IMG/VR virus record: IMGVR_UViG_3300037963_000465
Location: 1 to 34,184 of that record
DNA: 34,184 nt
Source of the DNA: a virus
Lineage: Duplodnaviria > Caudoviricetes
Strand: one strand, 5' to 3'
The position numbers and the translations under genes were made by a program. Shown in pieces: positions 1 through 34,184 of this stretch. The stretch's first letter is position 1. Every line of letters begins with the position of its first letter. The notes beneath the pieces are model-generated. The model was not told the DNA's origin, ran no database searches, and worked only from the letters and a program-made list of their open reading frames with translations.

Positions 1-689
1 CCTTGGTAACGGTATACGTCTGCATCACGTTCCAAGAATCCAAATTCTACTTTAGCTCCCGATGGAAAGTTCCAAAGTTTTTCTACTTCTTTGTATTTAC
101 AACCGGGAAAGGCTTTCGGGTAGAGTTCTCGTGATTTATCAATAAGCTCACGTAGCTCTGGCATAGACCGTCGCAGGATTAAGGCTCTATGCGCTGCCCG
201 ATGTGCGAAACGTAGTGGATCTACTAACATCGCATAGGACTTGCCTCCTCCAGCCGCACCACCATAAAGAACATCTGTTTCGGAAGCAGCTAGAAAGTCT
301 GTTTGTGGCCCATCGTTAGGACTAAATATGACATTCTCTTTTGCTACTGTCTTTAGAGATTTGGGTAGATCATCAAGATTATCAACAATCTTACCTGCTG
401 TTTTAGTTTCAGTCCCTTCTATCTTCTGTAAAGATATTTTAGACTTTTCTAAAGACTCTTCTCTTTTCTTTAGTTGTGTGCGAACCTGCGCTAACTTTTT
501 TTCTTTGTTCTTAACTGTACGTCTTGCTGTAAGTTTTGCTTTTGTTTCTGAGTGGTAGTTGTAACCTCTGCCTTTTGAACCTTTTGGACGACCCGGTTTT
601 TTCTTCGGAGTTCCGTCAGTCTTGAGTAATAATTCGCCCGACTCAGAATCCCGAAGATAAGCATCTGGGTTAACCTCCCAATCATTCAT
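1..689 (-). CDS. terL: Terminase large subunit, 5' part (runs off left edge; absent from ORF track)
   Basis: Hand translation from ATG at 689 is open to base 1: MNDWEVNPDAY...IFSPNDGPQTDFLAASETDVLYGGAAGGGKSYAML...ILRRSMPEL...WNFPSGAKVEFGFLERDADVYRYQG. Walker A GGAAGGGKS in a terminase ATPase context; lies downstream of terS. Confidence 0.93.
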   Translation of the reverse strand, partial: MNDWEVNPDAYLRDSESGELLLKTDGTPKKKPGRPKGSKGRGYNYHSETKAKLTARRTVKNKEKKLAQVRTQLKKREESLEKSKISLQKIEGTETKTAGKIVDNLDDLPKSLKTVAKENVIFSPNDGPQTDFLAASETDVLYGGAAGGGKSYAMLVDPLRFAHRAAHRALILRRSMPELRELIDKSRELYPKAFPGCKYKEVEKLWNFPSGAKVEFGFLERDADVYRYQ

Positions 690-909
690 ATTTTGCTGCA
701 ATCTGTTTTAAACCCATGTGTGAAAGATAACGCCCTGTTTCGTATTCTAACCATGTTGCTCCTTCACGCAAAGAAATAGAATTAGTTTTAATTAAAGGTA
801 TTATTTTATTTAATGCCTTTTGTTCTTCTGGTATTTCTTCTAAAAAATTATCTTCAGTAAGCCTATACCCAAAAGGAATAGTGCTACTGGTACGCCTCTT
901 CATACTCAC
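682..909 (-). CDS. Small DNA-binding protein resembling the serine-recombinase DNA-binding domain (start may be 903)
   Basis: IPFGYRL...EEQKAL...SLREGATWLE...SHMGLKQI resembles the pyGY...HTH pattern; no catalytic domain. Confidence 0.6.
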   Translation of the reverse strand: MSMKRRTSSTIPFGYRLTEDNFLEEIPEEQKALNKIIPLIKTNSISLREGATWLEYETGRYLSHMGLKQIAAKYE

Positions 910-1282
910 CTTCTATTATTGTTTCAGATTTAGCTGGTAAAATAAATATACCATTACTACCTTCAACATTTAAATTGAGTTTATCGGTCTTTGATATTCC
1001 AACACGGTCTAGGAGCGTCTGTGCAGCTTGTAGACGAATATTAGCCTGTGGTATAGGCTGATCACTATCCATAATGTTAACAAGCTTTAAAGCTGCTTTG
1101 GGAGCGTTCTGTGCCAGTATCCCTTCTGATATATCTAGTATCTCTTTTTTAAGGCTTTTGACTACAGATGTGTACGATCCCTCCGCATAACCCGCAAGTT
1201 CTGCTGCTTGTTTAGCATTTCCTCCACAATCTACAAGATTGTCAAGAAAAGTTTTCTGTTTTAATGTCAATTCTTTTTTCAT
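884..1282 (-). CDS. terS: Terminase small subunit
   Basis: LTLKQKTFLDNL...GNAKQAAELAGY HTH, AAQTLLDRVG; first gene upstream of terL. Confidence 0.8.
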   Translation of the reverse strand: MKKELTLKQKTFLDNLVDCGGNAKQAAELAGYAEGSYTSVVKSLKKEILDISEGILAQNAPKAALKLVNIMDSDQPIPQANIRLQAAQTLLDRVGISKTDKLNLNVEGSNGIFILPAKSETIIEGEYEEAYQ

Positions 1283-1289
1283 ATTCTAT

Positions 1290-1318
1290 AGTATACACCT
1301 GATTTACAATTTTGTCAA
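1290..1318 (-). promoter_or_regulatory. Sigma70 promoter for the packaging/late arm; predicted +1 at the terS ATG
   Basis: Minus strand TTGACA (1318-1313), 17 nt, TATACT (1295-1290), then 7 nt to ATG at 1282. Confidence 0.8.
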
Positions 1319-1326
1319 CAATTATC

Positions 1327-1355
1327 TTGACAAAATGCAAATAAAAGTGTATAAT
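1327..1355 (+). promoter_or_regulatory. Perfect consensus sigma70 promoter, rightward
   Basis: TTGACA (1327-1332), 17 nt, TATAAT (1350-1355). Confidence 0.88.
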
Positions 1356-1496
1356 AGACTATGTAGCCCACCGGGTACATACCTATTTCCCCCTTTGAAG
1401 ACCTTTAAAGCTGCGCCCCAATCTACTTTACGTTTATTTTCTGTAAAAATGTATACATATTAGTATATATAGGGGTAGTAGGGGGTGGCAACCTGC

Positions 1497-1887
1497 CCTA
1501 CCCTTCAAAGGTCTTTAACAATTCGAAGAATTGTTATAGACCTAAGAAGGGTAGGAACTTCCAAATCTTTAAAATCCTATGGGATTTTAAAGATCTTCGA
1601 AATTTCACAAGATTTAAAATATATTTTAAATCTTGTGCCCCGATAAAAATCTTCAAAGTGCTTTACACTTTGAAGATTTTAAAGAATATCTAGTAATTAC
1701 TACCTAATTCTTTAAAATCTCCAACAATCTCAGTAACTTCCAACATTGTTAAAAGCTTGCAATTTCCGCTGGGTCAGATCCCCCTAAACCTTTTAGGTTT
1801 AGGGGGATCTGGGGGTGTTGAGGATTTTTAAGTTTTCCCAAACCCCTCATTTATGAGGGTTTGGAAAAACGTAAAAAATCCTCAACA
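1497..1887. repeat. Array of about seven inverted repeats in non-coding DNA (probable terminus/origin region)
   Basis: 1497-1555 (25/28 bp, GAA loop); 1565-1594 (13 bp); 1606-1637 (perfect 32-bp palindrome); 1646-1680 (15 bp); 1674-1720 (14 bp around TAGTAATTACTA); 1775-1811 (17 bp); 1816-1887 (long imperfect). Confidence 0.92.
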
Positions 1888-1913
1888 ACCTTGGAAACTT
1901 TTGGAGAATGATT

Positions 1914-2291
1914 ATGGCGACACAAAATAATGCTTTTGACTACAGCACTCTTCCAACTGATAAGACTGCATCTTATAACCAGATTAAAGGTGTTGGTAGG
2001 TATTTCTCAGAACTGAAGGGTAATACTAACGGTTCTAATTCTTTCTGGAAAGATGCTAGAACCTTTACTGCAATAATCTACAAGCAACACAAGGCCAAAG
2101 CAGTTACTAACGGCCAAATTCAAGCTTGGAGAGCTGCTAAGAAAGTTCCTTCGGAAATTTCCAAGCAAGTTCAAACTAAGCCAAAGCAGTTAACTGCCAA
2201 AGCTAAACCTACCAAGAACTTGAATAATATTACCAAAGATCAACTAATTCAAATGGTAATTGCACTTCAAGAACAACAATCCAAGAAGTAA
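1914..2291 (+). CDS. First early gene, Lys-rich hypothetical protein
   Basis: GGAG at 1903-1906 fits ATG 1914; basic protein followed by its own terminator. Confidence 0.85.
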   Translation: MATQNNAFDYSTLPTDKTASYNQIKGVGRYFSELKGNTNGSNSFWKDARTFTAIIYKQHKAKAVTNGQIQAWRAAKKVPSEISKQVQTKPKQLTAKAKPTKNLNNITKDQLIQMVIALQEQQSKK

Positions 2292-2296
2292 ATACT

Positions 2297-2320
2297 AGGG
2301 GCGAAAGCCCCTTTTTTTTT
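2297..2320 (+). terminator. Rho-independent terminator
   Basis: AGGGGC-GAAA-GCCCCT followed by a T run. Confidence 0.92.
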
Positions 2321-2331
2321 ATTTTAAATTA

Positions 2332-2340
2332 TGTTATGAT
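2332..2340 (+). promoter_or_regulatory. Possible extended -10 promoter
   Basis: TGtTATGAT just after the terminator and upstream of ORF 2408. Confidence 0.4.
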
Positions 2341-2407
2341 CCTAAATGGAGAGCATTTATGGGCGGTGTGACCGCTTTACTTTTATTTTTTAAAATGGAG
2401 AAATAAC

Positions 2408-2842
2408 ATGGAAGCAACAAAAAAGTTTACAAAAAGAGGCATTAGCACCATCCAAGAATTTAGAGGATTGTTAGACACTAAGTATAAAAGTGAATGGGAG
2501 TATCATAATTTAAGGCTAGTTAATATTGATGAGGAAATAACTAGCCGTTATGGTTTAAATCCATCAACCGGAGACATATATGATATTGAATTCGTTGCTG
2601 GAGGCATTACTGTTTTTAGTTGTAGGAGTGTAGGTTTTTTCAGCGATGAGAACTGGAAGCTTACATCAGACGAAGACAAATATAATTTGTTTAATTTTGA
2701 TAACATAGATGTGGTATGTGGTCTTTTTAATGAACTACATCACGTTAGTTTCAGAGTTGATGCAGAGTGTATTTCTGAAGATGAGCAATTAGATGGTGAG
2801 GTATACCGAACCTATTCAGTAACATTTACTTACGAAAACTGA
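2408..2842 (+). CDS. Acidic hypothetical early protein
   Basis: GGAG SD, 144 aa, D/E rich. Confidence 0.8.
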   Translation: MEATKKFTKRGISTIQEFRGLLDTKYKSEWEYHNLRLVNIDEEITSRYGLNPSTGDIYDIEFVAGGITVFSCRSVGFFSDENWKLTSDEDKYNLFNFDNIDVVCGLFNELHHVSFRVDAECISEDEQLDGEVYRTYSVTFTYEN

Positions 2843-2850
2843 GGTGCATA

Positions 2851-2946
2851 ATGAAGTATATTTTAAAAGATGAATTTGCTTTATTTTTATTTATCATGTG
2901 TGTGTTAACTTTTATTAACTTTGCATTAGATAAAGGAGTGATTTAA
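2851..2946 (+). CDS. 31-aa single-TM peptide (not in track)
   Basis: GAGGTG SD at 2841; MKYILKDEFALFLFIMCVLTFINFALDKGVI. Confidence 0.65.
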   Translation: MKYILKDEFALFLFIMCVLTFINFALDKGVI

Positions 2947-3074
2947 TGAAGTATGAAGATGATTTCACAATGAATTTAATTGTAGTGTTAACAGGTTTAA
3001 ATGTAACTTTAGCAATCCTTGGTTTCTTTACTGTTAGAATTATGGATTTGTATTTGGGTTATCAGTTATTATAA
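2946..3074 (+). CDS. 42-aa single-TM peptide (not in track)
   Basis: AAGGAG SD, TAATG overlap; MKYEDDFTMNLIVVLTGLNVTLAILGFFTVRIMDLYLGYQLL. Confidence 0.7.
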   Translation: MKYEDDFTMNLIVVLTGLNVTLAILGFFTVRIMDLYLGYQLL

Positions 3075-3075
3075 T
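3048..3075 (+). promoter_or_regulatory. Probable sigma70 promoter
   Basis: TTGTAT, 16 nt, TATAAT; predicted +1 near 3081-3082, the start of the repeated hairpin. Confidence 0.5.
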
Positions 3076-3080
3076 GTTTA

Positions 3081-3132
3081 AAAGATTTTTAAAACCCTTC
3101 TTCTTTATGAAGGGTTTTATAAAATCTTTTAA
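3081..3132. repeat. 52-bp hairpin element, copy 1
   Basis: AAAGATTTTTAAAACCCTTCTTCTTTATGAAGGGTTTTATAAAATCTTTTAA, identical to 4091-4142. Confidence 0.95.
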
Positions 3133-3149
3133 TCTCAGGAGGCGATGCC

Positions 3150-3374
3150 ATGTCAGACAATGTATATGTGAAAGCAGAGTGCAACAATTGTAAGCAGGTT
3201 CACGGTCTTGAAGTTAATTTAGATAAGTTGAATTCATATATTTATGATCGCAAATTAATTCAGGATGTGTTCCCAAATTTAACTCCATCCCAAAGAGAAC
3301 TTATAATGGGCAACGTCAACGGCATGTATCTTTGCGATACTTGCTGGGACTTTAACTTTGATGATGAGGATTAA
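3150..3374 (+). CDS. Small zinc-ribbon protein
   Basis: AGGAGG SD; CNNC...CDTC. Confidence 0.8.
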   Translation: MSDNVYVKAECNNCKQVHGLEVNLDKLNSYIYDRKLIQDVFPNLTPSQRELIMGNVNGMYLCDTCWDFNFDDED

Positions 3375-3378
3375 TTGT

Positions 3379-4017
3379 ATGGAATATCAAACACACTCAG
3401 TTAATGGTACTCAAAAATTTGCAAAGGAATCTGCAATACATTTAGTTTTAGTTTTATTAATGGTGTTGTTATCTATTCGTCAAAAGTGGAGTTTAGTTGG
3501 TGAACAATTAAAAGATGTGGTTAGCAATAAAAATAAATCTAAATATTTATTTGGTTGGAAGTTGGATGCCTATAAATATATTATGAAGAATAAAGATTTG
3601 TTGTACGATTCGTACATATCTATAGTAGAATCTGATTTAAGTGATGACTTTAAATCTATGAAACTTATGCAGTTATTCATGCAGATTAAAGGTTTTAATA
3701 CTGTAAAGGCAGGGTTTGTTTGTCAACTTACAGCGGGTTTAGTAGGTTGCATTGACGTACATAATGAAAGATTATATGGTATTAATACCAAAGATTTTAC
3801 TATAAAGAAGGGAATAAAATCTGATGTGTTAAAGACATCAACATTAATTAAATATATTTCTTTCTGTAAAACTACAGGTACAGAAACATTATGGGATAAC
3901 TGGTGTAATTTATTAACCACTAAAGATTCTAAATGGTTAAATAGTTTTCAAGTTTCAAAAGCACATTATGATTATTTACGTTATTCTTTGGTATTATTTC
4001 ATAGAAATATTGCTTAA
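3379..4017 (+). CDS. HhH-GPD DNA glycosylase-like protein
   Basis: GAGGA SD favours ATG 3379; FMQIKGFNTVKAGFVCQL (HhH-like) followed by GCIDVHN (like the EndoIII/OGG VDTH Asp motif). Confidence 0.6.
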   Translation: MEYQTHSVNGTQKFAKESAIHLVLVLLMVLLSIRQKWSLVGEQLKDVVSNKNKSKYLFGWKLDAYKYIMKNKDLLYDSYISIVESDLSDDFKSMKLMQLFMQIKGFNTVKAGFVCQLTAGLVGCIDVHNERLYGINTKDFTIKKGIKSDVLKTSTLIKYISFCKTTGTETLWDNWCNLLTTKDSKWLNSFQVSKAHYDYLRYSLVLFHRNIA

Positions 4018-4090
4018 CTATGTGTATAATACTTTTAAAGTTTTTTAAAAGGTATATAAATAAATATAATATATTCTTTTATATATCTTT

Positions 4091-4142
4091 AAAGATTTTT
4101 AAAACCCTTCTTCTTTATGAAGGGTTTTATAAAATCTTTTAA
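4091..4142. repeat. 52-bp hairpin element, copy 2, preceded by another AT-rich hairpin (~4044-4094)
   Basis: Exact direct repeat of 3081-3132, offset 1010 bp. Confidence 0.95.
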
Positions 4143-4189
4143 ATTGTAGGACGGAAGTACCCATTAAATAAAACTAAAGGAGATGTATT

Positions 4190-4432
4190 ATGGATTATGT
4201 TATTTCAACCCCTGATCGTGATTACGGTAGAAACGGTGGTGTTTATTCTAAAGATGATCCTGTTGCAGTTAAAAAGAGAGATGATGCTAGGGTTTATTAC
4301 AATGGTGTTGAAGTTTCAAAAAGGAACCCATGTTTTAAATTCTTAAAAGCTGGCAGATACAAAGGTCGTTTTGCTGGATTTATGAGCATGGCAGTTAATA
4401 CTATTGGTTCTTTCACTAAAGGTAGAGGATAA
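4190..4432 (+). CDS. Hypothetical early protein
   Basis: AAGGAG SD, 80 aa. Confidence 0.8.
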   Translation: MDYVISTPDRDYGRNGGVYSKDDPVAVKKRDDARVYYNGVEVSKRNPCFKFLKAGRYKGRFAGFMSMAVNTIGSFTKGRG

Positions 4433-4437
4433 TCAAT

Positions 4438-5367
4438 ATGAATAGTATTGTAAACTTTAACGATGCCCCCAATGGTTTTGGGGGCTTTGGCGAGGCAGAT
4501 TTTGATACAGTTTCCATACCTACCATGATAAATTTTAATGGTAGATCTATAGCAACTGGAAAACATGCCATTGTTAGAACTGATACTGGTGAAATACTTG
4601 GTCATCATGGATCTCGTTATGGTAAAGTCTGTCAGAAACAAGCATTAATATCTGCTGAAGATATGTTTGATGAAAGTGATATTGAAAGCCGTGATATGAC
4701 TAGAACCATTAGTTGCTCCCATAATGGTTCTAATACCTTTGCTAAGTATACATTTCCTTCCCATACTTTTGTATCTCCTGATGGTGATCGTAGTGTATTA
4801 GAAGCTTTAGTAACTACTAGTTTTAATTCTACATTTCCTTTTATAATAGCGTTTGGTGAGAATCTTAATGCTTGTAATAATAGCAACATATATCTTACTG
4901 GTGCTGTGGCAATGTTCAAAGGTAGGCATACTAAAGGTCTTGATATTAGGAAAGGTGCTGAAGCCGTTGGCAATGCTCTGCAACAGGCTCAAGATAATCA
5001 TGCTCTATTTCAAAAGATGTACAATACTCCTGTTACTGAAGATATAGTCTTTAAGACTTTTGTTGAAGCAGCAGGTGTTACCAATCAAGTTAATGAAGTA
5101 AAGAAAGATATGGGTAATGTTCACTGGAGTAGAATAGTAAGTAATCTTCCCCGACAAAACTCTAATCTAATCTACATGTTACGTAAGTCTAAAGATTACG
5201 GTGATAGAATGGGCAAGAATCAATGGGCTGTATATAATACTTTGACTGATTGGAGTAGCCATGCTAATGCAACAACTACTAAATCTGAAAAGAATATAGC
5301 AGCAATTCGTGTTAAGCGTGGTCAAATTGTTAGAAGGGTAGTAAATGAAGTTCTTCTAGCCGCATGA
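4438..5367 (+). CDS. DUF932/DUF945-family phage/plasmid protein
   Basis: AIVRTDTGEILGHHGSRY, TSFNST, ACNN, RHT, NQWAVYNTLTDWSSH. Confidence 0.8.
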   Translation: MNSIVNFNDAPNGFGGFGEADFDTVSIPTMINFNGRSIATGKHAIVRTDTGEILGHHGSRYGKVCQKQALISAEDMFDESDIESRDMTRTISCSHNGSNTFAKYTFPSHTFVSPDGDRSVLEALVTTSFNSTFPFIIAFGENLNACNNSNIYLTGAVAMFKGRHTKGLDIRKGAEAVGNALQQAQDNHALFQKMYNTPVTEDIVFKTFVEAAGVTNQVNEVKKDMGNVHWSRIVSNLPRQNSNLIYMLRKSKDYGDRMGKNQWAVYNTLTDWSSHANATTTKSEKNIAAIRVKRGQIVRRVVNEVLLAA

Positions 5368-5466
5368 TTAATCTTAAAACTATAATAGCCCTGCTTGTTA
5401 TTGAGGTGGGGCTACACATTCTTGAAATTATTATTGATGTTCATCAAATACTTTAGGAGATAAGTA

Positions 5467-5754
5467 ATGGATAGAAAAAAAGTGACAGAAACCGATAGCT
5501 TTAAATACAGAGTTAACTTAGGTCACGAAGGTATTACTCTTTTAAAGAAAGAATACCAACTTTTAGAGTGGTTCAATACACTTAATCATGTTGAACGTGG
5601 TTGTTGGTGGGACGCAGATTATGATGCACTAAATTCTCTACTTAATTTTATACGAGAAGAATATAATATGGTTCCATCGAAATGTCCTGATGGTAGCATC
5701 AACCGTTATACTTTAACTTATGCAGGAGATCCTGATGAATATTGCGATGAATAA
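5467..5754 (+). CDS. Hypothetical protein
   Basis: AGGAG SD, 95 aa. Confidence 0.8.
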   Translation: MDRKKVTETDSFKYRVNLGHEGITLLKKEYQLLEWFNTLNHVERGCWWDADYDALNSLLNFIREEYNMVPSKCPDGSINRYTLTYAGDPDEYCDE

Positions 5755-5899
5755 AGTTATTGAAGATATGGTAGCTTATAACATTGACTATCAACCTGAT
5801 CCAGATTATACTGGACTACATGACGATTTAATTCGATTAGGTTTAGATTCTTCTGAAGTTGAATGTGTTATGCGGAGAGTTGCTGAAGGAGAGTTGTAG
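5747..5899 (+). CDS. 50-aa acidic protein (not in track)
   Basis: MNKVIEDMVAYNIDYQPDPDYTGLHDDLIRLGLDSSEVECVMRRVAEGEL; overlaps the previous stop. Confidence 0.7.
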   Translation: MNKVIEDMVAYNIDYQPDPDYTGLHDDLIRLGLDSSEVECVMRRVAEGEL

Positions 5900-5902
5900 T
5901 TT

Positions 5903-5981
5903 TTAAGGTAGCTTGCAGATGTTAATAGGTAATATGGAAACCTATACACAGCTAACACAGACCATTTGTAAGCTACCTTAA
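5903..5981 (+). ncRNA. Candidate structured RNA or processing site
   Basis: TTAAGGTAGCTTGCAGATG pairs with CATTTGTAAGCTACCTTAA (19 bp, two G-U), enclosing an ATAGGT/ACCTAT hairpin. Confidence 0.45.
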
Positions 5982-6008
5982 TTTTATTTTAAATAAGAGG
6001 ATATTAGT

Positions 6009-6212
6009 ATGAAACATACAGCTAAAAGCATGGTTATGAAACCAGAGTTTCGATCAAGAGTTGTTAAAGATAAAACTAAATATGATAGGAATAAATCTTA
6101 TTTGGATGATGATATTTCATACTCTGATATAGATGTAAAGCTAACTGGTGATGATGAGCCAGTTGATCGTGACCTTATACCAGATAAATATCAAAACGGA
6201 TATTGGGAGTAG
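6009..6212 (+). CDS. Small protein with ArfA-like basic N-terminus and acidic tail
   Basis: KPEFRSRVVKDKTKYDR resembles ArfA [25 protein letters not shown] SD. Confidence 0.5.
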   Translation: MKHTAKSMVMKPEFRSRVVKDKTKYDRNKSYLDDDISYSDIDVKLTGDDEPVDRDLIPDKYQNGYWE

Positions 6213-6215
6213 CCT

Positions 6216-6311
6216 ATGAAGTTCCATAATAAACTTGCATTAGGAATTATAATTGTAGCGGGGTGCGTATGGTATATTTCTTTACTAGATTATAGTAGTA
6301 AAGTTTTATGA
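6216..6311 (+). CDS. 31-aa single-TM peptide (not in track)
   Basis: GGGAG SD; MKFHNKLALGIIIVAGCVWYISLLDYSSKVL; ATGA overlap with the next gene. Confidence 0.65.
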   Translation: MKFHNKLALGIIIVAGCVWYISLLDYSSKVL

Positions 6312-6718
6312 GTATTGATAATGCGACACCAAAAGAATGGGATAGTTTAAAAGCTAAAGGGCCAGATAAACCAGAGGAATGCTTAATGAATAAACCAGTT
6401 ACGAAAGCAGAAGATATAACAAACAGTACATTTAAAACTATAACAGGTAGTTTATATCATCCGGGTGATGGTCTGCTAGATAAACAAATGTTTCCTGAAG
6501 AAGATCCTGTTAATCATCCCCCGCATTACAATAAAGGTGGATTGGAAGCTATTGATTACATTGAACAACAACTTGAGGATGGCTTTGCCGATTACCTTGA
6601 GGGAAACGTACTAAAGTATATGCATCGTTGGAGGTATAAAAATGGTATTGAAGATCTTAAAAAAGCTAAATGGTATTTGGATAAACTTGTGGAAACAAAC
6701 TCATTTAATTACGGTTAG
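6308..6718 (+). CDS. DUF3310 protein (T7 gp1.7-like nucleotide kinase family)
   Basis: DPVNHPPHY...EAIDYI...GNVLKYMHRWRYKNGIEDLKKAKWYL. Confidence 0.88.
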   Translation: MSIDNATPKEWDSLKAKGPDKPEECLMNKPVTKAEDITNSTFKTITGSLYHPGDGLLDKQMFPEEDPVNHPPHYNKGGLEAIDYIEQQLEDGFADYLEGNVLKYMHRWRYKNGIEDLKKAKWYLDKLVETNSFNYG

Positions 6719-7157
6719 TTTTTTATTATTTTGTCCGACTATATTATTGGCACAAGATACTGAAGAATATTGTTTAGCTGAAACAGTTTATTTTGAAGCA
6801 CGTAATCAAGAACTACTAGGACAAATTGCTGTAGGTTTAGTAGCAATGAATCGTGTTAAAAGTAATTCTTTTCCTGATACTTTATGTGATGTAACTAGGC
6901 AAGCAAAACGTGATAGCTCTGGCCGCATTATAAAATATAAATGCCAGTTCAGTTATTACTGCGATGGTTTAGTAGAACATGTAGCTGAAGAAGAAGCTTG
7001 GTCAACAGCACAAATAGTTTCTAAAGTAGTAATAGAACAAAGCCATAAAGATATCACAGGTGGTGCTTTGTATTATCATTCTACAAAAGTAAGTCCTTAT
7101 TGGATGTCGGCTTTTCAAGAAACTGTACAAATTGGAGATCATATATTTTACAAATGA
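6687..7157 (+). CDS. SleB/Hydrolase_2 cell wall hydrolase with N-terminal hydrophobic segment (start uncertain; TTG 6687)
   Basis: CLAETVYFEARNQ, VAMNRV, CQFSYYCDG, GALYYH, PYW, IGDHIFY. Confidence 0.9.
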   Translation: MWKQTHLITVSFLLFCPTILLAQDTEEYCLAETVYFEARNQELLGQIAVGLVAMNRVKSNSFPDTLCDVTRQAKRDSSGRIIKYKCQFSYYCDGLVEHVAEEEAWSTAQIVSKVVIEQSHKDITGGALYYHSTKVSPYWMSAFQETVQIGDHIFYK

Positions 7158-7594
7158 ATAAATTATTAAACAAACTTATAAATGAAAAGCCAATACTTCA
7201 ATCACCTTTGCATGGGCTAACCCATTATCATAATGTATATAAAGCTGGGTTAGATATTGGCACACATTATAAAGCAGATCTTAAAGTAATTAAATATTTT
7301 TCTTACCTCCATGATTGTTGTAGACTTAATGAAGATACCGATCCTTTGCATGGTAAACGTGCTGCACAGTGGATACGTAATAATTTAGAATTTATACATT
7401 TAAACTCTTCACAAATTGAAGTACTTTTAAGAGCATGTGAGATGCATACCTATGCTAAACCCTACTATGAAGATACATATAATATTACAATTAAATGTTG
7501 TTTTGATGCAGATAGATCTGATATTGGTAGGGTAGGTTTAGAAGTAAATGCAGATTATTTATTTACAAATTATGCAAAGGAAAATTATGTCTAA
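7154..7594 (+). CDS. HD-domain phosphohydrolase
   Basis: HGLTH...LHDCCR...HGKRAA...MHT...DADRSDIGRVG; ATGA overlap supports start 7154. Confidence 0.88.
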   Translation: MNKLLNKLINEKPILQSPLHGLTHYHNVYKAGLDIGTHYKADLKVIKYFSYLHDCCRLNEDTDPLHGKRAAQWIRNNLEFIHLNSSQIEVLLRACEMHTYAKPYYEDTYNITIKCCFDADRSDIGRVGLEVNADYLFTNYAKENYV

Positions 7595-7916
7595 ACAACC
7601 AATAAAATCTGCTAAAGGAAAAGAGTATACTATTGAGGAAATTGAAAATAGTAAACGAATACTTAAAAGTGCAACACCTAAAGGTACATTAGACTGGTAT
7701 TTAAAATGGATAGGTAGTGTGATATTTATTGTGGCTGTTACAGTTCGCAGTACAGAAATACCAGAACTTAAAATTGTAGATTTAATTTTAAGTTTTATTG
7801 CTACAATTCTTTGGGCTGTTGTAGGTTTTTTATGGAAAGATAGGGCAGTAATGTTGATAAATGGTGTGGCTTGTGTTATACTTTTAACTGGATTACTTAA
7901 ACATTTATTTATGTAA
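7587..7916 (+). CDS. Three-TM membrane protein (DUF6552-like)
   Basis: LDWYLKWIGSVIFI...LWAVVGFLWKDRAVMLIN; AAGGA SD before 7587. Confidence 0.7.
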   Translation: MSKQPIKSAKGKEYTIEEIENSKRILKSATPKGTLDWYLKWIGSVIFIVAVTVRSTEIPELKIVDLILSFIATILWAVVGFLWKDRAVMLINGVACVILLTGLLKHLFM

Positions 7917-7925
7917 GGAAATATA

Positions 7926-8174
7926 ATGACAATTATTTACGGAGACTTTGGTAAAAAAGAAAATAGTTTATCTGGTAAACTTAGCACAGCACTTAAAGAA
8001 GTACCTAATGCAAACGATCAAAATATAGATCAAAGATTTTTATTAATTGTAGATACTGGTAAAGACTTTAAAATATTATCTGATGTTGAATTACCTGAGT
8101 TTAACGTAATGTTAGATATATGTAAGTTTACAGTTCTTCAACAGGCATATCAGTTTTTGGAGGAAAACAAATGA
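7926..8174 (+). CDS. Hypothetical protein
   Basis: TAAGGA SD; in operon. Confidence 0.75.
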   Translation: MTIIYGDFGKKENSLSGKLSTALKEVPNANDQNIDQRFLLIVDTGKDFKILSDVELPEFNVMLDICKFTVLQQAYQFLEENK

Positions 8175-8398
8175 GTATGCTACACCAAGAATTTTCTAGT
8201 TATGAAGAAATGGTAGAAGATTATGTTTGTCAGGCATTTGTTATGGGAATGGGAACAACAACACCAAATAAAAATGTGTTGACAAACTTTATCAGTTGGG
8301 TTATAATCCAACACAAGAAAGATGGTGAACAAATCACCGAACAGTACGTTAGGGACATGATCCCACAATATATTAACTTTTTATTTGCGAAAGCATAG
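8171..8398 (+). CDS. Hypothetical protein
   Basis: GGAGG SD, ATGA overlap. Confidence 0.75.
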   Translation: MSMLHQEFSSYEEMVEDYVCQAFVMGMGTTTPNKNVLTNFISWVIIQHKKDGEQITEQYVRDMIPQYINFLFAKA

Positions 8399-8409
8399 GA
8401 GAAATAATT

Positions 8410-8835
8410 ATGGCAGTAGTAGAAGGATTTGCTTATTGGCCTTTTGTAACAACACCCAATACTAAGTATACACCAGAGTATAGTGTTAACTTACTTGTTA
8501 CACCTGAAGTGGCTGATAGTTTTAGAAATCGTGGTTTTACTGTTAAAGAAATGGATGAAGGCCCCGCTTTAGTTATAAGACGTAAAGTAAATGGGCCTGA
8601 AGGCATGATAAGACAAGCACCTAAGTTGTTAGACCGTTCTAAAAATCCTATTGATGTAGCTGTAGGTAATGGGTCTAAAGTTAAAGTACAATATAAAGAA
8701 TGGGAAAGCACTTGGAATGGGCAGCAGTACAAAGGTTTAGACTTTCAAGCTATGCAAGTTATTGATTTAGTATCTTATGGTTCACCAGATGGTTCAGAAT
8801 TTGATATTGAAGATTCTGATGGAGATGAACTGTAA
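8410..8835 (+). CDS. Single-stranded DNA-binding protein (T7 gp2.5-like OB fold)
   Basis: VGNGSKVKVQY, LDFQAMQVIDLV, acidic tail EFDIEDSDGDEL; upstream of primase. Confidence 0.8.
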   Translation: MAVVEGFAYWPFVTTPNTKYTPEYSVNLLVTPEVADSFRNRGFTVKEMDEGPALVIRRKVNGPEGMIRQAPKLLDRSKNPIDVAVGNGSKVKVQYKEWESTWNGQQYKGLDFQAMQVIDLVSYGSPDGSEFDIEDSDGDEL

Positions 8836-9047
8836 TGAATATGACATATACTTATGAAGATAGTAAGTATGATGTCGCTAAACTTAGCGAAGAAGGACAG
8901 CAGGTATTTAAAATACTTGCTGTTGCTCAACGCAAAGCTGATGAACTTAACATTGATACTACATTAGCACAAGCAGCAGTAGTAGCAATGCATACAAAAA
9001 TGCAAGAATACCTAAGTGATAAGGCTTTAATAAAAGAGGATGAATAA
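8835..9047 (+). CDS. Small helical hypothetical protein
   Basis: TAATG overlaps on both sides. Confidence 0.75.
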   Translation: MNMTYTYEDSKYDVAKLSEEGQQVFKILAVAQRKADELNIDTTLAQAAVVAMHTKMQEYLSDKALIKEDE

Positions 9048-10699
9048 TGTCTTTTGTAAAACTAAATCAACCCTGCCCTTCTTGTGGGGGCAGCGATCCA
9101 GTTGCCATAAACGACAATGGATCAGCAAAATGTTTTAGTTGTGGTACATTTTTTAAAGATTATTCTGAAGCTTCTGGTGGAAACGTGTCTGATTTCTCCA
9201 CCTACCAGAGAAATAATAATAATAATAATTCCACAGAAGCTTCCTTTAATGCACTAACGGATCGTGGTATATCTATTGAGACAGCAAAAAAATATGGAGT
9301 AAAATCAGTGTTGTCTTCAAATGGTTCTATTTATGAACACCATTATCCGATGTATATAAATAACGAAGTTGTTGCAACCAAGATAAGAAGACCTAATAAA
9401 GAATTCTACTGGCGTGGATCAAGTAAAGGAACTGGCTTATTCGGTCAACAACTTTGTCAAGATGGCGGTAAATACATTACAATAACAGAAGGAGAGTGCG
9501 ATGCTATGGCTGCCTATCAATTGATGGGTAGTCAATGGCCTGTAGTCTCAGTTAAAAACGGTGCTGAAGGTGCAGTACGTGATGTAAAAGATAATTTAGA
9601 ATTTCTTGAGTCATACGATACTGTTGTTATTAATTTTGATAATGATAAAGTTGGTAGGGAAGCAGCAAAAAAAGTAGCACGTTTATTAAAACCTGCTAAA
9701 GCTAAGATACTTCAACTGCCTGAACAATTTAAAGACGCTAATGAAATGCTAAAGCTTGGTCAACATAAAGCTTATGTAGCTTCTTGGTGGGCATCAAAAA
9801 TATATACTCCCTCTGGAGTATTAAATATAACAGATCAACGTGATAATTATAAAAAGCGAGAAAGAAAAGAATCTGTGCCTTATCCTTGGCAGGGTCTTAA
9901 TGATAAATTAGAAGGCTTACGACAAGGAGAATTAGTTACATTAACAGGTGGCACAGGTCTTGGTAAGTCTAGTGTGACAAGAGAACTAGAGCATTGGTTA
10001 GTTACTAATACTAAAGATAATATAGGTATCATTGCACTTGAAGAAGATTGGCGTAGAACTATAGATGGTATTTTATCTATTGAAGCTAACGCTAAGTTAC
10101 ATATTGATAGTGTTCGTTCATCATATACAGATGAACAAATAGATGATATGTTTAATATTTTATACGATGGAGAAAATAAGAATCGTGTTTGGGTTCATGC
10201 TCACTTTGGTATGAATGATCTCGATAGTATCTTTAGTAAACTACGTTTTATGATTGTCGGTTGTGGATGTAAATGGATAGTAGTAGACCACTTACATATG
10301 TTAGTATCTTGTTCTGTTGAAGGTGATGAACGTAGAACAATAGATAATATAATGCACAGACTAAGAACTCTTGTTGAAGAAACAGGTGCAGGTTTAATTT
10401 TAGTGTCTCACTTACGTAGGATAGATGGTAATCGTGGACATGAGAATGGTATTGCTACAGGGCTTTCGCATTTAAGAGGCTCACAATCTATAGCTCAACT
10501 ATCTGACTGTGTAATTTCTTTAGAGAGAAATCAACAATCAGAAGATCCTTTAGAATCTAGTACAACAAAGGTACGTATATTAAAATCTAGGTATACAGGT
10601 GATGTTGGTTTAGCTACCAGCTTGTATTATGATAATAATACTGGTAGACTACAAGAAGTAGATATAGTAGATGGTGATGAAATTCAGGTAGAGTTATGA
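9047..10699 (+). CDS. T7 gp4-like primase-helicase
   Basis: CPSC...CFSC zinc finger, TOPRIM ITEGECDA and FDND, Walker A GGTGLGKS, VVDHLH, LRGSQSIAQLSD. Confidence 0.97.
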   Translation: MSFVKLNQPCPSCGGSDPVAINDNGSAKCFSCGTFFKDYSEASGGNVSDFSTYQRNNNNNNSTEASFNALTDRGISIETAKKYGVKSVLSSNGSIYEHHYPMYINNEVVATKIRRPNKEFYWRGSSKGTGLFGQQLCQDGGKYITITEGECDAMAAYQLMGSQWPVVSVKNGAEGAVRDVKDNLEFLESYDTVVINFDNDKVGREAAKKVARLLKPAKAKILQLPEQFKDANEMLKLGQHKAYVASWWASKIYTPSGVLNITDQRDNYKKRERKESVPYPWQGLNDKLEGLRQGELVTLTGGTGLGKSSVTRELEHWLVTNTKDNIGIIALEEDWRRTIDGILSIEANAKLHIDSVRSSYTDEQIDDMFNILYDGENKNRVWVHAHFGMNDLDSIFSKLRFMIVGCGCKWIVVDHLHMLVSCSVEGDERRTIDNIMHRLRTLVEETGAGLILVSHLRRIDGNRGHENGIATGLSHLRGSQSIAQLSDCVISLERNQQSEDPLESSTTKVRILKSRYTGDVGLATSLYYDNNTGRLQEVDIVDGDEIQVEL

Positions 10700-12450
10700 A
10701 AACATTAGTATTTGATATAGAAACAAACGGTATTGATCCCGATAAAATTTGGTGTATAGCTACTGTTGATGCTGATACAGGTGATCTTAAATCTTATGGG
10801 CCAGATAAATTAGTAGATGGAATACAATCTTTAAAATCTGCTGATAAATTAGTTGGTCATAATATAATTGGATATGACATTCCAGTTATCAAAAAACTAA
10901 TGGATGTAGATTTATCTAAATATGCTAAGATTGTAGATACTTTAGTTTTGTCTAGGTTATTTAATCCTGTACGTGAAGGTGGACATAGTTTAGAAAGTTG
11001 GGGTTATCGTGTTGGTCTACATAAAATTGAATTTGATCAATATGATTATTATTCTGAAGAGATGTTATTGTATTGTGAAACTGATACTGTACTTAACAAT
11101 AAAATATTTGATAGATTAAAATTAGAAGCTTCAGGTTTTAGTTCTCACGCTGTTGGTTTAGAACATTCTGCATCTAAAATTATGGCTGATCAAAGATCAC
11201 ATGGTTTTTTATTAGATGTTAAAAAAGCTACTATGCTTGTTGCGGCACTTTCTGAAAGACTACATGAAGTTGAAACTTTAGTACATGAAACTTTTCTACC
11301 ACGAAAGGTTAAGACAGTTTTAAAAGCTACATTTACTAAGTCTGGTGCATTATCTAAGATGGCAGCTATTCAAGGTAGTATAAAGAAAAGTCGTTTAACT
11401 TCAGAAGAGTATGATGAAATTTCAATTAAACGTAAAATAACTAGAATAAATGAGGAGCCTTTTAATTTAGGTTCACGTAAACAAATAGGTGAATATCTAA
11501 TTGATTTTGGTTGGAAGCCTAGTAAGTTTACACCAACTGGTCAACCTATTGTTGATGAAGGTACATTAAGTAAAATAAAAGATATTCCTGAAGCAAAATT
11601 AATTGCAGAGTATTTACTATTACAAAAACGTATTGCTCAGTTAACTTCATGGATAAAAGAAGTCCATAATGATAATAGAGTACGTGGATTTGTAAACCCT
11701 AATGGTACTATTACTGGACGCATGACACATAACAGTCCTAACATGGCACAATGCCCTAGTGTAAGATCACCTTACGGTAAGGAGTGTCGAGAATGTTGGA
11801 CAGTTCCCGAAGGATATAAATTAGTGGGCATAGATGCTAGTGGTTTAGAATTACGTATGCTTGCACACTATATGAATGATGAGGCATATACAAATGAAAT
11901 ATTGCATGGAGACATACACACGGCTAATCAAAAGCTTGCAGGGCTTGAATCAAGAGATCAGAGTAAAACATTCATCTATGCACTCATCTACGGAGCCGGA
12001 AATGCAAAACTTGGTTCGGTGGTTGGAGGAAACAAAGAAGATGGCGAAAGACTTAGAAGACGTTTCCTTGATAATCTTCCATCATTTAAAAATCTTAGAG
12101 ACAGAGTTGCAAGAGCGTCTACAAAAGGATACCTCAAAGGATTAGATGGTCGTAAAATATATGTACGTTCTGAACATGCCGCACTTAATACTTTATTACA
12201 AGGTGCAGGTGCTATAGTAATGAAGGAAGCCATGCGTATACTTTACGAAACTATACAAGAAAAACAATTAGACGCACATTTTGTTTGCAATGTACATGAT
12301 GAATGGCAAATAGAAGTACGAGAAGATATGGCTGATGCTGTTGGTATAGCTGGTATTGAATCAATTAAAAATGCTGGTGTTGCTTTAAACTTACGGTGTC
12401 CATTAACAGGAGAATATAATGTCGGATCAAATTGGGCTGAGACTCACTAA
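10696..12450 (+). CDS. polA: Family A DNA polymerase with 3'-5' exonuclease, Tyr762 type
   Basis: FDIETNG, GHNIIGYD; motif A DASGLELRMLAHY, motif B KTFIYALIYG, motif C VHDEWQ. Confidence 0.97.
   Translation: MKTLVFDIETNGIDPDKIWCIATVDADTGDLKSYGPDKLVDGIQSLKSADKLVGHNIIGYDIPVIKKLMDVDLSKYAKIVDTLVLSRLFNPVREGGHSLESWGYRVGLHKIEFDQYDYYSEEMLLYCETDTVLNNKIFDRLKLEASGFSSHAVGLEHSASKIMADQRSHGFLLDVKKATMLVAALSERLHEVETLVHETFLPRKVKTVLKATFTKSGALSKMAAIQGSIKKSRLTSEEYDEISIKRKITRINEEPFNLGSRKQIGEYLIDFGWKPSKFTPTGQPIVDEGTLSKIKDIPEAKLIAEYLLLQKRIAQLTSWIKEVHNDNRVRGFVNPNGTITGRMTHNSPNMAQCPSVRSPYGKECRECWTVPEGYKLVGIDASGLELRMLAHYMNDEAYTNEILHGDIHTANQKLAGLESRDQSKTFIYALIYGAGNAKLGSVVGGNKEDGERLRRRFLDNLPSFKNLRDRVARASTKGYLKGLDGRKIYVRSEHAALNTLLQGAGAIVMKEAMRILYETIQEKQLDAHFVCNVHDEWQIEVREDMADAVGIAGIESIKNAGVALNLRCPLTGEYNVGSNWAETH
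11894..12145 (+). CDS. Putative overprinted gene, +1 frame inside polA (83 aa, helical)
   Basis: GAGG 9 nt before ATG; polA Leu codons switch to CTT/CTC across the ORF. Confidence 0.55.
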   Translation: MKYCMETYTRLIKSLQGLNQEIRVKHSSMHSSTEPEMQNLVRWLEETKKMAKDLEDVSLIIFHHLKILETELQERLQKDTSKD

Positions 12451-12760
12451 AGAGTTATCAGATAATAGAAAAGGAGACTTCGCAGAATTTTATGCAGTCA
12501 CTTGGTTGTGGGATCAAGGCTTTGATGTATTTAAAAATTGTGGTTGTGATGGGCCAATTGATATGATTGCATGGAATAAAGAAAACCATGATTTTATTCT
12601 TGTAGATGTTAAAACAATGTCACATGATCCTAGATATAAAGATAAAACTAACTGTTCTAAAGGCATATCAAGAACTCCATTCCAGAAAAAAATAGGCGTT
12701 CAATTTTTAAAGTTTGATCCTTACACTAGAAAATTGGAATTTACGGAGCATAGAACATGA
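12419..12760 (+). CDS. Small PD-(D/E)XK nuclease (Hjc/YraN-like)
   Basis: KGDFAE...GFDVF...PIDMIA...LVDVKT. Confidence 0.8.
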   Translation: MSDQIGLRLTKELSDNRKGDFAEFYAVTWLWDQGFDVFKNCGCDGPIDMIAWNKENHDFILVDVKTMSHDPRYKDKTNCSKGISRTPFQKKIGVQFLKFDPYTRKLEFTEHRT

Positions 12761-13617
12761 CTTGTCTTAATACATTAGTAGATGACATAAACAAAAGTTT
12801 GGAAGATTTATCAGACGGTACACCCCTTAATATTTCTGAAGAAGATTTAGATCTTACTTTGTCACGAATAAAAACTGCTATACTTGAATGGTCTGATCCA
12901 TCAGAACGTAACTCTAATTTTAGTTTACGCATGTCTAACATTGGTAAACCTGCAAGACAGTTATGGTTTGAAAAAAATAAACCAATAGAAAATACTAGAC
13001 ATAGTGCAGCAACCCAAATTAAATTTCTTTATGGACATATACTTGAAGAGATTGTGTTAATGCTTGTACGTGCAGCAGGTCATACAGTAACCGATGAACA
13101 AAAGGAAGTGGAGCTAAATGGAATTAAAGGACACATGGATTGTAAAATTGATGGAGAAGTTGTTGATATTAAAACTGCATCTAAGTTTGCTTTTGCTAAA
13201 TTTAAGAATGGAAATCTACATGATGATGATCCGTTTGGGTATATACCGCAGTTGGCTGCGTATGAGAAAGCAGAAGACACATGTAAAGGTGGATTCTTAG
13301 TTATAAATAAAGAAGGTGGTGATCTTTGTTTACATAAACCTGATGATTTATCTAAGCCTAATATAAATACAGTAGTATCTAATATAACAAAAGCTTTAGA
13401 TTCTAAAATAATGCCGCCTGTTTGTTATGATCCTATACCTGAAGGTAAAAAAGGAAACATGAAGATACACAGAAATTGTGTTTACTGTCCGTATAAATTT
13501 GAATGTTTTAAAGATTCTAATAACGGTAAAGGTTTAAGAGTTTTTAAATATGCAAATAGACTAGAGTATTTAACTAAAATTAATGTTGAACCTCGTGTTG
13601 AAGAGATATTAAAATGA
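12757..13617 (+). CDS. Cas4/RecB-like PD-(D/E)XK exonuclease
   Basis: LRMSNIG..RQLW, YGHILE, GHMD...VVDIKT, QLAAY, CVYCPYKFEC. Confidence 0.85.
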   Translation: MTCLNTLVDDINKSLEDLSDGTPLNISEEDLDLTLSRIKTAILEWSDPSERNSNFSLRMSNIGKPARQLWFEKNKPIENTRHSAATQIKFLYGHILEEIVLMLVRAAGHTVTDEQKEVELNGIKGHMDCKIDGEVVDIKTASKFAFAKFKNGNLHDDDPFGYIPQLAAYEKAEDTCKGGFLVINKEGGDLCLHKPDDLSKPNINTVVSNITKALDSKIMPPVCYDPIPEGKKGNMKIHRNCVYCPYKFECFKDSNNGKGLRVFKYANRLEYLTKINVEPRVEEILK

Positions 13618-13928
13618 ATCAAAAACAAGCAACAGCCATTAGACATAGAGCTAATGAACTTTTTGTAGAGTGGTTACAAAGTTTACTTAATAAAGAAGAA
13701 GCTTCTAAAGTATCTATAGATAACTATTGGAAGTTTCTTCCTAAACAATCTCATGTGTTTGCTAATAATCAAATATGGTTAGCAGCATATAGTCCAAGAT
13801 GGGTAGCAAAAAAAATAAAAAAAATGCTACATAAAAATCCAGATTTAAATTTAAATTTGATAACTTTAAAAGATCTTAAAAAAGAAGATAAACAATGGAA
13901 ACAGAAAGAGAACCCGTCCCATCTTTAG
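13614..13928 (+). CDS. Hypothetical protein
   Basis: ATGA overlap, 104 aa. Confidence 0.75.
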   Translation: MNQKQATAIRHRANELFVEWLQSLLNKEEASKVSIDNYWKFLPKQSHVFANNQIWLAAYSPRWVAKKIKKMLHKNPDLNLNLITLKDLKKEDKQWKQKENPSHL

Positions 13929-14053
13929 AAATTCTTATTGTTTTATGTGCTGGTTATATTACAGCAGGTGAACCTTATAATGAACAACTATTAATGGACA
14001 TAAGAGAAAAATTAGATGAATACTTTATTGAACAACAAGGTACATTACATTGA
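13895..14053 (+). CDS. 52-aa protein ending in TLH (not in track)
   Basis: METEREPVPSLEILIVLCAGYITAGEPYNEQLLMDIREKLDEYFIEQQGTLH; fills the gap and its stop overlaps the next TTG. Confidence 0.65.
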   Translation: METEREPVPSLEILIVLCAGYITAGEPYNEQLLMDIREKLDEYFIEQQGTLH

Positions 14054-14526
14054 AACTTAAAATTAAAAGTGGCAATAGACGTAAACGTGTACCAAGGCCA
14101 AAAGAAAAAAATTTAATTGTAGGTTATGATTCTAATTGGGAATATGAATTACATTCTGGTATCTTTAATCAATGGTCTTTTCATACAGAAAAAATTCCAT
14201 ACACTGTAGAACATACATATCAACCAGACTTTGTAAAACAAATAGGTGATAAAACTATTTTCTTAGAAGCTAAAGGAAGATTTTGGGATCATAATGAATA
14301 CAACAAGTATGTGTGGATAGCTAAAGCATTACCGGAAGATACTGAGCTAGTATTTTTATTTGCTAATCCAGAAGCTCCGATGCCTCAAGCAACAAGAAGA
14401 AAAGATGGGACTAAAAGATCCCATTGTGAATGGGCATCTTCAAAAGGTTTTCGATGGTTTAGTGAAGATAGTATACCTGATGATTGGATAGATGTAACAA
14501 AACGAGGAAGTTTTGATGACGAGTGA
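14050..14526 (+). CDS. T7 endonuclease I-like resolvase
   Basis: YDSNWE, YTVEHTYQPDF, FLEAKGRF, WASSKGFRW. Confidence 0.9.
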   Translation: MKLKIKSGNRRKRVPRPKEKNLIVGYDSNWEYELHSGIFNQWSFHTEKIPYTVEHTYQPDFVKQIGDKTIFLEAKGRFWDHNEYNKYVWIAKALPEDTELVFLFANPEAPMPQATRRKDGTKRSHCEWASSKGFRWFSEDSIPDDWIDVTKRGSFDDE

Positions 14527-14674
14527 TAGAAAGCAAGAACGTATTGATAAATTTAATCGACATAAAAAAAAGAAAGAGCATACAAAATTTGCTGAAGGTA
14601 AATTCAAGGCTCCTAAAAAACGTAACAAATATAAACTAAACATTAACGACATAAATGATATTGAGGAGCATTAA
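14516..14674 (+). CDS. 52-aa basic protein (not in track)
   Basis: GAGGA SD; MTSDRKQERIDKFNRHKKKK...; TAATG coupling to nrdJ. Confidence 0.7.
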   Translation: MTSDRKQERIDKFNRHKKKKEHTKFAEGKFKAPKKRNKYKLNINDINDIEEH

Positions 14675-16548
14675 TGAAAATTACACCTTACCAACAGTAC
14701 ATACATAAAAGTAGATACGCACGTTATCTGCCTGACTTAAAAAGACGAGAGACTTGGGGAGAAACAGTTAATCGTTATTTAAATTTTTGGGTTGAGCGTG
14801 GAGTTAAATTTACTGACGTAGAAAAAGTAACTTTATTTGATACTATTTTTTCTATGGAAGTTATGCCTAGCATGAGAGCTTTAATGACAGCAGGTGAAGC
14901 ATTAGACCGTGATAACGTAGCTGGTTTTAACTGTAGTTATATTACTATAGATAGTCCTAGAGCTTTTGACGAAATGATGTATATACTTATGTGTGGTACA
15001 GGTGTAGGTTTCAGTGTTGAACGCCAATATATTTCTAATTTACCAACCGTAGCAGAGGATTTCCATGAGACTGAAACCGTTATTCACATCGCAGATAGTA
15101 AAATTGGATGGGCGAAATCGTATAGGGAACTGGTATCGCTTTTGTATTCAGGCCAATTACCACGATGGGACGCTAGTAGAATTAGACCTTCGGGTTCCCC
15201 ACTTAAAACTTTCGGAGGTAGAGCAAGTGGCCCAGAGCCTCTTATTGACCTCTTCAACTTCACAGTTAACATCTTTAAAGGAGCGTCTGGAAGAAAACTT
15301 ACATCCCTTGAATGCCACGATCTTTGCTGTAAAATTGCACAGATAGTTGTAGTAGGTGGTGTACGTAGATCAGCTTTAATATCTTTAAGTAATCTTACGG
15401 ACGATAGAATACGTAGAGCCAAGCATGGTCAATGGTGGGTTGATGAACCTCAACGTGCTTTGTCTAACAACTCAGCATGTTATACTGAGAAACCAGACTT
15501 TGAAGCTTTCTTAAATGAATGGAGTAGTTTATATGAATCAAGATCAGGAGAACGTGGAATCTTTAGTCGTGTCGCAAGTCAAAAACAAGCTGCAAGAAAT
15601 GGCAGAAGAGATAGCGAATACGATTTTGGAACCAACCCTTGCAGCGAAATTATACTTAGACCAAACCAATTTTGCAACCTGTCAGAAGTGGTTGTCAGAC
15701 CAGACGATACAGTTGAAGATCTTAAACGGAAAGTACGAAATGCAACTATCCTTGGAACTCTCCAAGCTACCCTCACAGACTTCAGATACCTTAGAAGAAT
15801 CTGGGAGAAGAACACATCTGAGGAAGCACTTTTAGGTGTATCGTTAACAGGTATATTAGATAACCCTTTAATGACTTTAAAAAATAAAAACTTACCTACG
15901 GTGTTAGAATGGCTACGTAATGAAGCTATCAAGACTAACAAAGAATGGGCAGATAAATTAAATATTAATCAATCAACTGCTATTACTTGTGTTAAACCTA
16001 GTGGTACAGTATCACAGTTAGTAGATAGTGCTAGTGGAATACACGGAAGATATGCCCCGCATTATATTAGAAGAGTACGTGCCGATTCTCGTGATCCCCT
16101 TTGTACGGTGCTTGAAAATGCTGGTGTGCCATCTGAAATAGATGTTACCTCCCCCACTACTAAAGTCTTTAGCTTTCCACAACAGGCTCCTAAGAAGGCT
16201 GTGTTCGCTTCTGAGCAAACTGGAATGGAACAGTTAGAACTATGGAAAATTTATCAGGAGTATTGGTGTGAACATAAACCTAGTATTACAGTTTATTATC
16301 GGGATGATGAGTACCTTGCTATTGGCGATTGGATTTATAATAATTTTGATTCTGTATCTGGTATTTCATTTCTTCCCTATAGTGATCATACATATGAGCA
16401 AGCTCCGTATGAACAGATTACAAAAGAAGAATATGATAAACAGATAAAAGATTTCCCAACAAAATTTAATTGGGACATTGAAGAAGATACGGATGCAACA
16501 GAAGGTTCACAGACATTAGCCTGTGTAGGGACTTCATGTGAAATATAA
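14674..16548 (+). CDS. nrdJ: Class II adenosylcobalamin-dependent ribonucleotide reductase (monomeric RTPR type)
   Basis: FNCS, MCGTGVG, GGVRRSA, TNPCSEI, CNLSE, TCVKPSGTVS, C-terminal CVGTSCEI; no beta subunit gene. Confidence 0.95.
   Translation: MKITPYQQYIHKSRYARYLPDLKRRETWGETVNRYLNFWVERGVKFTDVEKVTLFDTIFSMEVMPSMRALMTAGEALDRDNVAGFNCSYITIDSPRAFDEMMYILMCGTGVGFSVERQYISNLPTVAEDFHETETVIHIADSKIGWAKSYRELVSLLYSGQLPRWDASRIRPSGSPLKTFGGRASGPEPLIDLFNFTVNIFKGASGRKLTSLECHDLCCKIAQIVVVGGVRRSALISLSNLTDDRIRRAKHGQWWVDEPQRALSNNSACYTEKPDFEAFLNEWSSLYESRSGERGIFSRVASQKQAARNGRRDSEYDFGTNPCSEIILRPNQFCNLSEVVVRPDDTVEDLKRKVRNATILGTLQATLTDFRYLRRIWEKNTSEEALLGVSLTGILDNPLMTLKNKNLPTVLEWLRNEAIKTNKEWADKLNINQSTAITCVKPSGTVSQLVDSASGIHGRYAPHYIRRVRADSRDPLCTVLENAGVPSEIDVTSPTTKVFSFPQQAPKKAVFASEQTGMEQLELWKIYQEYWCEHKPSITVYYRDDEYLAIGDWIYNNFDSVSGISFLPYSDHTYEQAPYEQITKEEYDKQIKDFPTKFNWDIEEDTDATEGSQTLACVGTSCEI
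15065..15346 (+). CDS. Putative overprinted gene, +1 frame inside nrdJ (93 aa)
   Basis: GAGGA 5 nt before ATG; local codon shift. Confidence 0.5.
   Translation: MRLKPLFTSQIVKLDGRNRIGNWYRFCIQANYHDGTLVELDLRVPHLKLSEVEQVAQSLLLTSSTSQLTSLKERLEENLHPLNATIFAVKLHR
15533..15835 (+). CDS. Putative overprinted gene, +1 frame inside nrdJ (100 aa)
   Basis: GGAG 8 nt before ATG; all 8 nrdJ Leu codons inside are CTN and the next seven are TTA. Confidence 0.55.
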   Translation: MNQDQENVESLVVSQVKNKLQEMAEEIANTILEPTLAAKLYLDQTNFATCQKWLSDQTIQLKILNGKYEMQLSLELSKLPSQTSDTLEESGRRTHLRKHF

Positions 16549-16777
16549 TGAAGGAACTGTTATAGGTTTTAGAATCTTAATAGATAAAGAAGGTAACTTA
16601 GTTTCTGAAAAAACTGAGTTACCTGACAAAGATATTTCTAAAGTATTTAGAACCAAAGGTGATCAATATATAATACGAACAGCCATAAGAAAAATGAAAC
16701 AACACATTGATAAGATGCATAGTGAAATTGAATCAGAAATTGCTGCGACCAACACGCCCAATATTTTAAAATATTAA
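16538..16777 (+). CDS. Hypothetical protein, last gene of the + arm (GTG start)
   Basis: Overlaps the nrdJ stop, 79 aa. Confidence 0.7.
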   Translation: MKYNEGTVIGFRILIDKEGNLVSEKTELPDKDISKVFRTKGDQYIIRTAIRKMKQHIDKMHSEIESEIAATNTPNILKY

Positions 16778-16879
16778 GGCTCCAGCTACAAAAGCTACGC
16801 AACTAGCAAGCATTGCGACTTTGTAATCATCCCAAAAGAAAATGATTTCTCTTTTAATTTTAGCTTTATCTATCTCCAT
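16766..16879 (-). CDS. 37-aa C-terminal TM peptide, last gene of the - arm (not in track)
   Basis: AGGAG SD; MEIDKAKIKREIIFFWDDYKVAMLASCVAFVAGALIF. Confidence 0.65.
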   Translation of the reverse strand: MEIDKAKIKREIIFFWDDYKVAMLASCVAFVAGALIF

Positions 16880-17137
16880 TTAAACTTCTCCTATACATTT
16901 TATTTCAAGTACCCATGATCGGGGGATAACTATTTCGGCATCCCCCTCTGTTATTTCTTTCTCTTCTCCTAAAATAAAATGAGGACATATAATTATATAG
17001 TCCTCAGTATCTTCTAAGATTGTACCGCATGATATAACTATAGCAACTTTAAGGCTTTTAAGATCTTTTAATTCTCTCCAGCCCATGTTAGATCCACCAG
17101 TAGCATCTTGCCACTTAACTAAGTAGATGTCATGCAT
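16880..17137 (-). CDS. Small conserved-type phage protein
   Basis: VKWQDA...GW...SCG.IL...IPRSWV pattern familiar from phage hypotheticals. Confidence 0.75.
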   Translation of the reverse strand: MHDIYLVKWQDATGGSNMGWRELKDLKSLKVAIVISCGTILEDTEDYIIICPHFILGEEKEITEGDAEIVIPRSWVLEIKCIGEV

Positions 17138-19889
17138 ATTGCTTAATGCCTCTTGCTGTTAGCTTACCGCCTTTTCTAAAAGGAACACCTGCTTTTGTCA
17201 TAAAATCTTCATGTGTTCTATCTTTAAAGACTGCATTTTTTCTTTTAGCTAAGACTAATGGCCCTATTTGATATACTTTTTCTGCTGAAACAATTGGCTT
17301 CATTGTTTCTTTATCATAAAAGAAAGAATGCCTGTATGGATTCATTCCAACTTGAATCCAATCATCACTGTTAATTAATTCTTCTGCTATTTTTCTAACG
17401 TCTTTAGGATTCATGTTTTCCCATTCACCGAACATTCTTGCTATGGTTGATTTAGTTCTATCACCTTTGGCAATCGCTAAAGCTATGTTTTTATCACTTA
17501 TAAATTTAACATTATTTAAAACTGCTGTTTGTCCATAACCAATAGAACTTCCTTTCTTTCCTAAACCATCGTGTAAAGATACAATCCAAATCCCATAATT
17601 TTCATAAGCAGGAATATCTAAACGTGCAGCAATATTTGCACCGTCTTCTATCTCTAAATTTTTTCCTAATATACCAGTTTTTCTTTGATTTGATTTTAAA
17701 CTTGCAGCCATTTCAAATTCACTAGGTTCTGGAGGAACTTCTTTTATTCGTTCAACTGGTAAATATAGTTTAACTTTTTCATCATATTGAAATGGTGTAA
17801 GTTGTTTATCCGCATATGCTTTAACTACATCTTTCATTTCTTCTGATTGTGGTTTTTTATATCCAACAGCTTGGGCTTTAAATTCTGTTTCAATTTTAGG
17901 TGTGAATTCAATTTCAGTTCCATCTAAATTTTTATATGTTGTTTGCTCCGTATCTATTTTATTATTTTTAAAAACATTAGAAATAATTTCACCGCCTTTT
18001 GTTTTAAAAGGTTCATAGTCTTTTAGAAATTCTTTAGCTGCTTTTGTAACTAGTCTACCTGCACCATACATTCCCCTTGCTTTTAACTTACCTCCTTTCC
18101 GTTTAAAAGCTCTAGGATCTTCTGGATCATATGACCCACCATACATGTTTTTAAATTGTTGAGGTTTGAAAAAGATATAAGACCAATGCCTGTCTTTATT
18201 AACAAACTTATTATCTATAATATATTTTTCATCTTCTTCAGGTTTAAATTTCTTTTTAATTTCTTTTAAATTTATTAAATGATCGGTGTCTGTATCTAAA
18301 CTAGATTCAACATCATTTACATACTTAACTCCATCAAAACCAAAAGAGCTTATCCATTTTTGAAAGTCGTGGTTTAATTGATAAACTCCAAATCTATAAA
18401 TCATTCTAGGTATAATTTGTAATCTAGGTTTTTCATCAGGATAAGACATCATATCGCCATCTTTTGGTTGTTTTGTTAGACGATCATTTTTTAACTTAAC
18501 AAGTTCATGTGCTTGTATTTTTAATTCAAGTAATTTATCTCGTTGTTGTTCTGTAATTTCATATGATTTACCTAGCGTTCTTTTTATATTACGTAAGAAT
18601 AGTTTTAAATCTCTACTGCTAGGATAATTATTTTCTGCTGCTGTTTCATAATCATCAGATAATAAAATTTTATTAGCTTCCCAAGACGTAGGTTCGCTAT
18701 ATGGAAAAATAAGAGGTTTTCTAATAATTCCATAGCCCTTCATAATTGTAAATGGTTTTACAGTTGCGTCAGGTTTTCTAAGAAACGCATACATATTATT
18801 ATAATAGTTTACTTCATCTTTAGATATTGGTTTATGGTTTCTACCATCTACAGTTACTCTGTCTAAATCAAAAATAGTTCTATCAATTTTTTCTTTTTCT
18901 CTAAATCTAAAAGGCTCGTTAGGTATATCGTCAGATAACTCAGTTAATATTGGTTGACCATAATCATCTATTGGATAACCATCTGGGTGTAAAGTTTTTT
19001 CATTTCTAAAATCAGGGAGTCTTGTTTCAACATAGTCTATATGTTTATTTAATTCTTCAATATGTTTTTGTGATATTAAGCTCCACGCTTGTCCTAAAGT
19101 TCCAGCATGGGTTCCAGTTTCAGAGGCTAATCCAAATTTAGTATCCCAATCAAGGTCTGTAGCTGTAGAATAACTACGATATATCGGAACTGTTACATCA
19201 GATTGACGTTTAAGATCATCAAATGTATCTATAAACTTTCCTCCCAACTCTTCAGTTTGTTCTTCCATTGCGTTACTAGGAAACTGTTGACTAAATTTTT
19301 CTGTAAACGGATCTTTACTTATAGCTGTTCTTAATAACTGTAATGTATTTTGTTTACCAGCACTAGAAAGTTTTTTATATCCTGTATCTCTTTCTAATTG
19401 AAATTTTATAAACTTACTTATATCATCATTTAAATCTACTTCAGGTAAGTTATCAATTATTTCAAACTCTTGAAAAATATCTGAATGATCTTTATATAAA
19501 ACATTTTGTTGTATCGTTGTATCTAATGCAAAACTTCTATCATGTTCGTTTTTTAATTCTGTAAAGTATCTTGCCCTGTTTAAAAGTTGTTGTCCCTCTT
19601 CTTTTGAAAGTTTAGAAATATCTCCACCTACTTTTTCTAAAGCTGTTTTTCCTATTTCTTTATGTAAAACTTCTGAAGTATATTCATAAAGACCTTCTCG
19701 TTTTTTGTCTTGTGCTTTTTGAGACATTTGATTAATACCCATACTGTCAGCATAAGCTTCTACTTCATCTATTGTTTTAATAGCCATATCATTTACAATA
19801 TTTTTTTCTAATAAACCATTAGAATGCTGTTCAATTTTATCTGTTAGATAATCTTGAAAATGTTTTCTTAATACTCTAGTCAATGCCAT
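17130..19889 (-). CDS. Large multidomain virion/ejection-associated protein with ART-PolyVal-like domain
   Basis: IYRS...GTHAGT...KPLI...GFDGVKYVNDVE...YIFFKPQQFKN...GSYDP; follows the internal-virion genes. Confidence 0.65.
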   Translation of the reverse strand: MALTRVLRKHFQDYLTDKIEQHSNGLLEKNIVNDMAIKTIDEVEAYADSMGINQMSQKAQDKKREGLYEYTSEVLHKEIGKTALEKVGGDISKLSKEEGQQLLNRARYFTELKNEHDRSFALDTTIQQNVLYKDHSDIFQEFEIIDNLPEVDLNDDISKFIKFQLERDTGYKKLSSAGKQNTLQLLRTAISKDPFTEKFSQQFPSNAMEEQTEELGGKFIDTFDDLKRQSDVTVPIYRSYSTATDLDWDTKFGLASETGTHAGTLGQAWSLISQKHIEELNKHIDYVETRLPDFRNEKTLHPDGYPIDDYGQPILTELSDDIPNEPFRFREKEKIDRTIFDLDRVTVDGRNHKPISKDEVNYYNNMYAFLRKPDATVKPFTIMKGYGIIRKPLIFPYSEPTSWEANKILLSDDYETAAENNYPSSRDLKLFLRNIKRTLGKSYEITEQQRDKLLELKIQAHELVKLKNDRLTKQPKDGDMMSYPDEKPRLQIIPRMIYRFGVYQLNHDFQKWISSFGFDGVKYVNDVESSLDTDTDHLINLKEIKKKFKPEEDEKYIIDNKFVNKDRHWSYIFFKPQQFKNMYGGSYDPEDPRAFKRKGGKLKARGMYGAGRLVTKAAKEFLKDYEPFKTKGGEIISNVFKNNKIDTEQTTYKNLDGTEIEFTPKIETEFKAQAVGYKKPQSEEMKDVVKAYADKQLTPFQYDEKVKLYLPVERIKEVPPEPSEFEMAASLKSNQRKTGILGKNLEIEDGANIAARLDIPAYENYGIWIVSLHDGLGKKGSSIGYGQTAVLNNVKFISDKNIALAIAKGDRTKSTIARMFGEWENMNPKDVRKIAEELINSDDWIQVGMNPYRHSFFYDKETMKPIVSAEKVYQIGPLVLAKRKNAVFKDRTHEDFMTKAGVPFRKGGKLTARGIKQYA

Positions 19890-19892
19890 TTA

Positions 19893-22800
19893 TTATTTTC
19901 CTAATTCGCCTAAAATATCTTTAGAAGACGCAAGCTCTTTCAAACTTAAACCAGCTTCCCTATCTATAGAATATAATAATTTTCTATATTCTTTCATGTT
20001 GTCTTTACCTACAAGTGTATTTCCTAATCCATATAAAGGAACTTTTGTACCTACAACAGTAGTTGGCCCACGACCTAGTGTTACAATATCACCTGCTACT
20101 GGCCCTAGAAAAGCAGCAGGAATACTCCAATAGTTATTTGAATATTCAGCAGCATTAGCAGTTCTTTTTCCAGTATCATATGCATGACTTAATCCACCCC
20201 ATCTTGCAGCAGCATCAACACCTATTTCAAATGGATCTTTTTCATTCCAACCTTCTCCACGATCACGAACATAATTTAAATAACCAGCAGTATAAGTCAT
20301 AATCATTGCTGTAGGAATTAATTTATAAGCTGCAACACTTTTATCTCTTATTAATTGTTTAGCTGCACCTTTTAAAATAGTATTTGAAAATGCTGTTGGG
20401 TATCCCATTAACTGACCTATTAATGGATTTTGAGTATCACCACCCAATCCACTTGTAAATGCTCTAGGTTTTAAACCTGATTCTCTACCAACATCTAATA
20501 TAATATTACGTGCATATCTTGATGCTCCATTTAATATATTTCTAACATACCAATCTGTTTTAACACTGGCTCCTCTTTTTTTCCATTGTAAAGCTTCATC
20601 AACATTTATTCCTAAATCAGCTAATTTATCTCTTGCGACTCTTGCTTTAGTGGATAATGTTTTACCTTCAAACTTAGCCAGTAAATCTATATTATCCATA
20701 ATCATTCTTTTACCAGTAATAAAAGAAGTTGTTTGTACAAACTTTGTCCATTGATCTAATAAATTATATCTAAAAAATTTATTACTAACATTTTGCATTG
20801 TTTCATTACGTAAAGTTTCGCCAGCTAATCTATCAGCTACACTGACAGCACTCTGCTCCATAGCAATACCAAAACGCTGCATTTCTTCCCACGCTTCTTC
20901 CGCAGTTAAACCAAACCTATCTTGAAGTTGTTTATGTTGATTACCTGTAACTCTTTTAAAACTTAAATTACTTGCATCTTTAAAACCTTTTAAAGAAGTA
21001 GTTAAACCAGCTTGTCCCATGTTTAAAAATATTTCAGTAAAACTTGTTACAGTTGCTAAACCTAAATAAGCTAGACGATTAGCTAAACCATAAGCATCTC
21101 TAGCTTTTCCTGATGGATTTAAACCTTCACCTGTTATACCGTTATATAAATCTAACATTCTTTCTCTTTCAGTTCTTGATAGTTGAATCCCTTCTTTTGC
21201 AAGGTCATCTCTAATTCCATTTATCCATTTAGTTTCAAATTCTTTACTATCTTTTACACCTAAGATTCTTTTTTTAGCTAATATATTAGAAGCACTTTGA
21301 ATGTATCTTAAAAAACTTTGTTGAACATCTTTATTTAAAAACTCTTGATACTTAGCATCATACTCTAGTTGATTAAATTTTCTTTTATTTAAGAAGAAAC
21401 CACCACCACCAACACCACCACCAGCTAATTGATTTTGAGTGTCTAACATTTCATCTATTAATTGATAAGCTTTTACTTGATTTTTAGCTTGGCCGTCTGC
21501 TATTAAAAGATCTGCTAATCCTTTTTTATTTTTTTCTATAGCAGTACGGTTCCATTCTCTAGGAACATAATCATTTAATTTTTGAAAATTAGGATTAGCA
21601 TCTTTTAATAAATCTCCTATATTACTATATAGTTGTTTTAATCTAATGGCAGTTAAGTTAACTGTTTTTGAATGTGTTTTACCTGCACTATATACTCCAC
21701 GCATTGCCGCCATTAAATCATCATTAACTTCATCATCTATTTTTCTAGTAACTTCATACATGTTTTTTAAACCAGAAGTTTTTGTTACTGAAATATCATT
21801 TACGATAGATAAAAATCTCATTTTTAAACCACCGTATATATTATGTTGAGCTTCACTTAAATCTTCAACAACTCTTTTCTGTCCCGGTTTATAACCAATT
21901 TGATATTCTTTTGTAATTCTTTCTGCTAATACTTTAGCTGTAGGAGAAACATCTTCGTAAGGAGTTAAGAAAGCAGTAGCCTTACCCATAAAACCTTTAG
22001 ATGAAAAAGTTGTAACAGGTTTTAACAATGCACGTTTTATATCATTTCTTTTTACTTGTCCAACTTCTTGTTGTGCAGCAGCTAATAAATCACTAGCAAC
22101 TTGGTCTTGTGTGGCTTGACCTCCACCTATTTCACGAATAAATTTTTGAAAAGCTGCTGAGTCTTTTATTTGATTTTCTGTTATGTCTTTAATATCTAAA
22201 AGATCTTCGATACCTTTTAAAGTTGCAACATTTGTATTTGTACTTTCTAATAATACATCATCACCTGAAGCTACAACTGTTGAAAGCTCACCATAAAAAT
22301 CATCTTGATCTTGAGTCATGTCTTCTAATAATCTTGATTTATCTAAATCAGATTTATCAGCAAATAATTTATTCCACGCTGATGAAATTCCTTTACCAAT
22401 AGCAGGTAACACAATTGCACCACCAACCCCTAATCCTGCACCTAATGAAGCAGCTAATGCAACATCTGTATAATCTTTTTCAGTTCTAGCATTTGTTGTT
22501 ATCTCAACATTTTGTTCTAGTTCTTCAGTAAGTCCCTCTAAACCACCACCATAAATAGCTCCAGTAGTTTTAGGACTAGCTGCAAAACGTGCAGTTATTT
22601 TTTTAACTGGAGTAGCAACTACATCCTTACCTTTTTTTACAGTATTCCATGCTCTTGCTGTTGCACCTAACCCACTTACCGCAGCAGAAGAAGTTCCTCC
22701 TGTTGGTACAAAACTTATTGCAGTTAATAAACCTTCAGGGCTTGCAAGAATATCTGTCCCATAATCTTTTAGTGCTTTTTTCCATTCGGAACCACCTTTA

Positions 22801-23111
22801 ACTTTAGCACGTTCCCATTCGCTTTTTAAAAAATTATAATCTCGTTTTACATCTTCGGGTGCATTTTCTAATTGTAAATCATCACTTAACAGTGTACTTA
22901 TACGTATTGTTCTATCACGCATAAACTCTGATATATCATCGTTGCCGCCCCAAGCACCAAAGTTCCACCAGCTTTCTTTATTTTTTTCAAAATGATTTAC
23001 TACATTTTCGTGAGCCTTAATAACTTTAGGATCAGAATCAAAATCTTTTATCGTAAAATCTTTTTTATACTCTCTATATTCTTCTTCTACGTTATCAAAA
23101 AAATCACTCAT
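19893..23111 (-). CDS. Internal virion (ejection) protein, gp16-like
   Basis: 1072 aa with Gly/Ala-rich hydrophobic segments and DYVPREW; position in the module. Confidence 0.65.
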   Translation of the reverse strand: MSDFFDNVEEEYREYKKDFTIKDFDSDPKVIKAHENVVNHFEKNKESWWNFGAWGGNDDISEFMRDRTIRISTLLSDDLQLENAPEDVKRDYNFLKSEWERAKVKGGSEWKKALKDYGTDILASPEGLLTAISFVPTGGTSSAAVSGLGATARAWNTVKKGKDVVATPVKKITARFAASPKTTGAIYGGGLEGLTEELEQNVEITTNARTEKDYTDVALAASLGAGLGVGGAIVLPAIGKGISSAWNKLFADKSDLDKSRLLEDMTQDQDDFYGELSTVVASGDDVLLESTNTNVATLKGIEDLLDIKDITENQIKDSAAFQKFIREIGGGQATQDQVASDLLAAAQQEVGQVKRNDIKRALLKPVTTFSSKGFMGKATAFLTPYEDVSPTAKVLAERITKEYQIGYKPGQKRVVEDLSEAQHNIYGGLKMRFLSIVNDISVTKTSGLKNMYEVTRKIDDEVNDDLMAAMRGVYSAGKTHSKTVNLTAIRLKQLYSNIGDLLKDANPNFQKLNDYVPREWNRTAIEKNKKGLADLLIADGQAKNQVKAYQLIDEMLDTQNQLAGGGVGGGGFFLNKRKFNQLEYDAKYQEFLNKDVQQSFLRYIQSASNILAKKRILGVKDSKEFETKWINGIRDDLAKEGIQLSRTERERMLDLYNGITGEGLNPSGKARDAYGLANRLAYLGLATVTSFTEIFLNMGQAGLTTSLKGFKDASNLSFKRVTGNQHKQLQDRFGLTAEEAWEEMQRFGIAMEQSAVSVADRLAGETLRNETMQNVSNKFFRYNLLDQWTKFVQTTSFITGKRMIMDNIDLLAKFEGKTLSTKARVARDKLADLGINVDEALQWKKRGASVKTDWYVRNILNGASRYARNIILDVGRESGLKPRAFTSGLGGDTQNPLIGQLMGYPTAFSNTILKGAAKQLIRDKSVAAYKLIPTAMIMTYTAGYLNYVRDRGEGWNEKDPFEIGVDAAARWGGLSHAYDTGKRTANAAEYSNNYWSIPAAFLGPVAGDIVTLGRGPTTVVGTKVPLYGLGNTLVGKDNMKEYRKLLYSIDREAGLSLKELASSKDILGELGK

Positions 23112-23112
23112 T

Positions 23113-24723
23113 TTATTTATCTTCGCCCATGTTTAAAGTACGGTCATAAATTTCAAGAAATTCCTTTAATCTTTTATTATCTCCTATTTTAAATACGTCA
23201 ATTTGATTCATAAAATTAAGTATAGATATTTGTTGATGTGGGTGCATTTGTGAAAATTCAATTTTATATCTTTCTATTTTGTTGTTTAAAAAATTTTTTG
23301 TTGATTCGCTTAGTTCTTCTTCTTTTTTAATTAAACCTAAATCATCTATTGCTGCCATTATAACAATAGGATTATCATATCCATCACTTATAAAATCAAA
23401 TGAATCTCTATAATATTTAGAATCTTTTGGATCATCTGGATTAAGTATACCAAGCTTTTCTTGAAACCCTCTACCAAAAACCGGAGTGCTTTTTGTTGCA
23501 TTATAGTATAAGTTTAATGCCCTACCTGCAATTCCCTCTGCTTGTGAATCAGTAAAACCAACATAATCATTTTTCAAACTTTCCGTAAATAAATATAAAT
23601 CTTGTCCTATTTGGTCTTTAATGTCTTGTGCTAATTTCTCATCATTACCTGCTTTTTCTTTAAGATATTCAACCATTGCTTCTCTATCTTTAGTTTGTCC
23701 TCTATTAATAAATTGTTGATAATACTGTTTTTTTAGGTTATCAGGCAACATACTAGCTTCGTGCCTAGATGTTATACGATCAGCGTTAGGATCTATATTA
23801 TACATGCCAGTAGGTTTACCATTTTGATTTTTTATAATAACTTTATTTATTTCTCTACCAGTTAAATCTTTTACTTTTACTACTTCATAAGTGTTTGTAT
23901 CATTCTTTGCAAATCTTTCAAATTTATCACCAAACATATTTTTAAGTGCATTACTTAATTCTGCTGATCTTGTAGCTCCTAAAGTTGGTGAGTGCTTTTT
24001 GTGAAAACTATCAAAGGCAGAAAATGTTCCTTGAATTTCACTAAGGTAAGGGTTTTCTGCTATTAATTTAGATAATGTTACATTTTCATTTCTACCTTTA
24101 AGTAAATTTATACCTTCACGTAATCTCCTAACTTCAATTGAAGATTCATTTCCTAATGCAGTATTTAATGCCGCCTTATAATTTTTTAAATTTTCACCAC
24201 CTGCTGCTCTTACTTTAATTGCTTGATTATATAAATTTTGTGTGTTATTAAACAAAACATTAAAGTCTTTATCGACATGCATTTTAGATAAAGTTAATAT
24301 ATCCGCAGTATTAGGATTTACTACACCTTCTTGAGCTAACATGTTTTGAATTTTTGGAGCGTATACATTAGATATATAATAATTACGCCAATATCCTTTC
24401 TCACCTAGCTTACTTTGTTTTGCTTCTTCATGTAATCTAATTTGTTCATTAGCTTGAGCTAGTATTCTATTTGCATCTGCTGTTGCTGTAAGTGTCTCCT
24501 GATCATTAAAAAACTTTAAAGACTTATTACGCAATCGTTGATCCATTGTATCTTCATACAAAACTTTACCAAAATCTTTTAGAATACCCCACATTTCTTG
24601 TCTTTGTAATTTATCGTCAAGATCTTTTTGTATCTGATTATTACGTCTTTGTATACCTTCAAATACCGCAGCGGCTTTTTTACTAGCACGAACATTTTCA
24701 GGAGCTTTTATAATTTCTGCCAT
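23113..24723 (-). CDS. Putative internal virion protein
   Basis: 536 aa helical ORF between ejection-type genes. Confidence 0.55.
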   Translation of the reverse strand: MAEIIKAPENVRASKKAAAVFEGIQRRNNQIQKDLDDKLQRQEMWGILKDFGKVLYEDTMDQRLRNKSLKFFNDQETLTATADANRILAQANEQIRLHEEAKQSKLGEKGYWRNYYISNVYAPKIQNMLAQEGVVNPNTADILTLSKMHVDKDFNVLFNNTQNLYNQAIKVRAAGGENLKNYKAALNTALGNESSIEVRRLREGINLLKGRNENVTLSKLIAENPYLSEIQGTFSAFDSFHKKHSPTLGATRSAELSNALKNMFGDKFERFAKNDTNTYEVVKVKDLTGREINKVIIKNQNGKPTGMYNIDPNADRITSRHEASMLPDNLKKQYYQQFINRGQTKDREAMVEYLKEKAGNDEKLAQDIKDQIGQDLYLFTESLKNDYVGFTDSQAEGIAGRALNLYYNATKSTPVFGRGFQEKLGILNPDDPKDSKYYRDSFDFISDGYDNPIVIMAAIDDLGLIKKEEELSESTKNFLNNKIERYKIEFSQMHPHQQISILNFMNQIDVFKIGDNKRLKEFLEIYDRTLNMGEDK

Positions 24724-24733
24724 TTTTATTTCC

Positions 24734-25303
24734 TCATTGACTTAATAAACTTTTACGTTCTGACAATAAACTTTCTATTTGTGTTTGTGGAATATTTTCA
24801 ATATCTTCAGCTACATCACTAGGTAAAATTCCTTCGGGTGCAGACTTTAAATTATTTTCCATATTTTCTAAATTAGTTGTTTCTATTTTTTTATTTAAAG
24901 ACATTCCTTGTGTTTTACTTTCAAAGTTTTCATTTGCTTCTTCATCTTCATCTATAAATACTGGATCAAGATTAATACGTTCACATAAAGCTAAAAGCAT
25001 ATAAGCTAAAGGCTCTGTTAATAATAACATTAAATTAGAATCCCATTTACCTTCTGAAAATCCAGTAAATAAAATACCTTCAACAATATCCATAAGAGGT
25101 GTACGTCTTTCAAGTAAATCTATAATTTGAATATAAGTATCATTTTCAATTAAATTACCCCATAAAAATCTAATTGCTTCGTGAACATCTGTATATTCTG
25201 GAGGACGTTCAAAAGGCATTGGATTGTTTGGATCATTAGTTAATGATTGTCCCGGTATAGGAGCTAATCCTTTTTGATTTAATTTTGCTATCTCTGGATT
25301 CAT
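24734..25303 (-). CDS. Acidic phage structural-module protein
   Basis: APIPGQSLT...PFERPPEY motif. Confidence 0.65.
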   Translation of the reverse strand: MNPEIAKLNQKGLAPIPGQSLTNDPNNPMPFERPPEYTDVHEAIRFLWGNLIENDTYIQIIDLLERRTPLMDIVEGILFTGFSEGKWDSNLMLLLTEPLAYMLLALCERINLDPVFIDEDEEANENFESKTQGMSLNKKIETTNLENMENNLKSAPEGILPSDVAEDIENIPQTQIESLLSERKSLLSQ

Positions 25304-26577
25304 TTTCTAGCCTCCGATGAAAACCTTTGCCAATCCCACCATGCTGCTGTATTACCATAAAAATTTCCATTTGCCATATTGTTTTTAAATTGCATTGCAC
25401 TAAATAATGTATCATCATATAAACTACCAACTGGAGGTTGTGTAGCATCATATTGAAACTGAGATACATTATAAGTTGGAGCTTGTGGAGTTCCAAAAAC
25501 TTGTTTATCTGCTAAATTACTTGCAAGGTTTGTTGCATAGGCTGTACCAAATTCTCCACCTTTTGTTTTTAAAAAACTAACAAATTTATCAGGATCATTA
25601 ACTGCATCTGTCATTTCTTTAAAACTTTTACTAACATGATCTTTTATTGTACTACTAAAACTTTTAGTATCTTGTTGTAATAAACTTGGTGTAGTTGTTT
25701 TACTACCCATTTGCTCACCTAAGAAATCTTCTGCCCTTTTAAAATCAACTTTAAACTTTTTAGGATCAGCTAAATCAAAACCTTGTGAAACATCATATGA
25801 ATCTATAAACTCTTTAGCAGCTTCTACATCTACTGTAGGAGCTTTACCAAATAATCCTGCACCTTCTGATGGACGCTGATACATAGTGTCTGAAAACATA
25901 CCTGTTTGTTGTTTAACTGGTAAACTATCAAGACTATCTATTTTACTTGATATATCTTGAACTGTCCCTGCTATTTCATCTCCTAATTTTGTTGTTCCCT
26001 CAACAGGTTTAAAAGGGTCGTTTATAGCACGATTAATACCTTCTTCTAATTGTGCATCAAAAGCTCTTGATTCTATAGTAGATGTAAGCGTATCTTTTGA
26101 AAATAATCCTTTAGGCCCAAACAAATCCCCTTTAACATCAGTAAACATTGTTTGTAAAGATTTACCAGCATTAGAAAAACTATAAGAACTTAAATCTTTA
26201 CCAATTAATTTACCAATTCCTAGTTTATCTCCAACAGCACCTAATGTATTTTTAATAGCTCCTGTTACGCCTTTAGTAATATTCCCTACTGCACCGCTTA
26301 ATTTTCTACCTACATTTGCTGCAACATTTAAAAATTTACCTGCTCCATTAATAATTCCAGAAGCAACACCAGTATAATTTATCATGCCTTGAGCCAGTTT
26401 AGCAAACATACCTCCGACCCCCGGCAGGAGAAACGACATAGCTAGTTGACCAAAAACACCAATTTTACCCATAAATTTACCAAAAGATTTTACAGCTTTA
26501 CGAATACGTCTACCTACACTTCTAACAAACCTAGATATAGGTTTAAAAGCTTTTTTAATAAATGATCCTATTCCCAT
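25300..26577 (-). CDS. Putative membrane-active ejection protein
   Basis: Basic amphipathic start MGIGSFIKKAFKPISRFVRSVGRRIRKAVK followed by a Gly-rich hydrophobic segment. Confidence 0.6.
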   Translation of the reverse strand: MGIGSFIKKAFKPISRFVRSVGRRIRKAVKSFGKFMGKIGVFGQLAMSFLLPGVGGMFAKLAQGMINYTGVASGIINGAGKFLNVAANVGRKLSGAVGNITKGVTGAIKNTLGAVGDKLGIGKLIGKDLSSYSFSNAGKSLQTMFTDVKGDLFGPKGLFSKDTLTSTIESRAFDAQLEEGINRAINDPFKPVEGTTKLGDEIAGTVQDISSKIDSLDSLPVKQQTGMFSDTMYQRPSEGAGLFGKAPTVDVEAAKEFIDSYDVSQGFDLADPKKFKVDFKRAEDFLGEQMGSKTTTPSLLQQDTKSFSSTIKDHVSKSFKEMTDAVNDPDKFVSFLKTKGGEFGTAYATNLASNLADKQVFGTPQAPTYNVSQFQYDATQPPVGSLYDDTLFSAMQFKNNMANGNFYGNTAAWWDWQRFSSEARK

Positions 26578-26586
26578 TTGTTTCTC

Positions 26587-29500
26587 CTAAGTTACATTTA
26601 CTACAGTTTGAGTTTGGTCTAAACCAACTGCTGTTTTAATTGCTGAAATCATACTACCAATATGATTACTTTTACCTTTTTCTCCTGCTGCTGCTTCATT
26701 ACCAATTGCTGCAATGTACAACTGTGTTTGTCTTGTTTCATCGTTTTCATAAGACTGTCTAATATAAGCAGCTTCATCACGCAACTGTTGATACATAAAA
26801 GCTTGTTCTGATGCTGACATTGCAAAAGCATTTTGAACATTAATCCTATTAGATTCATTTTGTGCAGCCGTATCTGCTAATGATGAATTACGTAAATAAT
26901 TTAAATACGCTTGTTCAATTTGTACTGCATTTTGCATGTTAAATTGATAACGTTGATCTTCACGTTGTCGATTAAATATATCAACTTGTTTAGCCATTTC
27001 TGCATTTGTTACAGCAACTTGTATTTCTTGTCCTGCAACCCTTGCATCTTGTTGTTCAGTTAATTGCTCATTAAATTGTTTCATTTGATTTATTGACTGT
27101 GCATTAAATTGACTTGTTTGTTGAGCTAGTTGTGTCATAAACTGATTAATTTGATTTTCACTGGTAGCATTAAATTGTCGTGCTGCATTTTGTGCAGCAA
27201 CATCAGAAAGTAATACTTGTTGTTGTTGTTGACCTGTAAGCATTGCAGCTTGTTGATCATTATTTAAATTTGCCATATCCATTTGTAAAAAAGCCGCAGC
27301 ATTTTGTGCTTGTAGTTTTGTATTACCAGTTAACGTAGCCACATCTAAACTTGCCATTGCTGTAGCATTTTGCATTGTTGCTTGTTGTTCAGCACTAAAA
27401 TCTGCAAGTGTAGCAGACTGCATAAATTTACTATTTGCTAATTCTACTTGTTGTTCCACAGTAAACTTAGTTAAATCTATATTTGCAACTGTAGCAGCAT
27501 TTTTTACGGCTCTTTGTTGATCTACATTTAATTGCGCTAAGTTCATTTGTTGTGCAATTTGAGCAGATACCGTATTTACTTGCATTGTTTTATTAAGGTT
27601 TGCAAGTTCTGTTTGTTGTGCAACATTAAGATTATCTGCACTAGCTTGATTTAATGCTGTTAAGTTTGCTAATCGCATTTGTTGTTCATTAGAAAGATTA
27701 GCTACTTCCATTTGTTGTTTAAAACCAGCGTTCTTAGCTAAGAAATCCGCTGCAACCTGCATCTCAGTTAAACGTCTTTGGTTTTCTGCCGTAACATTTT
27801 CACGTTCTGTAGTACTTTGTAATTGTAATTCAGCAAGCTCTACTTGTTGTTCATTACCTAGTTCTTGTGCATTAATAGCTTGTTGATTCTGAGCATTAAG
27901 TGTAGCAGTTTGTTGTTGGTTTTGAAGATTTTGAAGTCTTGCTACTTGTTCTCTTTCAGCAGAAGTTAATAATGCTTGTTGACTAAATTGACTTTGAAGC
28001 GTTGCCATGTTTTGTGCAAACTGTGCAGTCTGAGAAGATGCTGTTTGCCTATTAGAAAGATTAGCCATGCGTATTTGCATATCAGCAGTTGTCTGTGCAA
28101 GATTAGCTTGTTGCTGATTAGAAAGATTTTGTGCTGCTCTTGCTTGTAATGCTTGTGCATTAGATTGAGCAATTGGCATAGCACTTTGTATAATAGCATT
28201 AAAAAGAGAATCCCTTCCAACACTTGAAACATTTAACCCACGTTGCGCTAAATTGTTTTCAACAAGCTCTACAGCTGGTCTAGCCCATATAGGTACTTCT
28301 CCAGTATCCATACCAGCAAGAAGATTTTCCATTTGAGAAGATACTAAAGCTTCAGTCGGTAATGCTGCTATAGCTGCTTGTACCTCTACTGGTTGTGTAT
28401 CTACCATTTCTTCAACAACAACAGGATCTTCAACAATTATAGATGTTAAATTTTCTGGTATGTTTCCAACTTGAGCAAGCATTTCTGCTGCTGCACCTTT
28501 AGCTGCTTCACCTGTAAAATTTCTAGCTTGTGCTGCATCATAACCAACAGCACTTATTATCTGTGCTGCTTGTCCTTCATCAGCTATTCCAGTTAATGCT
28601 TGTCGTTGTTGTCTTTCTGCATTAGGAGTAGCAGCTAATTCAATAGTTGCTCCAGTAACTTTATCAATCATAGCATTAGTTGAAAGATCAAAATCTACTG
28701 TTTGTGCTAGTGCTGCTTTTTCATCAAGATTTTTTCTAGTAGCTGCAATAGCTTCTTGTGTTAAACCTTGATTTTGAATAGCAGATTGAATTGCACCTTC
28801 ACTTAATTCACCTTTAGCTGCTGAAATTGCTAATGGAGAATTAGCCTGTGCAGCATCTATTTTTGCTACACCCATCCTTCTCGCTTGTGCCTGAGAAACA
28901 CCAGTAATTCTTTGTGCCCTTTGACCGATATTTGGTGTAGCTTGTGGAGCAGTTATACGATCACTATCTGTTAAATAATTACCACTTATCCAATTTATAG
29001 CTTGACCTCTAGGATCACCACGTAATCCATATTGATCTCCAATAGATTCTCTATCAACTTTTTCTGCAACCATTGTTGGGGCTGTTGTATATTCAGGTGT
29101 TTGAATAGGCTGTCTTGGCCCAAAACCTGTATCACCAGTAATAACTGTTTGATTTTGTTTTGCGTCAGCATTTAGTGCTTCAGCTTCAGCCATTAAACGA
29201 GGGAACCATTCCATTTGAGCATCAGTCGCAGCTTTCCAATTATAATTATTATATTTTAATTCTGGATTACCTGTTGTTGGATTATATCGTCCTTGGACAA
29301 CCATATCCTTTCCTTCAGCTGTTGTATATGCTTTTCTAAATACTAAAACATTTTGTGTTGTAGTTGCAGTAAGTGTAGGTTGTGGTTTAGTCATATTAAA
29401 AAATCTTGATTGTCGTTGTGATCTTTCTGTAGTTATATCAGGATCAGTTTCTTCATCAATTTGATTTTCAGGAACCTCATCAAATGTTTCTTCTTCTTCT

Positions 29501-30342
29501 TCTTTTTCTTTAGAAGGTTTAAAAGGTGGTATATATGTTGATGTACCATCTGGTTTTGTTTCTCTAACGCCACCTTCAGCCGTATATTCACTTAGTAAAC
29601 CATCGTCTGTTGTTACAGACATAGTAGTTCGCATAGGATCAGGATCAGTTGCTGCTGCTTCTCTTGCAGCTATTTGAGCTTGTCTTGCGTCTTGTAGTTC
29701 TGTAACAAAAGCTTCTGCTTCTTCTTGTGTATTAAAAACAGATTGATCACCGGGAAACCCACCAAGAAATCTACCATCATCTAGTTTTCTTACATATTCA
29801 AATGTTCCGGGTGTTGAACCAGCAGCATCAAAAGTTTTTGTTTGTTTTGCAACAGGTGTTCTAGGCGGTATTTGATCACTTCTGTCAGTTGTTTTTGTTT
29901 TTTGTTGTGCTGCTACAGGAGATTGTTCTGCTACAGGTGCTACAGGTGGTCTTCTAACTGAAACAGGAGTTTGAGCTACAGGTTCTTTTCTAGGTCGTGT
30001 AACTACAGTTTGTGGTGTAGTAGCTACAGGTTTTGGACGCAACACCCCACCAGTTTCATCTGGAACTTCAGGCTTTGGTTGTGGTTTTCTAGGTTTAGGT
30101 GGTGCAGTAACCGTTGGTCTAACAGGCGGTTGTACTGGAGCAGTAGGAGTAAAAGTTGGGGGCGTAAAAGTTCCTCTAGTTCCAGTAAAACCAGATGTAG
30201 GAATATTTGGTCGCACAGGTGTAACAGGTGCAGACACAGGTTTTTTATTTTCTGCTGCTACTTTTTGTTGTGCTTGTTCTCTTGCTCTTTTTATTGCCGC
30301 AGCCGATGCTCTACCGCCTCTTTGTGATTTTTTTCTAGCCAT
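26587..30342 (-). CDS. Q/N/A-rich coiled-coil DNA-delivery protein with Pro/Thr-rich N-terminus
   Basis: Repeated ANLSNxQQ-type units with ~11-residue spacing in the C-terminal half. Confidence 0.65.
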   Translation of the reverse strand: MARKKSQRGGRASAAAIKRAREQAQQKVAAENKKPVSAPVTPVRPNIPTSGFTGTRGTFTPPTFTPTAPVQPPVRPTVTAPPKPRKPQPKPEVPDETGGVLRPKPVATTPQTVVTRPRKEPVAQTPVSVRRPPVAPVAEQSPVAAQQKTKTTDRSDQIPPRTPVAKQTKTFDAAGSTPGTFEYVRKLDDGRFLGGFPGDQSVFNTQEEAEAFVTELQDARQAQIAAREAAATDPDPMRTTMSVTTDDGLLSEYTAEGGVRETKPDGTSTYIPPFKPSKEKEEEEETFDEVPENQIDEETDPDITTERSQRQSRFFNMTKPQPTLTATTTQNVLVFRKAYTTAEGKDMVVQGRYNPTTGNPELKYNNYNWKAATDAQMEWFPRLMAEAEALNADAKQNQTVITGDTGFGPRQPIQTPEYTTAPTMVAEKVDRESIGDQYGLRGDPRGQAINWISGNYLTDSDRITAPQATPNIGQRAQRITGVSQAQARRMGVAKIDAAQANSPLAISAAKGELSEGAIQSAIQNQGLTQEAIAATRKNLDEKAALAQTVDFDLSTNAMIDKVTGATIELAATPNAERQQRQALTGIADEGQAAQIISAVGYDAAQARNFTGEAAKGAAAEMLAQVGNIPENLTSIIVEDPVVVEEMVDTQPVEVQAAIAALPTEALVSSQMENLLAGMDTGEVPIWARPAVELVENNLAQRGLNVSSVGRDSLFNAIIQSAMPIAQSNAQALQARAAQNLSNQQQANLAQTTADMQIRMANLSNRQTASSQTAQFAQNMATLQSQFSQQALLTSAEREQVARLQNLQNQQQTATLNAQNQQAINAQELGNEQQVELAELQLQSTTERENVTAENQRRLTEMQVAADFLAKNAGFKQQMEVANLSNEQQMRLANLTALNQASADNLNVAQQTELANLNKTMQVNTVSAQIAQQMNLAQLNVDQQRAVKNAATVANIDLTKFTVEQQVELANSKFMQSATLADFSAEQQATMQNATAMASLDVATLTGNTKLQAQNAAAFLQMDMANLNNDQQAAMLTGQQQQQVLLSDVAAQNAARQFNATSENQINQFMTQLAQQTSQFNAQSINQMKQFNEQLTEQQDARVAGQEIQVAVTNAEMAKQVDIFNRQREDQRYQFNMQNAVQIEQAYLNYLRNSSLADTAAQNESNRINVQNAFAMSASEQAFMYQQLRDEAAYIRQSYENDETRQTQLYIAAIGNEAAAGEKGKSNHIGSMISAIKTAVGLDQTQTVVNVT

Positions 30343-30353
30343 TTATATTTCCT

Positions 30354-30719
30354 CTAATACGACCAAATAGCAGGTGATGGATAATCCTCTGCCATATCTA
30401 AATGAATAAATCTTCCTGTTCCTTTTTGATTTACACCTATACGATGTATGCCATGCTCTAATGCTTTTTTTATTACTGTTAAAGCTTTAGCTCCACTAAC
30501 TCCTATATCAATTGCCTTACCTGTTGTATGTGCTCCCGGCCCTTTAGATTTCATTAGTTCTATTGGATGTTCTGGACATCTATAACCTGATGTTACAGGA
30601 AATGGAAAGTCACAGTCTTCTCTAAGAGCATTTAAAACTTTTAAAAAATCTTTATCAAACTTTTCTTTACCACAATGTTGACAAGATAATTCATCTGCTG
30701 TAAAATATTTACTTACCAT
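30354..30719 (-). CDS. Peptidase M15A endolysin
   Basis: YFTADELSCQHCG, VTSGYRC, AHTTGKAIDI, FIHLD. Confidence 0.92.
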   Translation of the reverse strand: MVSKYFTADELSCQHCGKEKFDKDFLKVLNALREDCDFPFPVTSGYRCPEHPIELMKSKGPGAHTTGKAIDIGVSGAKALTVIKKALEHGIHRIGVNQKGTGRFIHLDMAEDYPSPAIWSY

Positions 30720-30805
30720 TTTACTTTATGTGACCAATATCTTGCTGATAACTTTGATGGTTTAGCATCTTGAGCATTGTGTCTAGCATAATCATCACGT
30801 ATCAT
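30713..30805 (-). pseudogene. 30-aa remnant resembling the C-terminus of a basic phage protein family (..ARH..SARYWS.KVKW)
   Basis: MIRDDYARHNAQDAKPSKLSARYWSHKVKW; overlaps both neighbouring genes. Confidence 0.5.
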
Positions 30806-31050
30806 GTTATTTTCCTATATCTTCTAGTTTTTTGTGCAATTCGTTTAGGTTGTTTAGAATGCTGCTTGCCTTTTTTTGTATCTTCTCTTTTCTTTCTAGT
30901 TGTAGCTGCATATTCTTTACTTGACATTGAATCAATAGCTTTCTTTGGTAAATAACGCTCTCCAGTTTTAGCACTAGGCTTACCAGACTTTGTACGCCAA
31001 TTTTGTTTTGTCCAAGATTTAAGACTTCTTTGACTTTTTTTGAGTGCCAT
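30802..31050 (-). CDS. Basic protein resembling the C-terminal half of DUF5872
   Basis: QRSLKSWTKQNWRTKSG...RYLPKKAI...GKQHS. Confidence 0.7.
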   Translation of the reverse strand: MALKKSQRSLKSWTKQNWRTKSGKPSAKTGERYLPKKAIDSMSSKEYAATTRKKREDTKKGKQHSKQPKRIAQKTRRYRKIT

Positions 31051-31327
31051 GTTTTCTCCTAATAGCTTCCTTGCCTTTTTTAGCTATAGCAGCTTGTTGT
31101 GATTTACCTGCTACTTTAGCTCTTTGTTCTAATACTGTAAGTATTTGTATTTTTCTAGCAAAAGGTTTATTTACATTTTTTACTTTTTTAACTGTATCTC
31201 TTGCATCTTGTACAGTAGCATATTTTATACGTACTGTATCTTTAGGATTTTCATCGGTATATAAACGTCTTCCTGATCCTTTAGGTTTTTTACCTGTACC
31301 AACTTTAGGATCTTTTTTTCTTGTCAT
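31019..31327 (-). CDS. Basic hypothetical protein (likely start MTRKKDPK at 31327)
   Basis: GTGKKPKGSGRRLYTDENPKDTV. Confidence 0.75.
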   Translation of the reverse strand: MTRKKDPKVGTGKKPKGSGRRLYTDENPKDTVRIKYATVQDARDTVKKVKNVNKPFARKIQILTVLEQRAKVAGKSQQAAIAKKGKEAIRRKHGTQKKSKKS

Positions 31328-31469
31328 TTGTATGAACCTTTTGAACTGCAAAATTTGCTTCAAGACTTGCACCTTTATGTTTTACAAACTTACCTTTATG
31401 TTTCATAAGTTTTAAAGAACCATCTTCTTGTTTCATCCAATGAAAACCTTTTGGAGCTTTTACTTTCAT
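31305..31469 (-). CDS. 54-aa basic protein (not in track)
   Basis: GGAGG SD, ATGA overlap; MKVKAPKGFHWMKQEDGSLKLMKHKGKFVKHKGASLEANFAVQKVH... Confidence 0.75.
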   Translation of the reverse strand: MKVKAPKGFHWMKQEDGSLKLMKHKGKFVKHKGASLEANFAVQKVHTNDKKKRS

Positions 31470-31654
31470 TTATAACCTCCTCCTGCTGCTTTATATTGTT
31501 TGGCTAACATCTGTGCTTTACGTGCTGACCATTGACCGGGCTTACCACCTTTAGAACCAGCTTTAATTTTATTAAATAATCTTTTACGCATTGTAGGTTT
31601 AGTATAATTACCTGCTTTATTTACTGTAGATTTTTTCTTTTTCTTTGCTGTCAT
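31466..31654 (-). CDS. Basic protein resembling the N-terminal half of DUF5872
   Basis: YTKPTMRKRLF..IKAGSKGGKPGQWSARKAQMLAKQYKAAGGGY. Confidence 0.75.
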   Translation of the reverse strand: MTAKKKKKSTVNKAGNYTKPTMRKRLFNKIKAGSKGGKPGQWSARKAQMLAKQYKAAGGGYK

Positions 31655-31851
31655 TCTTGTTTTCCTTTACCTAAAAATAATCCAAACACGGCTGTCATTG
31701 CTCCAGTGCATACAGAAACTAAACCAGCTTGTTCAATTGTTGGAGCTTCTAAAGTTGTGAACCAATGTATAACATCCCAACAAGCAAGAGCCATCATTAA
31801 TACTAATAGTCGTGGAACTATACGCCACTTGTCAAATTCTTCAGGACTCAT
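31651..31851 (-). CDS. Two-TM holin-like protein
   Basis: DKWRIVPRLL plus two hydrophobic helices. Confidence 0.6.
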   Translation of the reverse strand: MSPEEFDKWRIVPRLLVLMMALACWDVIHWFTTLEAPTIEQAGLVSVCTGAMTAVFGLFLGKGKQE

Positions 31852-32225
31852 TTTCGCATCTTCATTAATTTGTCTGCACCTCTAATACCAAATGACGCAC
31901 TGACCGCAATAAAAAGGAGATACGAATACCATTCAGGGAGGTTAGATAAAGCATCAAACGATGCATGAACCCTATCTAACACAGCAGGATCATTAAACGC
32001 AACTGCATAACCTACCATAAAAATGGGAACGGCTAACACAATTGTCCAAAACTCGTCTTTCCAACTAGACCCTGATGCCGCAGCCATCTTAGCTTCCCAA
32101 TCTGCATCGTTCTGAATTATCTGCATTTGAGCTTGATGCTTGGCTTGTCCTTGCTCATGTTTATTTTTCATCCATGTTCCAGCAAGGTTTGCTACTGGCC
32201 CTACAATTGCGCTAAATATATTCAT
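31848..32225 (-). CDS. Holin-like membrane protein (GTA 3TM holin-like)
   Basis: SWKDEFWTIVL, LPEWY, ASFGIRG. Confidence 0.7.
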   Translation of the reverse strand: MNIFSAIVGPVANLAGTWMKNKHEQGQAKHQAQMQIIQNDADWEAKMAAASGSSWKDEFWTIVLAVPIFMVGYAVAFNDPAVLDRVHASFDALSNLPEWYSYLLFIAVSASFGIRGADKLMKMRK

Positions 32226-32601
32226 GGTTTTTTTCCTTATAATCTTTTATAGCAGCTTTTATTGCATCTTCAGCTAAGACTGAACAATGTATTTTTACTG
32301 GTGGTAAAGCAAGTTCCTTGGCGATGTCTGTATTTTTAATTTTGATTGCGTCATCCAAAGACCTCCTTTTAACCCATTCTGTGAGAAGACTAGAACTAGC
32401 AATAGCAGAACCACAACCATATGTTTTAAACTTTGCATCTTCAATAATTCCATTACTATCTATTTGTATTTGTAGTTGCATTACATCGCCACAAGCAGGT
32501 GCGCCAACCATTCCTGTTCCAACCTTTTTGCTGTTTTTATCTAAACGTCCTACATTTCTAGGATTGTTATAATGATCCATTACTTGTTCACTATATGCCA
32601 T
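32212..32601 (-). CDS. iscU: Fe-S cluster scaffold IscU (auxiliary metabolic gene)
   Basis: MAYSEQVMDHYNNPRNVG, GAPACGDVM, FKTYGCGSAIASSS, LPPVKIHCSVLAEDA. Confidence 0.97.
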   Translation of the reverse strand: MAYSEQVMDHYNNPRNVGRLDKNSKKVGTGMVGAPACGDVMQLQIQIDSNGIIEDAKFKTYGCGSAIASSSLLTEWVKRRSLDDAIKIKNTDIAKELALPPVKIHCSVLAEDAIKAAIKDYKEKNHEYI

Positions 32602-32602
32602 A

Positions 32603-32788
32603 TTAATCCCTAAATGTTGTTGTTTGTGCAACCAATACAGGTTTGCAATATCCAGTTACTTTAGCTTCGTTATCTTCTATTCTATCTGCAAAATATCGAC
32701 ATCTATTTATATCTCTAAAATGCATACCGTTAGTTTTTATTTCTTCTCCTTCTATAATTACTATTAGAAGGAATGCCATTATTCTCAT
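32603..32788 (-). CDS. Small protein with hydrophobic N-terminus and two Cys
   Basis: MAFLLIVII...RC...YCKP. Confidence 0.7.
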   Translation of the reverse strand: MRIMAFLLIVIIEGEEIKTNGMHFRDINRCRYFADRIEDNEAKVTGYCKPVLVAQTTTFRD

Positions 32789-32898
32789 TTATATACCAAC
32801 AAAGCTAATAAATAAATAACTACTGCTAATTCAATTGCTAGTATTGTATGATATACTGTCCAGATTATTGGATACTGTTTACTATTTTTTAACTTCAT
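32785..32898 (-). CDS. 37-aa single-TM peptide (not in track)
   Basis: MKLKNSKQYPIIWTVYHTILAIELAVVIYLLALLVYK; ATGA overlaps at both ends. Confidence 0.7.
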   Translation of the reverse strand: MKLKNSKQYPIIWTVYHTILAIELAVVIYLLALLVYK

Positions 32899-33368
32899 CG
32901 TGTGTAATTCATTAACAATTCATAAAATCCATAACACAATGCTAAACAAACACCAATACCAATTAAACTAAATACACCATCTAAATACATTCTTCTTCTT
33001 CTTCTTTGTCTATAAACTAATCTTTCTCTTTTAGCTTTAATATCTTTACGCATCTGTATCATTTCACGATACGTTTCAATTCCATATACAACTACAATTA
33101 AATCTCTTATATCTTTTTCTTGTTGCTCTATTTTCTTTTTAACAATAATAGCGTTTAAAGCCTCCTGTTCTACTGATCCATTATCTAAAATCTTTCTAAA
33201 TAGTGGAGGATTTTCACTTGCTTTTTGTGCTTCTTTTATGTCAGCAGCATAACCATACCAGCGACCTAAATGCTGTGCAACATCTTCAATTTCCCTACCA
33301 GCTTGTACAAGTTTTTGAACGCCTTTAAAAGCCGTTGTCGCCATCGACAATAGAGCAAGCGGTTCCAT
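32895..33368 (-). CDS. Helical protein with C-terminal TM
   Basis: 157 aa, Arg run followed by a hydrophobic helix. Confidence 0.75.
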   Translation of the reverse strand: MEPLALLSMATTAFKGVQKLVQAGREIEDVAQHLGRWYGYAADIKEAQKASENPPLFRKILDNGSVEQEALNAIIVKKKIEQQEKDIRDLIVVVYGIETYREMIQMRKDIKAKRERLVYRQRRRRRMYLDGVFSLIGIGVCLALCYGFYELLMNYTR

Positions 33369-33632
33369 TTATTTTCCCATATATAATATAAAAGATATTA
33401 TAGCTGTTAGTAAAATCCATCCGAATCTTTCGGTATTTTTTATAAAATTTCCTTGTAAACTTACAGATTCTTTTAAGGCTTCTAAATCATCTTCTTGTTC
33501 ATCGGCACGAAACTCTAATCTATCTATTCTACTTGTTGATGATTCAAGGCGTTCTTCAATACGTGCGCCCATAATAGCTACATTATCTAGCTTCTTTTCA
33601 ATTCTATCCAATCGTGTTTCGTCCATATCCAT
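33369..33632 (-). CDS. Coiled-coil protein with C-terminal TM (XhlA-like architecture)
   Basis: RLDRIEKKLD...RIEERL...RIDRLE plus terminal TM. Confidence 0.65.
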   Translation of the reverse strand: MDMDETRLDRIEKKLDNVAIMGARIEERLESSTSRIDRLEFRADEQEDDLEALKESVSLQGNFIKNTERFGWILLTAIISFILYMGK

Positions 33633-33638
33633 AATCTA

Positions 33639-34184
33639 TTATTGAGGGCAAACAGGTAATTCTGTATTTACACCACCAACACCTATTACTCCAGATGTTT
33701 GATTATTTACACAGTTAACACCAGCAACCCACACAGTATTAGAATTAGTTACTTGTGTTAGTATTGCATCTAATTGAGAATCATAATTAGGAATTGAAAT
33801 ACCACCAATTGCATCAAGAATACTTTGAAAATTACTAGTGTAATTAGGAAACTGTAAGTTGTCTAAAGCGTTCAGTACAGTAGATGAATTTCCTCCAGAA
33901 CCACCATTAATACTTGCTAATCCTAATCCAAGTCCTAGATCTACTGCTTGTTGACCGGATACATTAATTGCATCATAAGAACCTAAACCAAGGTTCAACA
34001 TATTATCGCTGTTATTACCTAACATGTTATAAAGGGCTGTGGTTTTCTGACCGTCCTGTTGAATCCTAGCAAGATTAGATTGCATTGCATAACGTGCCGT
34101 AGACTTTTGTGCATCTGAACTAATCCACATACTTCCAAGACTTCCGGCAACTGGTAGTACCGCTTTAGTCCATTCAAGAGCTAC
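33639..34184 (-). CDS. Hypothetical protein, 5'-truncated by the window edge
   Basis: Frame stays open upstream of 34130 (VALEWTKAVLPVAGSLGSMW...). Confidence 0.75.
   Translation of the reverse strand, partial: VALEWTKAVLPVAGSLGSMWISSDAQKSTARYAMQSNLARIQQDGQKTTALYNMLGNNSDNMLNLGLGSYDAINVSGQQAVDLGLGLGLASINGGSGGNSSTVLNALDNLQFPNYTSNFQSILDAIGGISIPNYDSQLDAILTQVTNSNTVWVAGVNCVNNQTSGVIGVGGVNTELPVCPQ

Follow-up and report, generated by a model that had tools for sequence, protein, structure and literature searches.

Three small genes are probably hidden in the +1 frame of two core replication enzymes of a marine phage, and the nested frames are also present in many of its relatives. Within the window, which is the whole 34,184-nt stretch of DNA that was analysed, ORF A lies inside polA, and ORFs B and C lie inside nrdJ. 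From sequence comparison, and with a probability of roughly 0.85, all three are held open by selection, are very likely translated and likely encode dispensable accessory proteins of host takeover. The first-pass annotation had suggested that the phage hides small proteins under conserved enzyme motifs, and this suggestion is supported by the openness of the frames, by their conserved ATG codons and by the constraint on the host genes; the three frames were confirmed on the sequence at their coordinates, with ATG starts and products of 83, 93 and 100 aa. The features are as follows.

10696..12450, + strand: polA, family A DNA polymerase (584 aa), host gene of ORF A
11880..11893, + strand: Shine-Dalgarno (SD) site of ORF A, GAGG (Glu GAG codon plus G)
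11894..12145, + strand: ORF A, 83 aa, +1 frame, over polA codons 400-482
13118..13300, + strand: probable fourth +1 ORF, 60 aa, GGAG SD, with weaker support than A, B and C
14674..16548, + strand: nrdJ, B12-dependent (RTPR-type) ribonucleotide reductase (624 aa), host gene of ORFs B and C
15052..15064, + strand: SD of ORF B, GAGG (Glu GAG codon plus G)
15065..15346, + strand: ORF B, 93 aa, +1 frame, over nrdJ codons 131-223
15519..15532, + strand: SD-like site of ORF C, TGGAG (Trp TGG plus Ser AGT), with weaker comparative support
15533..15835, + strand: ORF C, 100 aa, +1 frame, over nrdJ codons 287-386
MN698247.1:11197-11520, MN698242.1:13668-13967 and MN698243.1:14169-14468: ORF A in cultured SAR11 phages

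ORF A spans motif B of polA (KTFIYALIYG at 11965), the region of ORF B includes the Pfam RNR-II insertion domain of nrdJ (codons 135-195), and ORF C spans the NPCSE motif (15634). The nested frames are not an assembly error, since contigs from two other runs (X4 and X6) are identical to the window over the whole of ORF A, and X4 is also identical over most of ORFs B and C. The closest cultured relatives of the window polA are HTVC115P, HTVC103P and HTVC104P (51-52% aa). The HTVC103P-type group is defined by an HTVC103P-like polymerase and primase module together with an HMO-2011-like structural module; the window may belong to it, as compared by polymerase matches, which are best to these three phages, and by gene order, which is similar. 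HTVC115P has a class I ribonucleotide reductase in the place of nrdJ.

Open frames of this kind are far more numerous than expected by chance. The synonymous-codon shuffle proposed by the first-pass annotation, as a null for ORF length plus SD, gave a mean of 0.02 nested ORFs of at least 80 aa with an SD-ATG start, while three were observed in 18 genes (500 permutations, of which 490 gave none and 10 gave one). With the host protein fixed and codons drawn by the usage of each gene, the chance of a stop-free interval was 0/20000 (A), 0.00015 (B) and 0.00065 (C) for intervals picked post hoc, a choice from which the window-wide test is free.

The nested starts resemble those of ordinary genes. 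The SD duplexes at the proposed starts of A, B and C reach -5.7, -5.8 and -5.9 kcal/mol, within the range of ordinary window genes (-2.9 to -8.5), and the further upstream in-frame ATGs of ORF A (11876) and ORF C (15515) lack an SD (+2.2 and -0.2 kcal/mol). The ATG occupies an identical column in 51/52 (A), 39/39 (B) and 31/32 (C) of the open representatives, so that the host codon at this column is NAT at the same frequencies against a background of about 0.5, and GAG is found at the SD column in 45/52 (A) and 35/39 (B) against a background of 0.42. Moreover, the SD motif occurs in 51/52 open and 1/13 closed representatives for ORF A (Fisher p 4e-11) and in 33/39 and 1/6 for ORF B (p 0.002), in tests that ignore the shared ancestry of the relatives. 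For ORF C, the motif was not significantly tied to openness (13/32 open vs 2/13 closed, p=0.16). The earlier claim that all three SDs depend on synonymous choices stands for A and B, both with Glu GAG, and needs qualifying for C, where the site is mostly Trp TGG; the evidence for the SD of ORF C is weak and does not extend beyond the closest clade. A conserved start signal of their own, as expected of overprinted genes, is thus kept as ATG in all three ORFs and as a tied SD in A and B. In five lineages (L009, L010, L012, L016 and L160), the nested start is shifted four codons downstream and is preceded by a new AGGAG or GGAGG. Ribosomes would initiate internally at these sites, which synonymous choices may have built, with GAG-G providing the SD and NAT-G the ATG.

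Among representatives of less than 90% nucleotide identity, ORF A is open in 52/65, ORF B in 39/45 and ORF C in 32/45, against 1.38, 0.35 and 0.69 expected. The relatives share ancestry, so these counts are not independent events. Openness is bimodal: lineages are either fully open with a conserved ATG or, for most closed ones, carry about the expected number of stops, and the scattering of +1 stops through homologs that the first-pass annotation had named as decisive against it was absent. Across 59 loci, 36 carry ABC, 9 BC, 5 AB, 5 B, 3 A and 1 none; placed on a quick nrdJ tree, and with polA and nrdJ intact in several clades that lack the nested frames, these patterns show that the frames have been gained and lost independently of an intact host enzyme. 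ORF A is closed in CRP-804, CRP-13 and Slicky01. In a second set of HTVC103P-type polymerases, retrieved by a search with the HTVC115P polymerase rather than the hidden protein, ORF A is open with its ATG in 76/76 and has an SD in 73, and it is unannotated in three cultured SAR11 phages; this universality is as compatible with a near-essential role as with an accessory one. In a distant nrdJ set, the ORF B interval is closed in 115/159. The ORF C interval is open without an ATG in 27/164 and shows no constraint there (1.07), which indicates frequent chance openness in phages of higher GC. The +1 open frames of phiM6, RHph_N3_19 and their kin were likewise rejected, as they have no ATG, a chance of openness (P0) of 0.07-0.16 and no constraint (ratio 1.22, 3 pairs).

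This distribution bears on an alternative in which the products are accessory subunits or regulators of the overlapped enzymes, ORF A for the polymerase or replisome and ORFs B and C for NrdJ, with the overlap coupling expression and inheritance. The universality of ORF A in HTVC103P-type polymerases, its location on the enzymes' strand and within their gene cluster, and the observation that C is never open without B among the 59 loci are in its favour. However, several clades keep intact polA and nrdJ genes without the nested frames, and seven sequences of the distant set have ORF C with an ATG and no B, so that a dependence of C on B was dropped; we regard this alternative as unlikely. Host-directed accessory proteins remain the preferred reading. 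ORFs A and B are almost certainly real translated genes and ORF C quite probably is, judging from the comparative evidence; granted that, a host-directed role has about an even chance, its evidence being size, timing, solubility and patchy distribution, while a partnership with the phage's own replication enzymes and any other role are each a rather doubtful option.

Synonymous constraint, which the first-pass annotation had proposed to test, was compared between open and closed lineages. In open lineages, divergence at fourfold sites of the host gene inside relative to outside the ORF is 0.42 for A (lower in 41/42 pairs), 0.51 for B (37/45) and 0.39 for C (31/34), while it is 1.00, 0.98 and 0.91 in closed lineages (6, 3 and 14 pairs, small controls for A and B), and the dip begins and ends at the ORF limits. 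Sites that are silent in the host but change the +1 amino acid are slowed (0.195 vs 0.428 for A, 0.250 vs 0.415 for B, 0.243 vs 0.436 for C), whereas doubly silent sites, which are few (43-102), are not slowed in the main set (0.72 vs 0.70, 0.80 vs 0.69 and 0.62 vs 0.72). In the second ORF A set, the fourfold-site ratio is 0.47 (lower in 33/35 pairs), and the doubly silent sites are also lower inside (14/42=0.32 vs 0.46), which makes that test weaker there. The distant nrdJ set shows mild constraint (B 0.83 and C 0.81 vs 1.17 and 1.12), and for A and C the host amino-acid changes at position 1 relative to position 2 are not clearly shifted. These site comparisons show selection for the amino acids of the +1 frame throughout each ORF, beyond the avoidance of stops. 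As in other overprinted genes, the frames are longer than chance, and synonymous constraint on the host goes together with purifying selection on the new frame, more weakly in distant nrdJ.

Translation might instead matter in cis, through ribosome traffic, mRNA protection or tuning of enzyme output, with incidental peptides; the conserved SD-ATG sites and open frames are compatible with this, and the C-termini vary (90-132 aa in ORF B, 80-107 aa in ORF A). Selection on the +1 amino acids, with stops not the sole target, and the confident globular model of ORF B make it improbable. Still less credible is a constraint at the nucleotide level (RNA structure or DNA sites), or recombinant patches from a higher-GC donor, with open frames as a by-product. 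nrdJ is indeed mosaic, as the match of lineages L081 and L005 to the window is 0.96-0.97 ahead of codon 298 and is lost over codons 301-386, where their best other match is 0.78, and one synonymous dip at nrdJ codons 481-525 contains no ORF. Nevertheless, sites silent in both frames show no slowing in the main set, the constraint is gone where the frame is closed, the start was relocated together with a new SD, and RNA folding z-scores of 0.32, 2.04 and -1.03 came with no Rfam match. A high-GC donor is further countered by the persistence of the signal over host-gene GC of 0.33-0.51, by segments B and C of the window sharing the nearest relatives of their flanks, by the confinement of the dip to the ORF limits and by ORF-less lineages that lack the codon shift. 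Programmed +1 frameshifting into truncated enzyme fusions is least plausible of all, because the few database NrdJ-to-+1 hybrids that would speak for it (P0031, P0033, P0035, P0218 and P0274) change frame at differing places, the three with cluster data are single-member clusters as expected of sequencing errors, a +1 stop lies 5-7 codons before each nested ATG (11873, 15050 and 15512), and the conserved features are the ATG and the SD.

The codon shift reported by the first-pass annotation was recovered, with TTA and GGT depleted and GGA favoured inside the ORFs. In polA, Leu is TTA in 33/48 cases outside ORF A and 1/11 inside, with GGT:GGA of 24:8 and 1:7; in nrdJ, TTA accounts for 15/25 outside, 1/10 in B and 0/8 in C, with GGT:GGA of 11:5, 2:4 and 0:4. 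Relatives without a nested frame return to TTA/GGT usage, and L081 and L005, which lack ORF C, use GGT:GGA at 3:0 and 4:0 over that interval, where the window has 0:4. Since each third position of the host doubles as the second position of a +1 codon, A or C there encodes polar residues, while the AT-rich default of T gives hydrophobic residues or sets up stops; the shift may be the footprint of a second protein. Consistent with the earlier description of the products as polar, the polarity of A, B and C exceeds that of stop-free shuffles (GRAVY z -5.6, -2.6 and -2.1).

The product of ORF A is predicted to be helical with a heptad pattern, and helical periodicity rises above the null where the frame is open and does not where it is closed (mean z 1.55 vs 0.03 for A, 2.41 vs -0.32 for C). 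ORF B is modelled as a beta-beta-beta-alpha-alpha-beta domain (pLDDT 83.5; all five models 82-83.5), and its beta-periodicity test was negative (mean z -0.43). The ORF C model, a long amphipathic helix with a beta-hairpin, has low confidence (59.5). Fold searches gave a best Z of 6.0 for B (3o1k_A, rmsd 3.1, 74 aligned), including comparison with T-fold (FolB-like) and SPFH proteins, which is level with unrelated folds, and a non-specific 5.0 for the poor C model; Foldseek gave no match for B at E<=0.001, and the ESM Atlas gave no usable match for B and scores of at most 0.80 for A. Pfam, PHROGs, NCBIfam, PADLOC and PDB sequence profiles returned nothing convincing, the best families being PbeC (E=0.0037, A) and DUF3562 (E=0.0047, one C homolog). 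Homolog searches gave 35 and 100 matches for B, 125 for A and 51 for C. Among the matches listed, every +1 constraint imposed by the host is obeyed in 120/120 for A, and at least 0.9 of these constraints in 48/51 for C and 107/129 for B; the lowest-scoring B and C matches are mostly frameshift hybrids. The host frame is intact in 75/75 scored loci (2 at contig edges) and in 79/79; openness of these loci follows from the query and was excluded from the support. No free-standing homolog was found, in searches limited to similar lengths for A and C. Neither tblastn of A and B against cultured phages nor the bacterial and archaeal genome scans gave a match, and the tblastn matches of C were nrdJ shadows without an ATG (CRP-345 and two rhizobiophages) or an unrelated gene (a Cylindrospermopsis phage); no RNA holder appeared among the listed records. 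The much wider distribution of the enzymes and the lack of a free-standing homolog in these searches suggest that the nested genes arose de novo by overprinting. Translated from the replication-module mRNA, A would likely be a coiled-coil adaptor, B a compact alpha/beta binding domain and C a helical binder.

The nested genes are very likely an unannotated instance of the already known +1 overprinting, as judged from their sequences. T7 likewise has genes on the same strand inside core enzymes (NC_001604), namely 4.1 and 4.2 within gene 4 (primase-helicase) and 19.2 and 19.3 within gene 19 (terminase), and coordinate arithmetic places all four in the +1 frame (offsets 70, 1423, 646 and 1183). 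They are small, hypothetical podophage genes that sit in other host genes than polA and nrdJ, gene 4.2 extends beyond the end of gene 4, and T7 gene 5 lacks both an annotated nested gene and an ATG at the ORF A column. PHROG gave no match linking A, B or C to these T7 proteins. In phage lambda, Rz1 is embedded in Rz. The embedded o-spanin T7 18.7, in 18.5, is also fully nested and out of frame with its own start. Unlike the o-spanins treated in PMC6139136, A, B and C are polar and lack an N-terminal hydrophobic signal and a conserved lipidation Cys. An Rz1-like identity was rejected, as sequences and alignments contain no lipoprotein signal or lipobox and the hosts are enzymes rather than i-spanins; the only spanin match was weak and partial (E=0.034, one A sequence). 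According to the consulted sections of PMC8227390, de novo overprinted viral genes are distributed more narrowly than the ancestral frame, have reduced synonymous variation and a presumed accessory role, and the described cases are mostly disorder-biased and from RNA and small-DNA viruses. A, B and C share the restricted distribution, the +1 frame and the reduced variation, whereas they overlie catalytic motifs in enzymes of dsDNA phages, and the predicted fold of ORF B is globular. Homing endonucleases encoded out of frame within inteins or inserts of phages, as reported in bioRxiv 10.1101/2025.01.02.630785, also place a shifted-frame second gene inside a polymerase gene; such an insert was rejected, with no HNH, GIY-YIG or LAGLIDADG match in Pfam, PHROG or NCBIfam and with polA and nrdJ free of insertions, their proteins being colinear with relatives without the ORFs.

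A literature search in which most subscription papers were out of reach found no description of these genes, and 'overlap' and 'proteom' are absent from the main text, as available, of the HTVC103P preprint (bioRxiv 10.1101/2019.12.14.876532). That preprint reports the HTVC103P-type group to rank in the top five by abundance in most marine viromes, and ORF A would be an unannotated gene in every HTVC103P-type polymerase sampled, directly testable because it is present in three cultured SAR11 phages. The set would comprise genes born de novo whose ancestral frame is known, sister clades that are natural knock-outs and one confident globular fold prediction, which together would make the origin of folded proteins from scratch tractable. 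polA and nrdJ serve as phage marker genes, so that overlaps hidden in them would distort synonymous rates and dN/dS as estimated where the genes are most conserved. More speculatively, conserved enzyme motifs could be a nursery of a hidden, fast-turning accessory genome, whose de novo folded proteins, gained, lost and re-started by clade, act against the host or its defences; ORF B would then be a globular alpha/beta domain without known relative, born in the +1 frame, and the overlap could as a side effect block inteins and introns at these sites. The probable fourth ORF (13118-13300), missed by the first-pass annotation, is nested in a Cas4-like exonuclease gene (12757-13617).

The window is the whole assembly of a marine podophage, and its virion genes lie on the minus strand, facing the plus-strand replication genes. 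Other sequencing runs reproduce its sequence over all of ORF A and most of ORFs B and C described below. The first-pass annotation had claimed three +1-frame ORFs (A, B and C) nested in polA and nrdJ, with a codon-usage shift inside them; re-examination of the window recovered all three, and the shift is real. The features concerned are as follows:

9047-10699, plus strand, primase-helicase
10696-12450, plus strand, polA, the polymerase being closest to Pelagibacter phages HTVC115P, HTVC103P and HTVC104P (51-52%)
11894-12145, plus strand, ORF A, over polA codons 400-482, motif B included
12419-12760, plus strand, Hjc-like nuclease gene, overlapping the polA 3' end
plus strand, Cas4-like exonuclease gene
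plus strand, endonuclease I gene
14674-16548, plus strand, B12-dependent nrdJ, NrdJ being closest to roseophages (~61%)
15065-15346, plus strand, ORF B, over nrdJ codons 131-223
15533-15835, plus strand, ORF C, over nrdJ codons 287-386, NPCSE motif included

The polA motif B and the nrdJ NPCSE motif are catalytic. The Hjc-like nuclease is possibly a free-standing homing nuclease.

Three nested ORFs of at least 80 aa with a Shine-Dalgarno site (SD) and ATG were found in 18 window genes, against 0.02 expected under synonymous permutation. The overlapped enzymes were used to find 160 loci of related phages (L numbers), from which 105 homologs of polA and 102 of nrdJ were placed in a codon alignment with the window. 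Scored on a core of 75 codons, the +1 frame is open in 86/106 (A), 95/103 (B) and 71/103 (C) sequences, window included, and among representatives below 90% nt identity in 52/65, 39/45 and 32/45, respectively, versus 1.38, 0.35 and 0.69 expected from the codon use of each sequence. Closed representatives mostly carried about the expected number of stops, and thus the open state is on or off, rather than the scattered +1 stops that would speak against nested genes. The nested ATG is formed by a NAT codon of the overlapped gene in nearly all open lineages (background ~0.5), and a GAG codon supplies the SD in A and B (background 0.42). Presence of the SD motif goes with an open frame in the case of A (51/52 open versus 1/13 closed representatives) and B (33/39 versus 1/6), while for C the link is not significant (13/32 versus 2/13). 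Among the "closed" A sequences, several have not lost the frame: the start in L009, L010, L012, L016 and L160 has shifted four codons, with a new strong SD.

Fourfold-site divergence was compared inside and outside the ORFs in disjoint close pairs, and the ratio was 0.42 in open lineages (42 pairs) versus 1.00 in closed ones (6 pairs) for A, 0.51 (45) versus 0.98 (3) for B and 0.39 (34) versus 0.91 (14) for C; the ORF limits coincide with the sliding-window synonymous dip. Inside the ORFs, substitutions silent in the overlapped gene and changing the +1 product were roughly halved, while those silent in both frames, a small class, were not reduced in the main set, which suggests that the +1 protein, rather than the nucleotides, is under selection; doubly silent substitutions were also lower inside A in a second, HTVC115P-seeded polA set. 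RNA folding of the ORF intervals was unremarkable. A further dip (0.10-0.17) at window ~16110-16250 (nrdJ codons 481-525) contains no conserved +1 or +2 ORF and may have a regulatory role at the DNA or RNA level.

With open frames, conserved starts and selection on +1 residues, A and B are taken to be real overprinted genes (probability about 0.95), and C very likely is one too; the small proteins claimed to lie under the enzyme motifs are thereby backed, their translation being deduced from sequence. Recombinant patches from a donor are not indicated, as the window's own segments have the same nearest relatives as their flanks. In L081 and L005 (NrdJ identity 86-87%), B is kept and C is absent, and codon use returns to GGT and TTA over the C interval only. 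This segment seems to be either recombinant or fast-diverged, and frame loss may therefore proceed by allele replacement.

In the second polA set, A was open with ATG in 76/76 sequences (window included), with an SD in 73 and a synonymous ratio of 0.47; HTVC115P, HTVC103P and HTVC104P carry it unannotated, preceded by TAAGGAG or TAAGGAA. When the overlap region is left out of the polymerase tree, A carriers are interleaved with several A-less clades, and A is absent from CRP-804, CRP-13 and Slicky01. The frames have been gained and lost independently. In distant nrdJ sets, an open frame with the ATG occurs in 36/159 sequences for B and 34/164 for C; these carriers fall in one branch of a quick tree, comprising the window's clade and that around the freshwater-spring record MW202796.1 (ct2os315), and show milder synonymous constraint (0.83 for B, 0.81 for C). 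HMO-2011, ICBM2 and CRP phages have neither start. A collection scan gave an estimated ~2800 (A) and ~1100 (B) stretches matching the peptide patterns, most but not all matches being confirmed by tblastn, and database searches, limited to similar lengths for A and C, found no free-standing homologs. A range narrower than that of the overlapped gene is, according to PMC8227390, the accepted mark of a de novo frame.

The predicted structure of B is beta-beta-beta-alpha-alpha-beta (pLDDT 83.5), with no clear match in fold searches, and that of C a long helix plus hairpin (score 59.5). In our reading of its alignment, A has hydrophobic residues at heptad positions 37-72, and its helical periodicity is above the null where the frame is open but not in closed lineages. 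Signal peptides, lipoboxes and nuclease motifs are absent from all three, and profile searches matched none of them to a protein family. Internal initiation on the replication-module mRNA would yield three soluble proteins during DNA replication. If the genes are real, their products might be partners of the overlapped enzymes, but intact enzymes persist in clades without the ORFs, which makes this the less likely role and favours dispensable host-directed accessory factors, a role we consider about an even bet. In T7, +1 genes are annotated inside the primase-helicase, terminase and spanin genes, whereas the window has them in polA and nrdJ; the kind of gene is thus already known. No description of these three families, or of genes overprinted on motif B of polA or on the core of nrdJ, was found in the literature searched.

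Further candidates were seen. A probable fourth +1 gene (13118-13300, plus strand, 60 aa, GGAG SD, P0 0.008) lies in the exonuclease gene; its start is common to 5/114 homologs, 24 start 8 codons earlier (SD in 21/24), and synonymous ratios are 0.35 (2 pairs) and 0.68 (10 pairs) versus 1.24 and 1.27 in non-carriers. A 59-aa hydrophobic +1 ORF in nrdJ (16268-16447, plus strand, GTG after AGGAG) is open in 23/89 homologs, the closest included (P0 0.09), and most non-carriers also have the SD motif. Closed in the window are a 64-76 aa +1 ORF at nrdJ codons 405-480 of relatives such as L005, L074 and L134 (SD in 26/30 and 12/15 of the carriers; synonymous constraint slight or absent, 1.08 and 0.75) and a 153-aa one at primase codon 106 (e.g., L111, L100, L125; present in 18/66 of the homologs scored, without an SD motif and with a synonymous ratio of 0.58 versus 1.13). 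Fourteen relatives in the L059/L042/L073 clade have a 93-97 aa +1 ORF at polA codon 190, where the alignment is gapped, and a 60-aa SD-ATG +1 ORF lies at window 26831 (minus strand) inside a 1251-aa virion gene. The nrdJ of CRP-118 (L175) is annotated as two pieces 400 bp apart and matches in two parts, possibly owing to an intron or insertion. In T7 gene 5 (L180), the +1 frame is likewise stop-free for ~80 aligned codons past motif A and has an ATG within motif B, which may be chance at T7's GC.
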